Source of the DNA: a virus
Taxonomy: Duplodnaviria > Heunggongvirae > Uroviricota > Caudoviricetes
DNA: 33,080 nucleotides
Reading direction: 5' to 3' (one strand)
Virus record (IMG/VR): IMGVR_UViG_2896601577_000002
Shown here: positions 1 through 33,080 of the stretch, piece by piece
Layout: every line of letters begins with the position of its first letter
How positions within the stretch are numbered: position 1 is the first letter of the stretch
Translations under genes and position numbers: made by a program
The notes under the pieces: model-generated
Told to the model about the DNA's origin: nothing
Database searches by the model: none
The model's input: only the letters and a program-made list of their open reading frames with translations

Positions 1-495
1 TTACTGATAGTGTTTTATGTTCAGATAATGCCCGATGACCTTGTCATGCAGCTCCACCGATTTTGAGAACGACAGCGACTTCCGTCCCAGCCGTCCCAGC
101 CGTCCCAGCCGTCCCAGCCGTCCCAGCCGTCCCAGCCGTCCCAGCCGTCCCAGCCGTCCCAGCCGTCCCAGCCGTCCCAGCCGTCCCAGCCGTCCCAGCC
201 GTCCCAGCCGTGCCAGGTGCTGCCTCAGATTCAGGTTATGCCGCTCAATTCGCTGCGTATATCGCTTGCTGATTACGTGCAGCTTTCCCTTCAGGCGGGA
301 TTCATACAGTGGCCAGCCATCCGTCATCCATATCACCACGTCAAAGGGTGACAGCAAGCTCATAAGACGCCCCAGCGTCGCCATAGTGCGTTCACCGAAT
401 ACGTGCGCAACAACCGTCTTCCGGAGCCTGTCATACGCGTAAAACAGCCAGCGCTGGCGCGATTTAGCCCCGACGTATCCCCACTGTTCGTCCAT
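1..495 (-). CDS. insB: IS1 InsB transposase reading frame (made as InsAB' by -1 frameshift), carrying an in-frame (LGR)n insertion
   Basis: Translation matches IS1 InsB ([16 protein letters not shown]...HYLNIKHYQ) except for repeated LGR tripeptides; frame is open upstream to about 590. Confidence 0.85.
82..216. repeat. 9-bp tandem repeat, 14 perfect units CCGTCCCAG plus one variant CCGTGCCAG
   Basis: Counted directly: perfect units 82-207, variant 208-216. Confidence 0.95.
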
Positions 496-539
496 TTCCG
501 CGCAGACGATGACGTCACTGCCCGGCTGTATGCGCGAGG

Positions 540-815
540 TTACCGACTGCGGCCTGAGTTTTTTAAGTGACGTAAAATCGTGTTGAGGCTAACGCCCATA
601 ATGCGTGCAGTTGCCCGGCATCCAACGCCATTCATGGCCATATCAATAATTTTCTGGTACGTACCGGGTTGAGAGGCGGTGTAAGTGAACTGCAGTTGCC
701 ATGTTTTACGGCAGTGAGAGCAGAGATAGCGCTGATGTCCGGCAGTGCTTTTGCCGTTACGCACCACCCCGTCAGTAGCTGAACAGGAGGGACAGCTGAT
801 AGAAACAGAAGCCAC
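540..815 (-). CDS. insA: IS1 InsA
   Basis: 91-aa product [22 protein letters not shown]... matches IS1 InsA. Confidence 0.9.
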
Positions 816-889
816 TGGAGCACCTCAAAAACACCATCATACACTAAATCAGTAAGTTGGCAGCATCACCCAAATGCTTTATTCATTCT

Positions 890-1168
890 TTACTTCCTTT
901 TTATGGCTCGTAATTTTTTCAGGTGCTTTTCCTGCTCAGTGTCCGCGAGAATTTTGCGGTACTCCTGGTGGTCAATATGTTCGAACAGGCAGTTTAACTC
1001 ACCAATGCGTACCCGCCCGGATCGTCCGTCCATCCGTCGAAAGAACACTGAGTGCTCAGTGATGCGAGTAATCACCACGGGGTATCCAGCTCTGTCCGTG
1101 TATATCTGACCGCGTTGAATCAAAGCGAACATGTGGTTATCCCCATCGACAAATCGAGAACACAACAA
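890..1168 (-). CDS. hypothetical prophage protein (80-92 aa)
   Basis: ORF on the same strand as neighbouring early genes; no family recognised. Confidence 0.4.
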   Translation of the reverse strand: MLCSRFVDGDNHMFALIQRGQIYTDRAGYPVVITRITEHSVFFRRMDGRSGRVRIGELNCLFEHIDHQEYRKILADTEQEKHLKKLRAIKRK

Positions 1169-1216
1169 ACGCTGCTGCGAATACCACCCCCAGAGTTACG
1201 ATTGCATCAGGCCAGC

Positions 1217-2161
1217 TCATTGATTCACCTCCTGCCTGTCGTCCGGCATTCGCTCACTACAGCTTATCCAACCATCCGGAGTTACCGGAACTTGTGGAAT
1301 GGCTGTCTGCTCTCGAACGTCATTAGGCGCTATAGGTTCTGCTGCCAACTGACTGGCATATTTGTTAATGGTAACGATAAGCTCTTGCTCAGCCTCATCC
1401 AGACAATCACCGATACCTCGCCTGTCACCGTCAAAATCATCGAAATCGGCACGAATCCTGGCAACCTTCAGGATTGCGGACAACACCTCACTAGGAATTG
1501 CCGGATAGTTGGTTGACGTTTCCGCGATTTCCCGAAAATTATTGGTTGACGAATTCTTGTTTTCCCGAAAGTTTCCGGACTGAAGCATGGCGGCGCGGCA
1601 GGCGTTCCATATTTCGGCAGCAATATCGCGCTCGCTATCGGTTAATTTGTACGTTGAAACATAGCCAGAGAGCATTTCTACGTTTTCCGGAGTTGCTTCT
1701 TCAGGCACTACCGGTGCTGGCTCACGTATTACAGGCTCGCCCATGCGTGATTCTCCCTGCGCCTCTTTCACCATGTGGTCATTGATTTGCTCCAGTCGCC
1801 GAACGTGCTCATCAGCTTCAAGCGCTCGCCGTTTCCAGATGGACAGGTCTTCACGAGCGCCCTGATATGCGTCACCGTATTCGCCGTTAAATACTGGCGC
1901 TGGCGGGGCGATGCGTCCAAGCAACTTATTTACCTCTTTCGCCATCGCGTCATATTTATCTAAATAGCGATTAGCTTCTAAGCAGACTCGGTGCATCTGA
2001 TCTGAGTTAACTCGTTTAACTGGATCTGCTTCCAATGATGCCAGTGCAATCCGTGCCAGTTCTTCCGCTTCTTCTGCTGGCAGTACAACGTTGCTACCCG
2101 GTCCGTATGTTTCGCGCCACTGCTTGATTGTCAGCAGTCGCCCTTTGGTAATAGTGATCAT
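1217..2161 (-). CDS. hypothetical prophage early-region protein (314 aa)
   Basis: Long ORF with coherent codon usage; 4-bp overlap with the next gene. Confidence 0.6.
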   Translation of the reverse strand: MITITKGRLLTIKQWRETYGPGSNVVLPAEEAEELARIALASLEADPVKRVNSDQMHRVCLEANRYLDKYDAMAKEVNKLLGRIAPPAPVFNGEYGDAYQGAREDLSIWKRRALEADEHVRRLEQINDHMVKEAQGESRMGEPVIREPAPVVPEEATPENVEMLSGYVSTYKLTDSERDIAAEIWNACRAAMLQSGNFRENKNSSTNNFREIAETSTNYPAIPSEVLSAILKVARIRADFDDFDGDRRGIGDCLDEAEQELIVTINKYASQLAAEPIAPNDVREQTAIPQVPVTPDGWISCSERMPDDRQEVNQ

Positions 2162-2384
2162 GCCGCGTTTCCTTCTTTCTTATTAACAATCACACCGTCA
2201 TATATTTCATTAAGGTGCCCTCTCAACTCCATGCGCCTTAATGCAGATAACATGTAATCGCATTCAACCTGCTTATTCCCGGTAAATGGCTTATCGTCAG
2301 GATTACCCCAACAGCAATTACCCCTGGGCCATCCATGTACTTTCCGTACTCTTCCGTTAACAACGTGAAGTAATCCTGAAGTGG

Positions 2385-3553
<1,169 letters not shown>

Positions 3554-3926
3554 TGGAGCACCTGTGTTGTTCTGAGGTGAGCATATCACCTCTGTTCAGG
3601 TGGCCAAATTCAGTGTGCCACTTCATCCCCAGCCGGGAGGTAAATCCTCAACTGAAATAATTTCCGGCTCACTAATAAAGAATCGCCAGTCGCCCATGCC
3701 AAGTGAGGGATTTTTACGGAAACGCTTTTTTCTATCTGCCAACAAGTCAGCACGAGAACACTTCGCCTCTATCAGGCATGATGCTGAATTTCTGAATCCC
3801 ATAGCATCTGGCTGTTCTCCGGTACTGGTTACAGCAACAAAGCGGTCATGAAAGCAAACCTTGAACCCGTTGCGCTTAAGGAACTTGTACGCAATCTGAC
3901 AGAGTTCGTGGTGTGTTAACGCCATA

Positions 3927-4463
3927 TCACTCTCCTTTGATGCGAATGTCAGCGACGCGTAATGCGTGTTCTAGGTCAATCAGGTAAAGCCAACTGCCAT
4001 TTTCTTTAGGTATCATGACTTGTCGCTCATATGCATTTATCGGGTGTCCATATCGAAGGTCGTAGCGAGTCGGTAATTGAACTTCCCGCGCTTCCAGTTC
4101 AGCAATACGCTTGCACCCATCAGAGATAACTCCCTCGTAATACTCGCGCTGCTCGTTGAGTTTTGATTTTGCTGCTTCAAGCTCAACGCGCAGCTTCCCA
4201 ACCGTAAGCGCAATATCCTCGTTCTCCTGGTCGCGGCGTTTGATGTATTGCTGGTTTCTTTCCCGTTCATCCAGTAGTGCCAGCACGGTTTCTGGTCCGG
4301 TCAGAAATTTGAAGGCATTGAGCGCATCAATATCCACACCGTAATCTTTAAGTTCCTGTTCACTTAACAAATCATCATCAACTGGCAACATTAACAGGCG
4401 TTCCATTGCTGGAATTGCACGTTCCGCCACCTCACGCAGTGCCTGGTAATTAATTTCGCTCAC
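3927..4463 (-). CDS. Ea22-like prophage protein
   Basis: N-terminus MSEINYQALREVAE, paralogous to the next ORF; typical lambdoid early-left protein. Confidence 0.65.
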   Translation of the reverse strand: MSEINYQALREVAERAIPAMERLLMLPVDDDLLSEQELKDYGVDIDALNAFKFLTGPETVLALLDERERNQQYIKRRDQENEDIALTVGKLRVELEAAKSKLNEQREYYEGVISDGCKRIAELEAREVQLPTRYDLRYGHPINAYERQVMIPKENGSWLYLIDLEHALRVADIRIKGE

Positions 4464-5140
4464 TGATTGCCTCCTTTGCGAAGCTGGGCAGCAAAGTCAA
4501 CTAACCACTCAGTCATTTCAACCTTCCCTACCAGGTCTGAACTAGGGTGCATACAGCAATCACTCTGCGCCGCTTTGAAATCCTTACACTCATATTCTTG
4601 GGCCACCAGATTTTTTGCAGCTTCTATAGCAGCATCCACCCCCTGCGCCCGGACTTCAGCCAGGAAAGCATCAGTGGTTGGCGTTTCAGGTATCTGTCTC
4701 CTCATCCGTTCTATTGCATGATTGAACCCGAAGTCTTCCGCGAGAGATACGTCATCCATATTGTCATTGTCATCCTCAATATCCCGTGATTCTGGAATTG
4801 CAGACTTTATTCCCGCATTCTCCGCTGCCAGCGCCGCGCACTTGGCTTCAAGAGCGGCAACCACTTCCTGATGGTCTTTGTACTTAACGTATGAGCCGGA
4901 GATGTCATCACCTTCGGTGTTTAGCCATGCGTCATTGCAATTCACTGCGTAGGTTCTGATGCTGATGCTCTCCCGCCCCTGACAGACGCCAGGCCAGTCA
5001 ATAAAGTATCCGCAATGCCTACCCTCAGACGTGCGCGCAGGATAAATGCCGTTATGACCCGGCAAAATATATGCTACCCATTCATCTTGCGTTGCCTGTT
5101 CCGCCGCCTCGCGCAGTGCCTGATAGTCAATCTTGCTCAC
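4460..5140 (-). CDS. Ea22-like prophage protein (paralog)
   Basis: N-terminus MSKIDYQALREAAE; 4-bp overlap with the downstream paralog. Confidence 0.65.
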   Translation of the reverse strand: MSKIDYQALREAAEQATQDEWVAYILPGHNGIYPARTSEGRHCGYFIDWPGVCQGRESISIRTYAVNCNDAWLNTEGDDISGSYVKYKDHQEVVAALEAKCAALAAENAGIKSAIPESRDIEDDNDNMDDVSLAEDFGFNHAIERMRRQIPETPTTDAFLAEVRAQGVDAAIEAAKNLVAQEYECKDFKAAQSDCCMHPSSDLVGKVEMTEWLVDFAAQLRKGGNQ

Positions 5141-5441
5141 TGGCAGCCTCCTTTGCCGGGATTTCTAACTTTTGAGTGGTTGTATCAAATTCAAACAACT
5201 TAACCACGTCATCAAACAGGACATAATCACCATCAGGATCTTCAGTCATATCTGCGCCACAATCCTGACCGCACGAGTCGCAACCATCCATATCAAGCTC
5301 GTATCGCTTCAGGTTTGCGATATTTGATAAATTCAGCGCCAGTACAGCCAGGTCATAAACCTCTTCGGCAGTGACATCGCTGTTCAGTCCCATTTCATGG
5401 CGATATATGATTTTTTCTACTCGTTGTTTTGTGATCGTCAT
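5127..5441 (-). CDS. hypothetical prophage protein
   Basis: ORF with ATG at 5441 and GGAG upstream; overlaps the Ea22-like start. Confidence 0.45.
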   Translation of the reverse strand: MTITKQRVEKIIYRHEMGLNSDVTAEEVYDLAVLALNLSNIANLKRYELDMDGCDSCGQDCGADMTEDPDGDYVLFDDVVKLFEFDTTTQKLEIPAKEAASEQD

Positions 5442-5712
5442 TTTTCTCTTCACTCCGATATACAAGGATTACTACACCCCCTCTGCTGATTGCGCGAGCT
5501 GGATCCCCTGGTTCCATGCCGTCAATTCCGAAGGCTTCGGAAAACGCATTCATTGCCTTCTGGCGTTCATCCTGCTTACGGCGTTTATTCCATTTTTTCA
5601 GGAACAACAGCGACAGCCACCGTCCGCTGCAGAACACGATGTAAAAATAACCAAGGAGCGCCAGGCCGACATTCAGGGCCGTTTCTATGGTTAGTTGTGA
5701 GTCAGTTGCCAT
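5395..5712 (-). CDS. hypothetical small membrane protein
   Basis: N-terminal hydrophobic segment followed by a basic stretch; overlaps neighbour, start and extent uncertain. Confidence 0.3.
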   Translation of the reverse strand: MATDSQLTIETALNVGLALLGYFYIVFCSGRWLSLLFLKKWNKRRKQDERQKAMNAFSEAFGIDGMEPGDPARAISRGGVVILVYRSEEKNDDHKTTSRKNHISP

Positions 5713-5992
5713 TTCTTACCTGTTTAAGTAACTGGTTGAACATAACACTTAGGGGATTGCTGTATCCAAACGGCAGATTGTTTACGCAGTACAGAATCAT
5801 TTTGTTTTTTTCTCCAGTTCGTACTATTAACCCATTCCACAATAACCGTGATAATTTATTACTGATAGAAGTTGCGCTTCTTCCAAGTGCGAGGGATATA
5901 TCTTCTCTACTGCAATCTGGATTTTCCTGGATATACTCGATAACGGTCATGTGGTCCCTTTTACTTAATATCTGTTTCGGATTGCATGCCAT
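5702..5992 (-). CDS. hypothetical protein, possibly winged-helix DNA-binding
   Basis: ORF; alternative start at 5950. Confidence 0.45.
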   Translation of the reverse strand: MACNPKQILSKRDHMTVIEYIQENPDCSREDISLALGRSATSISNKLSRLLWNGLIVRTGEKNKMILYCVNNLPFGYSNPLSVMFNQLLKQVRNGN

Positions 5993-5998
5993 GAGTAT

Positions 5999-6556
5999 TC
6001 ATTTCGTTAATAATTTCATCCAGAAGGATTTCAAGCCCTTCTCGACCCATATCTGAAAGAATGAAACCTTTATCAGGGAAGTAGTGAGCATTTTCTGATA
6101 AAGAAACAGCGCTCTTCCCATTCCTTCAGCTTCGCCGTATTTTTGAATTAAATTCCATTCAATATACTGTTGTAAGGCAAATCGAATGGGGCCGGGATAT
6201 ATCGTCATAAACCCATACATCCCGTTATATACCACGGCGTGTTCAGTTGTTCCGTGTTCAGTTGTTCCGTGTTCATTCAGGATATCAATTGTGCCGTTCT
6301 TGTCTTCTTCTTCGTTGATGAATGTCGTCACATACAACCATCGCCACTGAGCAACCTTCATCTCAACCGGAAGTTTACCCAGTAATCCTGCTTCGTCGGC
6401 TTGCGCCAGACACTGAAGGATACGTAAACCTCGCACATTAGGAGTATCGAATTCTCCGGCATCCAGACGACGTATGGCGTCGTGATAATCAATCGTCATA
6501 CTGCCAGTTCGTATACCATTGGCTGTTGCTTCAGCCTGGAATTCATCGTATTGCAT
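5999..6556 (-). CDS. hypothetical prophage protein with internal 15-bp tandem duplication
   Basis: ORF; repeat 6241-6275 encodes EHGTTEHGTTEH. Confidence 0.5.
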   Translation of the reverse strand: MQYDEFQAEATANGIRTGSMTIDYHDAIRRLDAGEFDTPNVRGLRILQCLAQADEAGLLGKLPVEMKVAQWRWLYVTTFINEEEDKNGTIDILNEHGTTEHGTTEHAVVYNGMYGFMTIYPGPIRFALQQYIEWNLIQKYGEAEGMGRALFLYQKMLTTSLIKVSFFQIWVEKGLKSFWMKLLTK

Positions 6557-6561
6557 GATAT

Positions 6562-6762
6562 TTATTCCTCATCTTCATCTTCATCTTCATCTTCATCTGC
6601 TGGTGCAATAACGTCATATCCTGCCTTTTCTGCAATAAACAGGAATGTTGAAAGAGTTCCTACAAGTTCATCGTCATGAACATGGCGAATGAATATTACT
6701 TTCCCGTTTTTGATGGTCAGCAATATTCTGGTTTGTTCGTGTTCTGCTGTTTTCTGATGCAT
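6562..6762 (-). CDS. small acidic protein with (DE)n C-terminus
   Basis: ORF with GGGAGA SD; hexamer repeat 6569-6600. Confidence 0.45.
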   Translation of the reverse strand: MHQKTAEHEQTRILLTIKNGKVIFIRHVHDDELVGTLSTFLFIAEKAGYDVIAPADEDEDEDEDEE

Positions 6763-6936
6763 TATTATCTCCCGTATGCTTTACGCAGAAATAAGCAGGC
6801 AATATGCATGTAATTTTCACCGTATTGTGCAATAAGGCAGGCGGTTAGACTGGCCCCCTGAATCTCCAGACAACCAGTATCACTTAAATAAGTGATAGTC
6901 TTAATACTAGTTTTTAGACTAGTCATTGGAGTACAG

Positions 6937-7298
6937 ATGATTGATGTCTTAGGGCCGGAGAAACGCAGACGGCGTACCACACAGGAAAAGATCGCAATTG
7001 TTCAGCAGAGCTTTGAACCGGGGATGACGGTCTCCCTCGTTGCCCGGCAACATGGTGTAGCAGCCAGTTATTTCTCTGGCGTAAGCAATACCAGGAAGGA
7101 AGTCTTACTGCTGTGGCCGCCGGAGAACAGGTTGTTCCTGCCTCTGAACTTGCTGCCGCCATGAAGCAGATTAAAGAACTCCAGCGCCTGCTCGGCAAGA
7201 AAACGATGGAAAATGAACTCCTCAAAGAAGCCGTTGAATATGGACGGGCAAAAAAGTGGATAGCGCACGCGCCCTTATTGCCCGGGGATGGGGAGTAA
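6937..7298 (+). pseudogene. insC: IS2 insC (OrfA) with frameshift from a 4-bp deletion
   Basis: Product matches InsC up to ...QHGVAAS, then shifts frame; the native frame resumes at [14 protein letters not shown]... (7113-7298). Confidence 0.75.
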
Positions 7299-8161
7299 GC
7301 TTAGTCAGCCGTTGTCTCCGGGTGTCGCGTGCGCAGTTGCACGTCATTCTCAGACGAACCGATGACTGGATGGATGGCCGCCGCAGTCGTCACACTGATG
7401 ATACGGATGTGCTTCTCCGTATACACCATGTTATCGGAGAGCTGCCCACGTATGGTTATCGTCGGGTATGGGCGCTGCTTCGCAGACAGGCAGAACTTGA
7501 TGGTATGCCTGCGATCAATGCCAAACGTGTTTACCGGATCATGCGCCAGAATGCGCTGTTGCTTGAGCGAAAACCTGCTGTACCGCCATCGAAACGGGCA
7601 CATACAGGCAGAGTGGCCGTGAAAGAAAGCAATCAGCGATGGTACTCTGACGGGTTCGAGTTCTGCTGTGATAACGGAGAGAGACTGCGTGTCACGTTCG
7701 CGCTGGACTGCTGTGATCGTGAGGCACTGCACTGGGCGGTGACTACCGGCGGCTTCAACAGTGAAACAGTACAGGACGTCATGCTGGGAGCGGTGGAACG
7801 CCGCTTCGGCAACGATCTTCCGTCGTCTCCAGTGGAGTGGCTGACGGATAATGGTTCATGCTACCGGGCTAATGAAACACGCCAGTTCGCCCGGATGTTG
7901 GGACTTGAACCGAAGAACACGGCGGTGCGGAGTCCGGAGAGTAACGGAATAGCAGAGAGCTTCGTGAAAACGATAAAGCGTGACTACATCAGTATCATGC
8001 CCAAACCAGACGGGTTAACGGCAGCAAAGAACCTTGCAGAGGCGTTCGAGCATTATAACGAATGGCATCCGCATAGTGCGCTGGGTTATCGCTCGCCACG
8101 GGAATATCTGCGGCAGCGGGCTTGTAATGGGTTAAGTGATAACAGATGTCTGGAAATATAG
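7256..8161 (+). CDS. insD: IS2 InsD (OrfB transposase)
   Basis: 301-aa product matches IS2 InsD. Confidence 0.85.
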
Positions 8162-8288
8162 GGGCAAATCCAGCGGTCTTGTGTGATGCCATATTCTTTA
8201 TAAAAGTCACAATAAAGCCTCCTGCGGATTAAGGTTGTAACAATCCCCGGCGATAAAACCGCAATAAACGTTCAGGGCATATTTGTTG

Positions 8289-8654
8289 TTATTGCGCTAA
8301 TTCTTTTTCGGCAGCAGCTTTTGTATACTCACATGCAAAACTCAGAATTTCGCTGCCGAGTGTTTTCGTTTCGTGATTACTGGACATATGTAATACCTGT
8401 GTTGCATGCAATAAATGATAAACATTTACCGCAAATGAATCAGGCTCCAGACAAATGCCTTCGTAATTATCTTGCTGTGAGGTTGTTTCTGTCATTGCTC
8501 CTGAAGTGCATGCGAGCCTGTTTTTGACAATTCTCTTTTCTCTAATCACTATATCGGCAACATCTATTGCCTTTACAACCTCCGGGAGAAGTTCCGGGTT
8601 TGTATAATCAAAGTCATCAACATGGAGAACAGTTATGTTTTCGAACTTTTTCAT
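8289..8654 (-). CDS. hypothetical protein (121 aa), second gene of the cassette downstream of cI
   Basis: ORF on the cI strand; no recognisable family. Confidence 0.5.
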   Translation of the reverse strand: MKKFENITVLHVDDFDYTNPELLPEVVKAIDVADIVIREKRIVKNRLACTSGAMTETTSQQDNYEGICLEPDSFAVNVYHLLHATQVLHMSSNHETKTLGSEILSFACEYTKAAAEKELAQ

Positions 8655-8782
8655 GGCTTCCTCAGCTGACTTATATGTTCTGCTATATAGCGAGTCTCAG
8701 AAGTGTTTTCATATTGAGACTGTTTCCGCAATGATTGATAAAAATGTTCGCATGTACCTTGAAGGGCGAAGCGGCGATTATG

Positions 8783-9286
8783 TCACCATTGGTATTGGTT
8801 CTTCCGCAGAAGAGCTTCGCGAGATAAGGGGCAAACTTGTTGAGATGCGTCATGGTGTTGCTGCTCCTCACTTTTTGGTTGCTCCGGAGGAGTAACCTCA
8901 CCAGTTAACAGCCACATCGGATCGCAGCCAAGAATATTTGCCAGTGGGATAAGCATACTGATAGTTGGTTCATACTCTCCGCTCTCCCACTGGATGATAA
9001 TTTCTTCATCGAGATCGAGCAGCCTGGCGAGTTCGGCGGTTGTTAAGCCGCAGGCTTCGCGTTGGGTGCGAAGACGGTTGTTGATTGCAGAATTTTTGTT
9101 CTGTAAAAGCATTGCTGACGATAGCTTTCTGGATATGCTATTTGTCATATCCCATGCCAGTCCTGCGCATGACTCTATATCGCTAGAGAGTGTAGCATCA
9201 GGTGTTGCTTTTGCTATTAGTGTAATGAGGCTGCCGAGGTTTTTCAGTTCTTCGAGACAGTCAAGAGTTGTAGCTTTATTGATCAT
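8783..9286 (-). CDS. hypothetical protein (167 aa) with XRE-type helix-turn-helix in its C-terminal half
   Basis: ATG at 9286 with GAGG 9 nt upstream; HTH segment LRTQREACGLTTAELARLLDLDEEIIIQWESGEYEPTISML. Confidence 0.6.
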   Translation of the reverse strand: MINKATTLDCLEELKNLGSLITLIAKATPDATLSSDIESCAGLAWDMTNSISRKLSSAMLLQNKNSAINNRLRTQREACGLTTAELARLLDLDEEIIIQWESGEYEPTISMLIPLANILGCDPMWLLTGEVTPPEQPKSEEQQHHDASQQVCPLSREALLRKNQYQW

Positions 9287-9388
9287 GAGATGATACCTCA
9301 GTTACGAACTTTGTTTTATGGTAACTAAGGCGTCAAGGTGTGGCAAGTGATTTTGATACTTTGGTTTCTTTTTGTGTTTTGTGTCTGG
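9287..9388 (-). promoter_or_regulatory. putative leftward promoter/operator (OL/PL-like) region
   Basis: TTGATACTTTGG at 9353-9364 is identical to a motif in the cI-proximal operator region; candidate -35 TTGCCA / -10 TACCAT on the minus strand. Confidence 0.35.
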
Positions 9389-10045
9389 TCAGAAAATATC
9401 CCACCTGGCATCAACCACAACACCTACTATTTCGCAATCATTGTCCATTTCTATGATTGGATATTGTGGATTAAGGGGCTTTAGAAACGCCTTTCCCATG
9501 TCAGAAATATATTTTTTGAATGTTGCTTCATTGGTGGATTTTTTTCTGGCGATGACGTAACACCCTGAAAAAACTTCTTTATCTGGGTTGACAAGGATCG
9601 ACATTCCTTCAGGAAATGTTATTCCTACGGGCGAAGTCATTGAGTCTCCGTGCACTTCCAGCCAGAACCCCCTCTCACCAGCGTATTTTACAGAATGCCT
9701 CCAATTATCCTGATCATACATGTTGTAGTCATCACCAGAAGTTGCGAATAATCCTGCCTGAACCCAGTTAATTACAGGGTAAGAGTGTGCTGTGTCTCTC
9801 TGTGGGCAGCTCTTAACATTATTTTCCCAATGCTTATCTTTTTCATCTCCGTTCTGAAGCCACTGCGGTGAACACCGCAGTGCAGCTGCAACTTTAAAAA
9901 GGGTGTCACCGTTGAAACTTTTTGTAAGGCCTTGCTCGGCTTTACTGATTGCAACTCTGGTGATCCCAGCTTTTTTAGCCAACGCATCTTGTGTTAACCC
10001 AGCTTTTTGCCGTGCGTTGATGAGACGTTCACCTAAAGACTTCAT
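9389..10045 (-). CDS. cI: CI-like prophage repressor (N-terminal HTH plus C-terminal S24/LexA-type peptidase)
   Basis: HTH LTQDALAKKAGITRVAISKAEQG; peptidase motif GDSM; GAGGAG SD before the ATG at 10045. Confidence 0.85.
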   Translation of the reverse strand: MKSLGERLINARQKAGLTQDALAKKAGITRVAISKAEQGLTKSFNGDTLFKVAAALRCSPQWLQNGDEKDKHWENNVKSCPQRDTAHSYPVINWVQAGLFATSGDDYNMYDQDNWRHSVKYAGERGFWLEVHGDSMTSPVGITFPEGMSILVNPDKEVFSGCYVIARKKSTNEATFKKYISDMGKAFLKPLNPQYPIIEMDNDCEIVGVVVDARWDIF

Positions 10046-19103: not shown

Positions 19104-20153
19104 ATGCTTAATACTGTAAAAATATCCAGTTGTGAGTTAATCAACGCCGACTGCCTGGAATTTATCCGGTCGTTACCCGAAAATTCTGTTGACCTGATAG
19201 TCACGGACCCGCCGTACTTTAAAGTGAAGCCTGAGGGCTGGGATAACCAGTGGAAGGGCGACGATGATTACCTGAAGTGGCTGGAGCAGTGTCTGGCGCA
19301 GTTCTGGCGGGTGCTGAAACCTGCCGGAAGTCTTTACCTGTTCTGTGGTCATCGCCTGGCATCTGATATCGAAATCATGATGCGTGAACGCTTCAGTGTG
19401 CTGAACCATATTATCTGAGCGAAGCCGTCCGGACGCTGGAACGGATGCAACAAGGAAAGCCTGCGGGCGTATTTCCCCGCCACAGAGCGCATTCTGTTCG
19501 CGGAACATTATCAGGGGCCGTACCGCCCGAAAGATGATGGCTATGAGGCGAAGGGCAGGGTACTGAAACAGAATGTGATGGCCCCGCTGATTGCTTACTT
19601 TCGTGATGCGCGAGCTGCCCTGGGGATAACGGCAAAACAGATTGCAGATGCCACAGGAAAGAAAAACATGGTGTCGCACTGGTTCAGTGCCAGTCAGTGG
19701 CAGCTACCGAACGAAAGCGATTATCTGAAATTACAGTCGCTGTTTGCCCGGGTGGCAGAAGAGAAACATCAGCGGAGAGAACTGGAAAAGTCCCATTACC
19801 AACTGGTCAGCACATACAGTGAGCTGAGCCGGCAGTATATGGAACTGCTGAGTGAATATAAAAATTTGCGGAGGTATTTCGGTGTGACGGTGCAGGTGCC
19901 GTACACCGATGTGTGGACGTATAAACCGGTGCAGTACTATCCAGGGAAACATCCGTGCGAAAAACCGGCAGAAATGTTGCAGCAGATAATCAACGCGAGC
20001 AGTCGTCCGGGAGACCAGGTTGCAGATTTTTTTATGGGCTCAGGTTCAACGGTAAAAGCGGCACTGGCGCTCGGGCGTCGTGCGATTGGCGTTGAACTGG
20101 AGACCGGACGTTTTGAGCAGACAGTCAGGGAAGTTCAGGATTTAATCGTTTGA
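19104..20153 (+). pseudogene. DNA N6-adenine (DPPY-type) methyltransferase with in-frame TGA at 19416-19418
   Basis: Motif IV DPPY near the N-terminus, motif I FFMGSGST near the C-terminus; both halves in the same frame, separated by a single TGA. Confidence 0.75.
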
Positions 20154-20202
20154 AACGGATGAGATTGCAGAATTAATTACGCACCATTATTATTCTGCTC
20201 CC

Positions 20203-20278
20203 GGCCCTTTAGCTCAGTGGTGAGAGCGAGCGACTCATAATCGCCAGGTCGCTGGTTCAAATCCAGCAAGGGCCACCA
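20203..20278 (+). tRNA. tRNA with CAT anticodon, most similar to tRNA-Ile2 (ileX/ileZ-like)
   Basis: Canonical cloverleaf; acceptor GGCCCTT/AAGGGCC; anticodon loop CTCATAA; T-loop TTCAAAT; encoded CCA. Confidence 0.8.
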
Positions 20279-20285
20279 TCACATA

Positions 20286-20358
20286 CCGCCATTAGCTCAT
20301 CAGGAAAGAGCGCCAGCCTTCGAAGCTGGTTGCGCGGAGTTCGGGTCCCGAAGGCGGT
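20286..20358 (+). tRNA. tRNA-Arg(TCG)-like, atypical (possible pseudo-tRNA)
   Basis: D-arm and anticodon arm are canonical (loop CTTCGAA) but the T-stem 3' strand is one nt short, position 58 is G, there is an acceptor mismatch and no encoded CCA. Confidence 0.45.
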
Positions 20359-20374
20359 TCATTATCTGTATCCT

Positions 20375-20451
20375 GCGTTGTTAGCTCAGCCGGACAGAGC
20401 AATTGCCTTCTAAGCAATCGGTCACTGGTTCGAATACAGTAGAACGCGCCA
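20375..20451 (+). tRNA. tRNA-Arg(TCT)
   Basis: Cloverleaf with anticodon loop CTTCTAA; T-loop TTCGAAT; CCA encoded; one mismatch each in acceptor and T stems. Confidence 0.7.
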
Positions 20452-20466
20452 CACTTATTTTCCCTG

Positions 20467-20490
20467 GCTCGCTTTTGCGGGCTTTTTTTT
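20467..20490 (+). terminator. intrinsic terminator after the tRNA cluster
   Basis: GCTCGC-TTTT-GCGGGC followed by T8. Confidence 0.55.
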
Positions 20491-20686
20491 AAATGTCTCA
20501 CAATTCAGGCGGTTGACTGTTGTCTGGTTTGCGGGGAGTTTGTTAAAAGAAACTGGCATGGTGAATCCCCCTGTGCGGAGGGGCAATCAGCGAGTAGGTA
20601 TATGGGATAATCGCAGATTCAGGTGCTGGTACTGAATTCACCGGGAGGCACCCGGCACCATGCAATGGCACATAGCGCCACTCTCC

Positions 20687-20722
20687 AGCCCCTCTCCGGA
20701 GGGGCTGTTTATATTGATTTTG
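20687..20722 (+). terminator. GC-rich palindromic hairpin with T-rich tail
   Basis: AGCCCCTC-TCCG-GAGGGGCT followed by GTTTATATTGATTTTG. Confidence 0.45.
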
Positions 20723-20741
20723 TCAGATGTGAGTAAACTCC

Positions 20742-21077
20742 TTATGGACTTTGTTGTTTTAGCCCATAAGGACATATTTGCAGAGTGCAACGGTTATTAA
20801 AGCATTCATTCAATACGTTATCTGTATTTGTAGGGCATTCCTGGCTGTTTTTGATTAAATTCCAGAATGTTTTATTGAATGGTACTACGTTGTAAATGGT
20901 TACAGGTAGCACTTTGTTATTGAGCATGATGCCTGTGTGAGTCAGTGTAAATATACTTTCAGGAGGTAAGAAAGCATCCGATTGATACCAGATTATTAAT
21001 TTTATTTTACTCCATATGACTGAAAAAGATATTCCGCATGATGGCTGGATAACTGTATCAATCACAATCCACTTCAT
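20742..21077 (-). CDS. hypothetical AT-rich moron protein (111 aa, Cys-rich C-terminus) at the position stx occupies in Stx phages
   Basis: Minus-strand ORF with AGGA upstream of the ATG at 21077; local GC content far below flanks. Confidence 0.4.
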
Positions 21078-22391
21078 TTGGTTTCCTTGTTTATGCATTG
21101 CTGGTGATGTTCTGAAAAGTATAAATGATATTTTTGAATGTAAACCATAGAGCAGAATTATTTTTCTGATGTTGTTTATTGTTTATTTAAATGCAGGGTG
21201 GTTTATATCTCGTCTTGTAGTTTATCCATGCATATCTGCTTGATGATGAGGTTTTTATTTAAGGTATGGTTTTGTGTTTTTTCTGTATTACATGTCAGGT
21301 ATTTTAAAGAATCATTTTTCAGATGGTGGAAAGAACCATGGCATTTAAACACTATGATGTTGTCAGGGCGGCGTCGCCGTCAGATCTTGCGGAAAAGCTG
21401 ACACATAAACTGAAAGAGGGCTGGCAGCCGTTTGGTAGTCCGGTGGCCATAACCCCTTATACTCTGATGCAGGCGATTGCAGCAGAAGGTGCAGTAATCA
21501 GCGCCACCAGCAACCCGGAGTATTACTTTGTTGTGGTTCTGGCAGGGCAGTCAAACGGCATGTCGTATGGTGAAGGCCTTCCGCTGCCGGGGACATATGA
21601 CCGTCCGGACCCGCGTATTAAGCAACTGGCGCGTCGCAGTACGGTGACACCGGGCGGTGCAGCATGCAAATATAACGACATCATTCCGGCGGACCATTGT
21701 CTGCATGATGTGCAGGACATGAGCCGTCTTAACCATCCGAAAGCGGACCTGTCAAAGGGGCAGTACGGAACCGTGGGGCAGGGGCTGCATATCGCCAAAA
21801 AACTGCTGCCGTTTATACCGGCGAATGCGGGCATTCTGCTGGTTCCGTGCTGTCGTGGTGGTTCAGCGTTCACCACCGGAGCTGATGGCACATACAGTGA
21901 CGCGAGTGGTGCCTCGGAGAATTCAACCCGCTGGGGTGTGGACAAGCCGCTGTATAAGGACCTTATCGGTCGAACAAAAGCGGCACTGGAGAAGAACCCG
22001 AAAAATGTGCTGTTTGCCGTGGTGTGGATGCAGGGGGAATTTGATTTTGGCGGTACGCCGGCAAATCATGCCGCACAGTTTGGTGCGCTGGTTGATAAAT
22101 TCCGTGCAGACCTGGCGGATATGGCAGGCCAGTGCGTCGGTGGCTCTGCTGGCGGTGTTCCCTGGATATGCGGGGACACGACGTATTTCTGGAAGCAGAA
22201 GAACGAATCCACGTACCAGACGGTGTACGGCAGCTATAAAAATAAAACGGAAAAGAATATCCATTTCGTACCGTTCATGACCGATGAGAACGGGGTGAAT
22301 GTGCCGACGAACAAACCGGAAGAAGACCCGGACATTCTGAACCGCCCCGGGAATCCTGGAGACTAAACTTCCTGAGAAAGAGGTAAACAGG

Positions 22392-22718
22392 ATGACTAAA
22401 AATACTCGTTTTTCCCCCGAAGTCCGTCAACGGGCAGTCCGTATGGTTCTGGAAAGTCAGGGCGAATATGACTCACAATGGGCGACAATTTGTTCCATTG
22501 CTCCAAAGATTGGCTGTACGCCGGAGACTCTGCGTGTCTGGGTTCGCCAGCATGAGCGGGATACCGGGGGCGGTGATGGAGGGCTCACCACCGCTGAACG
22601 TCAGCGTCTGAAAGAGCTGGAGCGTGAAAATCGTGAACTGCGCCGCAGTAACGATATCCTTCGCCAGGCTTCCGCTTATTTTGCGAAGGCGGAGTTCGAC
22701 CGCCTCTGGAAAAAGTGA
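22392..22718 (+). CDS. IS629 OrfA
   Basis: 108-aa product [19 protein letters not shown]... Confidence 0.9.
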
Positions 22719-23605
22719 TGCCACTGCTGGATAAGCTGCGTAAGCTGTACGGGGTCGGACCGGTATGCAGTGAACTGCATATTGCCCCGTCAACGTATTA
22801 CCACTGTCAGCAACAGCGACATCATCCTGATAAACGCAGTGCCCGTGCGCAGCGCGATGACTGGCTGAAGAAAGAGATACTGCGCGTATACGATGGGAAT
22901 CATCAGGTATACGGTGTGCGTAAAGTCTGGCGTCAGTTGTTACGGGAAGGTATCAGAGTGGCCAGATGCACTGTGGCACGTCTCATGGCGGTTATGGGAC
23001 TTGCCGGTGTTCTCCGGGGTAAAAAGGTCCGTACGACCATCAGCCGGAAAGCCGTTGCCGCAGGCGACCGCGTAAACCGTCAGTTCGTGGCAGAACGACC
23101 TGACCAGCTGTGGGTAGCTGATTTTACTTACGTCAGCACATGGCAGGGCTTCGTCTATGTGGCGTTCATCATTGATGTGTTTGCCGGATACATTGTGGGG
23201 TGGCGGGTCTCATCGTCCATGGAGACGACATTCGTGCTGGATGCACTGGAGCAGGCGTTATGGGCCCGTCGACCGTCCGGCACGGTCCATCACAGTGATA
23301 AAGGTTCTCAGTATGTATCGCTGGCCTACACACAGCGGCTTAAGGAAGCCGGATTACTGGCATCAACAGGAAGTACAGGCGACTCGTATGACAACGCGAT
23401 GGCGGAGAGCATCAATGGTCTTTACAAAGCGGAGGTAATACACCGTAAGAGCTGGAAAAACCGTGCAGAAGTGGAACTGGCCACACTCACGTGGGTGGAC
23501 TGGTATAACAATCGACGATTGCTGGAAAGGCTGGGCCATACTCCTCCGGCAGAAGCAGAAAAAGCTTATTATGCTTCCATCGGAAACGATGATCTGGCAG
23601 CCTGA
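22715..23605 (+). CDS. IS629 OrfB transposase
   Basis: 296-aa IS3-family DDE transposase. Confidence 0.9.
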
Positions 23606-24655
23606 GTTCACAGATAAAACACTCTCCAGGAAACCCGGGGCGGTTCAATTCCGGGTATCGGTTATTACGGTTCGAAATGGCGTGACAGCTCAGCCACCTG
23701 GACGTCACAGGACAGGGCGAGCCATTTCAGTTCATGGGCTCGCCGTGGGATTATTTCCGACCGTCTGGCAACGGCGATTCTGAGCTGCGCGGGTAAGTCT
23801 TCTGCGTTTGTTAATGGTACTGCCGGGGTGGTTGTTCCAGACAGGCCGGTTACCACCTCAGAGTCTGTAATTTTTTACGATGCCAAAAAAGCTACAGACA
23901 ATCAGCTGAAACCTTATGGCTGGGACGGTATGTATGGCAGACGCACACTGGTTGATGACAGCGGCAATAAAGCTCTGCGAATTGAGAAAAATAACAGCGC
24001 GAAATCCTGGTCAATGTACTGTGATATTGCTGCAGACAAGGCAAAACTTTTACTGGAAAAAGGCGGGGAAATTGCTGTCCGGTTTAAAATCCCCGAAAAC
24101 GTCAATCTTGAGACAACCAGAAACAAGTATGCCTTTGGTTTGTACTGGCGAATAGCGGAATGGCCGGGTGAGGGTGGTGAAGGCCATCTGAGTTCTTTCT
24201 TTGTCCAGACAGATAAAGCCAGTATTAATGTTGCATACCATCATACAGTTAATCAACAAAAAGAACTTGGCACGTTTGGCGCATTCGACCATGACTGGCA
24301 TACGCTTGCATTTAAATTTAAGGGCAGTAACAGCATTAATGTTACTCCGGTGCTTGATGGTGTGGATGGACAGGCGTTTGACCTGGTGAAATGGGCCAAT
24401 ACTGCTAATGGACTCAACAGGTTTGTCATTACGGATATTACAGGTAGTGCAGAAACCTACCCTGTACTTATTGATACGGTGGAAGTTAAAGCAAACAAAG
24501 CTGGAGCAGCCGCATAATTGCTAAAAAAAGCCGCCAGCGGCAGGAATGGAAGCTGGCGGAGGTAATCCCAATGGAGAATGTAAAGAAAAGATGCTTTCGT
24601 ACATTGGTTTTTAAATGAAAACAATTCTCATTGTCAACCATAACGGTAAGAAATT

Positions 24656-24838
24656 ATGACATTTATTCATCAGGTGATGCTGTACTTCTGTACGGCGGTC
24701 TGTGTGCTGTATCTTCTTTCGGGTGGGTACAGGGCTGTGCGCGATTTCTGGTGCAGGCAGATTGATAAAAGGGCCGCTGAGAAAATCAGCGCCAGTCAGT
24801 CAGCCGGAAGCAAACCCGAAGAACCCGTTACTCCTTAA
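24656..24838 (+). CDS. hypothetical small membrane protein (60 aa)
   Basis: ORF with hydrophobic N-terminus; weak SD. Confidence 0.3.
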   Translation: MTFIHQVMLYFCTAVCVLYLLSGGYRAVRDFWCRQIDKRAAEKISASQSAGSKPEEPVTP

Positions 24839-24863
24839 CAACCCCTTTCAGCGAGAAAATCCC

Positions 24864-25109
24864 ATGTCAGAAATCACATCCCTGGTCACTGCAGAGGCAG
24901 TGAAGGAAGTCCTGCGCTCTGAAGAAGTCCGGAGCGCACTGAAACAGAAACTTCGCCAGAATCTTGAGTCGCGTCTTGATGCAGAAGTGGATGCCATTCT
25001 GGATGAGCTGCTGGGCGTAGCAGCGGTTCCTGAGCCGGAAGGTATCGCGGGTGACGGGAGTGCTTCAGATGGCGGTGAACCTACACCTGACAGCGACATG
25101 ATGATGTAA
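24864..25109 (+). CDS. hypothetical acidic protein (81 aa) upstream of the holin
   Basis: [25 protein letters not shown]...; more protein-like than the antisense ORF. Confidence 0.45.
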
Positions 25110-25185
25110 GCATGCGCAAGGGACCATCGGTGTGTGCCGGTGGTCTTTATATTGTTGTGAGCTTCCGGATTGCGGGAGACGGGGT

Positions 25186-25401
25186 ATGTACCAGATGGAA
25201 AAAATCACAACAGGTGTGTCATACACCACGTCAGCGGTGGGAACGGGCTACTGGTTCCTGCAGTTGCTGGACAGGGTTTCCCCGTCTCAGTGGGCGGCAA
25301 TAGGCGTGCTGGGGAGTCTGTTGTTTGGGCTGCTGACATATCTGACTAACCTGTATTTCAAAATCAGAGAGGACCGTCGTAAGGCGGCGCGGGGAGAGTA
25401 A
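25186..25401 (+). CDS. S: class II holin (pinholin, S21-like), dual-start motif MYQM
   Basis: 71-aa product ...[68 protein letters not shown]. Confidence 0.85.
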
Positions 25402-25405
25402 AGCG

Positions 25406-25750
25406 ATGAAGAAAAAATACGAACTGGTTGTTAAAGGGATAAATAATTACCCGAATAAGATTACTGTTACTGTGGCACTGGAAATTGGTGGGTATCCGTC
25501 ACTGTTGTTGCCAGATGTGGCGATTAGTCTTGACCGTACTGAAGATGCCACGCTGGAGTTTTACGAAGCTGAGGCGAAAAAGCAGGCGAAGCAGTTTTTC
25601 ATGGATGTTGCTGCCGGGTTATGTGAAGGGGATGGTCCGTTGCCGGAAAAGCGCCCCGTAATTTTAGAGGCGCAGGATGTGTTGATAACCTACAGAGGAA
25701 AACTACCGGGAATAATTACGGGTTCTCTGAAGACTCCACCGCTGGCCTGA
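25406..25750 (+). CDS. hypothetical protein (114 aa) between holin and endolysin
   Basis: ATG 4 nt after the S stop, with GGGGAGAG SD inside the 3' end of S; E. coli-like codon usage. Confidence 0.55.
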   Translation: MKKKYELVVKGINNYPNKITVTVALEIGGYPSLLLPDVAISLDRTEDATLEFYEAEAKKQAKQFFMDVAAGLCEGDGPLPEKRPVILEAQDVLITYRGKLPGIITGSLKTPPLA

Positions 25751-25800
25751 AGACTTAACATATCCAGGGATTTGAAATCGATAAACCCTGATAAATATCC

Positions 25801-26334
25801 ATGAACACCAAAATCAAATACGGCCTGTCGGCTGCCGTTCTGGCGCTGATTGCCGCAGGTGCGCCTGCGCCTGAAATCCTCGACCAGTTTCTGGATGAAA
25901 AGGAAGGTAACCACACCACGGCATACCGTGATGGCGCGGGTATCTGGACCATCTGCCGCGGTGCCATCCTGGTGGATAGTAAACCTGTCGTCCCGGGCAT
26001 GAAGTTGTCGAAGGAAAAATGCGACCAGGTCAACGCCATTGAGCGTTATAAGGCGCTGGCATGGGTGGAGCGCAATATTAAAGTGCCGCTGACCGAACCC
26101 CAGAAAGCGGGTATCGCGTCATTTTGTCCCTATAACATTGGCCCCGGTAAGTGTTTCCCGTCGACGTTTTACAGACGGATTAATGCTGGTGACCGCAGGG
26201 GAGCATGCGAAGCGATTCGCTGGTGGATTAAGGACGGTGGCAGAGACTGCCGTATCCGCTCAAATAATTGCTACGGTCAGGTATCCCGGCGAGACCAGGA
26301 AAGTGCGCTGGCGTGCTGGGACATCGACAGATAA
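25801..26334 (+). CDS. R: SAR endolysin (phage lysozyme R)
   Basis: N-terminal signal-anchor YGLSAAVLALIAAGA and lysozyme core; matches the Stx-phage R type. Confidence 0.9.
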   Translation: MNTKIKYGLSAAVLALIAAGAPAPEILDQFLDEKEGNHTTAYRDGAGIWTICRGAILVDSKPVVPGMKLSKEKCDQVNAIERYKALAWVERNIKVPLTEPQKAGIASFCPYNIGPGKCFPSTFYRRINAGDRRGACEAIRWWIKDGGRDCRIRSNNCYGQVSRRDQESALACWDIDR

Positions 26335-26428
26335 GCAGAATATTTTGCTGAAAAATAAGGCATGAGCACGCGGACGGATAACACGAAATCCTGCGAACTG
26401 GCGAAACGTAAGTGAATAAAAGTAAAAA

Positions 26429-26465
26429 CCCCGTTTGTTGGCACCAAGCGGGGTTTTGTGTTTCT
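26429..26465 (+). terminator. strong intrinsic terminator downstream of R
   Basis: 9-bp stem CCCCGTTTG/CAAGCGGGG, 7-nt loop, followed by TTTTGTGTTTC. Confidence 0.6.
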
Positions 26466-26490
26466 GACCTTGAGTAAGGCAAGGGAGAAC

Positions 26491-26673
26491 ATGGCGAAGT
26501 ATAAACGAATTCTGTTGAGGTTGACCATGAAAAACGGCCTTGAACTGAAAGCGCCTGTAACTGATGACATCAGCAGAGCACTGGCTTTTGCCATTAAGTG
26601 GGTGGCGGTCGGTGTTGCTGTGTCCCCGATGCTGTATGGGCTGGCAAAACTGGTCATTGCGTTGAAATCGTGA
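26491..26673 (+). CDS. hypothetical small protein (60 aa) with C-terminal hydrophobic helix
   Basis: ATG at 26491 with SD AGGGAGA. Confidence 0.4.
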
Positions 26674-26687
26674 AGGGAGGATTAAGC

Positions 26688-26819
26688 ATGTCAGACAAAC
26701 TCATAACGCTGGCGAAGATCCTCTGTGTAATTGTCGGCATTTCATTTTCACTAATGCTGGTTGCTCTTTTTCTTTCCATGGCCTGGATGATGTTGTCTTC
26801 GTCGGGGCTGCTGGGGTGA
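26688..26819 (+). CDS. hypothetical small membrane peptide (43 aa), translationally coupled to Rz
   Basis: Perfect SD AAGGGAGG 7 nt before the ATG; stop TGA overlaps the Rz GTG start (GTGA). Confidence 0.5.
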
Positions 26820-27289
26820 ACATAAACCGAATGCTTTCCGCGTTTACCGTTATTCTGCTGGTGGTCTGTGGTGCGCTGTGGCTGGCAACAGACCATTACC
26901 GTGATAACGCCATCACCTACAAAGCGCAGCGCGATAAAAAAGCCAGAGAGCTGGAGCTGGCAAACGCAACCATTACTGACATGCAGCAGCGCCAGCGTGA
27001 TGTTGCTGCGCTTGATGCCAGATACTCAAGGGAATTAGCCGATGCGAGAGCTGAAAATGAAACTCTGCGTGCTGATGTTGCCGCTGGTCGTAAGCGCCTG
27101 CGGATCAACGCCACCTGCTCCGGTACCGTGCGTGAAGCCACCGGCACCTCCGGAATGGATAATGCAACCGGCCCCCGACTGGCAGACACCGCTGAACGGG
27201 ATTATTTCACCCTCAGAGAGCGGTTGATGACAATGCAGAAGCAACTGGAAGGGGCGCAGGAATATATCCGCACTCAGTGTATTAACTAG
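26816..27289 (+). CDS. Rz: i-spanin Rz
   Basis: Matches lambda Rz ([30 protein letters not shown]...[22 protein letters not shown]). Confidence 0.85.
27042..27227 (+). CDS. Rz1: o-spanin Rz1 lipoprotein, embedded in Rz in the +1 frame
   Basis: [17 protein letters not shown] lipobox and Pro-rich region, as in lambda Rz1. Confidence 0.8.
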
Positions 27290-27312
27290 TATTTTTGTTA
27301 TCCGGAGAATGC

Positions 27313-27537
27313 ATGAAGAAATTACTGGTAACCGTAAAGCCTTTTCAGGGAACAATTCCGTTCCGTATTTTGCAGCGTGGTCGTGTTCTTGTTGAAGGTT
27401 CGTTCAGTGGTAAATGTACGCAATTACACTCCCGGACCTTTCAGGTGAATGCCACGAATGAAGAGCTAACCGTTGAGTGTACGATGAATGCCGCTAAATG
27501 CCGCATGGTATCCGCTGCATTACAGCCAGTGTGTTGA
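27313..27537 (+). CDS. hypothetical protein (74 aa) downstream of Rz
   Basis: ORF with SD GGAGA. Confidence 0.35.
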   Translation: MKKLLVTVKPFQGTIPFRILQRGRVLVEGSFSGKCTQLHSRTFQVNATNEELTVECTMNAAKCRMVSAALQPVC

Positions 27538-27906
27538 GCGACCTTATTAACCATGCGCGGTATTGTCGCCGTATCCCCGCATTAACAGAGACCGCAGCCC
27601 GACCGGGAGACTCCTCTGCGCGAGTGTGCGGGGATAATCAAAAACGATACACACCGGGGTTTACCGCGTTAACGGAGCGCGGCGTTGTCCCCTCATGGTC
27701 GCTGGTCCGGTGCGATGGTGGAAGAAACCGGACGATGTGTTACCTCGCAAGCTCTGTTATGTCATGTGTCTGATTTGTGATTTAAGTCGGATAATTGTCG
27801 TTGCCATTAAGCAGAGGATTGATGACCGACAGGGTGGCATTGTTAGAATAAGTGAACCGCCCCGGGAATCCTGGAGACTAAACTTCCTGAGAAAGAGGTA
27901 AACAGG

Positions 27907-28233
27907 ATGACTAAAAATACTCGTTTTTCCCCCGAAGTCCGTCAACGGGCAGTCCGTATGGTTCTGGAAAGTCAGGGCGAATATGACTCACAATGGGCGA
28001 CAATTTGTTCCATTGCTCCAAAGATTGGCTGTACGCCGGAGACTCTGCGTGTCTGGGTTCGCCAGCATGAGCGGGATACCGGGGGCGGTGATGGAGGGCT
28101 CACCACCGCTGAACGTCAGCGTCTGAAAGAGCTGGAGCGTGAAAATCGTGAACTGCGCCGCAGTAACGATATCCTTCGCCAGGCTTCCGCTTATTTTGCG
28201 AAGGCGGAGTTCGACCGCCTCTGGAAAAAGTGA
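27907..28233 (+). CDS. IS629 OrfA
   Basis: Identical product to copy 1. Confidence 0.9.
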
Positions 28234-29120
28234 TGCCACTGCTGGATAAGCTGCGTAAGCTGTACGGGGTCGGACCGGTATGCAGTGAACTGCATATTGC
28301 CCCGTCAACGTATTACCACTGTCAGCAACAGCGACATCATCCTGATAAACGCAGTGCCCGTGCGCAGCGCGATGACTGGCTGAAGAAAGAGATACTGCGC
28401 GTATACGATGGGAATCATCAGGTATACGGTGTGCGTAAAGTCTGGCGTCAGTTGTTACGGGAAGGTATCAGAGTGGCCAGATGCACTGTGGCACGTCTCA
28501 TGGCGGTTATGGGACTTGCCGGTGTTCTCCGGGGTAAAAAGGTCCGTACGACCATCAGCCGGAAAGCCGTTGCCGCAGGCGACCGCGTAAACCGTCAGTT
28601 CGTGGCAGAACGACCTGACCAGCTGTGGGTGGCTGATTTTACTTACGTCAGCACATGGCAGGGCTTCGTCTATGTGGCGTTCATCATTGATGTGTTTGCC
28701 GGATACATCGTGGGGTGGCGGGTCTCATCGTCCATGGAAACGACATTCGTGCTGGATGCTCTGGAGCAGGCGTTATGGGCCCGTCGACCGTCCGGCACGG
28801 TCCATCACAGTGATAAAGGTTCTCAGTATGTATCGCTGGCCTACACACAGCGGCTTAAGGAAGCCGGATTACTGGCATCAACAGGAAGTACAGGCGACTC
28901 GTATGACAACGCGATGGCGGAGAGCATCAATGGTCTTTACAAAGCGGAGGTAATACACCGTAAGAGCTGGAAAAACCGTGCAGAAGTGGAACTGGCCACA
29001 CTCACGTGGGTGGACTGGTATAACAATCGACGATTGCTGGAAAGGCTGGGCCATACTCCTCCGGCAGAAGCAGAAAAAGCTTATTATGCTTCCATCGGAA
29101 ACGATGATCTGGCAGCCTGA
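28230..29120 (+). CDS. IS629 OrfB transposase
   Basis: Identical product to copy 1. Confidence 0.9.
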
Positions 29121-29188
29121 GTTCACAGATAAAACACTCTCCAGGAAACCCGGGGCGGTTCAAAGACTTATTCTTATCTGTGCCGGGA

Positions 29189-29521
29189 ATGAAAATGAAA
29201 AGAAACCTTCCGTTAATTATTTTGTTGTCTTCTCTGGTTATGGGCTGTACGCAACATAAAACAGATATGCCCCGACAGTTGGTTAAGGCATTACCACAAT
29301 ATCCGGCCTATGCAGCGGCAAATTATATAAAGGGACGGGTTGATGTGAGGTTTGATATTGGTGCTGATGGTACTGTCACCCGAATTGAGTTTATTCGTTC
29401 AGAGCCGCACCATCTGTTTGATGAGCAGGTTGTAAAGGCGATGGCAAAATGGCGATTTGAGAAGGACAGGCCGTGTAAAGGCGTGAAGAAAACGTTTATC
29501 TTTAGTCCTTCCGCACCCTGA
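29189..29521 (+). CDS. putative lipoprotein with TonB C-terminal-like domain
   Basis: Signal peptide with lipobox (LVMGC); segment YPAYAAANYIKGRVDVRFDIGADGTVTRIEFIRSEPHHLFDEQVVKAMAKWRF resembles the TonB_C fold. Confidence 0.55.
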   Translation: MKMKRNLPLIILLSSLVMGCTQHKTDMPRQLVKALPQYPAYAAANYIKGRVDVRFDIGADGTVTRIEFIRSEPHHLFDEQVVKAMAKWRFEKDRPCKGVKKTFIFSPSAP

Positions 29522-29652
29522 TTATTTCATCAGAAATTAATTATCACTCTGTTGTTATTCTGTACATCCCGGCAGGGTAAGTCTTGTTCCGTCGGATATG
29601 AAGATGAAATATTGTTGGAGGACAGTGGGTACCTGCTCCTGTAACCGAACGT

Positions 29653-29853
29653 TCATTTCTCGTTATTTGTCATGCTGGCCGGGCGCAGATGCGTTGCATC
29701 TGTTGCCAGCCTTCTCCTGCAGGCTTCAATAACCCACGCTGAAAAGTTTCCTGAACCTTTCAGATCAAGAGCGATGTTAATTTGTTCAATCATCTGGTTT
29801 GGAAATCGGATGTTGCGGGTTGTTGTTCTGCGGGTTCTGTTCTTTGATGACAT
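29653..29853 (-). CDS. hypothetical small basic protein (66 aa)
   Basis: ORF; possible relation to small prophage DUF3950-type proteins is recollection only. Confidence 0.4.
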   Translation of the reverse strand: MSSKNRTRRTTTRNIRFPNQMIEQINIALDLKGSGNFSAWVIEACRRRLATDATHLRPASMTNNEK

Positions 29854-29899
29854 AATGTTTCCCCATATTCAGTGTTGCTGATTTGTATTATCTGAAGTT

Positions 29900-31420
29900 G
29901 CTTTTACGTTAATTTGATGCAGATCAATCAATACGATAGTAAGGCAGTATGACTTTCCGTGAGACAGATGCTGGCCAACGTGGGATATTTAACGCGGGTT
30001 AACATCGTTGTCAGAGCCGCATGGGTGAGCTGTTGCTACACCCCGGTATTTCCACCACGGAGGCCAGCATGAACAACAATAACACATTGTACGTCGGGTT
30101 AGATGTTCACAAAGAATCGATTACTGTCGCTTATGCTATCAATTCAGAACCTGTTGAACTGATGGGTAAAATTGGCACATCACCTACTGATATTCAGAAT
30201 CTTTGTAAACGTCTCAGGTCAAAGTCATCGCAGGTCAGTATCGTTTATGAAGCGGGGCCCTGTGGTTATGGACTTTATCGTCGGCTGGTGAAATCCGGTT
30301 TTGACTGCATGGTCTGCGCCCCCTCACTTATCCCGAAAAAACCGGGGGAGCGGGTTAAAACCGATCGCCGTGATGCCATCAGACTTGTGCGTTCACTGCG
30401 TGCAGGAGATCTTTCTGCTGTCTACGTACCCGGCATTGAAGATGAGGCATTCCGGGATTTGGCCCGGGCATGGGCATCTGCCCGCGATGATTTACGGCAT
30501 GCAAGGCAACGTCTGAAATCGTTTCTTCTGGTTCATGGGGTCCATTATGTCGGGCGAGCAGATTGGGGCCCTGCACACCGACGCTGGCTCAGCAAATACT
30601 CATTCGAAAGTCCCTGGCGACAATTAGCTTTTGACGAACACCGTCGTACAATAGAAGACCGGCAGGCACAATGTGAACGGCTGGAATCCGCCCTGAAGGA
30701 GGCCGTTACCGAATGGAGGCTGTATCCGGTAGTAGAGGCGCTGCAAGCCATGCGAGGGATTCAGTTTATTACTGCGGTTGGATTAATTTCTGAACTGGGT
30801 GATCTGACCCGTTTTGAACATCCACGACAACTGATGTCATGGTTTGGTATCACGCCATCAGAATATTCATCGGGTGGAAGCAGACATCAGGGCAGCATTA
30901 CCAAAGCCGGAAACAGCTATGCCAGAAAGCTATTGGTCGAGGCAGCGTGGAGTTACCGTCATCCGGCACGCATCAGTCCGGCAATACAAAAAAGGCAGGA
31001 AAATTTACCCCGCCCCGTCATTGACAGAGCATGGGATGCTCAACTCAGGCTTTGTAAGAGGTATCGAAAACTTCAGGCCAAAGGAAAGAATGTCAATATT
31101 ACAATTGTTGCTGTTGCACGTGAGCTGGCGGGTTTTATCTGGGATATGGGCCGAATAGCAATGTCTGTCGCACAACAACCACAATGTCACAAATAAAAAT
31201 GAGAATAACCAGTTCCCTGAAGGCGACGTAGCCCGGTACAAGAGTAACCCACGTTAGCGCTTGGCGACGGCGGAACAAAGCTGATTCGCGACGTAAGAAA
31301 GTGGCAGGCTCATATGACGGACCTCTGTAATGCGGTATCCAACCCGCGAATATCAGCGTGATTCACCGTCGGATTTACTGCTACGTCGCCCTCAGGGAAT
31401 TAAACCTAAAAAGAAAATCG
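29900..31420 (+). mobile_element. IS110-family insertion sequence; boundaries cannot be set from sequence alone
   Basis: DEDD-type transposase gene; this family lacks conventional terminal IRs and TSDs. Confidence 0.3.
30069..31196 (+). CDS. IS110-family (DEDD) transposase
   Basis: N-terminal YVGLDVHKESITVAY and KTDRRDA motifs; C-terminal Transposase_20-like region; SD GGAGG. Confidence 0.85.
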   Translation: MNNNNTLYVGLDVHKESITVAYAINSEPVELMGKIGTSPTDIQNLCKRLRSKSSQVSIVYEAGPCGYGLYRRLVKSGFDCMVCAPSLIPKKPGERVKTDRRDAIRLVRSLRAGDLSAVYVPGIEDEAFRDLARAWASARDDLRHARQRLKSFLLVHGVHYVGRADWGPAHRRWLSKYSFESPWRQLAFDEHRRTIEDRQAQCERLESALKEAVTEWRLYPVVEALQAMRGIQFITAVGLISELGDLTRFEHPRQLMSWFGITPSEYSSGGSRHQGSITKAGNSYARKLLVEAAWSYRHPARISPAIQKRQENLPRPVIDRAWDAQLRLCKRYRKLQAKGKNVNITIVAVARELAGFIWDMGRIAMSVAQQPQCHK

Positions 31421-31439
31421 TCAAAATTAGAGATTCCGG

Positions 31440-33080
31440 TTTGACACGGAAAGTCATATCAGCGTCAACGGAGCACCGTATTGACGCTTATTTATTGGTG
31501 AGTGCTACGTTCCATGGCAGGAGTTCGTCAACACGGTTGGAAGGCCATTCCGGCAGTACGCTCAGGATATAGCGCAGATACGCTTCCGGATCGATACCGT
31601 TCAGTCGGCAGGTGCCGATCAGCCCGTACAGTAGCGCACCACGCTCTCCACCGTGATCGCTGCCGAAGAACATAAAGTTTTTCTTTCCGAGACAGACTGC
31701 ACGAAGCGCTCTTTCCGCGGCATTATTATCCGCCTCAGCCAGACCATCATCACTGAAGTTGCACAACGCAACCCAGTGCTTCCTGATATACCGGAACGCA
31801 TCTCTCAGACGGCATTTTTTCGATAACGTGTGTTCTTTCTCCTGCATCAGCTTATACAGGGAAGTCAGTAGCGGTTTACTCTGCATTTGCCTGACCGCCA
31901 GGCGTTCAGACACCGGCAACCCGCGTATTTCGTGCTCGATGGCGTACAGCTCACCGATTAGTTTCAGGGCTTCTTCCGCTGTCGCGCTTTTGGTACTGAT
32001 ATATACATCGTGGACTTTGCGCCGCGCATGAGCCCAGCATCCTGCTTCCGTCAACGCGCCGCCTTCTCGTTCGGCACTGAACAGCCGATCGTAACCATTA
32101 AACGCATCTGCCTGCAGGATACCCCGGAAGGGACTAAGGTGCTGCTCCGGATGTTTACCCTGATGGTCCGGTGAGTAGGCGAACCAGACCGCCGGAGGCT
32201 CTGGCGAACCGGCATTCCTGTCATCCCGGACATACGTCCAGATATATCCTGTTTTCGCCTTCTTCCTGCCCGGTGCCAGCACTTTTACTGGTGTGTCATC
32301 AGTGTGAACTTTGCGGCTGTTCATCACATAACGGTACAGAGCATCATTCAGCGGCGTCATTAACTGGCAGCACGCGTCAACCCAGTTGGAGAGTAATGCA
32401 CGGCTCAGTTCGACACCCTGACGGGCAAAAATTTCACTCTGACGATACAGTGGCAGGTGTTCGCAGTATTTTCCCGTTAACACGCGGGCAAGTAACCCCG
32501 GGCCCGCGATACCACGCTCTATCGGACGGGATGGTGCCGGTGCTTCAACGATGCAGTCACATTTTGTACAGGCTTTTTTTACCCGTTCTGTGCGGATCAC
32601 TTTCAGAGCGCTGCTCACCAGTTCCAGTTGTTCTGCGCTGACTTCCCCCAGATAATCCAGCTCACCGCCACACTCCGGGCAACAGCTTTCTTCTGGCTCC
32701 AGGCGATTTATTTCGCGGGGCAGATGCTCCGGTAACGGGCGACGATGACGAGACTGTCGCAACTGGCGGGGAACCTGCGGATCGTCTTCCCGCCCACTGT
32801 AACGATCACTGTCCTGTTCGCGTTGTTTCAGCAGGGCCTCAGCCTGTTCAACTTCACGACGCAGTTTTTCAGAACGGGTACCGAACAGCATCCGGCGCAG
32901 TTTTTCTATCTGAGCCCGCAGATGTTCTATTTCCCGTTCATCTTCTTCGATCTTTTCTTCGGCGCGGGCCAGTGCAGAGCGCAGGAAGGCCTCCGTCTCT
33001 TCAACCAGACTCAGTTGCTGGTCTTTCTGACGGAGCTGGCATTCCAGTTCTGCAATGCGAATGAGGTATTTTTGATTCAT
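31440..33080 (-). mobile_element. IS66-family element, partial (tnpC end; remainder beyond the right edge)
   Basis: TnpC-like gene followed by an IR-like palindromic sequence TAAGCGTCAATACGGTGCTCCGTTGACGC. Confidence 0.5.
31488..33080 (-). CDS. tnpC: IS66-family transposase TnpC
   Basis: 530-aa product with N-terminal coiled coil, Cys cluster CPECGG...CTKCDC and IS66 TnpC-like core; ATG sits exactly at the window edge. Confidence 0.85.
   Translation of the reverse strand: MNQKYLIRIAELECQLRQKDQQLSLVEETEAFLRSALARAEEKIEEDEREIEHLRAQIEKLRRMLFGTRSEKLRREVEQAEALLKQREQDSDRYSGREDDPQVPRQLRQSRHRRPLPEHLPREINRLEPEESCCPECGGELDYLGEVSAEQLELVSSALKVIRTERVKKACTKCDCIVEAPAPSRPIERGIAGPGLLARVLTGKYCEHLPLYRQSEIFARQGVELSRALLSNWVDACCQLMTPLNDALYRYVMNSRKVHTDDTPVKVLAPGRKKAKTGYIWTYVRDDRNAGSPEPPAVWFAYSPDHQGKHPEQHLSPFRGILQADAFNGYDRLFSAEREGGALTEAGCWAHARRKVHDVYISTKSATAEEALKLIGELYAIEHEIRGLPVSERLAVRQMQSKPLLTSLYKLMQEKEHTLSKKCRLRDAFRYIRKHWVALCNFSDDGLAEADNNAAERALRAVCLGKKNFMFFGSDHGGERGALLYGLIGTCRLNGIDPEAYLRYILSVLPEWPSNRVDELLPWNVALTNK

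Follow-up and report, generated by a model that had tools for sequence, protein, structure and literature searches.

The IS1 element that opens the analysed window (the whole stretch of viral DNA under analysis, 33,080 nt long) carries 15 head-to-tail copies of a 9-bp unit in its insB reading frame. We give a probability of about 80% to the reading that this array is real and recent, and that it arose by slipped-strand expansion (or unequal exchange) of a latent 9-bp minisatellite present in every IS1 insB. The 15-unit array is an undescribed variant of a well-known element, generated via a well-known mutational process and present as a single copy in a single genome. In the literature searched, we found no description of the repeat, or of its unit, as variable or as a VNTR.

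A 9-bp array within the insB reading frame

Tandem Repeats Finder reported a period-9 array at 82-216, the sole array found there, with 15.0 copies, 99% matches and the consensus CCGTCCCAG. Direct reading of the same positions in the one deposited assembly from which the unit count is taken gave 14 copies of CCGTCCCAG, all identical, followed by a single copy of CCGTGCCAG. The exactly periodic run covers 130 bp (82-211), and a two-unit 18-mer found 14 matches with at most one mismatch, compared with none in 100 shuffles. The first-pass annotation had described 14 identical units plus one variant, and both the program and the direct reading agree with that description. As expected of a VNTR or minisatellite, identical units are arranged head-to-tail far beyond what chance would give, and the copy number differs between genomes at one site, with alleles of 2, 3, 4, 10 and 15 units.

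On the minus strand, the insB frame reads RQHLAR, then (LGR)x14 and then 26 residues. Thirteen of the 14 LGR triplets are additional to canonical IS1, and this translation also bears out the earlier statement that 117 bp had been added in frame, with 13 extra LGR tripeptides near the C-terminus of InsB. Because the unit measures 9 bp, the frame is kept, and the intact ORF is therefore no evidence of selection. Likewise, since such a unit lies inside an ORF and every allele keeps the frame, the array does not switch the gene on and off by repeat change as a phase-variable contingency locus does. The repeat also creates, as by-products, ORFs that cross the array on the plus strand (SRPSRP..., VPAVPA...). 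We considered and rejected the idea that (GRL)n is a collagen-like Gly-X-Y repeat, as the sequence lacks prolines, a trimerisation domain and a secretion signal. The features of the element and of the adjoining DNA are collected in Table 1.

Table 1. Features of the expanded IS1 and of the DNA next to it (positions in the window)
Feature	Position	Strand	Description
14 identical 9-bp units	82..207	-	CCGTCCCAG on the plus strand, CTGGGACGG on the insB coding strand; encode (LGR)x14
Variant unit CCGTGCCAG	208..216	-	CTGGCACGG on the coding strand, L-A-R; ancestral imperfect partner
insB' reading frame	1..588	-	Stop codon at 1-3; uninterrupted as far back as slightly upstream of the A6C frameshift site
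Longest ATG-started insB ORF	1-495	-	164 aa, versus 125 aa in the canonical element
insA	540..815	-	91 aa, intact; Zn-ribbon + HTH; -1 frameshift motif TTAAAAAACTC near the 3' end
Left inverted repeat	848..870	-	GGTGATGCTGCCAACTTACTGAT on the coding strand; 870 is the last position of the element
Right inverted repeat	window start	-	Last 15 nt outside the window, seen at L065 10496-10510
Prophage DNA adjoining IS1	871..1132		DUF4222 gene at 890-1132, minus strand

Structure and family membership of the host element

The complete element was read in the chromosome record CP026867.1, at a locus (L065) that carries the window in reverse orientation. It occupies L065 9626-10510, with the array at about chromosome positions 162,210-162,344, and is 885 bp long, i.e. 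768 + 117 bp; this full reading establishes the length of 885 bp, instead of 768 bp, that had been deduced from the window. The insB stop codon occupies the very start of the window, so that 15 nt of the right inverted repeat fall outside it and 870 bp of the element are present. Only one contig, the 4,607,924-bp chromosome GCA_002949895.1 / CP026867.1, was found to carry the exact 164-aa InsB, and an exact look-up in a collection of 15 billion proteins returned neither this protein nor the fused 271-aa InsAB'.

The organisation is that of the IS1 family. Terminal inverted repeats of about 23 bp (GGTGATGCTGCCAACTTACTGAT / GGTAATGACTCCAACTTA...) bound the element, the right one being complete in L065, and insA precedes insB', which is in the -1 frame and reached at an A6C slippery site. 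A simulated -1 frameshift yields an InsAB' of 271 aa, versus 232 aa for the canonical protein, and the Pfam domains Zn_ribbon_InsA, HTH_Tnp_IS1 and DDE_Tnp_IS1 were all detected above cut-off. The 8-9-bp target-site duplication of the family is missing from the expanded copy, whose flanks are aagcatttg and ccgtaggaa; this reflects the history of that copy and not its family membership. Finally, the InsA of the expanded copy bears a His53Tyr variant that we also found in S. dysenteriae NCTC 9718 (CP026786.1, locus L081), a historical Shigella strain, at a different chromosomal locus; the IS1 concerned has two units there, and no insB gene is called in it.

Prophage context

In intact prophages, the gene order is DUF4222, a 44-aa ORF, a xis-like gene and int, followed by mlrA. 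Compared with these (L067 4263-5448), IS1 replaces 1,186 bp that comprise the 44-aa ORF, the xis-like DUF1233 gene and 761 nt at the 5' end of int. Because there is no target duplication and 1,186 bp are replaced (window 848-1132; L065 9580-10620), the junction looks like the outcome of an IS1-mediated adjacent deletion, which would have locked the prophage beside mlrA (yehV). The expanded IS1 is a fixed remnant at a deletion junction in a decayed prophage, and no IS1 was found at the same prophage junction in sibling genomes.

Elsewhere, the window consists of a decayed, Stx-phage-like prophage in which elements of the IS3, IS110 and IS66 families are very dense. A 5.5-kb prophage segment is enclosed, in the manner of a composite transposon, by two identical IS3-family copies in direct orientation (22338-23605 and 27853-29120, 5,515 bp apart), each of which has an ALIL frameshift pseudoknot (22673-22789 and 28188-28304). 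Further transposases lie at 2385-3224, 7256-8161, 30021-31196 and 31488-33080 (two of the IS3, one of the IS110 and one of the IS66 family), and the IS66-family ORF, the last in the window, ends exactly at the window end. Between 20203 and 22366 lie, in this order, a tRNA-Met/Arg/Arg cluster, the sRNA STnc100 (20527-20716) and a nanS-p-like esterase gene (21323-22366; DUF1737 and SASA domains). Stx phages have this layout around stx, but here stxAB would not fit in the gap, and the interval has no listed ORF of stx size (at least 120 aa). Within the lambdoid prophage, Rfam matches to isrK (11254-11330) and to C4 antisense RNA (11352-11439) mark an antisense immunity module of the P1/P7 type. 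The window also has two short in-frame repeats, both perfect: at 6238-6275, a 15-bp unit present 2.5 times encodes GTTEHGTTEH in a 185-aa ORF, and at 6569-6598, (TCATCT)x5 encodes the DEDEDEDEDE C-terminal tail of a 66-aa ORF.

Copy-number alleles of IS1

A second IS1 copy lies 7 kb away in CP026867.1 (L065 17517-18284). It is 768 bp long, contains two units and is flanked by the target duplication gaactcttg; relative to the expanded copy, 5 of its 768 positions differ, all of them outside the array. The canonical two-unit sequence gacttCCGTCCCAGCCGTGCCAGgtgctg was read in this copy and in the second IS1 of another locus (L003). The first-pass annotation had given two imperfect units as the canonical state; these two copies show that it was right, and the neighbour with its two units supplies the comparison within the same genome that the first-pass annotation had proposed.

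The distribution of unit numbers was surveyed by BLAST of the array with 45-nt flanks on 5,426 complete E. coli genomes, in which 66,297 IS1 places were covered. The great majority of these places have two units. Three units were found in more than 50 records, four in five records (PM7, JSMCR1, WWCOL-256, OZ261671 and ECZP248) and ten in one record (LR-71-1, AP027599.1). With an E-value filter that passes only alleles of at least five units, the 5,426 complete E. coli genomes gave exactly one place, that of LR-71-1, where the long allele is a single copy in its own genome. A three-unit allele is also present at a further locus (L002). Plasmids of PLSDB reach a maximum of four units (67 records with at least three), and all the phage records have two. 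Among metagenome contigs, a pattern anchored in IS1 found one IS1 with three perfect units and none longer. Exact-pattern scans of viral contigs gave no match with four perfect units and three unrelated matches with three, and an exact scan for three or four perfect units in the GTDB species representatives gave 58 matches, all in unrelated organisms, mostly high-GC actinobacteria. Over the collections covered (complete E. coli genomes, plasmids, phages, one genome per species, and viral and metagenome contigs), no allele of 5-9 or 11-14 units was found. At the protein level, no other (LGR)n InsB appeared among cluster representatives, where clustering at 90% identity can hide variants and where the 10-unit E. 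coli protein is absent too. Small steps to three or four units are uncommon yet have spread, and long arrays are very rare. NCBI annotates the 4- and 10-unit copies as an ordinary 'IS1 family transposase, programmed frameshift'.

The 10-unit IS1 of LR-71-1 (L077 2955-3794) is 840 bp long and is inserted between rlmB and yjfI with a perfect target duplication, atatatgac. No other E. coli was found with an IS1 at this insertion site, the IS1 copies near rlmB-yjfI being separate insertions a few bases away. The rlmB-yjfI spacer looks like an IS1 hot spot, with separate insertions in several E. coli strains. Outside the array, the 10-unit element differs from the 15-unit copy at 17 positions. Because 17 substitutions separate the two long alleles, versus five between the 15-unit copy and its own neighbour, the 10- and 15-unit expansions are separate events in different IS1 lineages, and expansion has thus occurred at least twice. 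The alleles of 2, 4, 10 and 15 units all keep the variant unit at one and the same terminus; what has multiplied is the perfect unit alone.

Among InsB entries, many from draft genomes of E. coli and one from Kluyvera contain a single in-frame internal duplication of about 56 residues, in several cases with the junction precisely at the LGR motif. Either these duplications are genuine, microhomology-mediated events or they are assembly errors.

Origin of the array

We infer the slippage mechanism and the recency of the event, as well as the effect on the transposase that is considered below. The starting state would be canonical IS1, with two adjacent units that differ at one base. A rare slippage would produce a second perfect unit and thereby the 3-unit allele; perfect units could then misalign freely, and further steps would lead to 14 perfect units followed by the ancestral variant unit. 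Such a stepwise path to 15 units is itself reconstructed from the alleles and is to be read as a proposal. Slippage is favoured because the variant unit stays terminal while only the perfect unit multiplies, and the expansion would be recent since the units show no divergence.

The first-pass annotation had offered two explanations, recent slippage and an assembly artefact. According to the latter, the strain would truly possess two units, or an array of another length, and the 15 units would have been produced or mis-counted during assembly or polishing. The 15-unit allele is indeed a singleton, its exact protein being found on one contig. In addition, of the lengths from 127 to 135 bp, only 130 bp has the required form 9n+4, and a de Bruijn assembler working at k=127 would emit 130 bp for any longer array; the odd internal duplications of InsB entries from draft assemblies also show that IS1 is error-prone for assemblers. 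However, a perfect repeat of 130 bp cannot be invented by an assembler from a two-unit template, as k-mers come from reads, the record is a finished chromosome that very probably belongs to a PacBio-only project, and the site does expand, as is shown by the 10-unit allele of LR-71-1, an unrelated E. coli whose genome is finished. From its accession range, CP026867.1 is presumably a PacBio Shigella chromosome: accessions on both sides of it are attributed to Kim et al. 2018, reportedly a PacBio study of 59 historical Shigella strains, in PMC7819885 (CP026774-CP026786 and CP026878) and in PMC10132075 (CP026832, called 'a PacBio sequence' there). With PacBio data the count should be near right, as a large number of reads would cover the 135 bp from end to end; with short reads, 15 units could be a lower bound. 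We consider it improbable that the array is not real, and we hold the artefact explanation to be decidedly unlikely. Recent slippage is preferred over it because graded alleles of 3, 4 and 10 units occur in unrelated finished genomes; the finished state of the chromosome, the independence of the 10-unit allele and the terminal position of the variant unit point the same way.

Unequal homologous recombination, or gene conversion, between IS1 copies could have expanded the array in place of intramolecular slippage. Partners are at hand, the window and its flanks being rich in insertion sequences, including the second IS1 at 7 kb, and the expanded IS1 has a history of rearrangement, as it lacks a target duplication and sits beside the 1,186-bp deletion. 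Nevertheless, as long as the array is short, a register shift of 9 bp leaves much too little homology for RecA-dependent exchange, and the IS1 flanks of the array present no mosaic pattern beyond five scattered substitutions. We regard this route as highly improbable, with the reservation that its outcome and that of slippage are indistinguishable from sequence data alone.

Predicted consequence for the transposase

The DDE_Tnp_IS1 domain, which is normally matched in one stretch (residues 102-232), is split by the array into two stretches at profile position 105/131 (251 bits). In InsAB', the insert consists of 39 residues, (LGR)x13, starting from residue 207, 15 residues after the putative catalytic Glu-191. 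It follows H200 and R203 and precedes the last 26 residues, so that Y231 becomes Y270. According to the usual DDE signatures, the catalytic residues would be D109 (AEMDEQW), D166 (MTDGW) and E191 (RIERHN), with R198 at +7. Serre et al. (1995) reportedly found a His-Arg-Tyr triad to be essential in the IS1 transposase, and we take H200, R203 and Y231 to be this triad, as their positions fit.

Since the array interrupts a conserved Pfam domain, separating the catalytic Glu helix from the C-terminal tail, an altered activity is plausible, and the transposase of the expanded copy is probably weakened or abolished. Such an impairment is consistent with, but does not follow from, the finding of each long allele at one place only. 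The loss of one IS1 copy when other copies are present should be selectively neutral. The AlphaFold2 model of the expanded InsB', built from a shallow alignment, was of too low a quality (mean pLDDT 42) to show more than a beta-beta-beta-alpha-beta...alpha order, and no solved homologue was found by sequence.

Folding of the G-rich repeat and possible selection

The coding strand of the array, (CTGGGACGG)n, contains three non-overlapping matches to a G3-N(1-7) x4 quadruplex motif, and the 33-kb window has no others. The resemblance is at the level of the motif (at least four G3 tracts, with loops of 1-7 nt), which needs at least four perfect units. For the mRNA, modelled with ViennaRNA as the array with 60-nt flanks, a long imperfect hairpin is predicted, with -102 kcal/mol at 15 units versus -35 at two, and the quadruplex is not chosen in the minimum-energy fold. 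When folded as DNA, the G-rich strand does not surpass shuffled sequences (z = -0.98), and the C-rich strand is unstructured.

These properties are relevant to the idea that the expansion is a functional variant favoured by selection, in which (LGR)n or the G-rich repeat would tune IS1 activity. This could operate through a dominant-negative or self-limiting transposase, or through an mRNA hairpin or G-quadruplex lowering the translation of InsAB'. The frame is preserved and the remainder of the element is intact, but a 9-bp unit preserves the frame automatically. The quadruplex motif is unique in the window and the predicted mRNA fold is stronger at 15 units, but the minimum-energy fold includes no quadruplex and the G-rich DNA strand behaves like its shuffled counterparts. 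Two independent long alleles exist, but each is single-copy and restricted to one genome among more than 66,000 IS1 places, with no sign of spread or of meaningful recurrence; moreover, the expanded copy is stranded at a deletion junction without target duplication. A selected variant thus seems very unlikely to us, and we retain recent slippage of a neutral repeat as the preferred reading.

We also give a very low weight to a threshold minisatellite, in which alleles of up to four units would be stable and heritable, whereas those with at least four perfect units would gain a quadruplex or hairpin motif and run away to 10 or 15 units, the insert or the mRNA then silencing the transposase or making it dominant-negative. 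A threshold effect on instability or on translation is put forward here only as a hypothesis. If true, it would provide an intrinsic and recurrent route of self-inactivation for a very widespread insertion sequence.

Significance and comparison with known systems

The expanded IS1 is a genuine curiosity for which no wider importance is shown. Its weight for genome biology is small, as it concerns one IS1 copy in an IS-riddled genome, probably disabled by a neutral expansion. IS1 is among the commonest enterobacterial insertion sequences and contains an expandable 9-bp motif; length-based IS typing, short-read assembly and automated annotation can mis-handle an expanded IS1. The natural series of 2, 3, 4, 10 and 15 units corresponds to 3 to 39 residues inserted just after the catalytic Glu helix, and these alleles form a ready-made set on the tolerance of the C-terminus of the IS1 transposase and on the effect of a G-rich message on InsAB' synthesis.

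The expanded copy shares with canonical IS1 and its iso-forms the inverted repeats, the insA domains, the A6C motif and DDE_Tnp_IS1, with about 98-99% identity outside the array; it differs from canonical IS1 by its length of 885 bp, its 15 units instead of two, its 271-aa InsAB' and the lack of a target-site duplication. The alleles of 3, 4 and 10 units have in common with it the site, the unit, the terminal variant unit and the preserved frame. Unlike the 15-unit copy, the 10-unit IS1 of LR-71-1 has fewer units, belongs to a different iso-IS1 and is flanked by a 9-bp target duplication. The InsB duplications of about 56 residues are, like the array, in frame and located in the C-terminal part of InsB, but there the segment is duplicated once, via microhomology between two distant LGR-encoding sites, and the entries come from draft assemblies. 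Finally, bacterial coding VNTR loci of the MLVA type resemble the array in their perfect head-to-tail units, a unit length divisible by three, a count that varies between strains and the lack of divergence between units. In contrast to such loci, the IS1 array resides inside the transposase of a multi-copy mobile element and not in a surface or contingency gene, and its long alleles are extremely rare, with one place in more than 66,000.

Follow-up and report, generated by a model that had tools for sequence, protein, structure and literature searches.

Two short in-frame tandem repeats sit in adjacent minus-strand genes of a lambdoid prophage remnant, within its early-left region, and are very probably both products of slipped-strand mispairing in accessory genes: one is a hexanucleotide array of variable copy number and the other a one-off 15-bp duplication. 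They lie in a stretch of 33,080 nucleotides, called the window below. A first-pass annotation had taken both repeats, together with an "IS1 array", as pointing to active replication slippage at this locus and as possible length polymorphism markers. The signature of slipped-strand mispairing is indeed borne by both repeats, but nothing shows that slippage is raised at this locus. As length markers, the proposal holds for the hexamer, with 2-8 copies among relatives, and not for the 15-bp unit, of which 94 of the 95 other loci have one copy. The features around the two repeats are the following:

5961-6556, minus strand: larger early-left gene, PHROG 1515, 193 aa when intact (phrog_1515, E=1.1e-71, residues 1-160, up to the frameshift)
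6076-6078, minus strand: homopolymer run short by 1 bp (C3 on the coding strand, GGG on the plus strand; alignment column 729, compared with 10/10 aligned relatives)
6238-6275, minus strand: 15-bp tandem duplication, 2.5 perfect copies, adding EHGTT (TRF period 15, 100% matches)
6562-6762, minus strand: small early-left gene, 66 aa, PHROG 340 (phrog_340, E=3.6e-23, residues 2-65)
6569-6598, minus strand: hexanucleotide microsatellite, (AGATGA)5 or (GATGAA)n on the coding strand (TRF period 6, 5.0 copies, 100% matches)
6846-8172, plus strand: IS2 insertion (NF006918, IS2 TnpB, E=3.9e-218)

The gene order of intact relatives is int, xis, ..., Ea22-like, DUF4752, the two repeat-bearing genes, ..., cI, and this synteny confirmed the early-left placement originally given to these two genes, whose membership of PHROG 340 and PHROG 1515 is based on significant profile matches over most of their length. 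The integration site of these relatives, lambdoid prophages with a leftward early region, is adjoined by yecE. A megablast search with a query without the IS2 end matched the two-gene region in 244 of 5426 complete E. coli genomes (~4%), with nucleotide identities of 88-98%, and 24 phage records were also matched, most of them of Stx-converting phages, with Escherichia phage PhiR49_2 in addition. Further loci came from IMG/VR and metagenome contigs, which were scanned with variable-gap patterns. In the window, such a lambdoid prophage is present in decayed form, and the decay is heavy, as indicated by two identical IS3-family copies, a DnaB-type helicase fragment and an IS110-family transposase. 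The elements outside the two-gene region are the following:

2385-3589: IS3-family element
15538-16029: truncated DnaB-type helicase, a 163-aa C-terminal fragment
22338-22637 and 27853-28152: two identical IS3-family copies, 5.5 kb apart (108-aa and 296-aa ORFs)
30021-31196: IS110-family transposase

The IS2 element is flanked by a 5-bp target duplication, GCGGT at 6841-6845 and 8173-8177, and GCGGT is single at the empty site of relative L001. This clean target duplication indicates that IS2 arrived by transposition, and the IS elements of the window were acquired in this way, by a mechanism other than slippage. IS2 is located 83 bp upstream of the start codon of the small gene, in the orientation opposite to that of the early-left genes, and separates the repeat-bearing genes from the remaining early-left operon and the cI region; it would be polar on the expression of both repeat-bearing genes.

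The exact 185-aa product read from the larger gene of the window is on record in one assembly only (GCA_002949895.1; CP026867.1, 4.6 Mb). A partial protein annotated in Shigella boydii under four accessions (P0012) has the same 15-bp duplication, and a 745-bp S. boydii draft contig (L084, GCA_013998095.1), which was found in 2 samples and begins at the IS2 boundary, is identical to the window in 739/739 aligned bases, apart from the number of hexamers. From this identical contig and the protein annotations, the host of the window would most likely be S. boydii or a very close relative. The right end of the L084 contig corresponds to window position ~6105, at which no repeat element is present; this isolate may carry a further IS insertion within the PHROG 1515 gene, or the end may be a mere assembly break.

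Whether the two repeats could occur by chance was evaluated by shuffling the window 300 times with dinucleotide frequencies preserved. Perfect period-6 runs reached 30 nt in the window and at most 17 nt in the shuffles, and perfect period-15 runs reached 38 nt in the window and at most 28 nt in the shuffles. As 0/300 shuffles reached the observed length in either case, chance is excluded and both the hexamer and the 15-bp repeat are beyond it.

The hexamer had been described as four to five ATCTTC units at 6569-6600. The array is perfect and has 4.7 copies in that phase, although its true end is at 6598, 2 positions before the limit first given. The five GATGAA units code for an (Asp-Glu)n C-terminal tail, and the 66-aa protein encoded by the minus-strand ORF 6562-6762 ends APADEDEDEDEDEE, in agreement with the DE-repeat tail previously recognized.

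Copy number was compared among relatives, and the hexamer was not invariant, since it varies both between loci with identical backbones and inside the S. boydii lineage. In the 93 loci other than the window, 2 copies were found in 41, 3 in 30, 4 in 6, 5 in 10, 6 in 4 and 8 in 2, all 93 arrays being pure and differing by whole units only. When the window and ten relatives were aligned, nothing but the number of AGATGA units (2-6) varied in the length of the small gene. Among loci with identical 490-nt flanks, at least 15 changes in copy number were counted, one haplotype alone including three loci with 2 copies, four with 3, three with 5 and one with 6; the sampled loci are not phylogenetically independent, many of them being from clonal E. 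coli lineages, so that the number of events is a minimum and does not measure a rate. The same variation on identical 490-nt flanks ruled out recombination between alleles as the main source of the hexamer variation. The window and the S. boydii draft contig share the IS2 junction and the 15-bp duplication, but have 5 and 6 hexamers, respectively, which means that the length of the array was altered inside a very recent lineage. The 5-copy allele of the window is common to 10 other loci.

Divergent clades have exactly 2 units in 31/31 loci, whereas the close clade ranges from 2 to 8. This is the length-threshold behaviour expected of microsatellites, the array being stable at 2 units and unstable from ~3 units up, as a pattern and not in terms of rates. 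With perfect repeats, whole-unit variation among close relatives and a length-dependent instability pattern, the hexamer is a true coding VNTR, and this pattern points to replication slippage as the way in which it changes. Whole 6-bp units would be gained or lost during replication with the reading frame kept, making the (Asp-Glu)n tail longer or shorter, and such changes in tail length, being tolerated, would build up into a variable-number tandem repeat.

The alleles of the small gene encode products of 60, 62, 64, 66 and 68 aa, for which many genomes have intact annotated proteins; at least 1000 contigs carry the 60-aa allele, at least 1000 the 62-aa allele and 84 the 66-aa allele. The C-terminus of every family homologue keeps at least ADEDEE. 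The AlphaFold model of the small protein has a core of three strands and one helix, with an overall pLDDT of 67, and no secondary structure is predicted for residues 48-66, where confidence is low. The acidic tail may therefore be tolerant of length changes and probably disordered, a call that is tentative because the model is just moderately confident. No Pfam, PDB-sequence or fold match was found for the small protein, and its core has weak, partial PHROG matches to C-terminal segments of annotated anti-repressors (phrog_4792, E=5.6e-6; phrog_2379, E=6e-4). The hexamer array sits upstream of a GAGGA Shine-Dalgarno-like motif, read from the sequence, that precedes the ATG of the next gene, so that the spacing between GAGGA and ATG is unaffected by changes in the number of units. 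Phase variation was rejected, since the units are in frame, all the alleles are intact ORFs of 60-68 aa and the ribosome-binding-site spacing is unchanged.

The 15-bp duplication reported at 6241-6270 was also borne out, with exact GTTCAGTTGTTCCGT units at 6241-6255 and 6256-6270 within the perfect period-15 array. The minus-strand ORF 5999-6556 encodes NEHGTTEHGTTEHAVV at this place, and its 185-aa product includes NEHGTTEHGTTEH. The parental single-copy sequence, AATGAACACGGAACAACTGAACACGCC, already contains, in the close clade only, a 7-bp direct repeat, TGAACAC, at 15-bp spacing, the close-clade single-copy reading being AA TGAACAC GGAACAAC TGAACAC GCC; divergent clades are without the second TGAACAC. 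One additional 15-bp unit is present between the TGAACAC repeats in the window, the only one of the aligned sequences (window plus ten relatives) to have it. The duplication would have arisen by one rare misalignment between these 7-bp repeats, separated by 8 bp, so that EHGTT was added to the 193-aa protein at a beta-hairpin turn.

Among the 95 other loci the duplication is present in a single one, contig L084 of the S. boydii draft. It was absent from 68 IMG/VR loci, from 16 metagenome loci and from 60/60 evenly sampled rows of 122 matching E. coli genomes, in which the span is 57 and not 72 bases, and the other 94 loci have one copy of the 15-bp unit. The duplication is thus real and independently assembled. 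As an event it is rare, one S. boydii lineage being its sole carrier; the site is a rare lineage marker and is not hypervariable. Residues EHGTT correspond to positions 95-99, at the turn between strands 89-93 and 99-107 in the model of the intact 193-aa protein (pLDDT 85, pTM 0.83). The block around them is conserved, with N94, G97 and T99 invariant, and no indel at this site was found in any other family member, for which reason the insertion may not be functionally neutral. The duplication would then have been fixed in one S. boydii lineage, where the PHROG 1515 gene is probably under relaxed selection, given the IS2 upstream and the frameshift found in the window.

This frameshift means that the listed ORF 5999-6556 (185 aa) is not the native gene, which would span 5961-6556 if intact and is carried by intact relatives in a 582-bp version. 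The homopolymer run at 6076-6078 reads CCCC, ACCC or GCCC in relatives and CCC in 0/88 other readable loci, and the 1-bp loss puts the last ~25 residues out of frame. The loss may be a real mutation or an assembly homopolymer error, and the L084 contig ends before the site. As judged from its sequence, the 185-aa ORF is best regarded as a frameshifted pseudogene of the 193-aa family in the window. Three homologues of the larger protein (P0085, P0086 and P0088) are frameshifted at positions other than that of the window, which suggests recurrent loss of the PHROG 1515 gene. No Pfam match was found for the PHROG 1515 protein of the window. A 96-aa MarR-like winged-helix ORF (HTH_24/phrog_1687) on the minus strand, at 5702-5992, overlaps the native 3' end of the PHROG 1515 gene by ~30 bp. 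Some 84-aa proteins annotated as "MarR family" share a 90% cluster with the 193-aa protein, and a 211-aa cluster member continues beyond the normal stop codon; there may be read-through or fusion alleles linking the PHROG 1515 and MarR-like genes.

The "IS1 array" that had been invoked in support of slippage is not an array of IS1 elements, but an intragenic repeat in one IS1 copy, located ~6 kb from the two focal repeats:

870 to off the window edge: IS1 copy at the left edge (single IS1 terminal-repeat match, 848-870)
82-216: 9-bp array, (CTGGGACGG)x15, perfect and in frame, inside insB of the IS1 copy

Several tandem or clustered IS1 copies were not found, the window having one IS1 terminal-repeat match. 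The best E. coli IS1 matches align in two pieces, covering ~90% of the query, which indicates that these copies are without the 9-bp array, and no assembly other than this one is on record with the array-bearing InsB product. When three CTGGGACGG units were searched in species-representative genomes, they were found in unrelated bacteria only, mostly high-GC taxa, with no IS1 and no enterobacterial genome among them. The 15-copy array may be a private expansion; otherwise it is an artefact of assembly. It does not show raised slippage at the repeat locus, and it lies in a mobile element 6 kb away whose history need not be local.

A slippage hot spot specific to this locus or strain, due for instance to a replication or repair defect, could be thought to underlie the IS1 array, the duplication, the hexamer and the 1-bp loss together, as four slippage-type features occur within ~6.5 kb of one genome and three of them (IS1 array, 15-bp duplication and C-run deletion) are private to the genome or its lineage. 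However, the hexamer is equally variable in dozens of unrelated E. coli hosts, so that its instability belongs to the sequence and travels with it, and the 5-copy allele of the window is shared with the 10 other loci; the IS1 array is in a mobile element and may predate its arrival. Loops of 9 and 15 nt are not known to be mismatch repair substrates, and for this reason one defect accounting for all four features is not obvious. No evidence of locus-specific slippage was found, and the hot spot is very improbable. It could alternatively be proposed that the length of the (DE)n tail is functionally tuned, the tail being an interaction module (a nucleic-acid mimic or a partner-binding segment, anti-repressor-like or anti-defence) under diversifying selection. 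The ADEDEE minimum at the C-terminus of all family members, the weak similarity of the core to C-terminal parts of annotated anti-repressors and the fact that expanded alleles are still intact ORFs in many genomes would agree with such a role, but the small protein has no Pfam, PDB-sequence or fold match, the distribution is skewed to short alleles, as mutation bias plus drift predict, and the gene, although IS2 lies upstream of it and the prophage is decayed, has 5 units in the window against 6 in the sister lineage, which fits neutral change. Tuning of the tail is accordingly considered unlikely.

Errors of one assembly were also considered as the origin of the repeats or of their copy numbers. 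Only one assembly is on record with the exact 185-aa product, and only one with the InsB product that bears the array, and a 1-bp homopolymer deletion is typical of long-read error. Nevertheless, the duplication is reproduced in independent S. boydii drafts (P0012 under four accessions and L084 in 2 samples), the hexamer alleles recur in hundreds of independent assemblies, with the 66-aa allele on 84 contigs, and arrays of 30-38 nt are well inside single reads. An assembly artefact was consequently rejected for the hexamer and the 15-bp repeat, both independently confirmed; it is possible solely for the C-run deletion and the IS1 array, and as a general explanation it is hardly credible. A more speculative proposal, to which a low probability is given, is that the (Asp-Glu)n tail is a tunable module of an early-left regulator or counter-defence protein, with the array as an evolvability device, or else that the private mutations report a strain-level defect in replication fidelity. 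Slipped-strand mispairing is the explanation preferred for both repeats, the changes being probably neutral.

VNTR loci with 6-bp units are used in MLVA typing of enterobacteria, such as STTR5 and STTR6 of Salmonella Typhimurium (PMC5183578) and those of O157 MLVA (PMC10062581). Like them, the PHROG 340 hexamer is a perfect head-to-tail coding array with whole-unit, frame-keeping changes, and is variable between very close relatives. Unlike them, it has fewer copies (2-8, mode 2-3), which implies a modest discriminatory power, and the prophage accessory gene to which it belongs is carried by ~4% of the complete E. coli genomes (244/5426). The lacI CTGG hot spot is the classic case of slipped misalignment between short direct repeats. 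The 15-bp duplication resembles such events in that a 7-bp direct repeat, TGAACAC, already flanked the site at a spacing of exactly one unit, a textbook substrate, but in contrast to the lacI hot spot it is a single event fixed in one lineage (1/95 other loci). Both repeats share their probable mutational mechanism and their location inside an ORF with simple-sequence contingency loci; however, as units of 6 and 15 bp are both multiples of 3, there is neither frame switching nor on/off switching.

Of the two repeats, one is a coding microsatellite of an ordinary type and the other a duplication specific to one lineage; they add a further case to a familiar class of feature. Lying in accessory genes of a prophage in decay, they have little biological weight. 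In annotations, the 185-aa ORF should appear as a pseudogene of the 193-aa family, with a frameshift. The hexamer is usable as a minor length marker among carriers of the prophage, and the 15-bp duplication together with the IS2 junction at 6845/6846 constitutes a specific marker for one S. boydii lineage.

Follow-up and report, generated by a model that had tools for sequence, protein, structure and literature searches.

The insertion sequence IS2 of the IS3 family (IS2 group), known from the insC/insD copies of E. coli K-12 and from Shigella plasmids, has a length of 1331 bp and is characterised by imperfect terminal inverted repeats of about 41-42 bp, a 5-bp target duplication, an orfA/orfB layout with the A6G motif and the catalytic residues D240, D306 and E342. 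The first published IS2 sequence reportedly comprised 1327 bp, a figure that was afterwards revised to 1331 bp. Further IS2 copies of 1327 bp with the annotation 'frameshifted' (O157:H7 PV15-279, 2013C-3492, RM10410, pBS512_211, CP026871.1 and PTES01000002.1) share a 4-bp loss and the same or nearly the same 75-aa InsC' product, and non-autonomous IS derivatives combine intact ends with an inactivated transposase gene and are mobilised in trans. The IS2 copy described here is the only one in the window, i.e. the whole 33,080-nt stretch of DNA that was analysed, and it resembles the 1331-bp IS2 in all features listed above except its length, but differs from it by a missing CAGC unit, a broken orfA and a private C238Y change. 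It carries the same 4-bp loss as the other 1327-bp copies and can be aligned to them without gaps and with 1-34 mismatches, whereas these copies occupy other sites with other duplications and SNP backgrounds, and none of them has an A at position 7644. It likewise resembles the non-autonomous derivatives in its intact ends, its apparent lack of an own transposase route and its many sister sites, but the window copy is full-length, being neither internally deleted nor miniature, and its deletion most likely postdates its insertion at the present site.

The window element starts with TAGACTGG... (also written TAGACTGGCCCCC) and ends with ...CAAATCCA (also written GGGGCAAATCCA); the coordinates of its features are compiled in Table 1. 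In a set of 5,426 complete E. coli genomes, it matched thousands of copies annotated as 'IS3-like element IS2 family transposase', and most full-length matches, among the matches listed, were 1331 bp in length with 99.5-99.6% identity. The identity to annotated IS2 (99.6% over 1327/1331 bp) is well within the threshold of >95% for this element. When the first 45 nt are aligned with the last 45 nt in reverse complement, they match over about 42 nt with a single indel. Both ends agree exactly with those found in an intact copy, and the left terminal repeat shows no differences from that of copy b of plasmid p83-578. The element is flanked by GCGGT on both sides, and the DDE triad D240, D306 and E342 resides in an integrase core of the rve type (Pfam rve and rve_3). 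An orfA joined to orfB in the -1 frame at the A6G motif, as is typical of IS2, is absent, since orfA is frameshifted after codon 44. By descent the window element belongs to IS2, as a defective member that departs from the definition of IS2 only in its lack of an intact orfA.

Table 1. Features of the IS2 insertion in the window (positions refer to the 33,080-nt stretch).
Feature	Position	Strand	Basis
Left target-site duplication copy GCGGT	6841..6845	.	Sequence; empty site with single GCGGT
IS2 element, 1327 bp (canonical 1331 bp)	6846..8172	+	99.6% identity to 1331-bp annotated copies
IRL, left terminal inverted repeat	6846..6887	+	Alignment of both ends; sequence as in intact 1331-bp copy
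Truncated insC' ORF, 75 aa (44 native and 31 out-of-frame residues)	6937..7164	+	TGA 7162-7164
Deletion junction; CAGCCAG left at 7061-7067, CAGCCAGCCAG in the intact element	7060..7068	+	Alignments
Stranded C-terminal part of native orfA, frame 0, leucine-zipper-like region	7161..7298	+	No Pfam hit
A6G (AAAAAAG) programmed -1 frameshift motif, intact	7250..7256	+	Sequence
insD (orfB), intact 301-aa ORF, DDE D240/D306/E342 (OrfAB numbering)	7256..8161	+	Pfam rve, rve_3, HTH_21; residue check
IRR, right terminal inverted repeat	8132..8172	+	Alignment of both ends
Right target-site duplication copy GCGGT	8173..8177	.	Sequence

The original prediction had held that this IS2 measures 1327 bp instead of 1331 bp owing to a 4-bp deletion, and it had called for an alignment to the reference and to other IS2 copies. 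The measured interval (6846-8172) and the alignments bear out these claims: the 1331-bp form predominates among the E. coli copies listed, and the alignment with a 1331-bp S. boydii plasmid copy contains a single indel, at which the intact element reads GTAGCAGCCAGCCAGTT and the window copy GTAGCAGCCAGTT. The respective tract is GTAG-CAGC-CAGC-CAG-TT in the intact element and GTAG-CAGC-CAG-TT in the window, and the window copy is missing one CAGC unit of G(CAGC)(CAGC)CAG, with any exact position within the repeat being equivalent. The deletion falls in codons 44-45 of insC. The frequency of both states was deduced with a 71-nt query centred on the deletion junction, for which the 90-95% identity band represents the intact state with a 4-nt gap (94.7% identity over a 75-base span for all members of the band among the matches listed). 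This band held the best junction match in 4408 of the 4561 IS2-bearing E. coli records and included 1638 of 1665 plasmid records; a near-identical IS2 with an ungapped junction match was present in 11 of the 4561 E. coli records. The dominance of the 90-95% band in E. coli and plasmids indicates that the longer form is the reference state and that the window copy truly lacks 4 bp. An exact pattern of the junction yielded no matches in a genome contig collection that lacks the source genome, a result that is uninformative.

The insC start codon ATG at 6937 lies in frame 1, the downstream native orfA codons in frame 0 and the insD start codon GTG at 7256 in frame 2. The deduced insC' product of 75 aa (MIDV...QHGVAAS, followed by foreign sequence) retains 44 native residues; the frame changes after Ser44, all residues from 45 onward are replaced, and the shifted frame ends at TGA 7162-7164, which is 86 nt short of the A6G slip site at 7250-7256. 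The divergence of InsC after ...QHGVAAS, the new stop at 7164 and a reading frame matching neither orfA nor orfB had all been foreseen and were recovered exactly. Half of the HTH domain, including the recognition helix 3, is gone from the insC' product, and the Pfam HTH_Tnp_1 profile is covered at positions 2-38 of 75 by the truncated product, compared with 2-74 by native InsC. The binding domain of InsC contains helices at residues 13-26, 32-38 and 43-58 (helix 3) (Lewis et al. 2011, PMC3219604). According to the same study, binding is lost in the R50H and L58I mutants, with transposition being absent in R50H and almost absent in L58I, and W49R loses transposition only; a leucine-zipper-like region at residues 70-103 is also required, and the role of the A6G slip motif is described there as well (PMC3219604). 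Since the frameshift takes effect from residue 45, the stop precedes A6G and these published mutants are defective, OrfA and OrfAB should both be lost from the window copy, and the corresponding part of the original prediction was a sound deduction. The ends, the A6G motif and the 301-aa orfB remain as in an active IS2, and it is reasonable to regard the window copy as probably immobile unless OrfAB complements it in trans; a text search of PMC3219604 for trans-complementation gave false matches only. Self-rescue by a compensating -1 frameshift was also considered and rejected, as no heptamer resembling X XXY YYZ was seen by eye between 7066 and 7164.

A G-to-A exchange at position 7644 (codon 7643-7645) in insD results in the amino acid change C238Y, which is private to the window copy: the A in this column is unique among 20 compared IS2 copies, and within the whole gene-position index the exact InsD sequence is confined to one contig, the source chromosome CP026867.1. 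The affected residue is located between W237 and the catalytic D240, and the W237R exchange beside D240 is a transposition-null mutant (PMC3219604). C238Y represents a second lesion and shows that the decay of the window copy is ongoing.

When the flanks of the element were joined with a single GCGGT, an uninterrupted sequence was obtained that 121 E. coli chromosomes contain at about 99% identity, and a 60-nt empty-site junction matched exactly in an E. coli prophage (L005). The empty site belongs to a lambdoid prophage adjoining yecE and is positioned between two small leftward early-region genes. The single GCGGT of the empty site, together with the two copies at 6841-6845 and 8173-8177, confirms the anticipated simple insertion with a GCGGT duplication, which is placed in an intergenic spot of the early-left region of the lambdoid prophage. 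A left-junction query of the complete E. coli genomes, a collection without the source genome, detected no records with IS2 at the GCGGT site.

The history of this site was deduced from two other genomes, CP026762.1 and the IMG/VR contig L036. The sister chromosome CP026762.1 (L030) was found via a look-up of the neighbouring 121-aa prophage protein; the neighbouring 185-aa protein, also searched to find close relatives, had a match in the source genome alone. The source genome is presumably Shigella, to judge from its accession batch and from plasmid CP026763.1 of the sister assembly, which bears an S. boydii label. CP026762.1 contains the same prophage, in which an equally oriented IS2 occupies the identical position between the same flanks, TGTGCAATAAGGCAGGCGGT and GCGGTCTTGTG, and with the same GCGGT duplication, yet this copy comprises 1331 bp, reads GCAGCCAGCCAG and has a called InsC of 121 aa. 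The contig L036 shows the same left junction and the intact GCAGCCAGCCAG, although it ends 402 bp into IS2 and could represent a collapsed repeat consensus. The identity of site, flanks and orientation in the sister genome argues for an insertion that is common by descent, and the intact state of the orthologous copy indicates that the deletion in the window copy most likely postdates the insertion. The window and CP026762.1 differ by 4 SNPs within the 1.3-kb IS2 compared with 3 mismatches in about 5.4 kb of flanks, and this higher divergence of IS2 hints at an exchange with other IS2 copies.

The overall explanation that we regard as highly probable is that an intact 1331-bp IS2 was inserted and subsequently lost a CAGC unit in place. 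An autonomous full-length IS2 would have inserted in the early-left region of the lambdoid prophage under duplication of GCGGT, and later, in the lineage of CP026867.1, one CAGC unit would have been lost from the tract encoding the start of helix 3. The loss might have occurred by replication slippage or through gene conversion by an already deleted IS2 copy; donor and recipient haplotypes are identical around the tract, and both routes fit. Translation would end after 75 codons, so that helix 3 and the leucine-zipper-like region would be missing and A6G would not be reached, and the OrfA regulator and the OrfAB transposase would not be made from this copy. The intact ends, slip site and orfB suggest that the resulting non-autonomous copy would be movable only with OrfAB from another IS2.

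The same allele was found elsewhere. The exact 75-aa product is encoded on 119 contigs and belongs to a 90% cluster of 73 members in the protein collection, with Shigella flexneri 2457T, S. sonnei, E. coli and Klebsiella pneumoniae among the source names. Ten places encoding the 75-aa product were read, and all of them are of the 1327 type and nearly all align ungapped to the window copy, the exceptions being one copy without a base and one split by IS1. Altogether, the deleted allele is present at at least 10 sites with their own 5-bp duplications, which are perfect at most sites (GATCT, GTACC, ATTAT, ATGAG, CTACC, GGTTG and CTGAC), and on at least 5 IS2 sequence backgrounds. The chromosome CP026871.1 contributes 5 sites of deleted IS2 with the common haplotype T42/T43/C697. 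The copies in L018, L009 and L037, at other sites, equal the window copy minus its private SNP, with L009 also lacking the base at column 9. An E. coli O157:H7 copy with the deletion occupies an nleG site with the duplication GGAGG, the same loss is found on other E. coli backbones of the 2013C-3492 and 90-3040 type, and two further E. coli backbone types with the loss are 32-34 SNPs away from the window copy. IS2-like remnants with about 90-92% identity also lack the CAGC unit. Among the S. boydii plasmids, pBS512_211 and p83-578 share one IS2 copy of 1327 bp, and their orthologous copy b comprises 1327 bp in pBS512_211 (L001:10967-12293) but 1331 bp in p83-578 (L002:10966-12296). RefSeq labels sister 1327-bp copies in unrelated assemblies as 'frameshifted'. 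The many backgrounds and the two orthologous pairs differing in state argue for recurrent slippage and/or gene conversion, and these sequence comparisons point to an allele that is widespread rather than a one-off event. This spread might have been enhanced by trans-mobilisation of deleted copies, but the data do not require it: the occupation of at least 10 sites can be explained by in-place change at orthologous loci, of which two were seen, without transposition of the deleted form. A post-insertion deletion, the recurrence of the allele and the private C238Y change extend the original prediction.

Further observations were made on these copies. The site of copy b has the same flanks in both S. 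boydii plasmids and no duplication. In pBS512_211, the SNPs at columns 797 and 874 are seemingly swapped between two IS2 copies 5 kb apart, which looks like gene conversion between the copies. A 1327-type IS2 interrupted by IS1 (L011:2911-5012, PTES01000002.1) indicates that deleted copies survive for a time sufficient to be hit by other IS elements. An internally deleted IS2-like remnant in E. coli SMS-3-5 (L006:2317-3191) and in pZ1323HEC0423-2 (L007:2317-3237), with about 87-92% identity over its main blocks and near 81% in one short block, is also missing the CAGC unit and bears the annotation 'transposase; frameshifted'. On the basis of two records that were read, remnants of this type appear to account for the majority of the 143 E. 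coli records whose junction match falls in the 95-99% band.

A different order of events would be that the copy was already deleted at insertion, so that a 1327-bp IS2 was mobilised in trans and the intact state of the sister copy is due to later repair by conversion. This scenario could draw on the many separate deleted sites with their own 5-bp duplications, on the rare haplotype T42/T43/C697 at the 5 sites of CP026871.1 and on the copies in L018, L009 and L037 that match the window copy save for its private SNP (and column 9 in L009). The intact H0 haplotype is common, however, and several 1331-bp copies are separated from the window copy by a single SNP, so that haplotype sharing provides no proof of a deleted master copy; moreover, two other genomes are intact at the very same GCGGT site, and the plasmid orthologues in pBS512_211 and p83-578 demonstrate that an allele change in place is possible. 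Insertion of a deleted copy is therefore considered unlikely. Much less probable still is a sequencing or assembly artefact of the record, even though IS repeats are prone to assembler collapse or mis-polishing, since the tract is not a homopolymer and the same allele recurs in many independent assemblies, including the complete plasmids of S. boydii CDC 3083-94, several E. coli chromosomes and proteins of S. flexneri 2457T. In addition, p83-578 holds intact and deleted copies together, which a systematic error would not produce.

The deletion also creates an ATGA overlap (ATG 7161-7163, TGA 7162-7164) that returns translation to the native orfA frame, and re-initiation at this ATG would give an N-terminally truncated OrfA or, after the A6G slip, a truncated OrfAB without the DNA-binding domain but with the leucine-zipper-like region (70-103) and the catalytic core retained according to the published domain map (PMC3219604); such proteins could poison or modulate the wild-type transposase. 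The overlap is an automatic consequence of the shifted frame in combination with the native AAM codons and bears no sign of selection, the 45-aa C-terminal OrfA product has no domain hit in Pfam, and C238Y adjoins the catalytic Asp. A functional role of re-initiation is thus the least credible of these alternatives, with hardly any probability left to it, and the ATGA, a configuration known from termination-reinitiation coupling, is probably a chance by-product of the frameshift.

In-place loss of the CAGC unit from an intact element accordingly remains the preferred reading, and the window copy is a case of ordinary IS decay in a decaying, IS-riddled prophage that carries an allele already flagged by RefSeq. 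Genomes of the Shigella type routinely contain frameshifted IS copies, and the 1327-bp allele is already flagged by annotation pipelines. In practical terms, the window IS2 calls for annotation as a pseudogene or as a non-autonomous element, and a single recurrent 4-bp loss underlies the 75-aa 'transposase' calls that are scattered through the databases. Orthologous copies, when compared, furthermore illustrate cleanly how IS copies decay after insertion or undergo gene conversion. Proof that the deleted form is mobilised in trans would make it a natural full-length non-autonomous IS lineage with relevance to IS population dynamics. A more speculative idea, to which we assign a low probability, is that the CAGC-CAGC tract acts as a switch prone to slippage or conversion, turning autonomous into non-autonomous copies and perhaps back, with the 'off' copies perhaps being amplified in trans in IS-rich genomes such as Shigella. 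A slipped-strand contingency (phase-variable) repeat would have to change its unit number often and reversibly within a coding region; the present tract comprises only 2.75 CAGC units, both orthologous pairs compared, two in number, differ in state, and a near-identical IS2 with the loss is limited to 11 of the 4561 IS2-bearing E. coli records. If the tract acted as such a switch, the 1327-bp form would represent a parasitic IS2 sub-family and not a set of dead copies. Literature searches yielded no paper describing a 1327-bp or non-autonomous IS2 variant.

The prophage surrounding the element contains additional variable and damaged regions. Just to the left of IS2, an in-frame tandem repeat with a 15-bp unit in 2.5 copies (6238-6275) is part of the 185-aa ORF, and an in-frame (TCATCT)x5 tract (6569-6598) encodes a Glu/Asp run in a 66-aa ORF. 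The orthologues of these ORFs have lengths of 179, 193 and 198 aa and of 62, 64, 66 and 68 aa, respectively, and these differences indicate that both tracts vary in copy number between strains. The gene encoding a replicative helicase of the DnaB type is split (14628-15506 and 15538-16029, covering profile positions 5-289 and 306-425), whereas it is intact as a single gene of 1401 nt in the related E. coli prophage L005; the DUF968 gene beside it is split as well (16336-17163 and 17164-17325). The window prophage is degraded.

Several other IS elements were detected in the window. Two direct copies of a 1311-bp IS3-family element (22338-23648 and 27853-29163) share 99.7% mutual identity, each contain a 296-aa ORF of the orfB type and are separated by about 4.2 kb, so that the pair could behave as a composite unit. 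The window moreover includes an IS1 fragment with InsA only (540-815), an IS3-family orfA/orfB pair (2385-3553), an IS110-family transposase (30021-31196) and an IS66-family transposase that reaches the window edge (31488-33080). The IS density of the window is typical of Shigella-type genomes.

Follow-up and report, generated by a model that had tools for sequence, protein, structure and literature searches.

Three overlapping small genes next to the cI repressor of a phiP27-like prophage, one of them an overlooked reading frame on the opposite strand

Between cI and the left operator OL of phage lambda lies rexAB, which is co-transcribed with cI in lysogens from the maintenance promoter, and the first gene of the PL transcript is N, which encodes a small, arginine-rich RNA-binding antiterminator. 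Phage P1 encodes Coi, a small protein expressed from a repressor-controlled promoter that adjoins the repressor gene. In Bacillus subtilis, SinI is a hairpin-only antagonist of the XRE repressor SinR, with which it shares the same helical multimerisation hairpin, located C-terminally in SinR.

The two leftward genes analysed here correspond to L10 and L08 of the Stx2e phage phiP27, whose positions 4546-6106 (genes L10, L09 and L08; PHROG families 4739, 5451, 4587 and 6104, all with no assigned function) are 96% identical at the DNA level to the window, by which we mean the whole 33,080-nt stretch of viral DNA under analysis. The 121-aa protein and L08 share 96% identity, as do the 167-aa protein and L10 over residues 1-132, and all three proteins encoded at the locus in the window match their own PHROG families end to end. 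The two phages differ in that window segment 8742-8899 is replaced in phiP27 by 520 bp of unrelated DNA, which cuts the third gene, here called orfX, to its first ~36 codons and leaves a shorter regulator of 138 aa. We found no functional study of phiP27 L08 or L10 in the literature; a paper on the prophages of strain LF82 concerns other phages. Among 5,426 complete E. coli genomes, 326 (~6%) contain sequence that matches the region, ST131 and numerous Stx1 and Stx2 prophages among them. The genes that concern us are the following:

9389-10045, minus strand: cI repressor, LexA-like, HTH plus S24 peptidase (Pfam Peptidase_S24, E 4.2e-22; HTH_3, E 2.1e-14)
8783-9286, minus strand: L10-type XRE-family regulator, 167 aa (open reading frame; Pfam HTH_3; phrog_4739, E 3.6e-99)
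8635-8895, plus strand: orfX, 86 aa (phrog_6104, E 1.4e-49, profile positions 1-80 of 80)
8289-8654, minus strand: L08-type protein, 121 aa (open reading frame; phrog_5451, E 1.7e-83)

The coordinates of cI, which sets the immunity type and lies directly upstream of the regulator gene, follow the PGAP start (a 218-aa 'LexA family protein'), the longest open reading frame reaching 10120. A preliminary description had seen in this interval a two-gene cassette with an XRE-type HTH, an operator repeat and possibly a repressor-controlled leftward promoter, and had likened its place to that of rexAB, a slot for exclusion or defence cargo. Much of this holds: both co-oriented reading frames beside cI are present on the minus strand in the list of open reading frames, and the HTH, the operator repeat and PL-type control are supported. 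The rexAB or defence slot is not, and the cassette has three genes, orfX on the opposite strand having been overlooked. In keeping with that description, neither leftward product resembles N, Rex or known defence proteins (Pfam, PADLOC, PHROG and NCBIfam).

The placement of the pair depends on what separates it from cI. Three sites in and around cI are relevant:

9353-9364, plus strand: operator-like 12-mer TTGATACTTTGG, OL-like copy (exact match), between the cI stop and the start of the 167-aa gene
10092-10103, plus strand: second exact copy of TTGATACTTTGG, in the cI-cro intergenic region, overlapping the -35 of a rightward promoter-like site
9318-9346, minus strand: promoter-like site TTGCCA-17-TACCAT, candidate PL (consensus scan), facing the regulator gene

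These are the two exact copies of the 12-mer in the 33 kb, and the first, which bears out the operator repeat reported upstream of the first gene, lies directly upstream of the leftward promoter-like -35. Its 9-nt core GATACTTTG occurs three times in the window, at 9355, 10094 and, inverted on the minus strand, at 10131-10139, against a chance expectation of ~0.25 for a given 9-mer on both strands of 33 kb (our own arithmetic). All five fetched loci with the cI type of the window have the core at the counterparts of 9355 and 10094, and no other fetched locus has it there; it is absent from five further fetched loci, and PhiR49_2, which has another cI, contains one unrelated copy at 7411-7419, within the annotated roi gene. 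This confinement to loci with one cI type points to an immunity-specific operator-like element rather than to chance. The candidate PL is weak, with 9 of 12 consensus matches; its promoter-like architecture is kept in three relatives (L005, L010 and L014), where a second operator-like sequence, TTGATACCTTAG, lies in the promoter spacer, degenerate in the window to TTGACGCCTTAG. With the operator copy beside it, a leftward promoter regulated by the repressor, as proposed earlier, is plausible. Since the candidate is weak and no terminator-like site came up in our scan of the stretch from cI to the regulator gene in the window, some read-through from the cI transcript may nevertheless occur in lysogens.

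Like rexAB, the pair consists of two co-oriented genes that adjoin cI, but in the window an operator and a promoter-like site precede it, as read from the sequence. The same separation is seen in relatives. PhiR49_2, which is 99.9% identical to the window over 8200-9073 and has a different cI, carries a terminator after cI (scan) and then TTGACA-17-TAATAT ahead of the regulator gene; the same strong promoter is present in L011, and terminator-like hairpins with T-runs, recognised by eye, follow the repressor gene in L008 and L009. The operator and promoter between cI and the pair, together with the terminator-then-promoter order in PhiR49_2, thus place the 167-aa and 121-aa genes, as far as arrangement can tell, in the position of lambda N and not in that of rexAB, as the first early-left genes. 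Adjacency to cI is insufficient to call a defence slot; the position of OL and PL is decisive. The likeness to the early-left region of lambda lies in leftward genes just after an operator-flanked promoter beside the repressor gene, and the difference in the first gene, which encodes an acidic HTH DNA-binding protein and not an arginine-rich antiterminator. We found no antiterminator homology for the pair and saw no N-like gene among the left-arm reading frames examined, nor any RNA family in 8173-10160 (Rfam).

Comparison across related prophages, which the preliminary description had proposed as a check, shows a conserved block and not variable cargo. In Escherichia, Salmonella and Citrobacter, the module adjoins four or more types of repressor, and about 90 of the 111 surveyed loci keep the gene order of repressor, HTH regulator, orfX where present, and N-domain gene, the N-domain being the first module of the L08-type protein described below. 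Two relatives without orfX, L010 and L011, have regulator and L08-type genes that overlap by ATGA, which suggests that a single PL transcript carries both.

The HTH of the regulator (Pfam HTH_3, PF01381) covers residues 72-126, or nt 8909-9073 (E 3.8e-11; 43.3 bits against a gathering cut-off of 23), and is followed by a 40-residue tail, so that it is central to C-terminal in the protein and not strictly C-terminal, as had been described. Its domain content makes the 167-aa protein a DNA-binding protein of the XRE family; it is acidic (pI 4.7). Its HTH is 80-100% identical among prophages with differing repressors, and its N-terminal region varies with the immunity type. Relatives of the N-terminal ~65 residues are detected only within the protein's own lineage, a database search with this part returning solely fragments of the same protein, and the tail, which is antisense to orfX, is poorly conserved.

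The 121-aa protein is likewise acidic (pI 5.0), contains no Pfam family and is composed of two parts joined by a disordered linker:

about 8505-8654, minus strand: L08 N-domain, residues 1 to ~50, motif ITVLH..D.ADIVI.G..VVKNR (profile search)
about 8292-8477, minus strand: L08 helical hairpin, residues ~60-120 (profile search and AF2)

Profile searches against 1.8 billion proteins split it into residues 1-55 and 58-120, which find independent matches, and the AF2 model has strands and helices followed by long helices at 74-89 and 94-120. The start and the length of the reading frame are preserved in homologues of as little as 44-45% identity; the PGAP/RefSeq annotation covers the last 68 codons only. 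A search of the PDB with the hairpin profile gave no match below E 0.2. On these sequence and profile criteria, the protein has no DNA-binding domain and is built from two small modules to which no family assigns a function. Both modules recur in fusion to HTH domains: a hairpin is followed by one or two of them in P0074, P0075, P0077, P0085, P0087 and P0092, and an N-domain by two of them in P0060, P0066 and P0069. Sister prophages carry each L08 module either alone or as an N-terminal appendage of a regulator of the same XRE kind. The hairpin shows 34-45% identity with the N-terminus of regulators of the L007 and L011 type (E 1.6e-7 to 6e-6) and also matches the regulator of L009 (E 2e-7); it is shared by regulator and partner in 45 of the 111 surveyed loci, and Stx phages encode 66-aa, hairpin-only proteins after the regulator.

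Such sister prophages, with a hairpin-HTH regulator followed by an HTH-less protein whose hairpin is homologous to that of the regulator (either the hairpin alone, of 66 aa, or N-domain and hairpin together), resemble SinR and SinI. They differ from them in that the hairpin of the phage regulators is N-terminal to the HTH and not C-terminal, in having no Pfam SinI match and no sequence relative in the PDB, and in showing no co-variation. The regulator of the window lacks the hairpin altogether: its N-terminus was considered as a hairpin homologue and rejected (HMM E 0.1; hhalign probability 0.3%), and neither it nor any other reading frame in the window contains a hairpin or an N-domain outside L08, so that a SinR/SinI-like paralogy is absent from this prophage. 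The resemblance is therefore one of logic only. No co-variation between regulator N-terminus and L08 hairpin was seen across loci: one hairpin type is combined with four or more regulator N-termini, and one and the same N-terminus with different hairpins, a free pairing in which the co-variation expected of a specific heterodimer is missing. Given the mosaic joint at 9073, the fusions could have arisen incidentally through recombination instead of reflecting any interaction. The three kinds of module, N-domain, hairpin and HTH, are freely exchanged by recombination, the joints falling at domain boundaries, and as such constitute a natural experiment in the rebuilding of phage regulators.

The third gene, orfX, fills the 128-nt gap between the two leftward reading frames and overlaps both: its 5' end overlaps that of L08 head-to-head by 20 nt, and over its last 113 nt it runs antisense to the part of the regulator gene that encodes the tail. 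It is preceded by a Shine-Dalgarno sequence, GGAG, at 8624-8627. Homologues in Escherichia, Salmonella and Citrobacter have 58-97% identity, their substitutions gather at codon position 3, and dN/dS, computed on the stretch of orfX that neither minus-strand gene covers, is 0.04-0.27 (0.04-0.2 except for the closest pair). As judged from these substitution patterns, orfX is under strong purifying selection. Its AF2 model has a pLDDT of ~90 at residues 11-70. Full-length orfX is present in 151 of the 5,426 E. coli genomes, and no sampled record annotates it; it shows clearly how annotation pipelines drop a conserved coding gene that overlaps two annotated ones. A promoter scan of the region identified none for orfX; TATAAT at 8603-8608 was rejected as a candidate, having no usable -35 and being constrained as a hexamer by L08 codons.

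We tentatively read the locus as the three-gene, promoter-proximal end of an early-left, PL-like operon in a phiP27-type lambdoid prophage, comprising the genes for an early regulator and for an HTH-less modulator together with an antisense gene, a reading that we consider possible, if somewhat short of probable. Once repression by CI is lifted, transcription from PL would yield the regulator and the 121-aa protein on one transcript. The regulator would act on a target common to these phages and not on the immunity-specific operators, and the acidic, HTH-less 121-aa protein might modulate L10-class regulators through protein-protein contacts, by analogy with the antagonism of SinR by SinI. Any PL transcript would run antisense over the full length of the orfX mRNA, and orfX and L08 overlap at their 5' ends, so that orfX and the PL genes would likely antagonise each other's expression. 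If early transcription or commitment to induction is indeed governed by the regulator and its HTH-less partner, this bears on the induction of Stx phages in which N is lacking.

Alternatively, the functional unit could consist of orfX and the N-domain gene in their head-to-head arrangement, acting as an antisense switch or as a moron expressed in the lysogen, with the HTH gene a mere neighbour; this we regard as rather unlikely. It is favoured by the strong selection on orfX, which is the sole gene of the three opposed to PL, an orientation that would fit expression without reliance on the early-left promoter, and by the 20-nt 5' overlap, which is kept in every enterobacterial locus that has orfX at full length and is not cut by a contig end. 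The same head-to-head pair also occurs in a Pirellula metagenome-assembled genome (orfX homologue, E 5e-16; N-domain protein, E 3e-8), in a repeat-flanked cassette with start codons 1 nt apart and with neither hairpin nor HTH gene. That orfX and the N-domain form an undescribed, autonomous two-gene unit working as a reciprocal antisense switch is, in our estimate, doubtful. Such a switch would express orfX in the lysogen, as long as PL is repressed, and the N-domain protein once induction has occurred, and, as the reading frames lie back-to-back or overlap at their 5' ends, each mRNA must start inside or beyond the other gene; the unit would also have to be old and mobile enough to reach both enterobacterial prophages and a planctomycete array of repeat-flanked cassettes. 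Against the self-contained pair stand the separate occurrences of its parts. The distant orfX homologues L015, L048 and L050, which also match phrog_6104, adjoin replication genes and have no N-domain partner, and N-domain genes occur without orfX in L010 and as a second copy in L013. Moreover, no orfX promoter was found, and the cross-phylum case is a single metagenome-assembled contig.

We consider it distinctly unlikely that the pair is an exclusion or abortive-infection module expressed in the lysogen, with the HTH protein as sensor or antitoxin and the 121-aa protein as effector or toxin, in the manner of rexAB or a type II toxin-antitoxin system. Adjacency to cI and the scan without a terminator-like site before the 167-aa gene would suit it, as would the layout of an XRE HTH gene followed by a small gene overlapping it by ATGA in L010 and L011, which is common in toxin-antitoxin systems, and the weak matches of the HTH region to antitoxin and defence-associated HTH models (PADLOC and NCBIfam). 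The operator and promoter-like site that separate cI from the pair argue against it, however, together with the terminator of PhiR49_2 and the hairpins of L008 and L009, and so does the conservation of the block across immunity types. Homology of the pair to defence, toxin-antitoxin or Rex proteins was sought and rejected: PADLOC, Pfam and NCBIfam yield generic HTH matches only, PADLOC giving such a match for the 167-aa protein, none for the 121-aa protein, be it to RexA, RexB or other defence proteins, and a weak one to Cas11a for orfX (E 0.03). The 121-aa protein belongs to no recognisable toxin family or fold, and the fusion of both its domains to HTH domains in single polypeptides would be unusual for a toxin.

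Similarly improbable, in our view, is that the lysis-lysogeny decision is set by the 167-aa protein, either as an activator like CII/C1 or as a second repressor of the DicA kind, with the 121-aa protein an unrelated early accessory. Here, phrog_4836, a 'CII-like regulator' family, matches residues 49-138 (E 1.3e-40), NCBIfam models of RstR and DicA match in part, and no cII-like gene was seen among the annotated genes right of cro. Homologues in phi467 and ASU11 carry the labels 'DicA' or 'putative CII repressor', but these names are unverified annotations, and the DicA subfamily model (NF007257) covers residues 64-144 only, with 49.2 bits (E 4e-13) against a cut-off of 101. The HTH does resemble those of DicA and P22 C2, with a like C-terminal 'PLANxLxCDPxWLLTG' motif; the protein of the window differs in its extra N-terminal region and in lying downstream of a true S24-type repressor. 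The tight coupling of regulator and L08 and their sharing of domains in sister prophages argue instead for joint working.

That the 121-aa protein is a Coi-like antirepressor against CI, giving positive feedback once induction begins, would fit a small, acidic protein with no DNA-binding domain encoded just downstream of an operator-flanked promoter-like site beside cI, but is very unlikely, since 95-100% identical 121-aa proteins lie beside differing S24-type CI proteins of 218 and 229 aa, a misfit with the recognition of one repressor, remoter homologues lie beside non-S24 repressors, and there is no likeness to known antirepressor families in Pfam or PHROG.

Downstream of the module, comparison with the uninterrupted prophages L002 and L003 and the transposase reading frames delimit one further element:

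6846-8172, plus strand: IS2 copy, 1327 bp, with a 5-bp target duplication, GCGGT

It is inserted in intergenic DNA 111 bp downstream of L08 and splits the module from the remaining early-left genes.

The interval downstream of the CI repressor gene carries three genes, and its anatomy, that is, the gene content, the division of the 121-aa protein into domains and the position downstream of a region resembling lambda OL/PL, is securely established, as is the wide conservation of the module. Both minus-strand ORFs that the preliminary description had considered a possible exclusion or defence cassette are present, and the XRE-type HTH it had assigned to the longer product is matched by Pfam; the third gene, orfX, lies on the opposite strand between them and overlaps both:

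8289-8654, minus strand: 121-aa ORF, without a family match in the Pfam search
8635-8895, plus strand: orfX, 86 aa, including the 128-nt gap between the two minus-strand ORFs; GGAG 7 nt before the ATG
8783-9286, minus strand: 167-aa ORF (hereafter the regulator), Pfam HTH_3 at residues 72-126 (E 3.8e-11)
9389-10045: cI, LexA-like, with HTH and S24 peptidase domains (RefSeq start used)
From 10157: cro-like gene, divergent from cI

The region is 96% identical to that of the Stx2e phage phiP27, where the genes are named L10 (the HTH protein), L09 and L08, and positions 8200-9073 are 99.9% identical to phage PhiR49_2 of ECOR13. Sequence from the region is carried by 326 of 5,426 complete E. coli genomes, ST131 included and always in the chromosome, and all three proteins match PHROG families end to end (4739, 5451 and 6104). 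Public annotation is securely established to be faulty for two of the three genes: RefSeq (PGAP) limits the 121-aa gene to its last 68 codons (e.g., 4090-4296 of comparison locus L003), and orfX is annotated in none of 25 sampled RefSeq records, while 151 complete E. coli genomes carry it at full length.

The operator motif TTGATACTTTGG was said to recur upstream of the first gene, and an exact copy indeed lies at 9353-9364; the other is at 10092-10103, with no further copy in the 33 kb. Its core, GATACTTTG, has three copies in the window, all within the immunity region, and is found at equivalent positions in all five fetched loci with the window's cI type and in no others; PhiR49_2, which has a different cI, carries one unrelated copy within its roi gene, and five further fetched loci have none. 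As the core sits at these positions only in loci with this cI type, the motif behaves as an immunity-specific operator element would. On the minus strand, the cI stop codon is followed by the operator copy (read as CCAAAGTATCAA), a promoter-like TTGCCA-17 nt-TACCAT, a GAGG Shine-Dalgarno sequence and the regulator start codon. In three loci with the window's cI type (L005, L010 and the Stx1a phage L014) a second operator-like site, TTGATACCTTAG, lies within the promoter spacer, and its counterpart in the window is degenerate. Other immunity types have a comparable arrangement: PhiR49_2 has a stem-loop and T-run directly after cI and then TTGACA-17-TAATAT, L011 and L007 share that strong promoter, with ATCAAT-type palindromes on either side, and after the repressor gene L008 and L009 carry hairpins with T-runs that resemble terminators (seen by eye in unscanned sequence). 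This order, in the window and elsewhere, suggests that the regulator gene heads its own leftward, operator-flanked transcription unit. The pair had been placed in a rexAB-like position; with an operator copy and a promoter-like site separating it from cI, it instead occupies the position of lambda N. Between cI and the regulator gene of the window our scan detected no terminator-like site, so some read-through may occur in lysogens.

Nor did comparison of related prophages bear out the view of this interval as a variable cargo slot. Repressor, HTH regulator, (orfX) and N-domain gene follow one another in this order in E. coli, Salmonella and Citrobacter, next to S24-type CI proteins of two kinds as well as short non-S24 repressors. 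Of 111 loci with orfX, drawn from metagenomes and viral contigs and largely close relatives whose count does not represent independent events, about 90 have both an N-domain-hairpin gene head-to-head and an HTH gene tail-to-tail with orfX; the head-to-head overlap is 20 nt, or 38 nt when the ORF call is longer. Variation is limited to the short slot that separates the regulator gene from L08, a replacement hotspot. This slot is filled by orfX in the window and is empty in L010, where the regulator stop overlaps an in-frame ATG that precedes the usual L08 start by two codons. In phiP27, as in about 13% of the sampled related loci in E. coli, window positions 8742-8899 are replaced by an unrelated 520-bp segment (5085-5604 of the phiP27 locus) that leaves about 36 orfX codons and has competing ORF calls, the co-oriented phrog_23054 (82 aa) and the opposite phrog_20080 (75 aa). 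A reading of the module as a defence, toxin-antitoxin or rex system has no positive support; searches of the three proteins against PADLOC defence models returned nothing beyond generic HTH matches and a weak Cas11a match to orfX (E 0.03).

The protein encoded by orfX matches phrog_6104 (E 1.4e-49) and has homologues of 82-88 aa, at 58-97% identity, in Escherichia, Salmonella and Citrobacter. Over codons 8-49, a region that is non-coding on the minus strand, substitutions between diverged loci fall mostly at third positions (e.g., 6, 3 and 18 at positions 1, 2 and 3), dN/dS is 0.04-0.27 (0.04-0.2 in all pairs except the closest), and dS reaches about 2. Its AlphaFold2 model has a strand-strand-helix-strand-helix topology with pLDDT of about 90 across residues 11-70. 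No relatives were found in Pfam, PDB sequences or a fold search. Through its last 113 nt orfX runs antisense to the regulator gene's tail, and this tail is dispensable, since the 138-aa regulators of phiP27 and L010 do without it. Distant homologues (37-38% identity, motif SQNCFHIE) occur in three AT-rich phage-like contigs (L048, 1501-1764; L050 and L051, 2483-2746), beside a gene for a primase/helicase or for a DnaD-like helicase loader; the family thus extends beyond enterobacterial prophages.

No N-domain partner adjoins these three homologues, and the pairing of orfX with the N-domain is thus conserved, not obligatory. A scan of one genome per species returned a single further locus, in a Pirellula MAG (JANPNA010000166.1):

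2480-2689, plus strand: orfX homologue (HMM E 5e-16)
2242-2478, minus strand: 78-aa N-domain protein (N-domain HMM E 3e-8), without hairpin or HTH

The two lie back-to-back with start codons 1 nt apart. Within positions 2200-3484, direct repeats of 31 nt (at 2204, 2685 and 3195) flank the unit, and a second N-domain copy, 991 bp away, is marked by a perfect repeat of 88 nt (2212-2299 and 3203-3290). The layout looks like a cassette array, and its repeats do not match the canonical integron attC core. In the window, the 5' ends of orfX and L08 overlap, so that each mRNA must begin inside or beyond the other gene, and any PL transcript is antisense to the whole of orfX, from which it is reasonable to infer that orfX and the PL genes interfere mutually. 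No promoter was identified for orfX.

The 121-aa ORF appears to be real across its whole length: homologues as distant as 44-45% identity share its start and are 117-123 aa long, the N-terminal half has conserved blocks (D.ADIVI and VVKNR) among variable positions, and a profile search of 1.8 billion representative proteins recovered the N-terminal 55 residues as an independent module. The protein is acidic (pI 5.0) and is modelled as a small α/β N-domain (9-45), a disordered linker (49-68) and a hairpin of two long helices (74-89 and 94-120). In the profile search, the hairpin occurs alone, in proteins of 60-72 aa, or N-terminal to one to three XRE HTH domains (P0074, P0075, P0077, P0085, P0087, P0092), and the N-domain alone, before other helical tails or before two HTH domains (P0060, P0066, P0069). 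The L08 hairpin and the N-terminus of the L007/L011 regulator share 34-45% identity (E 1.6e-7 to 6e-6), a hairpin HMM matches the L009 regulator (E 2e-7), and in Stx1 and Stx2 prophages the regulator gene is followed by one for a 66-aa hairpin-only protein, the L011 pair overlapping by ATGA. A related prophage (L013, 1983-4316) holds a tandem, expanded set of these modules: HTH regulator, antisense orfX, N-domain-HTH-HTH protein, N-domain-helical protein (116 aa), hairpin-only protein (66 aa) and a 131-aa helical protein.

In SinR/SinI, the antagonist of an XRE repressor is a small protein that consists of the repressor's own type of helical multimerisation element, and the hairpin-HTH regulators and hairpin-only partners of the sister prophages resemble this layout. 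The window differs, in that regulator residues 1-65 show no relationship to the hairpin (HMM E 0.1; hhalign probability 0.3%); a database search with this N-terminus returned only fragments of the same protein, and no other ORF in the window contains a hairpin or N-domain. Moreover, a single L08 hairpin type pairs with at least four regulator N-terminal types, and a single regulator N-terminus with differing hairpins. Given this free pairing and the hairpin-less window regulator, a specific, co-evolving L08-regulator heterodimer is unsupported. The regulator N-terminus travels with cI, for which the simplest explanation is that the HTH-coding segment is the nearest conserved DNA for recombination; a mosaic joint falls at 9073, on the first HTH-domain codon. 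As this domain is 80-100% identical among immunity types, it probably reads a site common to these phages and not the immunity-specific operators. Against the DicA subfamily model the regulator scores under the cut-off. We tentatively see in the 167-aa protein an early-left DNA-binding regulator, in the 121-aa protein an HTH-less modulator from the same modular family and in orfX an opposing, antisense-coupled gene, a combined assignment that we hold at somewhat less than even confidence. The locus would then be a phage regulator with a partner protein, a known kind of system, whose unusual feature is a conserved head-to-head overlapping gene pair missing from RefSeq annotation.

The surroundings of the module contain several mobile and RNA elements:

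6846-8172: IS2 copy, 1327 bp, 5-bp target duplication GCGGT, intergenic, 111 bp beyond the 3' end of the 121-aa gene
22392-23605 and 27907-29120: two IS3-family copies that seem identical, both carrying an ALIL frameshifting pseudoknot, of equal bit score
About 2385-3589: further IS3-family transposase
11254-11330, plus strand: isrK (Rfam)
11352-11439, plus strand: C4 antisense RNA (Rfam)
20203-20448: three tRNA genes, inside the prophage
20527-20716: sRNA STnc100, after the tRNA genes, inside the prophage

The IS2 copy separates the module from the remaining early-left operon; it is 4 bp shorter than the canonical 1331 bp, and its split first ORF (6892-7164 and 7113-7298) points to a frameshifted insC. 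With four IS copies, the prophage is probably defective. isrK and C4 sit in the 5' part of a 282-aa Rha/ash-like ORF (11197-12045), and 11254-11439 resembles a P1/P7-type region for antisense control of an antirepressor-like gene. The early-left arm also encodes a 96-aa MarR-type winged-helix protein (5702-5992), which matches the PHROG "Ren-like exclusion protein" weakly (E 4e-5) and MarR families more strongly.

Follow-up and report, generated by a model that had tools for sequence, protein, structure and literature searches.

Two-hybrid and pull-down experiments and assays of RpoS stability have shown that the anti-adaptor IraL of strain CFT073, the product of c1429 (named iraL; PMC12890032), binds RssB and stabilizes RpoS in exponential growth (Hryckowian et al. 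2014, PMC4045071). Small RNAs of the STnc100 family, which is related to PasD (PasD1/PasD2) (bioRxiv 10.64898/2026.05.13.724894), are encoded in eleven Rfam copies in EDL933; these are transcribed, and one of them (STnc100_4) was confirmed by Northern analysis (PMC5331693). EcOnc27 of the Sakai prophage Sp5 is the same RNA as sRNA103 in EDL933, that is the Hfq-binding copy located 3′ of stx2B (PMC4104026, PMC7873438, PMC12711010), and both its binding to Hfq and its detection by Northern analysis have been published (PMC4104026, PMC7873438, PMC12711010, PMC5331693). Convergent sRNA dyads such as EcOnc27/AsxR and EcOnc06/AgvB occupy the lambdoid "moron" site in eight prophages of Sakai (Tree et al. 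2014, PMC4104026).

Here, we analyze a late-region interval of a Caudoviricetes sequence of 33,080 nucleotides (IMG/VR record IMGVR_UViG_2896601577_000002; this whole stretch is henceforth referred to as the window). An initial annotation, made from the letters alone, had described the interval as a toxin-moron locus lacking stx. Our results make it very probable that the interval represents the cargo zone in the late region of a lambdoid, Stx phage-like prophage and carries two known, convergent genes, an sRNA gene of the STnc100/EcOnc27 family and iraL. The finding is real but ordinary: contrary to the novelty implied initially, the open reading frame (ORF) corresponds to iraL and the hairpins to the Rfam family STnc100. 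Since both elements have been described under these names before, and experiments have characterized IraL, neither is new.

Comparison with described loci

The potB prophage or island of CFT073 resembles the window in carrying three tRNA genes, STnc100, iraL on the opposite strand, and a DUF1737/nanS-p gene, with a DNA identity of 98.6% over 1006 bp. Unlike the window, it contains about 640 bp of extra DNA, including a DUF3927 ORF, between the tRNA genes and STnc100, as well as an IS200 upstream of the tRNA genes; its nanS-p gene is truncated. The Stx phages (933W, Stx1 phage) share with the window a backbone of Q, tRNA genes, terminator, STnc100, nanS-p, and lysis genes. In contrast to these phages, the window is without stx genes, and its empty stx slot is distinct from the slot that holds iraL. 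As in the sRNA dyads of the Sakai prophages, an STnc100-type sRNA on the forward strand is opposed by an accessory gene on the minus strand, the pair lying between PR′-proximal cargo and a conserved esterase ORF. The minus-strand partner differs, however, being the protein-coding iraL cassette in the window and not an anti-sRNA of 51–60 nt.

IraM of K-12 (YcgW, b1160) belongs to the same NCBIfam family as IraL, NF007393, and shares its PmrD-like fold and its four C-terminal cysteines. At the DNA level, homology between K-12 iraM and the window is limited to the coding sequence (71%), while flanks and promoter differ; outside the coding sequence, BLAST found nothing in the iraL cassette that is homologous to the flanks of K-12 iraM. 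K-12 iraM adjoins prophage e14, with no STnc100 nearby. According to published work, Mg2+ starvation induces IraM, whereas exponential phase is when IraL is active.

Layout of the locus

The features of the interval are listed in Table 1. All elements that had been described initially are present, namely two hairpins, an AT-rich stretch (20721–21322; 32.9% GC versus 50.1% for the whole window), and a minus-strand ORF of 111 codons. The first hairpin (CCCCC/TGTGCGG/AGGGG) lies at 20567–20583, with a predicted stem formed by 20568–72/20579–83; the second (AGCCCCTC/TCCG/GAGGGGCT) lies at 20687–20706, just ahead of a T-rich tail. The term "GC-rich hairpin block" is appropriate for the stems but not for the block, which as a whole has only 52.6% GC, so that GC-richness is confined to the stems. 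The gene order typical of Stx phages was borne out as well: in addition to the three tRNA genes and nanS-p, the window holds Q-type antiterminator ORFs and a split N6/N4 methylase gene. No stx gene was detected anywhere in the window by tblastn with the A and B subunits of Stx1 and Stx2 (best E = 1.2).

Table 1. Features of the late-region interval, in coordinates of the window.
Feature	Position	Strand	Basis or remark
Three phage tRNA genes	20203..20451	+	ARAGORN: Met(CAT), Arg(TCG), Arg(TCT)
Intrinsic terminator 3′ of the tRNA genes	20466..20491	+	GGCTCGC-TTTT-GCGGGCT, then T8
Empty stx slot	20490..20493		933W homology breakpoints
STnc100-family sRNA gene	20527..20716	+	Rfam RF02076 match
Two further STnc100 helices	20616..20655	+	Fold and covariation
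STnc100 Rho-independent terminator	20686..20716	+	8–9 bp GC-rich stem, loop TCCG, T-rich tail
iraL moron cassette	20707..21336		630 bp, ~33% GC
iraL coding sequence	20742..21077	-	111 aa and stop
iraL 5′ UTR and putative sigma70-type promoter	21078..21144	-	Homology to published 5′-RACE end
AT-rich region from the upstream side of iraL to the nanS-p start	21145..21336		~80% conserved in a diverged iraL-like cassette
nanS-p 5′ part (DUF1737 and SASA esterase)	21338..22366	+	Truncated by IS3-family insertion

The first tRNA gene, Met(CAT) according to ARAGORN, carries a tRNA-Ile (ileZ) label in 933W and in RefSeq relatives. The IS insertion that interrupts nanS-p was absent at this site from all complete E. 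coli genomes searched. The matches that define the locus are far beyond chance (Rfam E = 1e-28, NCBIfam E = 5e-48). Sequence identities, boundaries, fold, and synteny were obtained in the present analysis.

Two cargo slots and the missing stx genes

Slot boundaries were taken from BLAST breakpoints against related phages. The alignment with 933W runs to 20489, the end of the post-tRNA terminator, and restarts at 20494. The 933W DNA between these two points consists of approximately 1.3 kb carrying stx2AB, with stxA2/stxB2 at 1963–3203 of the 933W locus and the flanks at 1572–1909 and 3245–3335. As the breakpoints bracket stx2AB, the stx slot corresponds to 20490–20493 and is empty in the window. 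At the site equivalent to the terminator that follows the tRNA genes, the 933W annotation also places a terminator upstream of stx. The interval had initially been taken for the place where stxAB would lie; the insertion point of stx2AB is instead located upstream of the hairpin block.

A second discontinuity is found further downstream. Homology to Stx1, Stx2, and stx-negative phages stops at 20706, in the stem of the STnc100 terminator, and restarts at 21337, the base immediately preceding the ATG of nanS-p. The iraL cassette takes the place of a spacer of about 231 bp that separates STnc100 from nanS-p in stx-positive and stx-negative relatives. The spacer of 933W encodes AsxR, an anti-sRNA, on its minus strand (88 bits), while no match to AsxR or AgvB (RF02702, RF02703) was obtained in 20400–21400 of the window at E ≤ 1. 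These results refine the view of the late-region cargo zone, which comprises two separable slots that can both be filled at once: a stx slot 5′ of STnc100 and an AsxR/iraL slot 3′ of it.

In Stx2e-like prophages, the order is tRNA genes, stxA, stxB, STnc100, an iraL-like gene on the opposite strand, and nanS-p. The iraL-like gene sits in the same slot as iraL of the window, its product is 76% identical to IraL, and the homology to the window includes the promoter region. Likewise, in a human STEC genome, stx2A and stx2B are followed by IS1203, by an oppositely oriented IraM-like gene, and by nanS-p. The co-occurrence of stx2 with IraL/IraM-like genes in some prophages indicates that iraL is no substitute for stx, so that the initial picture of cargo standing in for the toxin genes has to be abandoned; iraL occupies the second slot.

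Could the interval be a deletion scar left by the loss of stxAB, with the hairpins as leftover terminators and the AT-rich DNA as non-functional filler? The junction between the tRNA terminator and STnc100 looks as expected from a precise loss of stx, the second hairpin (20687–20706) is a terminator, and homologues of the block occur in all related phages. The same junction, however, is present in the stx-negative phages Nil3 and phi296, with 82–96% identity across it, so that the site may never have held stx. Moreover, the block corresponds to a conserved sRNA of several helices, shows covariation, and belongs to a family for which Hfq binding has been published (PMC4104026). The AT-rich DNA is an intact, highly conserved gene, the identical CFT073 protein of which is experimentally functional, and it is present as a bounded cassette in about one quarter of the complete E. 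coli genomes. Because STnc100 and iraL are both intact, conserved genes, a pure scar is very unlikely. The initial annotation had itself anticipated such an outcome, with ordinary terminators present in all related phages next to an untranslated or non-conserved ORF. Half of this holds: the hairpins do occur in all related phages, but as parts of an sRNA gene, whereas the ORF is conserved and its product has been characterized in CFT073. On the preferred reading, a cargo zone with two known genes, stx is simply missing from its slot, 3′ of the tRNA terminator and 5′ of STnc100, and iraL fills the second slot, which elsewhere holds an anti-sRNA of the AsxR/AgvB type.

An sRNA gene of the STnc100 family

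The hairpin block is a full-length STnc100/EcOnc27-family sRNA gene, an element already known. The covariance search for a structured RNA that the initial annotation had suggested returned RF02076 (STnc100) with a score of 126.9 bits, compared with a gathering threshold of 47, over model positions 1–206, that is the full length of the model (E ~1e-28). A permissive Rfam scan of 20400–21400 for other structured RNAs (AsxR, AgvB, PasD-like) gave only STnc100 and a tRNA fragment. The sRNA gene of the window has the helices and the terminator of the RF02076 family, as well as its position immediately upstream of nanS-p.

The first of the two hairpins (20568..20583) is an internal 5-bp stem-loop of STnc100 that is nearly invariant across 8 homologues. 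Of the further helices, the one at 20616–20638 contains three pairs with compensatory changes and the one at 20641–20655 (CCGGG-AGGCA-CCCGG) is invariant among homologues; both are enclosed by a long-range stem formed by 20556–63/20656–63. In total, 4 of the 34 consensus pairs are altered on both sides, which, in an alignment of 7 sequences, amounts to modest statistical support, and the thermodynamic z-score of the window sequence alone is only -1.9. The terminator was also recovered independently by a terminator scan.

Homologues at the same position were found in 933W, the Stx1 phage, the stx-negative phage phi296, CFT073, and the Stx2e-like prophage L009. The 933W copy starts 75 nt past stxB2 and scores 207.7 bits. 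The window copy shares approximately 79% nucleotide identity with it over the alignable 91-bp 5′ segment, and its central variable region is 10–18 nt shorter. In addition, unlike the 933W copy, it is not preceded by stx, and the tail that follows its terminator stem consists of iraL cassette DNA. Published qPCR primers for "STnc_100" in STEC vesicles (PMC12370729) match the window exactly at 20557–20576 and 20630–20649.

The invariant core of STnc100 starts near 20555 (GCAUGGUGAAUCCCCC); conservation among homologues sets in about 35 nt before the Rfam match begins. Upstream of 20527, a consensus scan for promoters failed to reveal a convincing sigma70 site. A TTGAC and a TGTTAAAA motif are conserved, yet too widely spaced for a canonical promoter. 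From homology, the plus strand would yield a multi-helix sRNA of the STnc100 type, ~160–190 nt long and ending at its own intrinsic terminator, which may bind Hfq and act by base-pairing.

We also considered that the block might encode protein in place of an sRNA, either through a plus-strand ORF of 46 codons (20660–20800) or through a minus-strand ORF (20543–20671). ORFs do exist on both strands, and PGAP and older annotations place hypothetical coding sequences here; the minus-strand ORF, for instance, is a partial hypothetical protein in the PGAP annotation of relatives. Furthermore, some STnc100 copies of EDL933 reach ribosome-coverage values above 1 in RIBOseq, but most show low ribosome coverage (PMC5331693). 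Within the region, homologues differ in length through indels of 1, 4, 7, and 10 nt, which argues against coding and hence against the small ORFs occasionally called here by automated annotation. In addition, conservation follows the RNA helices, with compensatory pairs. The plus-strand ORF, finally, runs across the terminator into the iraL cassette, so that its C-terminus would be specific to this locus. Taken together, a coding function of the block is extremely unlikely.

The AT-rich ORF is iraL

The protein search proposed in the initial annotation showed the ORF product to be identical to CFT073 IraL over its entire length (111/111; c1429, WP_000871291.1) and 59.5% identical to K-12 IraM. 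Residues 1–110 match the IraM/IraL family NF007393 with 162 bits against a cut-off of 121 (E = 4.7e-48), and the IraM chain of PDB 8TWD is matched with E = 9e-32. A Pfam scan of the ORF gave no family at E ≤ 0.01, although precomputed Pfam tables list PF11183 (PmrD) for relatives of the product. Given this blank, the identification relies on NCBIfam, PDB, and direct identity. By these sequence criteria, the product is the RssB anti-adaptor IraL, a paralogue of IraM.

An AlphaFold2 (AF2) model built from a family alignment of 40 sequences has a mean pLDDT of 88 and superposes on 8twd_A with a Foldseek E-value of 6.6e-9, a target-normalized TM score of 0.90, and an rmsd of 1.1 Å. The next Foldseek matches are PmrD structures, in agreement with a PmrD-like β-barrel fold of residues 1–78 (Foldseek probability 1.00, TM ~0.7). 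PmrD, which binds PmrA, nevertheless differs from IraL in having only 14–21% identity, no four-cysteine tail, and another response regulator as its target. Of the 14 residues that contact RssB in 8TWD (listed in PMC10844676), 10 are identical in IraL, the remaining four being T13S, L75I, H63N, and I64V.

The published 5′-RACE end of CFT073 iraL (PMC4045071; ACATCACCAGCAAGGCATAAACAAGGAAACCA) is identical to the window sequence in 31 of its 32 nt. By homology, the transcription start site is placed at 21110 on the minus strand, giving a leader of 33 nt with AAGGA as Shine-Dalgarno sequence. The putative promoter is of the sigma70 type, with a -10 element TATACT at ~21118–21123 and a -35 element TTTACA at ~21139–21144. 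The ORF would have 118 codons if translation began further upstream, at an ATG (21098) located 12 nt from the mapped 5′ end of the leader. CFT073 has AGG at this site (one G-to-T change), so that the single mismatch to the 5′-RACE end is the source of the upstream ATG. As this ATG lies inside the leader and is not preceded by a Shine-Dalgarno sequence, the 111-aa protein is the likely product; use of the upstream start would add 7 residues. On the minus strand, no U-tract follows the hairpin.

The initial proposal of an independently acquired moron has thus held up for the ORF, which has sharp bounds (20707/21336), a low GC content, and its own sigma70-type promoter with a matching start site. 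The AT-rich ORF is supported as iraL, a real moron with its own promoter that is predicted to be independent of the phage late operon. The AT-rich region between the iraL promoter and nanS-p is ~80% conserved in a diverged iraL-like cassette. Separately, a PhoP-box-like repeat is present at 21173–21189 (16/17 match); in very AT-rich DNA such a match is too weak for a claim.

Transcription of iraL would start from its own sigma70 promoter on the minus strand, independently of the phage late operon. The PmrD-like β-barrel of IraL would bind RssB and so prevent the delivery of RpoS to ClpXP, and RpoS would thereby be stabilized even in exponential growth. In this scheme, RssB binding, RpoS stabilization, and the transcription start site are taken from the literature on the identical CFT073 protein, and Hfq binding and expression from that on STnc100 homologues. 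We infer that the window copy is expressed in its own host.

A novel, cysteine-rich, effector- or toxin-like moron at the stx position, flanked by novel structured elements, would agree with the stx-less Stx-phage gene order and with an AT-rich, reverse-oriented, cysteine-rich ORF, but has next to no probability left, being refuted by the identity of the ORF product with the characterized anti-adaptor IraL (PMC4045071) and by the breakpoints that put stx insertion upstream (20489/20494), while the structured element is Rfam STnc100 and stx2 coexists with IraL/IraM-like genes in the same prophage.

The four-cysteine tail

The C-terminal cysteines of IraL are residues 81, 92, 97, and 102, which gives the pattern C-x10-C-x4-C-x4-C and corrects the C-x9 spacing reported initially. 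Conservation was assessed in the family alignment, whose 40 members reach down to 24% identity and cover at least nine enterobacterial genera (Escherichia, Salmonella, Citrobacter, Kosakonia, Cronobacter, Klebsiella/Raoultella, Franconibacter, Pantoea). The only invariant residues are W72, C81, C97, and C102, with C92 and P103 conserved in at least 90% of the sequences. The near-invariance of C-P-x9-C-x4-C-x4-C-P makes the tail the best conserved part of the family. In the AF2 model based on this alignment, the tail has a pLDDT of 71–79 and is not disordered.

In the sole crystal structure of IraM, the tail, described as less conserved and flexible, had been deleted for crystallization, full-length IraM being unstable and insoluble (PMC10844676). 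The near-invariant tail of IraM/IraL has thus been set aside by structural work so far. Among the papers searched, none was found that links IraM or IraL to cysteines or zinc. From its conservation, we tentatively suggest a role for the tail in binding metal (Zn or Fe-S) or in redox sensing, through which the stability or activity of the anti-adaptor could be set, a possibility to which we give rather less than even chances. If true, the tail would couple RpoS stabilization to metal or oxidative status.

Distribution in E. coli

The value of these results lies mainly in annotation and triage, as an apparently unknown toxin substitute turns out to be a common, characterized module. Combining an sRNA that, by homology, is Hfq-dependent with an anti-adaptor predicted to stabilize RpoS, the module illustrates how lambdoid prophages may rewire host stress regulation. 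Using megablast, the 889-bp interval was found in 2860 of 5426 complete E. coli genomes, and at least 80% of this STnc100-iraL module was covered in 1428 of them (~26% of the 5426). In those genomes, the ORF is labelled "anti-adapter protein IraM".

Distribution of IraL/IraM-like genes among related prophages

In prophages with Stx2-type toxin genes, a gene resembling iraL/iraM lies between stxB/STnc100 and nanS-p (related loci L009, 3206-5105; L010; L011; and L015, 2297-5470). Compared with those of phage 933W, the toxin subunits of L009 are 94% (A) and 85% (B; 87 aa) identical. As stx2-type and IraL/IraM-like genes are found in the same prophages, a single phage carries both a toxin and an RpoS-stabilizing factor. 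In the Escherichia albertii prophage L012, the IraM-like gene is located upstream, not downstream, of STnc100, so that this family is not confined to a single late-region slot.

In an alignment of 40 proteins of the IraM family, which represent at least nine genera, the four-cysteine tail (C81, C92, C97, C102 and P103; residues 81-103 of the IraL protein encoded at 20742-21077) is invariant or nearly so. This region is absent from the published IraM structure (PMC10844676).

Upstream region of iraL and annotated CDSs opposite STnc100

Relative to CFT073, the minus strand carries a G-to-T change at window position 21098. As a result, the AGG triplet at +13 of the iraL leader becomes an ATG in frame with the gene, giving an alternative, 118-aa version of the open reading frame. 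PhoP controls iraM in K-12. A PhoP-box-like sequence, TGTTTATTGTTTATTTA, is found 63-79 nt upstream of the iraL transcription start site and fits the pattern (T/G)GTTTA-N5-(T/G)GTTTA at 16 of 17 positions; because the region is very AT-rich, this match may be due to chance.

Hypothetical or pseudo CDSs are annotated antisense to STnc100 in four related loci (L001, 6096-6221; L004, 33270-33395; L005, 2857-3180; L007, 3010-3339). Since indels among STnc100 homologs break the reading frame, these CDSs are probably annotation artefacts.

Late-region backbone and mobile elements

The late-region DNA methylase gene is probably disrupted, its two ORFs matching separate parts of the N6_N4_Mtase profile. 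The Q antiterminator family is matched by both members of a pair of overlapping ORFs, suggesting that the Q gene of the window is frameshifted or two-part; intact Q in the relatives L009 and L010 measures about 273-276 aa. ARAGORN assigns the tRNA listed below as Met(CAT), whereas its homologue is annotated as tRNA-Ile (ileZ) in 933W and RefSeq, the CAU anticodon being taken as lysidine-modified.

Features of the window and of the E. albertii prophage L012
Feature	Coordinates	Description
isrK and C4 antisense RNA	11254-11439	adjoining
Q antiterminator ORFs	17709-18209; 18056-18529	PF03589 (each)
Methylase ORF 1	19104-19418	N6_N4_Mtase positions 1-79
Methylase ORF 2	19575-20153	N6_N4_Mtase positions 111-219
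tRNA	20203-20278	
PhoP-box-like sequence	21173-21189	
IS3-family element	22367-23830	
IS3-family ORFs	22392-22718; 22715-23605	
ALIL frameshift pseudoknot	22673-22789	within IS3-family element
nanS-p C-terminal part	23828-24517	DUF6645, continuing past IS
Second ALIL match	28188-28304	
L012 late region	4678-6324 (L012)	Q, ORF6N gene, IraM-like gene (opposite strand), DUF3927 gene, STnc100, nanS-p

An IS3-family element that shares about 96% identity with IS1203/IS629 interrupts nanS-p; this insertion is absent from all complete E. coli genomes in the collection searched. A second ALIL match with an identical score indicates another IS copy at about 27900-29250.

The Rfam matches to isrK (62 bits) and C4 antisense RNA (75 bits) are adjacent, which is the immunity RNA arrangement of the P1/P7 type. 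The same pair is present in L012 (7072-7259), where it adjoins the Q gene.

Follow-up and report, generated by a model that had tools for sequence, protein, structure and literature searches.

Two direct IS629 copies around the lysis genes of a lambdoid prophage remnant, most probably acquired by separate insertions

Introduction

IS629, an IS3-family element of which IS1203 and IS3411 are isoforms, is found in Shigella and enterohaemorrhagic Escherichia coli (EHEC). The element is 1310 bp long (PMC3064760) and generates target duplications of 3-4 bp, and 62% of its copies are located in prophages (PMC3271280). In the lambdoid prophages of O157:H7, several IS629 copies occupy strain-specific sites, including sites in the late/lysis region, and these sites make up most of the differences between otherwise identical prophages (PMC4587872, PMC3271280). 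Stx2a prophages carry 0-3 copies, and in one case a copy lies within a lysozyme gene (PMC4587872). Homologous recombination between IS629 copies has also been shown experimentally to cause deletions (PMC3064760), namely in islands OI-43/48 of O157:H7, where a new full-length copy, directly oriented with respect to another, brackets dispensable genes, and deletion products of 54-63 kb were isolated and sequenced.

A further counterpart is present in Shigella flexneri serotype 6 CCH060 (CP099865, locus L004), where a prophage of the same family as the one described here lies between pot transporter genes. It likewise has two direct 1310-bp IS629-type copies around the nanS-p 3' part, S, R, Rz, and the TonB_C gene. 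Its insertion sites are different, however, and its IS allele is only 98.1% identical. The first copy has no target duplication and adjoins a truncated IS2 and a 443-bp loss from nanS-p, whereas the second is situated inside an IS66-family element and has the duplication AAC.

The locus studied here resembles the O157:H7 prophages in its strain-specific IS629 copies in the late region but differs from them in its probable Shigella host, the lack of stx, and its state as a remnant. With OI-43/48 it shares the precondition of bracketing direct copies, although only the precursor structure is present. The phenomenon itself is already known, as ordinary IS expansion.

The prophage remnant and its probable host

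The window, i.e., the whole stretch of 33,080 nucleotides that was analyzed, is identical to the NCBI chromosome CP026867.1 (21,029 bases, 0 mismatches). The host chromosome is probably that of a Shigella from the boydii/dysenteriae/flexneri-6 group. This assignment follows from the IS629 copies on S. boydii plasmids, which are 99.4-99.5% identical (the four best matches, with neighboring accession numbers), from the related prophage at locus L031, which is accompanied by plasmid CP049282, also from S. boydii, and from the related S. flexneri 6 CCH060 prophage described above (PMC11708030).

The prophage is a defective and heavily degraded lambdoid remnant. The genes for dnaB, DUF968, and a methylase are split, and a 1-nt deletion has frameshifted the Q-like antiterminator gene. 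The stx genes are absent from the prophage, and terminase, head, and tail genes are absent within the window. Between Q and nanS-p lie a DNA methylase gene, three tRNAs, and an iraM-like gene. Seven IS copies were counted in the 33-kb window, and the neighboring elements are IS1, IS911, IS2, and IS110- and IS66-family members. One IS1 copy contains an array of 15 units of 9 bp, which may reflect an assembly or polishing problem.

Anatomy of the two IS629 copies

The original prediction spoke of two direct IS629 copies of 1310 bp that differ at about four synonymous positions in orfB, and every part of this was confirmed (Table 1). Both copies have the same orientation, with a start-to-start spacing of 5515 bp, and a blastn search of IS629 against the window returned two full copies and zero fragments. 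They are 99.7% identical, and the four differences (IS positions 779, 857, 887, and 908; window positions 23116, 23194, 23224, and 23245) are all silent changes at the third codon position within orfB (V, I, E, and A), so that the OrfA and OrfB translations are the same in both copies. For a 1.3-kb pair this similar, a chance origin would be impossible.

Both copies have the features of IS629, namely the 1310-bp length, imperfect inverted repeats of the TG...CA type, overlapping frames with a -1 frameshift signal, and a target duplication of 3-4 bp. Each copy is bounded by inverted repeats of 25 nt that match at 23/25 positions (TGAACCGCCCCGGG...CCCGGGGCGGTTCA), and it begins with TG and ends with CA. 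The orfA product (108 aa) contains PF01527 (HTH_Tnp_1) in both copies, and the orfB product (295 aa) combines PF13276, PF00665 (rve), and PF13683. In copy A the two frames overlap at 22715-22718, after GGAAAAAG, and an ALIL pseudoknot scoring about 120 bits was found in each copy (Rfam). The copies are 99.1-99.5% identical to those of Shigella and E. coli, and 98.2% and 99.0% identical, over two halves, to a RefSeq copy annotated as 'IS3-like element IS629 family transposase'; identity was judged against such named RefSeq and plasmid copies. Both elements are IS629 with an intact transposition machinery, and they show no substantive difference from the IS629 of Shigella and EHEC, copy A carrying a minor allele.

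Table 1. Features of the IS629-bracketed segment and its borders, in window coordinates
Feature	Position	Strand	Description
nanS-p-type sialate O-acetylesterase, 5' part	21338..22337	+	DUF1737 + SASA, Pfam PF08410, PF03629
IS629 copy A	22338..23647	+	1310 bp; rarer 4-SNP patch at 23116-23245
Copy A target-site duplication	left 22334..22337, right 23648..23651		ATTC
Copy A inverted repeats	IRL 22338-22362, IRR 23623-23647
Copy A orfA, orfB	22392-22718, 22715-23605	+	A-run GGAAAAAG at 22708-22715
Copy A ALIL pseudoknot	22673..22789	+	IS3-family programmed -1 frameshift signal; Rfam RF01497, 120.2 bits, E 5.5e-31
nanS-p 3' part	23652..24517	+	DUF6645, Pfam PF20350; colinear with L003
DUF1378-type ORF	24656-24838	+	60 aa; equivalent 60-aa ORF in L004, L006, L010; uncalled in L011
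DUF826-type ORF	24864-25109	+	81 aa; Pfam call on identical locus L011
Holin S	25186..25401	+	class II P21 type, 71 aa, intact; PF04971, E 9e-33
DUF1327 (YdfR-type) protein	25406..25750	+	114 aa; PF07041
Endolysin R (phage lysozyme)	25801..26334	+	177 aa, intact; PF00959
Spanin Rz	26816..27289	+	157 aa; PF03245
Rz1	27042-27227	+	61 aa, nested in Rz in another frame; PF06085
IS629 copy B	27853..29162	+	1310 bp; common allele at four variable sites
Copy B target-site duplication	left 27850..27852, right 29163..29165		AAG
Copy B inverted repeats	IRL 27853-27877, IRR 29138-29162
Copy B orfA, orfB, ALIL pseudoknot	27907-28233, 28230-29120, 28188-28304	+
TonB_C-domain gene	29195..29521	+	108 aa; PF03544; outside bracketed unit

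Genes in and around the bracketed unit

The bracketed unit (22338-29162) measures 6825 bp, and its Pfam content agrees with the predicted nanS-p 3' part, S, R, and Rz/Rz1. As called, the nanS-p 5' ORF ends at a stop within copy A (22366, 342 aa). When the IS and one ATTC are removed in silico, a nanS-p ORF of 626 aa is restored; the intact nanS-p of CP026866.1 (locus L003) encodes 621 aa. Copy A parts the 3' portion of the gene from its start and promoter. The small DUF1378- and DUF826-type ORFs that follow (24656..25109) belong to the lambdoid late region. Holin, endolysin, and nested spanins come in the order of a lambdoid lysis cassette and with intact frames, and the exact DUF1327 protein among them is common across lambdoid prophages. 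Expression of the cassette is doubtful given the deletion in the Q-like gene upstream.

Copy B sits in the intergenic stretch between Rz/Rz1 and the TonB_C-domain gene, about 30 bp upstream of the latter, which it probably cuts off from its upstream region. A promoter-like site (27822-27849) directly precedes the left AAG of copy B. A scan for promoters and terminators around copy B gave counts that were not above those of shuffled sequence, and uncoupling from promoters is therefore only a weak lead.

Empty sites in related prophages

Chromosome CP026866.1 holds a colinear prophage that aligns with window positions 14093-22337, 23648-27852, and 29163-33080 at 99.95-100% identity. Adjacent alignments share 4 nt at the site of copy A (site A) and 3 nt at that of copy B (site B), equal to the two target duplications. 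Both sites are empty in this relative, which has ATTC and AAG just once each. The inner 4.2-kb segment is thus in place without either IS, at 99.95% identity. L004 and L022 likewise have no insertion at site A (three loci in all), and site B, upstream of the TonB_C gene, is empty in 15 loci. Among the loci compared, the occupied junctions occur in the source genome only.

With both sites empty in CP026866.1, the pair is best read as two independent simple insertions into a pre-existing segment, and both appear to be recent and strain-specific. The predicted independence of the two copies, each with its own target duplication (ATTC and AAG), is thus strongly supported by the duplications, by the empty sites in CP026866.1, and by the distinct alleles of the copies.

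Origin of the pair

Very probably, the structure arose by two separate IS629 insertions into a decaying prophage, as a by-product of IS expansion. IS629 would have entered the defective lambdoid prophage twice, each time by copy-out/paste-in transposition. Copy A would have landed in the middle of nanS-p, inactivating the esterase gene, and copy B between the Rz/Rz1 spanin genes and the TonB_C-domain gene. The resulting 6.8-kb structure would have no function as a unit.

Two intact direct copies with intact ends around a passenger segment could also suggest a composite transposon, in which the 6.8 kb arrived as a unit by means of its outermost repeats, the IRL of copy A and the IRR of copy B. 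We regard such an arrival as virtually inconceivable. Each IS has its own duplication, so that the outer flanks (ATTC versus AAG) share none, and the passenger is colinear in CP026866.1 without either IS. Once the IS is taken out, nanS-p runs through the junction as one ORF. The junction sequences were not found elsewhere in the collections searched, and the unit is neither present in a second context there nor absent as a whole from the relatives, which lack just the two IS copies. A composite-transposon origin is refuted by the non-matching outer flanks and by the inner segment that is in place without IS in relatives. The same empty sites speak against old insertions that were precisely excised in the relatives, even though IS629 excision does occur where an IS-excision enhancer is present (PMC9943667). 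Two precise excisions would be needed in CP026866.1 and in every other sampled lineage, with site A empty in three loci, site B in 15, and occupancy limited to one genome, and no result shows an excision enhancer in these genomes. On this distribution of empty sites we rejected an ancestral insertion as very improbable. The odd array in the IS1 copy raises the thought that one copy, or a duplication of the region, is an artefact of long-read assembly. An artefact would, however, not yield clean and different junctions, proper duplications of 3-4 bp, and copy-specific SNPs; on the strength of these junctions and SNPs this possibility was rejected too, as extremely unlikely.

The alleles bear on where the copies came from. 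Copy B agrees with all compared copies at the four variable sites. The 4-SNP patch of copy A, which spans 130 bp, has a 100% match over 171 bp in other IS629 copies on Shigella virulence plasmids. This suggests that copies A and B stem from two different donor copies; alternatively, the patch could have been acquired by gene conversion after insertion. Local hopping inside the prophage might instead have produced one copy from the other, as IS629 favors prophage DNA (PMC3271280) and the two strain-specific insertions, both oriented alike, are separated by only 4.2 kb, with none in the close relative. A daughter would be expected to be identical unless converted later, yet the four changes cluster in 130 of 1310 bp (calculated chance about 0.004). 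The flanks differ from the relative at 4 of about 16,400 positions, from which some 0.3 differences are expected in an IS, and both alleles already exist elsewhere in Shigella. Local hopping is therefore an unlikely origin, if a less remote one than those above. We see just a slim chance that the outer ends of the two IS629 copies cooperate to mobilize the lysis cassette as a 6.8-kb composite element, or that the insertions were selected for uncoupling the lysis genes (copy A) and TonB_C (copy B) from their upstream promoters, in which case the L004 pair would be convergent and not due to insertion bias. If true, a selected insertion would be a step in domesticating a prophage remnant with potentially lethal lysis genes.

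Potential for deletion between the copies

Following two separate insertions, the pair forms a deletion precursor, with two same-strand copies of 1310 bp at 99.7% identity. As direct repeats they would be a substrate for RecA-dependent deletion, which is mechanistically expected and which, for this pair, we infer rather than observe. Such a deletion would remove 5515 bp, comprising one IS, the nanS-p 3' part, and S-R-Rz/Rz1, and would leave one hybrid IS629 with ATTC on its left and AAG on its right.

The original prediction proposed looking in related genomes for a single IS629 joining 22337 to 29163, and none was found. The joined left and right flanks have no place in 5,426 E. coli complete genomes, and exact junction patterns of 32 to 42 nt gave 0 matches in viral, species-representative genome, and metagenome contigs. 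The truncated NanS-p that a deletion product would keep occurs in one contig only, the source, in an exact-protein index (342 aa, from the start preferred by gene callers; the 347-aa version matched nothing). The 229-aa C-terminal NanS-p fragment was recovered only from the source genome and one uninformative 1.25-kb read-assembly contig. Against the E. coli complete genomes, no record reaches at least 80% coverage of the 10.8-kb region, and the source genome thus lies outside that collection.

The proposed deletion or mobilization of the unit stands as a potential only. Composite arrival is refuted, and neither a deletion product nor any other rearrangement of this pair was found in the collections searched. 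Rearrangement next to an IS629-type copy was seen in nanS-p of one related genome, S. flexneri 6 CCH060, though not as the predicted event; IS-associated rearrangement thus does occur in the nanS-p region.

Significance

The locus illustrates, on a small scale, the dismantling of a prophage by insertion sequences in what is probably a Shigella genome, and it adds little beyond annotation. Its junctions could act as strain markers, and the comparison with the sister genome offers a clean before/after pair for IS629 target choice. For the prophage itself, the two insertions create the conditions under which 5.5 kb with its lysis cassette could be deleted.

IS629 Copies and the Genes Around Them

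Located by a repeat search and compared base by base, the two IS629 elements (copies A and B) differ at only four positions (IS coordinates 779, 857, 887, and 908), all four being synonymous third-codon positions of orfB, with identical OrfA and OrfB proteins. Copy A is flanked at both ends by ATTC and copy B by AAG, and the terminal inverted repeats of each measure 25 nt (23 of 25 matching). The original prediction of two direct 1310-bp copies, with about four synonymous orfB differences and separate target duplications, was thus exact. Together with the segment between them, they form a 6825-bp bracketed unit (22338-29162), and no other IS629 fragments were found within the window.

Both copies encode a 108-aa OrfA with an HTH_Tnp_1 domain and a 295-aa OrfB with HTH_21 and rve integrase-core domains (Pfam scan), whose frames overlap directly past the run GGAAAAAG. 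The Rfam ALIL pseudoknot, which signals -1 frameshifting in IS3-family transposase genes, was matched full-length in both (120 bits). Copy A shares 99.2-99.5% identity with plasmid copies from S. boydii and S. dysenteriae, 99.1% with the best E. coli copies, and 98.2-99.0% with a RefSeq copy named "IS3-like element IS629 family transposase". Full-length IS629 measures 1310 bp (PMC3064760) and makes target duplications of 3-4 bp, with prophages holding 62% of copies (PMC3271280). All defining features tested were found, and both elements, identified through named copies, are IS629.

Copy A interrupts a nanS-p-type sialate O-acetylesterase gene, with DUF1737 and SASA domains on the 5' side and a DUF6645 domain on the 3' side; with copy A and one ATTC taken out, the two parts read as one ORF of 626 aa. 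The bracketed gene content had been given as the nanS-p 3' part with S, R, and Rz/Rz1, and Pfam scans of ORFs taken from the window bear this out, in agreement with the genes called on the public locus of identical sequence. Copy B, which is intergenic, landed in the middle of a 17-bp near-palindrome that reads AGAATAAG-A-CTTATTCT in the empty site (within window 27822-27852 and 29163-29195), and a promoter-like site at 27822-27849 (ATGACC, 16 nt, TG-TAGAAT) ends 3 bp before the element. A promoter scan around copy B found such sites no more frequent than in shuffled sequence. Copy B may separate the TonB_C gene from its promoter or operator, a weak lead only.

Insertion sequences and lysis-region genes in the window
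Feature	Position	Strand	Description
IS1	1-871		at window start
IS911-type element	2385-3589	minus	orfA 3251-3589, orfB 2385-3224; interrupts prophage early region
IS2, full	6846-8172		1327 bp, 99.5% identity to the CP026834.1 copy; interrupts prophage early region
IS629 copy A	22338-23647		1310 bp, same orientation as copy B
DUF1378 and DUF826 small ORFs			downstream of nanS-p 3' part; intact
Class II holin	25186-25401		intact
DUF1327 gene			between holin and lysozyme; intact
Lysozyme	25801-26334		intact
Rz	26816-27289		intact
Rz1	27042-27227		nested inside Rz; intact
IS629 copy B	27853-29162		1310 bp, same orientation as copy A
TonB_C-domain gene	29195-29521		about 30 bp downstream of copy B
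IS110-family element	29944-31460		1517 bp, 375-aa DEDD transposase
IS66-family element	31461 to window end

Independent Insertions and Their Donors

An exact-protein look-up placed the truncated NanS-p (342 aa) on one contig in the whole collection, the 4.6-Mb NCBI chromosome CP026867.1, where all 21,029 bases compared match window 11338-32366 without a mismatch. A close relative, CP026866.1, was retrieved by exact look-up of the DUF1327 protein. It aligns with window 14093-22337 at 99.98% identity, with 23648-27852 at 99.95%, and with 29163-33080 at 100% (about 4 differences in 16,400 flank positions). Where one of these alignments gives way to the next, the two share 4 nt at site A and 3 nt at site B, and the shared bases are the target duplications themselves. 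Both sites are thus unoccupied in this relative, and the inner 4.2-kb segment predates the arrival of either IS629 copy. With that segment in place as a single colinear stretch, the elements arrived recently as two independent simple insertions, which bears out the independence proposed earlier. That the unit came in whole as a composite transposon is excluded, since CP026866.1 already has the inner segment in place and the outer flanks do not match. Among the first 25 loci retrieved (L001-L025), site A is empty in 3 and site B in 15, and occupied junctions occur in the source genome only. Following established IS3-family biology, each insertion would have come from another genomic copy by copy-out/paste-in transposition.

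The four differences between the copies cluster in 130 of 1310 bp (copy A 23116-23245, copy B 28631-28760), for which we calculate a chance of about 0.004 with random changes, and the flank divergence rate predicts about 0.3 post-insertion differences versus the four seen. Four further IS629 copies aligned with the pair share the allele of copy B, and copy A is the odd one; its version recurs unchanged (171/171) in other IS629 elements, carried by virulence plasmids of S. dysenteriae, S. boydii, and S. flexneri. Judged from these sequences, the simplest reading is that different donor copies gave rise to the two insertions, the alternative being that the copy A patch was acquired by gene conversion after insertion. 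As the patch is a pre-existing minor allele and copy B the shared one, at least two IS629 alleles are active, or swapping patches, in these genomes.

A Predicted Deletion, and Rearrangements in Relatives

RecA-dependent recombination between the direct copies would delete 5515 bp, leaving one hybrid IS with ATTC at its left and AAG at its right, and deletions by recombination between IS629 copies have direct precedent in O157:H7 islands (PMC3064760). We searched for this variant, a single IS629 joining 22337 to 29163. With the joined flanks as query (1500 bases left of copy A and about 720 right of copy B), no place covering both was found among the 5,426 complete genomes of E. coli, none of which contains 80% of the 10.8-kb region compared. 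Since a deletion variant would still have the left junction, it should also encode the truncated NanS-p of 342 aa, a protein recorded only once in the exact-protein look-up. Searched as exact strings, the left junction of copy A (42 and 32 nt) and the right junction of copy B (32 nt) gave 0 matches in viral contigs, one genome per bacterial species, and metagenome contigs. These searches covered assembled sequences, and short-read assemblies break at IS copies; within them, the predicted deletion shows no evidence of occurrence, spread, or heterogeneity.

The same prophage family sits between pot transporter genes in CP099865, named as S. flexneri serotype 6 CCH060 (PMC11708030). The two IS629-type copies there, each 1310 bp and in direct orientation, belong to a different allele (98.1% identity) and occupy other insertion sites (within 7112-8759 and 14574-15883 of the retrieved locus). 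They too bracket the nanS-p 3' part, the lysis genes, and the TonB_C gene, a second, independent case at this lysis module. No target duplication flanks the upstream copy, which adjoins the first 339 bp of IS2 and a nanS-p missing 443 bp, and the downstream copy (duplication AAC) lies inside an IS66-family element. In CP026834.1 the nanS-p 5' part is lost beside IS1 and IS2. Related genomes thus do show IS-associated loss here, but the predicted deletion event is not among the cases.

A Decaying Prophage

With seven IS copies in its 33 kb, the window is a decaying prophage remnant. dnaB (292 + 163 aa), a DUF968 gene (275 + 53 aa), and an N6/N4 DNA methylase gene (104 + 161 aa) are split, and no terminase or morphogenesis genes occur in the window 3' of the lysis genes. 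The gene for the Q-like late antiterminator (17709-18529) has lost one nucleotide from an A-run near 18079, judged against an intact 273-aa homologue, and now reads as overlapping 166- and 157-aa ORFs; with this gene broken, the lysis genes are probably already silent. The IS110-family site is empty in S. flexneri 6 CCH060 (2-nt overlap).

Three tRNA genes (20203-20448) and the sRNA STnc100 (20527-20716) lie between the methylase and iraM-like genes (Rfam), the position occupied by stx in Stx phages, and isrK and a C4 antisense RNA (11254-11439, Rfam) adjoin an antirepressor-like gene. Within insB of IS1, at 82-216, the 9-bp unit CCGTCCCAG is repeated perfectly in tandem 15 times and reads in-frame as about 14-15 repeated Leu-Gly-Arg units. 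A relative, CP049281.1 (probably S. boydii, to judge by the plasmid that accompanies it), has the same IS1 at this site with just two units; the longer array is either a genuine expansion by 117 bp within the transposase gene or an artefact of long-read assembly.

Prophage remnants decaying in this way have been described for Shigella, in which gene loss is driven by IS expansion (PMC7373316). Stx2a phages carry 0-3 IS629 copies each, and one insertion among them lies inside a lysozyme gene (PMC4587872). The recurrence of the IS629-type pair in CCH060 is most simply explained by the known IS629 prophage bias. IS629 itself, its target duplications, its prophage preference, multiple copies per lambdoid prophage, and inter-copy deletions are all established already; the pair is real and was accurately described, yet it is ordinary.

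Follow-up and report, generated by a model that had tools for sequence, protein, structure and literature searches.

The gene that lies between the holin gene S and the endolysin gene R in this lambdoid lysis cassette is, with near certainty, ydfR, which encodes a protein of the DUF1327 family. YdfR is a known, annotated component of this cassette type, and its observation here is a rediscovery that adds no new element. On the evidence below we lean, with slightly less than even confidence, towards ydfR being a dispensable accessory gene of Escherichia/Shigella lambdoid phages, situated between a phage-21-type pinholin and a SAR endolysin, whose product would be host-factor-binding cargo and not a lysis effector. 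The window denotes throughout the whole stretch of 33,080 nucleotides that was analysed, and positions are counted from its first letter (Table 1).

Table 1. Features of the window in and around the lysis cassette, with the basis on which each was assigned.
Feature	Position	Strand	Basis and remarks
Q	17709-18209		
tRNA-Met, tRNA-Arg, tRNA-Arg	20203-20451		
Holin S, class II (phage-21 type), 71 aa	25186..25401	+	PF04971 'Bacteriophage P21 holin S', E 8.6e-33; phrog_9876/phrog_20 'holin'
Shine-Dalgarno GGGGAGAG, inside the 3′ end of S	25391..25398	+	Read from sequence; predicted to serve ydfR here and R in ydfR-less cassettes
ydfR, DUF1327/YdfR-family gene, 114 aa (short form)	25406..25750	+	PF07041; phrog_406; RefSeq name
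N-terminal core domain of YdfR, aa 1-74	25406..25627	+	AlphaFold2 and alignments; strand-strand-strand-helix, conserved Y5 and FYE motif (Y53, E54)
C-terminal tail of YdfR, aa 75-114 (...EKRPVILEAQDVLITYRGKLPGIITGSLKTPPLA)	25628..25747	+	Predicted disordered; conserved within the Escherichia clade
Direct repeat CTGAAGACT, two copies, across the ydfR stop	25727-25735 and 25747-25755	+	Sequence search
ydfR-R spacer (R leader), 50 nt	25751..25800	+	Without Shine-Dalgarno; weak hairpin; ends ATAAATATCC before ATG
R, SAR-type lysozyme (endolysin), 177 aa	25801..26334	+	PF00959, E 5e-24; phrog_7 'endolysin'
Rz, i-spanin	26816..27289	+	PF03245, E 7e-50; cassette end
Rz1, o-spanin, embedded in Rz	27042-27227	+	PF06085, E 1.5e-19

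Direct reading of the window sequence gives an ATG-to-TGA reading frame of 114 codons at this position on the plus strand, in agreement with the original prediction of a 114-aa ORF whose ATG lies 4 nt past the S stop. The S stop codon (TAA, 25399-25401) is followed by AGCG (25402-25405) and then by the ydfR ATG. The Shine-Dalgarno sequence likewise lies where it had been placed, within the end of S, with its GGAG core 9 nt 5′ of the ydfR ATG, and ydfR is predicted to be translated from it. The holin has two possible start codons, Met1 and Met4 (MYQM), and the same 216-nt S gene is annotated by RefSeq in locus L001. The junction is strictly maintained: in all 90 loci that include the holin 3′ end, out of 91 loci, a stop codon plus four bases separates holin and ydfR, so that the last holin codon ends seven bases before the ydfR ATG, and the spacing extends to the K-12 type, despite an identity of only 47%.

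The window covers the late region of a lambdoid prophage that has the layout of a Stx phage but lacks stx. Past the tRNA genes comes a NanS-p-like esterase gene, which an IS629-like element interrupts, followed by the lysis genes; Rz is followed by a second IS629-like copy, a TonB fragment, an IS110-family transposase and an IS66-family transposase. Because of these IS629-like, IS110 and IS66 elements and the lack of structural genes, the prophage is regarded as defective and insertion-sequence-riddled. That this copy of ydfR sits in a defective prophage, where its expression is putative, is a point against the composite reading given above.

The assignment to DUF1327 is based on a Pfam match (PF07041) of 153.1 bits (E 2.4e-45; gathering cut-off 25) that covers residues 1-112, and RefSeq names the product 'YdfR family protein'. 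The PHROG search matched several families, among them phrog_406 (E 4e-64), all without an assigned function. Searches with NCBIfam and PADLOC models returned no family for YdfR, and neither these nor Pfam support its being a known anti-phage defence or toxin-antitoxin component. Pairwise dN/dS among 39 unique homologous sequences lies between 0.25 and 0.36, and proteins 100% identical to the window YdfR are encoded at sixteen IMG/VR loci. Since the frame combines the 153-bit DUF1327 match, this dN/dS range and sixteen identical IMG/VR proteins, it is not a chance reading frame; by its substitution pattern, ydfR is a real coding gene under purifying selection (dN/dS about 0.3).

The S-ydfR-R arrangement is widespread. 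A query of 1301 bases spanning S-ydfR-R matched 4400 of 5426 complete E. coli genomes, at least 2540 of them with at least 80% of the query covered, and the same query had matches in 374 phage records, among them BP-4795 and converting phages of the Stx1a and Stx2c types and, in part, of the Stx2a type. In BP-4795 (ORF47, annotated there only as 'hypothetical protein') and its equivalents in Stx1a, Stx2c and some Stx2a phages, the protein has 114 aa, is 97% identical, lies in the same S-ORF-R order and shares the 50-nt R leader. Those are intact, inducible phages, whereas the window copy belongs to a prophage remnant without stx or structural genes. The Qin prophage of K-12 has the order essQ, ydfR (four bases on), rrrQ and rzpQ. 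Its YdfR (P76160, b1555) shares with the window protein the Pfam family, the position and the four-base spacing past a class II holin, and the downstream lysozyme is 88% identical to the window R. HMMER, run exhaustively against 1.84 billion representative proteins, gave only 91 matches at E ≤ 0.001, and among GTDB species representatives the matches were confined to Escherichia/Shigella and two contaminated-looking MAGs. It had been considered at the outset that the ORF might turn out to be a conserved, annotated component of known function. It is indeed conserved and annotated, as DUF1327, the RefSeq name, K-12 Qin and the genome counts indicate, but no function is assigned to it.

Structure prediction, which had been suggested as a check, gave a confident result for the N-terminal domain (residues 1-73) and low confidence for residues 75-114. 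A first AlphaFold2 run with 16 close homologues was unusable (pLDDT 42); an alignment of 39 sequences that included distant homologues raised the N-terminal domain to pLDDT 78-95 over residues 1-70. Predicted strands span residues 5-14, 18-27 and 38-43 and a predicted helix spans residues 50-73, and the confidently modelled fold is limited to these three strands and one helix within residues 1-73. pLDDT falls below 50 over most of residues 80-114 (80-97, 101-103 and 111-114). Consistent with a conserved core, Y5, Y53 and E54 are invariant in the 39 sequences, down to 25% identity, and residues 1-74 align with those of K-12 YdfR without gaps at 47% identity. The tail (aa 75-114), by contrast, is missing from K-12 YdfR and from the distant homologues; K-12 YdfR has 103 aa, and its residues 75-103 are unrelated to the EKRPVILEAQ...GSLKTPP tail of the window protein. 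The two major N-domain types (MKKKYELVV... and MTQNYELIV...) differ by a dS of about 2.1 over codons 1-74 but of 0.14 over codons 75-111, which shows that ydfR is a mosaic. The tail is conserved within the window clade and has no assigned role, which counts against the composite reading.

The protein lacks a signal peptide and a transmembrane helix, as had been noted from the sequence, with a peak 19-residue Kyte-Doolittle mean of 1.18 and no hydrophobic segment. Together with a GRAVY of −0.05 and a pI of 5.5, these values suggest a soluble, acidic, cytoplasmic product. A holin or antiholin would have at least one transmembrane helix, which YdfR does not, and neither Pfam nor PHROG gives a match to a holin family. 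Furthermore, YdfR matches no catalytic family or fold, which leaves the accessory enzyme proposed among its candidate roles without support.

Phages with and without ydfR were compared at the S-R junction by searching phage records with a chimeric query in which the window S was joined directly to the window R. The matches fall into two classes, one aligned over about 1145 bases in two pieces, corresponding to the presence of ydfR, and one over 751 bases in one piece, corresponding to its absence. Roughly three in four of the full-length rows sampled, in which S and R are about 90% identical, belong to the ydfR-less class, which includes VT2-Sakai, P13374, PA2 and many Stx2a phages. The VT2-Sakai junction reads ...GGGGAGAGTAA GCTG ATG(R) and that of the window ...GGGGAGAGTAA AGCG ATG(ydfR), and the first codons of R encode MSRKLRYG in VT2-Sakai versus MNTKIKYG in the window. 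The junction comparison, which had been recommended, thus places the VT2-Sakai R start four bases past the S stop, in the slot of ydfR. Because the identical GGGGAGAG-TAA-4 nt-ATG precedes R in VT2-Sakai, ydfR takes an S-adjacent ribosome-binding slot that is otherwise R's. Neither the VT2-Sakai/933W-type phages nor phage 434, in which R overlaps the S stop, carries ydfR, and the statement that R canonically follows S directly holds for both phage 434 and VT2-Sakai. Set against that canonical order, ydfR is an insertion, as the original prediction implied, but the S-ydfR-R order is itself very common. As VT2-Sakai shows, a cassette whose S and R are about 90% identical to those here can lack ydfR, which makes the gene dispensable for lysis.

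Such an accessory gene invites comparison with morons. Lambda bor and lom are morons of lambdoid late operons (Juhala/Hendrix-type); classical morons come with a promoter and a terminator of their own, and the prophage expresses them. ydfR resembles morons in that some collinear genomes have it and others do not, in its place between essential late genes and in its deviant base composition (GC3 of 0.48, against 0.66 for S and 0.62 for R). Unlike classical morons, it shows neither a promoter nor a terminator of its own: in a consensus scan of 23600-27900, no plus-strand promoter-like site was found near ydfR or within S/ydfR, and no terminator between ydfR and R. Since there is no plus-strand promoter-like site of its own, ydfR would be expected to be expressed from the late (Q-dependent) transcript, the only one that could read it. 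On these sequence features, ydfR looks like late-operon cargo in the lysis cassette, which would act on a host factor, rather than a gene for a lysis protein. Among the roles first proposed, unrelated cargo riding on late transcription fits best, given the presence/absence pattern, the deviant GC3 and homologues in tail clusters (see below); a lysis regulator is less likely on these data, in view of the ydfR-less S/R cassettes and the occurrence of the core domain in tail clusters.

What the host factor might be is suggested by K-12 YdfR, the only family member with experimental data (PMC13232886, RNA Biology, 2026). In that study, a bacterial two-hybrid screen yielded residues 1-72 of K-12 YdfR three times, and this fragment interacted in a two-hybrid assay with RNase E(1-597), the catalytic half; the full-length protein interacted with RNase E(1-597) too. 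Strep-tagged YdfR co-purified RNase E(1-598)-FLAG together with DNase-resistant nucleic acid, although the authors could not rule out a contaminating protein as the carrier of the RNA (PMC13232886). The window YdfR is 47% identical to the K-12 protein over exactly the RNase E-binding fragment. ydfR is essentially silent in growing K-12, and its overproduction was not toxic and changed few transcripts (PMC13232886), which disfavours a strong global effect on RNase E. The literature searches for DUF1327 and ydfR gave this one functional study; their other ydfR matches were passing mentions or the name of an unrelated melanoma cell line. For the Keio ydfR deletion, an 'envelope integrity' phenotype is found solely in the supplementary hit lists of a screen for envelope leakiness (PMC3879167), and we gave it little weight: since a SAR lysozyme gene lies immediately 3′ of the deletion, an artefact through polarity of the resistance cassette is plausible and, in our view, likely.

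The composite reading would then work as follows. ydfR would be read from the late transcript and translated from the S-adjacent Shine-Dalgarno; the folded core (aa 1-73) would be the functional part and would bind a host factor (the catalytic half of RNase E, RNA or both being the likeliest, as for the K-12 homologue); and YdfR would adjust RNA metabolism late in infection, with no action on the membrane or the cell wall. By analogy with K-12, the specific mechanism through RNase E or RNA is possible for the window YdfR, though less likely than not; RNase E and RNA binding were measured for the K-12 homologue only, with overproduced tagged protein, which is a point against the composite reading as well. 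Phage modulators of RNase E include T7 gp0.7, T4 Srd and phiKZ Dip, in each of which a small protein, made early or in mid-infection, binds RNase E and alters RNA decay. None of them is known to be related to YdfR in sequence or fold, and YdfR, by contrast, would come from a late operon and its RNase E role is a proposed one.

The distant members of the family bear on whether the core domain is lytic. The weakest family matches, which come from Citrobacter, Yersinia and metagenomes, are standalone proteins of 72-94 aa that align to residues 1-72 without internal gaps at 25-36% identity. In all eight loci examined, they are encoded in lambda-like tail-tip clusters and not in lysis cassettes, at four intergenic sites: after the tape-measure gene, M/L, L/K and I/J. 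Since the core is also found apart from lysis genes, it probably does not serve lysis as such.

The first alternative to the composite reading is that YdfR is a soluble lysis-timing regulator that binds the basic pinholin C-terminal tail or the basic SAR endolysin N-terminus and delays or promotes triggering, in the manner of an antiholin or of the Mu gp25 releasin. Such a role would account for the restriction of ydfR in Escherichia to the place between a class II holin and a SAR lysozyme, always coupled to the holin at four bases, and the acidic YdfR (pI 5.5) would face a basic holin tail and a basic R N-terminus (MNTKIK), which is SAR-like in the window (MNTKIKYGLSAAVLALIAAGA). The invariant holin-adjacent position, being compatible with a link to lysis, also speaks against the composite reading. 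SAR endolysins have dedicated cytoplasm-facing regulators; the Mu releasin is, like YdfR, an extra, non-canonical protein on the cytoplasmic side of a SAR-endolysin lysis system (PMC9239132). However, the releasin depends on a membrane anchor at its N-terminus and is a DUF2730 protein (PMC9239132), whereas YdfR has no hydrophobic segment or membrane tether and Pfam gives only DUF1327 for it; Mu, moreover, has no holin, and the window cassette has one. Several further observations argue against lysis regulation. Nearly identical S and R function without ydfR in VT2-Sakai and 933W-type phages, and the core domain in the tail clusters has no lysis genes nearby. The N-domain type does not co-vary with the holin, since holins 100% identical to that of the window pair with YdfR proteins that are 58-100% identical. 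K-12 cells that overproduced YdfR showed no phenotype in growth or lysis (PMC13232886). We consider a lysis-timing regulator unlikely on this evidence.

The composite reading places the function in the protein, yet the insertion might also matter in cis. While the 5′ junction of ydfR is fixed, its 3′ side is variable: YdfR lengths among the loci are 89, 103, 104, 110, 114, 129, 148, 176, 183, 206, 211, 268 and 329 aa, and the ydfR-to-R distances are −83, −4, 42, 50, 53, 55, 125, 233, 319-343, 404 and 452 bases. Part of this variation can be traced to the direct repeat across the ydfR stop; the 110-aa YdfR variants match a deletion between the two CTGAAGACT copies, and the deleted form corresponds to the L078-type leader GGTTCTCTGAAGACTTAACATATCC. 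The leader of R itself, which reads ACATATCCAGGG...CCCTGATAAATATCC, is conserved, with its ATAAATATC[C/T] element kept in 18 of 20 distinct R upstream variants. It contains a weak, conserved hairpin (TATCCAGGG...CCCTGATA, 25761-25793), and RNAfold gives −8.0 kcal/mol for 25740-25815. In K-12, ATAAATATC is also found 5′ of rrrQ, but there it lies within ydfR, and the ydfR stop overlaps the rrrQ start (ATGA), where the window has the 50-nt leader. As read from these sequences, R would depend, where ydfR is present, on a separate conserved leader that lacks a Shine-Dalgarno sequence, and in K-12 R would depend instead on the overlap of the ydfR stop with the R start.

It could thus be proposed that the insertion of ydfR displaces R from the strong Shine-Dalgarno slot, with termination-reinitiation taking over in K-12, and so lowers or re-times the endolysin:holin ratio, the YdfR protein being nearly neutral. 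The use of GGGGAGAG-TAA-4 nt-ATG by R in VT2-Sakai and by ydfR here, the conserved R leader with a small hairpin and no purine-rich ribosome-binding site, and the K-12 ATGA overlap would all agree with this proposal. Nevertheless, a dN/dS of about 0.3 and a domain conserved down to 25-30% identity in other genera imply selection on the protein, and the distant homologues do not lie 5′ of endolysins; a purely cis-acting role is therefore improbable.

The distant homologues show a further recurrent feature. In each of the eight loci examined, an opposite-strand, convergent ORF of 74-182 aa lies 0-42 bases past the DUF1327 gene, and in Escherichia cassettes where ydfR and R are far apart, reverse ORFs of 87-110 aa overlap the 3′ end of ydfR or lie shortly past it, one of them annotated in phage vB_EcoS-783R2. 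BLASTP found no homology among the reverse ORFs, and Pfam gave only sub-threshold noise; each matches a PHROG family of its own without an assigned function. None matches a known defence or toxin family, and at the scan threshold no promoter-like sites were found before the reverse ORFs of L092, L095 and L101. In the window ydfR has the short form, and no reverse gene accompanies it. An antisense ORF of 94 aa (25755-26039), which starts four bases past the ydfR stop and resembles the convergent partners in position, was considered and rejected: it lies inside R, is interrupted by stops in 9 of 53 unique homologous sequences, all nine at ≤97% identity, and is not similar to any of the genuine reverse ORFs.

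From these pairs one may construct a two-gene module in which DUF1327, at the onset of late transcription, neutralises or silences a reverse gene expressed in the lysogen; the window would carry a reduced version from which the reverse gene is lost. The convergent ORF at eight of eight distant loci, the reverse ORFs of the long-gap Escherichia cassettes, the match of every reverse ORF to its own PHROG family and the CTGAAGACT repeat that flanks the variable segment are consistent with such a module. On the other hand, the reverse ORFs are mutually non-homologous, which makes a single protein antidote unlikely, they lack preceding promoter-like sites and matches to known defence or toxin families, and most Escherichia copies, including those of the window and K-12, have no reverse gene and an intact ydfR. 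We regard the module as doubtful, to much the same degree as the cis effect. Least probable of all, and put forward only as a speculation, is its extended form, in which DUF1327 would be the conserved forward gene of a mobile module with a variable opposite-strand ORF, inserted at five or more late-operon sites (S/R, post-tape-measure, M/L, L/K and I/J) of temperate Enterobacterales siphophages, and would encode an RNA/RNase E-binding adaptor that silences or clears a lysogen-expressed antisense cargo transcript, or resolves sense-antisense RNA, once late transcription begins, the window module having lost its reverse gene via CTGAAGACT recombination. The recurrent pairing itself, of which no description at several late-operon sites was found in the searchable literature, is the most interesting by-product of the analysis.

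About half of the complete E. coli genomes carry ydfR in a lysis cassette, yet it is annotated without a function, and among Stx phages the gene is present in Stx1a and Stx2c phages and absent from Stx2a phages of the Sakai/933W type. If YdfR turned out to be a lysis regulator after all, a soluble component would be added to the pinholin/SAR-endolysin paradigm. If, as the composite reading would have it, YdfR modulates RNase E or RNA late in infection, lambdoid phages would possess an unrecognised route to RNA decay, and, because the toxin genes of Stx phages share the same late promoter, the yield of toxin or of particles may shift.

The C-terminal segment of YdfR (residues 75-114 in the window) behaves as a shuffled module, since the 112-aa protein P0153 joins such a tail (EKRPIILEAQ...GSLKTPP) to an extension-like N-terminus. 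Some YdfR proteins carry long C-terminal extensions (phrog_1085, phrog_34145), giving forms of 206, 268 and 329 aa. In lambda-like tail-tip clusters, standalone homologues of the YdfR family (DUF1327; 72-94 aa) occupy four distinct intergenic sites, and several of these copies have the 5' leader AAGCCGAAAGGNRGGAG in common. Each is followed on its 3' side by a small convergent ORF on the opposite strand. These convergent ORFs are mutually unrelated. The same pairing of DUF1327 with a convergent ORF recurs in those lysis cassettes of Escherichia in which a long gap separates ydfR from R. The supplementary files 2 and 5 of a CPRG screen for envelope leakiness place the Keio ydfR deletion among the primary hits (PMC3879167). 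This hit could be explained by a polar effect of the kanamycin cassette, which sits immediately 5' of rrrQ, the SAR lysozyme gene.

Two terminator-like hairpins flank the S-ydfR-R segment of the window. Phage 434 has an annotated terminator upstream of its holin gene (1423-1459 in its locus, L102), at a position equivalent to that of the upstream hairpin. Beyond the downstream hairpin, two small ORFs precede Rz, in a position that is occupied by ant in related phages. The R-Rz interval (26425-26819) looks like a second cargo slot within the lysis cassette.

Features of the window and of loci with DUF1327 homologues
Feature	Position	Remarks
Window
tRNA-Met, tRNA-Arg, tRNA-Arg	20203-20451	Downstream of Q
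118-aa ORF	20742-21098 (-)	Unassigned; only ORF in 20452-21322
Esterase part 1	21323-22366	DUF1737 + SASA domains
Esterase part 2	23828-24517	DUF6645 domain
Terminator-like hairpin	25119-25148	13 bp; between DUF826 gene and holin start
Terminator-like hairpin	26425-26457	Strong, 13 bp; directly 3' of R
Small ORF between R and Rz	26458-26673	phrog_1115
Second small ORF between R and Rz	about 26688-26819	phrog_4906; hydrophobic, membrane-like segment
TonB C-terminal fragment	29180-29521
IS110-family transposase	30021-31196
IS66-family transposase	31488-33080 (-)
Other loci
Long YdfR forms		L010, L047, L085-L090
DUF1327 gene; reverse ORF	L092 4001-4261; 4266-4553	Example for L092-L099 and L103-L109
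DUF1327/convergent-ORF pairing	L004 3311-3589; L005 3500-3766; L028 3464-3739; L085 3817-4131; L101 828-1100

Q is followed by a tRNA cluster, an arrangement shared with Stx phages. The ~870 bases preceding the esterase gene (20452-21322) contain no stx operon. Two IS629-like copies (22392-23605 and 27907-29120), whose OrfB proteins are identical (296 aa each), bracket the lysis region, and the first of them splits the NanS-p/SASA esterase gene. The DNA methylase gene (PF01555; 19104-20153) is probably disrupted as well, its N-terminal and C-terminal domain parts being encoded by separate ORFs (19104-19418 and 19575-20153). The prophage stops 3' of Rz, with no terminase, head or tail genes in 27300-33080. 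Among complete E. coli genomes, identity to the best match reaches only about 95-97%, so Shigella or another Escherichia outside E. coli may be the host. The prophage in the window is defective and rich in insertion sequences.

What the first reader, a model, noticed from the sequence alone, without database searches (positions are those of the whole stretch)
26429..26819. Strong terminator and two small membrane ORFs between R and Rz
After R there is a 9-bp-stem intrinsic terminator, then a 60-aa ORF with a C-terminal hydrophobic helix, then a 43-aa highly hydrophobic peptide with a perfect SD whose stop overlaps the Rz start (GTGA). Small membrane peptides in this position could act as antiholin or spanin modulators, or as a membrane-active exclusion factor. 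They are not part of the lambda or phage 21 cassettes as I know them.
Basis: partly seen in the sequence, partly recalled or inferred. Interest (0 to 1): 0.45.

Follow-up and report, generated by a model that had tools for sequence, protein, structure and literature searches.

The report
Small membrane genes between R and Rz
Between the cell-wall enzyme gene and the outer-membrane-disruption genes of this E. coli prophage lie a terminator and two real, very common but uncharacterised small membrane-protein genes, one of which is a mobile cassette found at many places in phage late operons rather than a dedicated lysis gene.

Summary
A 9-bp (13 with A·U) hairpin terminator lies at 26425-26457. 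A 60-aa ORF follows at 26491-26673 and a 43-aa ORF at 26688-26819, whose TGA overlaps a GTG of the Rz frame.

Both ORFs behave as genes. dN/dS is 0.21 and 0.43, against about 0.7-3 in shifted frames. Every orf43 allele is intact, and PGAP annotates both as hypothetical proteins. They match PHROG families 1115 and 4906, both of unknown function. They occur in about 1,600 and 1,750 of 5,426 complete E. coli genomes.

orf43 always sits directly 5' of a lambda-type Rz. It is present but unannotated in phage 933W.

orf60 belongs to a promiscuous cassette of bidirectional terminator, leader and a tail-anchored membrane-protein gene. The cassette lies next to at least five endolysin types, and also in baseplate and tail-fibre regions of Salmonella, Klebsiella and Serratia prophages. 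A dedicated antiholin or spanin role for orf60 is therefore unlikely.

A promoter-like site on the opposite strand, conserved inside codons 3-12, suggests a roughly 70-nt antisense RNA. That would be a type I toxin-antitoxin-like layout, and it is untested.

Function is unknown. Interest is moderate.

The parts
25186..25401 (+). Context: class II (phage 21 S-type) pinholin gene
   Evidence: PF04971, E = 9e-33
25801..26334 (+). Context: endolysin R, a lysozyme with a hydrophobic N-terminal signal-anchor-like segment
   Evidence: PF00959, E = 5e-24, and phrog_7 endolysin. The signal-anchor-release (SAR) character is inferred from the N-terminal sequence MNTKIKYGLSAAVLALIAAGA.
26335..26424 (.). 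Conserved non-coding spacer after R
   Evidence: Shared at 85-92% identity with Stx phages and many prophages. There is no conserved ORF and no Rfam match.
26425..26457 (.). Bidirectional intrinsic-terminator hairpin. The core stem is 26429-26437 paired with 26445-26453. An A-tract lies at 26424-26428 and a T-rich tail at 26454-26465.
   Evidence: Called by the scan and folded. 70 of 74 distinct orf60-family loci carry an equivalent hairpin with an A-rich 5' flank and a T-rich 3' flank. The inner stem changes in a compensatory way.
26466..26490 (+). orf60 leader. It holds a mini-hairpin, CCTTG (26468-26472) paired with CAAGG (26480-26484), and a Shine-Dalgarno sequence GGGAG (26483-26487).
   Evidence: Read from the sequence and folded. 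It is conserved in E. coli and Salmonella variants.
26491..26673 (+). orf60: a 60-aa predicted tail-anchored inner-membrane protein, with a basic N-terminal helix and a conserved C-terminal transmembrane helix
   Evidence: phrog_1115, E = 3e-42. dN/dS is 0.21, against 0.87 and 3.3 in shifted frames. Alignments are, and the AlphaFold2 model. PGAP annotates it as WP_001151823.1 in an identical allele.
26498..26527 (-). Predicted (untested) sigma-70 promoter on the minus strand inside orf60 codons 3-12. The -35 is TGGTCA (26527-26522), the spacer is 18 nt, and the -10 is TATACT (26503-26498).
   Evidence: 9 of 12 matches. The same site is the only promoter-like call in L105 and L211 (10 of 12, with -10 TATAAT) and in L088. 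The -10 is TATACT or TATAAT in all 45 distinct variants, although the preceding codon encodes K, N or Q. There is excess synonymous conservation here.
26418..26491 (-). Hypothetical cis-antisense RNA of about 70 nt. It would cover the orf60 start codon and Shine-Dalgarno sequence and end at the bidirectional terminator.
   Evidence: This is inference from the promoter-like site plus the terminator. The fold is -21.5 kcal/mol with z = -2.7. There are no expression data. It is not an Rfam family and not among the Sakai Hfq-CRAC peaks.
26674..26681 (+). Shine-Dalgarno sequence AGGGAGGA for orf43, directly after the orf60 stop codon
   Evidence: Read from the sequence.
26688..26819 (+). orf43: a 43-aa single-helix hydrophobic peptide. 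Its 3' end (GGGGTGA) overlaps the start region of Rz.
   Evidence: phrog_4906, E = 2e-23. dN/dS is 0.43, and none of 26 alleles has an internal stop. Full-length homologues are found in 276 phage records, including 933W where it is unannotated. Sakai annotates homologues as ECs_5722 and ECs_5732.
26816..27289 (+). Rz (i-spanin). The frame opens at GTG 26816, and the likely start is ATG 26831.
   Evidence: PF03245, E = 7e-50. PGAP starts the identical-context gene at the ATG.
27042..27227 (+). Rz1 (o-spanin lipoprotein), embedded in Rz
   Evidence: PF06085, E = 1.5e-19.

Best explanation
The interval holds two separate, real, accessory small inner-membrane protein genes. Both ride in the late lysis transcript and are chained by translational coupling into Rz.

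1. **orf60** is one copy of a self-contained, mobile cassette. The cassette consists of a bidirectional terminator hairpin, a short leader with a Shine-Dalgarno sequence, and a gene for a tail-anchored membrane protein. It is found at many junctions of late operons in temperate phages of Enterobacterales. The most frequent position is just after the endolysin gene. It also occurs between baseplate genes and after tail-fibre genes.
2. **orf43** is a single-helix peptide gene fixed to the 5' edge of lambda-type Rz. Its last codons form the Rz ribosome-binding and re-initiation region.

Neither gene has a recognisable sense promoter. The terminator in front should therefore keep them silent in the lysogen, and they would be made only when antiterminated late transcription reads through. 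This step is inferred.

Both products then insert into the inner membrane late in infection. They are dispensable passengers or modulators rather than core lysis proteins.

A conserved promoter-like element on the opposite strand suggests that orf60 translation is additionally held down by a short cis-antisense RNA. This is also inferred.
For: **Both ORFs are coding.**
- dN/dS is 0.21 for orf60 and 0.41-0.43 for orf43 in frame, against 0.7-3.3 out of frame.
- Both have strong Shine-Dalgarno sequences.
- ORF length is invariant in 276 of 276 phage hits.
- PGAP and PHROG recognise both.

**Both encode membrane proteins.** AlphaFold2 gives helices at orf60 residues 22-59 and orf43 residues 2-38. 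The orf60 transmembrane residues F33, A34, I35, K36, W37, A39, V40, G41, S45, Y49 and G50 are invariant.

**The two genes are independent modules.**
- Some loci have orf43 only (L086), ant followed by orf43 (933W, L087, Sakai Sp9 and Sp12), or orf60 only, directly before Rz (Salmonella, Sakai Sp4).
- The orf60-orf43 block is 100% identical beside Rz alleles that are 57-100% identical.

**The orf60 family is promiscuous.**
- It lies beside a SAR-type lysozyme, GH19, GH108, M15 and a PG_binding endolysin-like protein.
- It also lies between gpV and gpW, before a tail assembly chaperone, and after tail fibres.

**The hairpin travels with it.** 70 of 74 distinct variants have it, with compensatory stem changes.

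**The genes are coupled to what follows.**
- orf60 TGA is followed 14 nt later by the orf43 ATG.
- The orf43 stop lies 0-17 nt from the Rz start.
- In type-B family members, the junction TGGTGGTGA(N1-3)ATG links to Rz, a lipoprotein gene or a gpW-like gene.

**They are compatible with lytic growth.** Complete phage genomes recorded with K-12 or E. coli C as host (PhiR5_2, PhiR12_x) carry both ORFs.

**They are accessory.** Rz-like DNA is found at 18,428 places, orf43 at 4,658 and orf60 at 1,913 in the same genomes.
Against: - There are no expression, localisation or phenotype data of any kind.
- Late-only expression is inferred from the absence of a sense promoter in a weak consensus scan and from lambdoid antitermination. 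The Q gene of this prophage was not identified here.
- In P2-like baseplate contexts, which are not known to use antitermination, a strong sense-strand terminator should be polar. The hairpin's role on the sense strand is therefore unclear.
- dN/dS was computed on recombining, non-independent alleles.
- H-19B-type phages have the same hairpin followed by a different 32-aa ORF. In the R-Rz junction the hairpin is therefore not exclusive to orf60.
- The enrichment just after endolysin genes could still reflect a lysis-related function.
Confidence: 0.55

Rival explanations
1. The orf60 cassette is a type I toxin-antitoxin-like module. It would pair a small tail-anchored membrane toxin with a cis-antisense RNA of about 70-100 nt. 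That RNA would be transcribed from a promoter inside codons 3-12 and end at the bidirectional hairpin. It would block the Shine-Dalgarno sequence and start codon of orf60, a layout like SymE/SymR. The module would spread as a selfish or addictive element through phage late operons. This overlaps with the best explanation rather than excluding it.
For: - A minus-strand promoter-like site lies at the same position in the window, L088, L105 and L211. In each case it is the only such site in about 400 nt, and it scores 9-10 of 12.
- The -10 is TATACT or TATAAT in 45 of 45 distinct variants, even where the overlapping codon encodes K, N or Q. Type-B members have -35 TGGACA with the same 18-nt spacing.
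- Synonymous codon identity is 75% in this segment against 45% downstream. The rare codons CGA and AGG are fixed.
- The A-tract 5' of the hairpin is conserved in every context, which gives a U-tail on the antisense strand.
- Tandem or fragmentary copies occur in L093, L033, L040 and L084.
- The product is a hydrophobic protein of 60 aa or fewer.
Against: - No transcript data are available.
- The promoter match is only moderate, and the -35 decays in tail-fibre-context members (L091, L093).
- No promoter was found for the toxin mRNA, unlike classical type I systems.
- It is not among the Hfq-bound sRNA peaks of Sakai, although Sp4 carries a type-B copy.
- The 45 variants were selected with a pattern that fixes part of the site.
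- Conserved amino acids ([13 protein letters not shown]) explain part of the nucleotide conservation.
- Toxicity is untested.
Confidence: 0.3
2. One or both peptides are dedicated lysis regulators. They would act as an antiholin or partner of the S21-type pinholin, a releasin-like factor for the SAR endolysin, or a modulator or anchor partner of the Rz/Rz1 spanin.
For: - The position is inside the lysis cassette, co-translated with Rz.
- orf43 is found only immediately 5' of Rz. In one Rz-less cassette it sits 5' of a small lipoprotein gene.
- The orf60 family lies most often just after an endolysin gene, including four IMG/VR contigs where the next gene encodes a tail sheath.
- The transmembrane helix carries invariant small-residue positions (G41, S45, G50) that could mediate helix-helix contacts.
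- Accessory membrane proteins in this position have precedent in P2 LysA and Mu gp25. This rests on my own knowledge and on the abstract of PMC9239132 listed.
Against: - The orf60 family occurs with at least five unrelated endolysin types and at least three holin types. It also occurs in baseplate and tail-fibre regions with no lysis genes nearby.
- About 75% of Rz-like places lack orf43 and about 90% lack orf60.
- There is no similarity to any holin, antiholin, releasin (DUF2730) or spanin family.
- The similarity of orf43 to Rz transmembrane helices is not above that of shuffled sequences.
Confidence: 0.2
3. The ORFs are recombination debris. They would persist only because ribosomes must translate through them to reach Rz. 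Under this reading only the ORF boundaries matter, not the peptide sequences.
For: - The junction is highly mosaic and holds fragments. L084 has a 41-aa orf60 C-terminal piece and a 28-aa type-B piece, both with start codons and overlapping stops.
- The Rz ATG has a poor Shine-Dalgarno sequence of its own and lies 8-17 nt after the orf43 stop.
- In lambda, Rz is coupled to R by overlap.
Against: - Purifying selection acts on the peptide sequences, with dN/dS of 0.21 and 0.43.
- The orf60 transmembrane residues are invariant from E. coli to Salmonella.
- The orf60 family is conserved in contexts without Rz.
- orf43 shows no similarity to the 3' end of lambda R.
Confidence: 0.1
4. They are lysogenic-conversion or superinfection-exclusion factors expressed from the prophage, as classical morons such as bor, lom or HK97 gp15 are.
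For: - They show presence/absence polymorphism at a known moron slot. The ant gene occupies the same junction in 933W.
- The same family lies after tail-fibre genes and is flanked by terminators.
- The products are small membrane proteins.
Against: - No sense-strand promoter lies between the terminator and the start codon in any variant examined (and inspection).
- The terminator is upstream of the gene, not downstream.
- The ORFs are translationally chained to late genes.
Confidence: 0.1

Closest known systems
PHROG families phrog_1115, phrog_4493 and phrog_3246 (orf60) and phrog_4906 (orf43), with the RefSeq hypothetical proteins WP_001151823.1 and WP_001280932.1; Sakai ECs_5722 and ECs_5732
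   Same: These are direct sequence membership, with E-values of 3e-42 and 2e-23. Identical or near-identical proteins are annotated in hundreds of genomes.
   Different: The families carry no function, no Pfam or NCBIfam model, and no literature that I could find.
Type I toxin-antitoxin loci with a 5'-overlapping cis-antisense RNA, such as symE/symR. The comparison with hok/sok and zorO/orzO rests on my own knowledge and on PMC2887945.
   Same: There is a small hydrophobic protein gene. A promoter-like site on the opposite strand lies just inside the coding region. An intrinsic terminator is placed to give an RNA of about 70-100 nt covering the Shine-Dalgarno sequence and start codon. Copies are mobile and sometimes tandem, and they sit in prophages.
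   Different: The antisense RNA and the toxicity are unproven. No dedicated toxin promoter was found. The gene is embedded in, and translationally coupled to, a phage late operon. There is no sequence similarity to known toxin families.
Morons of lambdoid phages (Juhala et al. 2000, cited in PMC4104026): extra genes between conserved late genes, for example ant between R and Rz in 933W, bor and lom
   Same: It occupies the same R-Rz slot as ant. It shows presence/absence polymorphism among otherwise similar cassettes and is flanked by intrinsic terminators in tail-fibre contexts.
   Different: A classical moron has its own promoter upstream and a terminator downstream, and it is expressed from the prophage. 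Here the terminator is upstream and no sense promoter is seen.
Accessory membrane proteins of lysis cassettes: P2 LysA, which lies between the endolysin gene and lysB/lysC (my own knowledge), and the Mu gp25 releasin (PMC9239132, DUF2730)
   Same: They are small membrane-tethered proteins encoded beside endolysin and spanin genes and are not part of the holin-endolysin-spanin core. Like orf60, gp25 is a membrane-tethered cytoplasmic protein.
   Different: There is no sequence match, and Pfam returns nothing. In gp25 the transmembrane helix is N-terminal and the cytoplasmic domain is much larger. The orf60 family is not restricted to SAR endolysins or to lysis cassettes.
HnrS (EcOnc10-12) and the PasA/PasC prophage sRNAs of EHEC
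   Same: They are short, terminator-ended RNAs encoded in late regions of the same kind of prophage (PMC13502914; bioRxiv 10.64898/2026.05.13.724894).
   Different: They lie at different loci. HnrS lies between Rz and the terminase genes, at the 3' end of ylcI/ynfO. PasA and PasC lie between the esterase and holin genes. Neither overlaps the hairpin studied here.

Membership tests
Intrinsic (Rho-independent) terminator | G+C-rich stem-loop directly followed by a U-rich tract | tested here: met
   The hairpin at 26425-26457 has 13 pairs, of which 6 are G-C, and the tail is TTTTGTGTTTCTG. On the minus strand the tail is TTTTTACTTTTAT.
Intrinsic (Rho-independent) terminator | Terminates transcription in vivo or in vitro | not testable with these tools
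   This needs Term-seq or a reporter assay.
Holin or antiholin families (Pfam Phage_holin_*, PHROG 'holin') | Sequence membership in a described holin family | tested here: not met
   Neither ORF gives a holin hit in Pfam, NCBIfam or PHROGs. The neighbouring S gene does, with PF04971.
Holin or antiholin families (Pfam Phage_holin_*, PHROG 'holin') | Controls the timing of membrane permeabilisation | not testable with these tools
   This needs lysis curves of deletion mutants.
Two-component spanin (Rz/Rz1 type) | An i-spanin has an N-terminal transmembrane helix plus a periplasmic coiled-coil domain. An o-spanin has a lipobox. | tested here: not met
   orf60 has a C-terminal transmembrane helix with only about 2 residues beyond it. 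orf43 is one helix of 43 aa. Neither has a lipobox. The bona fide Rz and Rz1 follow.
Mu gp25 releasin (DUF2730) | Sequence membership in DUF2730 | tested here: not met
   There is no Pfam hit at E <= 1.
Type I toxin-antitoxin system | Small (about 60 aa or fewer) hydrophobic membrane protein | tested here: met
   The products are 60 aa and 43 aa with predicted transmembrane helices.
Type I toxin-antitoxin system | Antisense RNA that base-pairs with the toxin mRNA | tested here: inconclusive
   A conserved minus-strand promoter-like site and a bidirectional terminator are correctly placed. No RNA evidence exists. It is absent from Rfam and from the Sakai Hfq-CRAC list.
Type I toxin-antitoxin system | The protein is toxic when overproduced and is rescued by the RNA | not testable with these tools
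   This needs expression experiments.
Type I toxin-antitoxin system | Sequence membership in a known toxin family (Hok, Ldr, Ibs, TisB, ShoB, ZorO, SymE and others) | tested here: not met
   There are no Pfam or NCBIfam hits.
Moron (lambdoid phages) | Extra gene present or absent between conserved neighbours | tested here: met
   The R-Rz junction holds nothing (lambda), ant plus orf43 (933W), orf32 (H-19B), orf60 plus orf43 (the window), or orf43 alone (L086).
Moron (lambdoid phages) | Own promoter upstream and terminator downstream, with expression from the prophage | tested here: not met
   No sense promoter-like site was found, and the terminator is upstream. Expression itself was not tested.
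PHROG phrog_1115 (orf60) and phrog_4906 (orf43) | Profile match over the full length | tested here: met
   E-values are 2.6e-42 (residues 1-60) and 2.1e-23 (residues 1-43).

The most novel reading that the evidence does not exclude
The orf60 cassette would be a previously unrecognised, very widespread family of type I toxin-antitoxin-like modules that lives inside phage late operons across Enterobacterales.

- It would encode a tail-anchored membrane toxin.
- Its ribosome-binding site would be masked in the lysogen by a constitutive cis-antisense RNA.
- The 3' end of the cassette (TGGTGGTGA-N-ATG or GGGGTGA) would re-couple translation to whatever essential gene follows. This would let the cassette insert without polarity.

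Together with orf43 and the 28-32-aa peptides, this would make the R-Rz junction a nursery of membrane micro-proteins that tune or trigger envelope collapse.
Probability: 0.3. Interest if true: 0.7.

Novelty: new member of a known kind. Interest (0 to 1): 0.45.

Why it matters
- **Prevalence.** About 30% of complete E. coli genomes carry these ORFs, and so do the reference Stx phages 933W, Sakai Sp9 and Sp12, and H-19B. Yet in many phage records the ORFs are unannotated, and nothing is known of their function.
- **If they modulate lysis.** They would then affect the timing of Shiga-toxin release.
- **If orf60 is a toxin with a cis-antisense RNA.** That would add a new and abundant type I-like family. 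It would also show how small genes can colonise essential operons without polarity.
- **Annotation.** The terminator after R should be read as part of a cassette. The intergenic gap between ant and Rz in Stx phages is in fact a gene.

Tried and rejected
- **Known sRNA at the terminator.** Rfam at gathering and at E <= 10 gave only a sub-threshold rimP-leader match on the minus strand (25.6 bits against a gathering score of 47). Nothing was found in 11 related loci.
- **Identity with HnrS/EcOnc10-12, EcOnc33/52 or PasA/C.** I mapped these on Sakai. HnrS lies between Rz and the terminase genes. EcOnc33 and EcOnc52 lie at the 3' end of the esterase gene. Identity is rejected.
- **orf43 as a duplicated Rz N-terminal transmembrane helix.** Pairwise BLASTP against lambda Rz gave E = 0.008. 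An orf43 profile does not score the co-resident Rz alleles above shuffled helices. Rejected.
- **orf43 as a relic of the 3' end of lambda R.** No DNA similarity was found. Rejected.
- **Defence-system or solved-structure relatives.** PADLOC gave no hits, and the only PDB matches were non-significant (E = 0.42 and 6).
- **A small ORF in the spacer (26363-26416, 17 aa).** It is not conserved as an ORF in relatives.
- **Literature.** I searched for genes between R and Rz and for the locus tags and accessions. Nothing relevant was found.
- **Supplementary transcription-start data for Sakai (PMC7547250).** These are not held.
- **Lost scans.** Two collection scans failed because of a one-base error in my DNA pattern. 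The earlier genome-contig scan also found nothing. Taxonomic breadth therefore rests on protein hits only.
Full report
**Context.** The window is an E. coli lambdoid prophage. It carries two IS629 copies, three tRNA genes and a lysis cassette.
- The cassette has a phage-21-type pinholin gene at 25186-25401 and a DUF1327/YdfR gene at 25406-25750.
- It has a lysozyme gene R at 25801-26334 whose product has a hydrophobic N-terminus.
- Rz runs from 26816 or 26831 to 27289, with Rz1 embedded at 27042-27227.

**Observation.**
- The hairpin at 26425-26457 is called by the consensus scan. It has an A-tract on one side and a T-tract on the other, so it is bidirectional.
- orf60 (26491-26673) and orf43 (26688-26819) both have good Shine-Dalgarno sequences.
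- The orf43 TGA overlaps a GTG that opens the Rz frame. The ATG used by PGAP for Rz is 12 nt further on.

**Are they genes?** Yes, with high confidence.
- Across unique alleles from the collected loci, orf60 has dN/dS 0.21, against 0.87 and 3.3 in the shifted frames. Its variable sites by codon position are 24, 13 and 44.
- orf43 has dN/dS 0.41-0.43, against 0.7-1.8 in the shifted frames. Rz measured the same way gives 0.42 and R gives 0.11.
- None of 26 orf43 alleles has an internal stop.
- tblastn finds full-length orf43 in 276 of 276 matching phage records.
- PGAP annotates both as hypothetical proteins. They match phrog_1115 and phrog_4906, both 'unknown function'.
- Pfam, NCBIfam, PADLOC and PDB give nothing.
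- AlphaFold2 predicts for orf60 a basic amphipathic helix (residues 2-15) and a long helix (22-59). For orf43 it predicts a single helix (2-38).
- By the positive-inside rule, orf60 should be tail-anchored with its N-terminus in the cytoplasm. This is inference.

**Prevalence.**
- orf60 DNA is found in 1,598 of 5,426 complete E. coli genomes, at 1,913 places.
- orf43 is found in 1,750 genomes, at 4,658 places and up to 11 per genome.
- Rz-like DNA is found in 5,198 genomes, at 18,428 places.
- Most Rz copies therefore lack both ORFs, which makes them accessory.
- Complete phage genomes recorded with K-12 or E. coli C as host (PhiR5_2, PhiR12_x) carry both.

**orf43 is tied to Rz.**
- It lies 0-17 nt upstream of Rz whatever precedes it. 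That can be orf60 (the window), ant (933W, Sakai Sp9 and Sp12, L087), or only the spacer (L086).
- In 933W it fills the 'intergenic' gap 27438-27569 and is unannotated. Sakai's re-annotation lists it as ECs_5722 and ECs_5732.
- In ant-type loci a start five codons further upstream overlaps the ant stop. The chain ant, orf43, Rz is therefore translationally coupled.
- The last codons of orf43 (GGGGTGA) are what one phage record annotates as the Rz ribosome-binding site.

**orf60 is a promiscuous cassette.**
- Homologues extend to E. marmotae, Shigella, Salmonella, Klebsiella and Serratia.
- In Salmonella the gene sits directly before Rz without orf43. There it lies behind P22-type ant, a GH19 endolysin or an HP1-holin/lysozyme pair.
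- In E. coli it also follows GH108 and M15 endolysins.
- Other family members lie in quite different places:
  - between a PG_binding endolysin-like gene and a tail-sheath gene;
  - between baseplate genes gpV and gpW;
  - before a tail assembly chaperone;
  - after tail-fibre or fibre-assembly genes.
- A dedicated antiholin, releasin or spanin-partner role is hard to reconcile with this spread. The position after an endolysin is nevertheless clearly the commonest.

**The terminator travels with orf60.**
- In every context a hairpin of the form AAAA-CCCCG...CGGGG-TTTT lies 25-70 nt upstream of the start codon.
- Of 74 distinct combinations of upstream region and gene, 70 have it. The inner stem differs in a compensatory way (CCCCGTTTG, CCCCGATTGC, CCCCGAACG, CCCCGGCTG, CCCCGACTG, GCCCCGAAC). 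Both the A-rich 5' flank and the T-rich 3' flank are kept.
- 933W, which has ant instead of orf60, lacks this hairpin.
- H-19B and at least 41 Stx phage records keep it, but it is followed there by a different, unannotated 32-aa hydrophobic ORF ending in RWW.

**A nucleotide-level signal inside orf60.**
- Codons 4-17 (TATAAACGAATTCTGTTGAGGTTGACYATGAAAAACGG) are almost invariant in DNA from E. coli to Klebsiella and Serratia, while the transmembrane part diverges widely.
- Among codons encoding the same amino acid, 75% are identical here against 45% downstream. Pooled over 11 pairs, Fisher's test gives p about 1e-7. The pairs are not independent, so this is indicative only. The rare codons CGA and AGG are fixed.
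- On the minus strand this segment reads T(A/G)GTCA-N18-TATA(C/A)T.
- It is the only promoter-like site the scan finds in about 400 nt around the gene in L088, L105 and L211. It scores 9-10 of 12, and in the window it scores 9 of 12.
- The -10 stays TATACT or TATAAT in 45 of 45 distinct variants, although the overlapping codon encodes K, N or Q.
- The synonymous changes that do occur fall in the spacer.
- A transcript from this site would start at about the orf60 start codon. It would run antisense across the Shine-Dalgarno sequence and end at the bidirectional hairpin. It would be about 70 nt in the window (-21.5 kcal/mol, z = -2.7) and 95-100 nt in Salmonella, Sp4 and Klebsiella.
- This is the layout of SymE/SymR-type type I toxin-antitoxin loci. 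I could find no RNA evidence. The site is not in Rfam and not among the Hfq-bound sRNA candidates of Sakai. The transcription-start data that would settle it are not held.

**The junction as a whole.** The R-Rz junction of 21/Stx-type cassettes is a mosaic of small single-helix ORFs chained by overlapping stops and starts.
- L084 has, after the terminator, a 31-aa ORF, orf43, a 41-aa orf60 C-terminal piece starting at the GTGA overlap, a 28-aa type-B fragment, and then Rz.
- L033 and L040 have orf60, orf43 and an orf60 C-terminal piece.
- Type-B family members end in ...RWW, with the junction TGGTGGTGA(N1-3)ATG. This junction links them to Rz, to a 60-aa lipoprotein gene, or to a gpW-like gene.
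- This looks like a built-in re-initiation signal that avoids polarity on the downstream gene. That reading is inference.

**Verdict.**
The ORFs are real, non-canonical small membrane-protein genes. They are two independent modules, and orf60 is not lysis-specific.
- The best-supported description is accessory membrane micro-proteins riding the late transcript: orf43 as an Rz-coupled leader peptide gene, and orf60 as a mobile cassette.
- The most interesting reading not excluded is a new type I toxin-antitoxin-like family. I give it about 0.3.
- The genes are already catalogued as hypothetical proteins, so this is a new, uncharacterised member of known kinds of element, not a new kind of system.

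Noticed in passing
L098 (phage 933W, AF125520) 2501-2632, equal to record 27438-27569; also L104 4827-4973 and L101 3612-3758: The 153-nt 'intergenic' gap between ant and Rz in phage 933W is an intact orf43 homologue, 67% identical, that the record does not annotate. Sakai annotates the same gene as ECs_5722 and ECs_5732. In most of the 276 phage records with a match, nothing is annotated under it.
   Followed up: yes
L224 (phage H-19B, AF034975) 1095-1197: An unannotated 32-aa hydrophobic ORF (MAEKLSTWKFILIWLVFVIMASGYFIGQIRWW) lies between the same terminator and Rz. The same layout is found in at least 41 Stx1a, Stx2a and Stx2c phage records. The ORF resembles the 31-aa ORF of L084 (weak phrog_6632 match).
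   Followed up: partly
L085 2883-3065 and L100 2655-2837: These are lysis cassettes (two holin genes plus a GH108 or M15 endolysin) in which no Rz or Rz1 was detected. A 60-aa lipoprotein gene (phrog_7528, lipobox LLVGC) follows the orf60-family gene where Rz would be. It might be an unrecognised outer-membrane lysis component.
   Followed up: partly
L084 2640-3145: Four translationally coupled small transmembrane ORFs (31 aa, orf43, a 41-aa orf60 C-terminal piece, and a 28-aa type-B fragment) lie between the terminator and Rz. PGAP annotates three of them.
   Followed up: partly
L103 5110-5266 (minus strand), L100 2645-2660, L105 3660-3680, L224 1185-1200: Type-B orf60-family genes end in ...RWW with the junction TGGTGGTGA(N1-3)ATG, whatever gene follows (Rz, a lipoprotein gene, or a gpW-like baseplate gene). 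This looks like a portable translational re-initiation signal.
   Followed up: partly
L088 3985-4012, L089, L095 and L103 (Sakai Sp4): The Salmonella and Sp4 leaders carry a 25-nt insert. It holds an 8-codon mini-ORF (ATG TGT AGG GAG GTG TGT TCC CTG TGA) whose stop overlaps the GTG start of the orf60-family gene.
   Followed up: no
window 25406-25750: A DUF1327/YdfR-family gene (114 aa) lies between the holin and endolysin genes. This is another non-canonical, uncharacterised passenger of the lysis cassette, present in many but not all related loci.
   Followed up: no
window 27313-27537: A 74-aa ORF directly after Rz matches part of phrog_2571 (unknown function). It is conserved in a subset of related loci and PGAP annotates it as a hypothetical protein.
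   Followed up: no
window 21323-24517 and 27907-29120: There are two IS629/IS1203 copies, with ALIL frameshift pseudoknots at 22673-22789 and 28188-28304. One splits a nanS-p-type sialate esterase gene into a SASA part (21323-22366) and a DUF6645 part (23828-24517). The other follows the lysis cassette.
   Followed up: partly
window 11254-11439 and 20203-20716: Rfam finds isrK and C4 antisense RNA (P1/P7-type immunity RNAs) at 11254-11439. It also finds three tRNA genes followed by STnc100 at 20203-20716, downstream of a DNA methylase gene.
   Followed up: no
L101 2547-2774 (Sakai 2234046-2234273): The published sRNA HnrS (EcOnc10) maps to the 3' end of the ylcI/ynfO-family gene, between Rz and the terminase genes, on the strand opposite to the late genes. 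In its H1 relative (L001) that gene lies about 0.9 kb downstream of Rz. The window itself was not checked for hnrS.
   Followed up: partly

What the first reader, a model, noticed from the sequence alone, without database searches (positions are those of the whole stretch)
31215..31397. 18-bp near-perfect inverted repeat enclosing 147 bp just downstream of the IS110-family transposase gene
CCCTGAAGGCGACGTAGC (31215-31232) and GCTACGTCGCCCTCAGGG (31380-31397) are reverse complements with one mismatch, starting 19 bp after the transposase stop. IS110-family recombinases are guided by an element-encoded structured non-coding RNA (bridge/seek RNA) located in a non-coding end of the element. A long closing stem around about 150 nt fits such an RNA; it could also be a MITE-like insert or the element terminus. 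The 5' non-coding region (about 29900-30068) is the alternative location.
Basis: partly seen in the sequence, partly recalled or inferred. Interest (0 to 1): 0.55.

Follow-up and report, generated by a model that had tools for sequence, protein, structure and literature searches.

The report
Closing stem of ISSso6 bridge RNA
The inverted repeat is the closing helix of a roughly 190-nt guide RNA (bridge RNA or seekRNA) that the insertion sequence ISSso6 encodes after its transposase gene to choose its insertion site; this kind of RNA is known, and a bridge RNA was already predicted in this end of ISSso6.

Summary
The repeat is real: 19 of 20 bases pair, or 22 bp counting one G-U pair (31211-31232 / 31380-31401). 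It is the only repeat of this quality in the window.

It lies inside ISSso6, an IS110-family element of the IS1111 group (29944-31462). It sits in the 3' non-coding region, 61 nt before the true right end. It is neither a MITE nor the element terminus.

All 16 ISSso6 copies examined keep the repeat. Relatives with 49-81% identical transposases, from several phyla, keep a 19-27 bp helix at the same place with different sequence. Twenty of 22 pairs show compensatory changes. G-U pairs outnumber A-C pairs 141 to 16, so the RNA is read from the transposase strand.

The helix encloses two hypervariable segments:
- 31254-31261 is the reverse complement of the core AG plus the right flank.
- 31290-31297 equals the left flank plus AG.

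Both co-vary with each relative's own flanks (0 of 10000 permutations reach the observed match). Three empty sites give the target GTA|AG|CG(C/T)T. This is the tip of the IS66-family terminal repeat, which is where ISSso6 sits in this window.

Durrant et al. 2024 (Supplementary Table 5) already list a bridge RNA in the right end of ISSso6. This is a known kind of feature and of low surprise.

The parts
29939..29943 (.). GTAAG: the first 5 bases of the terminal inverted repeat of the IS66-family (ISEc23-like) element that ISSso6 has split. The last two bases (AG, 29942-29943) are the left copy of the core dinucleotide.
   Evidence: Uninterrupted ISEc23-type ends in three contexts read ...GTAAG|CGTCAACGGAGCACC. 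Empty and occupied sites compared.
29944..30068 (+). ISSso6 left end (125 nt). It starts GCAG and carries the left sub-terminal inverted repeat TATGACTTTCCGTG at 29948-29961.
30069..31196 (+). ISSso6 transposase gene (375 aa, DEDD type).
31211..31232 (+).
31242..31311 (+). Target-binding module: helices P3 (31242-45 / 31308-11) and P4 (31249-52 / 31301-04) close an internal loop capped by hairpin P5 (31264-31289). About 70 nt, near the size of the short seekRNAs (82-96 nt) of other IS1111-group elements.
   Evidence: Sizes of other seekRNAs.
31254..31261 (+). V1, right-target guide: TTAGCG plus CT. Its reverse complement AG+CGCTAA is the core plus right flank, so it pairs with the top strand.
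31290..31297 (+). V2, left-target guide: GACGTA plus AG. It is identical to the left flank plus core, so it pairs with the bottom strand.
31316..31370 (+). Proposed donor-side module: helix P2' (GACGG 31316-20 / CCGTC 31366-70, invariant, so unproven) and hairpin P6 (31331-35 / 31344-48).
31350..31357 (+). ATATC+AG is identical to the right IS end plus core (left-donor guide). The next base, C31357, equals the first base of the right flank (a one-base handshake).
31376..31380 (+). TACTG, complementary to CAGTA of the left IS end (29945-29949). Tentative right-donor guide in the multiloop next to P1.
   Evidence: Read from the sequence. One mirrored change in L090 (TATTG opposite CAATA). Otherwise invariant.
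31380..31401 (+).
31441..31462 (+). ISSso6 right end: TTGACA (31441-46, a possible -35 of a circle-junction promoter), the right sub-terminal repeat CACGGAAAGTCATA (31445-58), then TC and the right copy of the core AG (31461-62).
   Evidence: (TTGAC is invariant in 38 relatives).
31463..33080 (-). The rest of the targeted IS66-family element: the repeat continues CGTCAACGGAGCACC..., and tnpC occupies 31488-33080 on the minus strand.

Best explanation
The two arms are the 5' and 3' strands of helix P1. P1 closes the roughly 190-nt bridge RNA (long seekRNA) encoded on the transposase strand in the 3' non-coding region of ISSso6, an IS1111-group member of the IS110 family.

P1 closes a multiloop with two branches. 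The first branch (P3-P4, internal loop, P5) is the target-binding loop. Its 5' side, V1 (UUAGCG-CU), pairs with the top strand of core AG plus right flank CGCTAA. Its 3' side, V2 (GACGUA-AG), pairs with the bottom strand of left flank ...CGTA plus core. The second branch (P2', P6) and the multiloop joiner carry AUAUC-AG-C, which is the right IS end plus core plus the first target base, and UACUG, which is complementary to the left IS end. Together these specify the donor.

The DEDD recombinase bound to this RNA would bring the circularised IS junction (...GTCATATC-AG-GCAGTATGAC...) to a target GTA-AG-CG(C/T)T and exchange strands at AG. No target duplication results.

Shown here: the helix and its covariation, the strand, the guide-flank matches, the exact ends, the core and the target. 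Inferred from published work on relatives: transcription as the 3' part of the tnp transcript (probably from a circle-junction promoter), binding to the recombinase, and the strand-exchange chemistry. P1 itself most likely acts as a scaffold that fixes the two arms. It may be trimmed off in a shorter mature form.
For: (1) The helix is conserved. All 16 ISSso6 copies keep it. Nearly all of the 80 relatives (transposase 49-81% identical; Burkholderiaceae, Xanthomonadales-type bacteria, Rokubacteria, Alphaproteobacteria, Deltaproteobacteria, Acidobacteriota) have a 19-27 bp helix spanning mostly about 190 nt (range 140-234), 10-115 nt after the stop codon, with unrelated arm sequences.

(2) Covariation in 37 close relatives: 98.4% of cells pair, 17 pairs carry double changes, 0 of 500 shuffles reach this, and slid controls pair at 35-41%. 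In relatives not used to build the model, 20 of 22 P1 pairs show changes on both sides.

(3) Strand: G-U 141 against A-C 16. The model scores 199 bits on the plus strand and 32 bits on the minus strand.

(4) Guides: the V1 reverse complement matches the relative's own right flank at 4.45 of 6 bases, against 1.78 for other elements' flanks. V2 matches its own left flank at 3.30 of 6, against 1.60. Each gives 0 of 10000 permutations. The base after AUAUCAG equals the first right-flank base in 26 of 31 relatives (0 of 10000 permutations). The donor-like segment changes from AATATCAG to CATCAGAG where the right end changes from CATATC-AG to CATGAG-AG.

(5) Three empty sites give GTA|AG|CG(C/T)T with AG shared, as the guides predict.

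(6) The order of the guides (top-strand match 5' of the bottom-strand match) and the downstream location match the published IS1111 rule.

(7) Durrant et al. 2024, Supplementary Table 5, lists ISSso6 with 'Detected Bridge RNA End' = RE and group IS1111. They also note donor-binding nucleotides in a multiloop in many IS1111 elements.
Against: There is no expression or binding data for ISSso6 itself. No sigma-70-like promoter lies near the region, so transcription is inferred. Rfam 15 has no matching family. P2' is invariant and the right-donor guide rests on one mirrored change, so the donor side is only partly resolved. In ISEc11 the short 82-nt seekRNA supported more transposition than the long form (42% against 16% of cells; source data seen). 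P1 may therefore belong to a precursor rather than the most active species. Some decayed copies have uncompensated changes in the arms (L011, L006).
Confidence: 0.9

Rival explanations
1. P1 is mainly a processing or insulating element. A long perfect double-stranded RNA helix would be cut (for example by RNase III) to release the guide RNA from the 3' part of the transposase transcript. It might also keep the guides from mispairing with mRNA. On this view it is not part of the active ribonucleoprotein. This refines the main explanation rather than replacing it.
For: IS1111-group seekRNAs occur as long (148-172 nt) and short (82-96 nt) forms, and the short form is thought to derive from the long one. 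The target-binding module alone is about 70 nt. No nearby promoter was found. An A-C mismatch is conserved inside the helix in 28 of 37 relatives.
Against: The candidate donor-matching segments (31350-31357, 31376-31380) lie outside the short module, and the second is directly next to P1. This suggests the full P1-closed RNA has a role in donor recognition. No cleavage data exist.
Confidence: 0.25
2. The repeat marks a MITE-like or foreign insert of about 187 bp that landed in the ISSso6 non-coding region.
For: Terminal inverted repeats of 20 bp around a short non-coding segment look superficially like a MITE. Some E. coli loci carry only parts of the region.
Against: The helix is at the homologous position in relatives from several phyla, with compensatory changes. 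There is no target duplication next to the arms. The partial matches that were inspected are internal-deletion or truncated derivatives of ISSso6-type elements, and none is bounded by the arms. G-U pairs show the constraint acts on RNA.
Confidence: 0.01
3. The repeat is the terminus of the IS, or a DNA-level site (a cruciform or protein-binding palindrome, or an intrinsic terminator of the transposase gene).
For: It lies just after the stop codon and close to the element end.
Against: The ends are defined by 16 copies and 3 empty sites at 29944 and 31462, 61 nt beyond the right arm. No run of T follows the helix, and the terminator scan reports nothing there. A DNA palindrome would not tolerate 66 G-T pairs against 9 A-C pairs in P1. 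The arms are 147 nt apart, too far for a simple operator.
Confidence: 0.02

Closest known systems
seekRNAs of IS1111-group elements ISEc11, ISPa11, ISKpn4 and ISPst6 (Siddiquee et al. 2024, PMC11187229)
   Same: The non-coding region lies downstream of a DEDD transposase, and the element has sub-terminal inverted repeats. [quoted passage not shown] Insertion makes no target duplication. The size is comparable: long forms are 148-172 nt, against 187-191 nt here.
   Different: The ISSso6 RNA has not been detected experimentally. The transposase is only about 20-24% identical to most of those in their identity matrix (row seen). The target differs (GTAAGCG). I could not compare the closing helix directly, because figures are not held and the ISEc11 record was not in the collections.
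IS621 bridge RNA (Durrant et al. 2024, PMC11208160; Hiraizumi et al. 2024, PMC11208158)
   Same: One RNA carries a target-binding internal loop with two guides flanking a shared core dinucleotide, plus donor-matching segments. A base that pairs only after strand exchange resembles the handshake guides.
   Different: IS621 encodes the RNA in the left end, upstream of the gene. Its guide order is reversed, its core is CT rather than AG, and both of its loops are simple internal loops of consecutive stem-loops. Here a 22-bp helix closes a multiloop and the donor-matching bases sit partly in the multiloop. Durrant et al. note this for many IS1111 elements.
Predicted bridge RNA of ISSso6 in Durrant et al. 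2024, Supplementary Table 5
   Same: The same element. The table lists 'Detected Bridge RNA End' = RE and group = IS1111.
   Different: The table gives only the end in which a covariance model matched. It gives no structure, guides, core or target for ISSso6. Those are worked out here.
IS4321 / IS5075 (IS1111 group), which target the terminal repeats of Tn21-family transposons (Partridge and Hall 2003, cited)
   Same: An IS1111-group element whose specific target is the terminal inverted repeat of another mobile element.
   Different: The victim here is the IS66 family (tip GTAAGCG), and insertion is 5 bases from the tip. ISSso6 also uses chromosomal sites containing GTAAGCG.

Membership tests
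IS110 family, IS1111 group insertion sequence | DEDD-type transposase with the IS110 N-terminal domain and the Transposase_20 C-terminal domain | tested here: met
   Pfam PF01548 (E 2e-11) and PF02371 (E 8e-24). RefSeq names it an ISSso6 family transposase.
IS110 family, IS1111 group insertion sequence | Sub-terminal inverted repeats of 7-17 bp with short terminal extensions | tested here: met
   A 14/14 repeat, TATGACTTTCCGTG 29948-29961 / 31445-31458. It lies 4 nt and 2 nt inside the ends defined.
IS110 family, IS1111 group insertion sequence | Short left end, and a long right end holding the non-coding region downstream of the gene | tested here: met
   Left end 125 nt, right end 266 nt.
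IS110 family, IS1111 group insertion sequence | Sequence-specific insertion without target duplication, with a core dinucleotide shared by donor and target | tested here: met
   Three pairs of empty and occupied sites: GTA|AG|CG..., with AG present once in the empty site and at both junctions.
IS110 family, IS1111 group insertion sequence | A circular intermediate whose junction forms a promoter | not testable with these tools
   Only consistent with the sequence: TTGACA (31441-46), a 17-nt spacer across the junction, then CAGTAT (29945-50). TTGAC is invariant in 38 relatives.
Bridge RNA / seekRNA | Conserved secondary structure supported by covariation, on the transposase strand | tested here: met
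Bridge RNA / seekRNA | An internal loop with two guide segments that match opposite strands of the target on either side of the core, co-varying with the target | tested here: met
   V1 and V2 compared with each relative's own flanks: 0 of 10000 permutations reach the observed match. They predict GACGTA-AG-CGCTAA; the observed sites are GTA-AG-CG(C/T)T.
Bridge RNA / seekRNA | IS1111 rule: the top-strand match lies 5' of the bottom-strand match | tested here: met
   V1 (complementary to the top strand) is at 31254-61 and V2 (identical to the top strand) is at 31290-97. Rule.
Bridge RNA / seekRNA | Donor-binding segments matching both IS ends | tested here: inconclusive
   The left-donor match ATATC-AG and its +1 handshake are supported. 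The right-donor match TACTG rests on invariant bases and one mirrored change.
Bridge RNA / seekRNA | The RNA is expressed, binds the recombinase and is required for transposition | not testable with these tools
   Shown only for other elements.
Bridge RNA / seekRNA | Match to a curated RNA family model | tested here: not met
   Rfam 15 gives no hit in 31197-31465 even at E up to 10. The published model of Durrant et al. did detect a bridge RNA in the right end of ISSso6.

The most novel reading that the evidence does not exclude
In this clade the guide RNA may be a distinct architectural variant: a multiloop locked by a 19-27 bp helix that carries a conserved A-C mismatch. The helix could do more than scaffold. 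It might serve as an RNase III-type maturation site that couples guide release to transposase mRNA decay, or as a switch between a precursor and an active short form. Separately, ISSso6 may be a dedicated parasite of IS66-family ends that disables them by splitting their terminal repeat.
Probability: 0.2. Interest if true: 0.45.

Novelty: already known. Interest (0 to 1): 0.25.

Why it matters
The finding confirms that sequence reading alone can spot a bridge RNA by its closing helix. It turns a one-word table entry for ISSso6 ('RE') into a full map of helices, both target guides, the core AG, the exact ends and the target GTAAGCG.

The practical gains are modest:
- The ends of ISSso6 can be annotated correctly (1519 bp plus a shared AG).
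- The frequent association of ISSso6 with IS66 elements in E. coli and Shigella is explained.
- About 30 natural guide-target pairs from one clade are now available. These could inform reprogramming rules for IS1111-type recombinases, whose donor recognition is less well understood than that of IS621.

Tried and rejected
- Rfam scan of 29700-31700 at E up to 10 found nothing relevant.
- The single-sequence minimum-energy fold suggested a rod in which 31263-31292 pairs with 31345-31373. The alignment instead supports a local hairpin P5 and a separate P6, so I dropped the rod.
- I first placed the ends at (G)TAAGGCAG ... TCAGCG with a CG core, from flank comparison alone. Each of the three empty sites was 4 nt longer than my joined flanks, and this corrected the core to AG and the ends to 29944 and 31462.
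- GTAAG..GGCAG..TATGAC at 31293-31318 looks like the left junction and was considered a donor guide. I rejected it because GGCAG does not follow changes in the left end and TATGAC is not conserved in relatives.
- The RNAalifold helix P2 (CC.G / CGG) and my alternative P2' are both invariant. Neither can be proved.
- No promoter was found upstream of the RNA.
- The ISEc11 reference record could not be fetched for a direct comparison. The supplementary files hold no seekRNA sequences as text.
- The 5' non-coding region folds moderately (z = -2.4) but has no model hit and no guide-like segments.

Full report
**Observation.** The inverted repeat exists as described. One search reports arms 31213-31232 and 31380-31399: 20 nt, one mismatch, 147 nt apart. 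With one G-U and one A-U pair it extends to 22 bp (31211-31232 / 31380-31401). Among inverted repeats with arms within 400 nt in the whole 33-kb window, it is the only one above 88% complementarity. I estimate about 4e-4 such repeats by chance. The 187-nt segment folds with z = -4.5. The gene just upstream (30069-31196) carries both Pfam domains of IS110-family transposases.

**What the element is and where it ends.** A similarity search against complete E. coli genomes identifies the element as ISSso6. It has a perfect 14-bp sub-terminal inverted repeat (29948-29961 / 31445-31458), the hallmark of the IS1111 group. Sixteen copies from different genomic contexts share sequence from about 29940 to about 31464. 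Flank comparison alone misled me about the exact ends. I therefore joined the flanks of three insertions and recovered the uninterrupted sites, each of which was 4 nt longer than my joined flanks. Comparing them shows the target GTA|AG|CG(C/T)T, with AG present once in the empty site and at both junctions of the occupied site. AG is therefore the core dinucleotide. ISSso6 is GCAGTATGAC...GTCATATC plus one AG: window 29944-31462, 1519 bp. The repeat lies wholly inside the element, in the 266-nt 3' non-coding region, and its right arm ends 61 nt before the right end. This rules out the 'terminus' reading.

**Conservation of the helix.** All 16 ISSso6 copies keep both arms; one copy has a C-to-T change that gives a G-U pair. 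A protein search found thousands of relatives. A scan of one genome per species returned 80 loci with transposases 49-81% identical to the query, from Burkholderiaceae, Xanthomonadales-type bacteria, Rokubacteria, Alphaproteobacteria, Deltaproteobacteria and Acidobacteriota. In almost all of them the best long-range helix in the 340 nt after the stop codon is 19-27 bp and spans mostly about 190 nt (range 140-234). Its sequence is related to ISSso6 in the close relatives and unrelated in the distant ones. Examples are TCAGGGATCGGGAAGGGGCGCGGCC in L070 and CTCAGCACAGTGGCAGAGGCCGCG in L096.

**Covariation.** On an alignment of 37 close relatives, RNAalifold predicts the closing helix and four inner helices. 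Counting pairs on that structure gives 98.4% of cells paired and 17 pairs with changes on both sides. No shuffle out of 500 reaches this, and slid controls pair at only 35-41%. I built a covariance model from these 37 sequences. [quoted passage not shown] In the window its only plus-strand hit is 31210-31402 at 199 bits; the same interval scores 32 bits on the minus strand. On that second alignment, which is fitted to the model, 20 of the 22 P1 pairs show changes on both sides.

**Strand.** G-U pairs outnumber A-C oppositions 141 to 16 over all helices, and 66 to 9 in P1. The constraint therefore acts on an RNA read from the transposase strand, not on DNA.

**What the helix encloses.** The alignment of whole non-coding regions shows strongly conserved blocks broken by two hypervariable blocks.
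- V1 (window 31254-31259 TTAGCG, followed by CT) sits on the 5' side of an internal loop closed by P4 and capped by hairpin P5. Its reverse complement, AG+CGCTAA, is the core plus the right flank of ISSso6 insertions.
- V2 (31290-31295 GACGTA, followed by AG) sits on the 3' side of the same loop. It equals the left flank plus the core.

Across relatives, the V1 reverse complement matches the element's own right flank at 4.45 of 6 positions, against 1.78 for the flanks of other elements. V2 matches its own left flank at 3.30 of 6, against 1.60. In each case none of 10000 permutations reaches the observed value. This is the defining signature of a bridge or seek RNA target-binding loop. The order (top-strand match first) is the one reported for IS1111-group elements.

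**Donor side.** Further 3', AUAUC-AG (31350-31356) is identical to the right IS end plus core. The next base equals the first base of the right flank in 26 of 31 relatives (0 of 10000 permutations), which resembles a handshake position. In the distant group whose right end is CATGAG-AG, this segment reads CATCAGAG instead of AATATCAG. UACUG (31376-31380), directly before the 3' arm of P1, is complementary to CAGTA of the left end. Apart from one mirrored change (L090) both sides are invariant, so I rate that assignment as tentative. The helix I call P2' (31316-20 / 31366-70) is also invariant and so unproven.

**Mechanism.** The anatomy fits the published model. The RNA is made as the 3' part of the transposase transcript: no promoter lies near it, and TTGACA in the right end could form a junction promoter with CAGTAT in the left end after circularisation. 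It binds the DEDD recombinase. V1 and V2 read both strands of the target around AG, and the donor-matching segments read the circle junction. Strands are then exchanged at AG. P1 ties the two arms into one multiloop. Durrant et al. remark that many IS1111 elements have donor-binding bases in a multiloop rather than a simple internal loop. Other IS1111 elements yield a long (148-172 nt) and a short (82-96 nt) RNA, and the short ISEc11 form was the more active in one assay. P1 may therefore belong to a precursor, and the roughly 70-nt target-binding module (31242-31311) may correspond to the short form. I cannot test this.

**Comparison with what is known, and novelty.** Bridge RNAs and seekRNAs of the IS110 and IS1111 groups were described in 2024. 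ISSso6 itself appears in Supplementary Table 5 of Durrant et al. with 'Detected Bridge RNA End' = RE and group IS1111. The kind of feature and its location in this element are therefore already published. New here, but incremental, are the structure, the guides, the core, the corrected ends and the target. Rfam 15 has no corresponding family.

**Context in the window.** The target GTAAGCG is the tip of the terminal inverted repeat of IS66-family elements. Three uninterrupted ISEc23-type ends read GTAAG|CGTCAACGGAGCACC after unrelated flanks. In the window ISSso6 has split exactly such an end: GTAAG lies at 29939-29943, the rest runs from 31463, and tnpC is on the minus strand. About a third of the near-full-length E. 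coli hits share this IS66 context. This parallels IS4321 and IS5075, which target Tn21-family repeats.

**Verdict.** The feature is a known kind, already predicted for this element, and its interest is low to moderate.

Noticed in passing
window 29939-29943 and 31463-31500; L105-L107: ISSso6 targets GTA|AG|CG(C/T)T, which is the tip of the IS66-family (ISEc23-like) terminal inverted repeat. In the window it splits that repeat 5 bases from its end. About a third of the near-full-length E. coli hits share this IS66 context. The six papers in the library that mention ISSso6 did not appear, from their titles and abstracts, to be about its target.
   Followed up: yes
L017 1990-2200 and L018 1990-2160 (Shigella/E. 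coli assembly GCA_031665325.1): In two copies, a complete ISSso6 is followed by a second partial 3' region. The right end is fused at AG to the element's own V1 DNA (TTAG|CGCTTGG) in one copy, and to AAAG|TGGCAGG in the other. AGCGCT is palindromic, so the DNA encoding the right-target guide itself resembles the target. This suggests insertion into its own guide region followed by deletion.
   Followed up: partly
L007 1939-2139 and L010 (E. coli O2:H16 and O169:H41); similar hits in many ST131 genomes: A roughly 200-bp internal-deletion derivative of an ISSso6 relative (82% identical). Its 63-bp left end is joined directly to the last 140 bp (homologous to window 31329-31468). It lacks the transposase gene, the left arm of P1 and both target guides. 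It again lies next to an IS66-like repeat (AG|CGTCAATACGG).
   Followed up: partly
L006 1662-2093 (E. coli UMNF18 and many others); L011 1980-2318 (E. coli C10): These are decayed ISSso6-type remnants. One has a 195-bp deletion corresponding to window 31181-31375, which removes the left arm and the interior. The other begins abruptly at the position of window 31178. Both breakpoints fall within a few bases of each other, just before the stop codon.
   Followed up: no
window A31221 opposite C31391: The single mismatch in the closing helix is an A-C opposition that is conserved in 28 of 37 close relatives (A-U in 6, G-C in 3). This suggests a selected irregularity rather than decay.
   Followed up: partly
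window 31441-31446 with 29945-29950: TTGACA in the right end (TTGAC is invariant in 38 relatives) would sit 17 nt from CAGTAT of the left end once the element circularises. That would form a junction promoter, as reported for other IS1111 and IS110 elements.
   Followed up: no
window 29970-30068: The 5' untranslated part of ISSso6 folds (z = -2.4) with GCUGGCC (29970-76) paired to GGCCAGC (30062-68). This overlaps the GGAGG ribosome-binding site just before the ATG at 30069. It might dampen translation of read-through transcripts.
   Followed up: no
L088 2551-2743 and 2929-3121 (uncultured Desulfosarcina MAG): The covariance model finds two identical-scoring copies of the RNA module 378 nt apart downstream of one transposase gene. 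This could be a tandem duplication of the guide region.
   Followed up: no
window 27907-29120: An IS3-family element with two overlapping ORFs (108 aa and 296 aa) lies about 800 bp upstream of ISSso6. From memory the ORFs look like IS629/IS1203; no tool confirmed this. Together with the IS66 element, this makes the end of the window an IS-rich patch.
   Followed up: no
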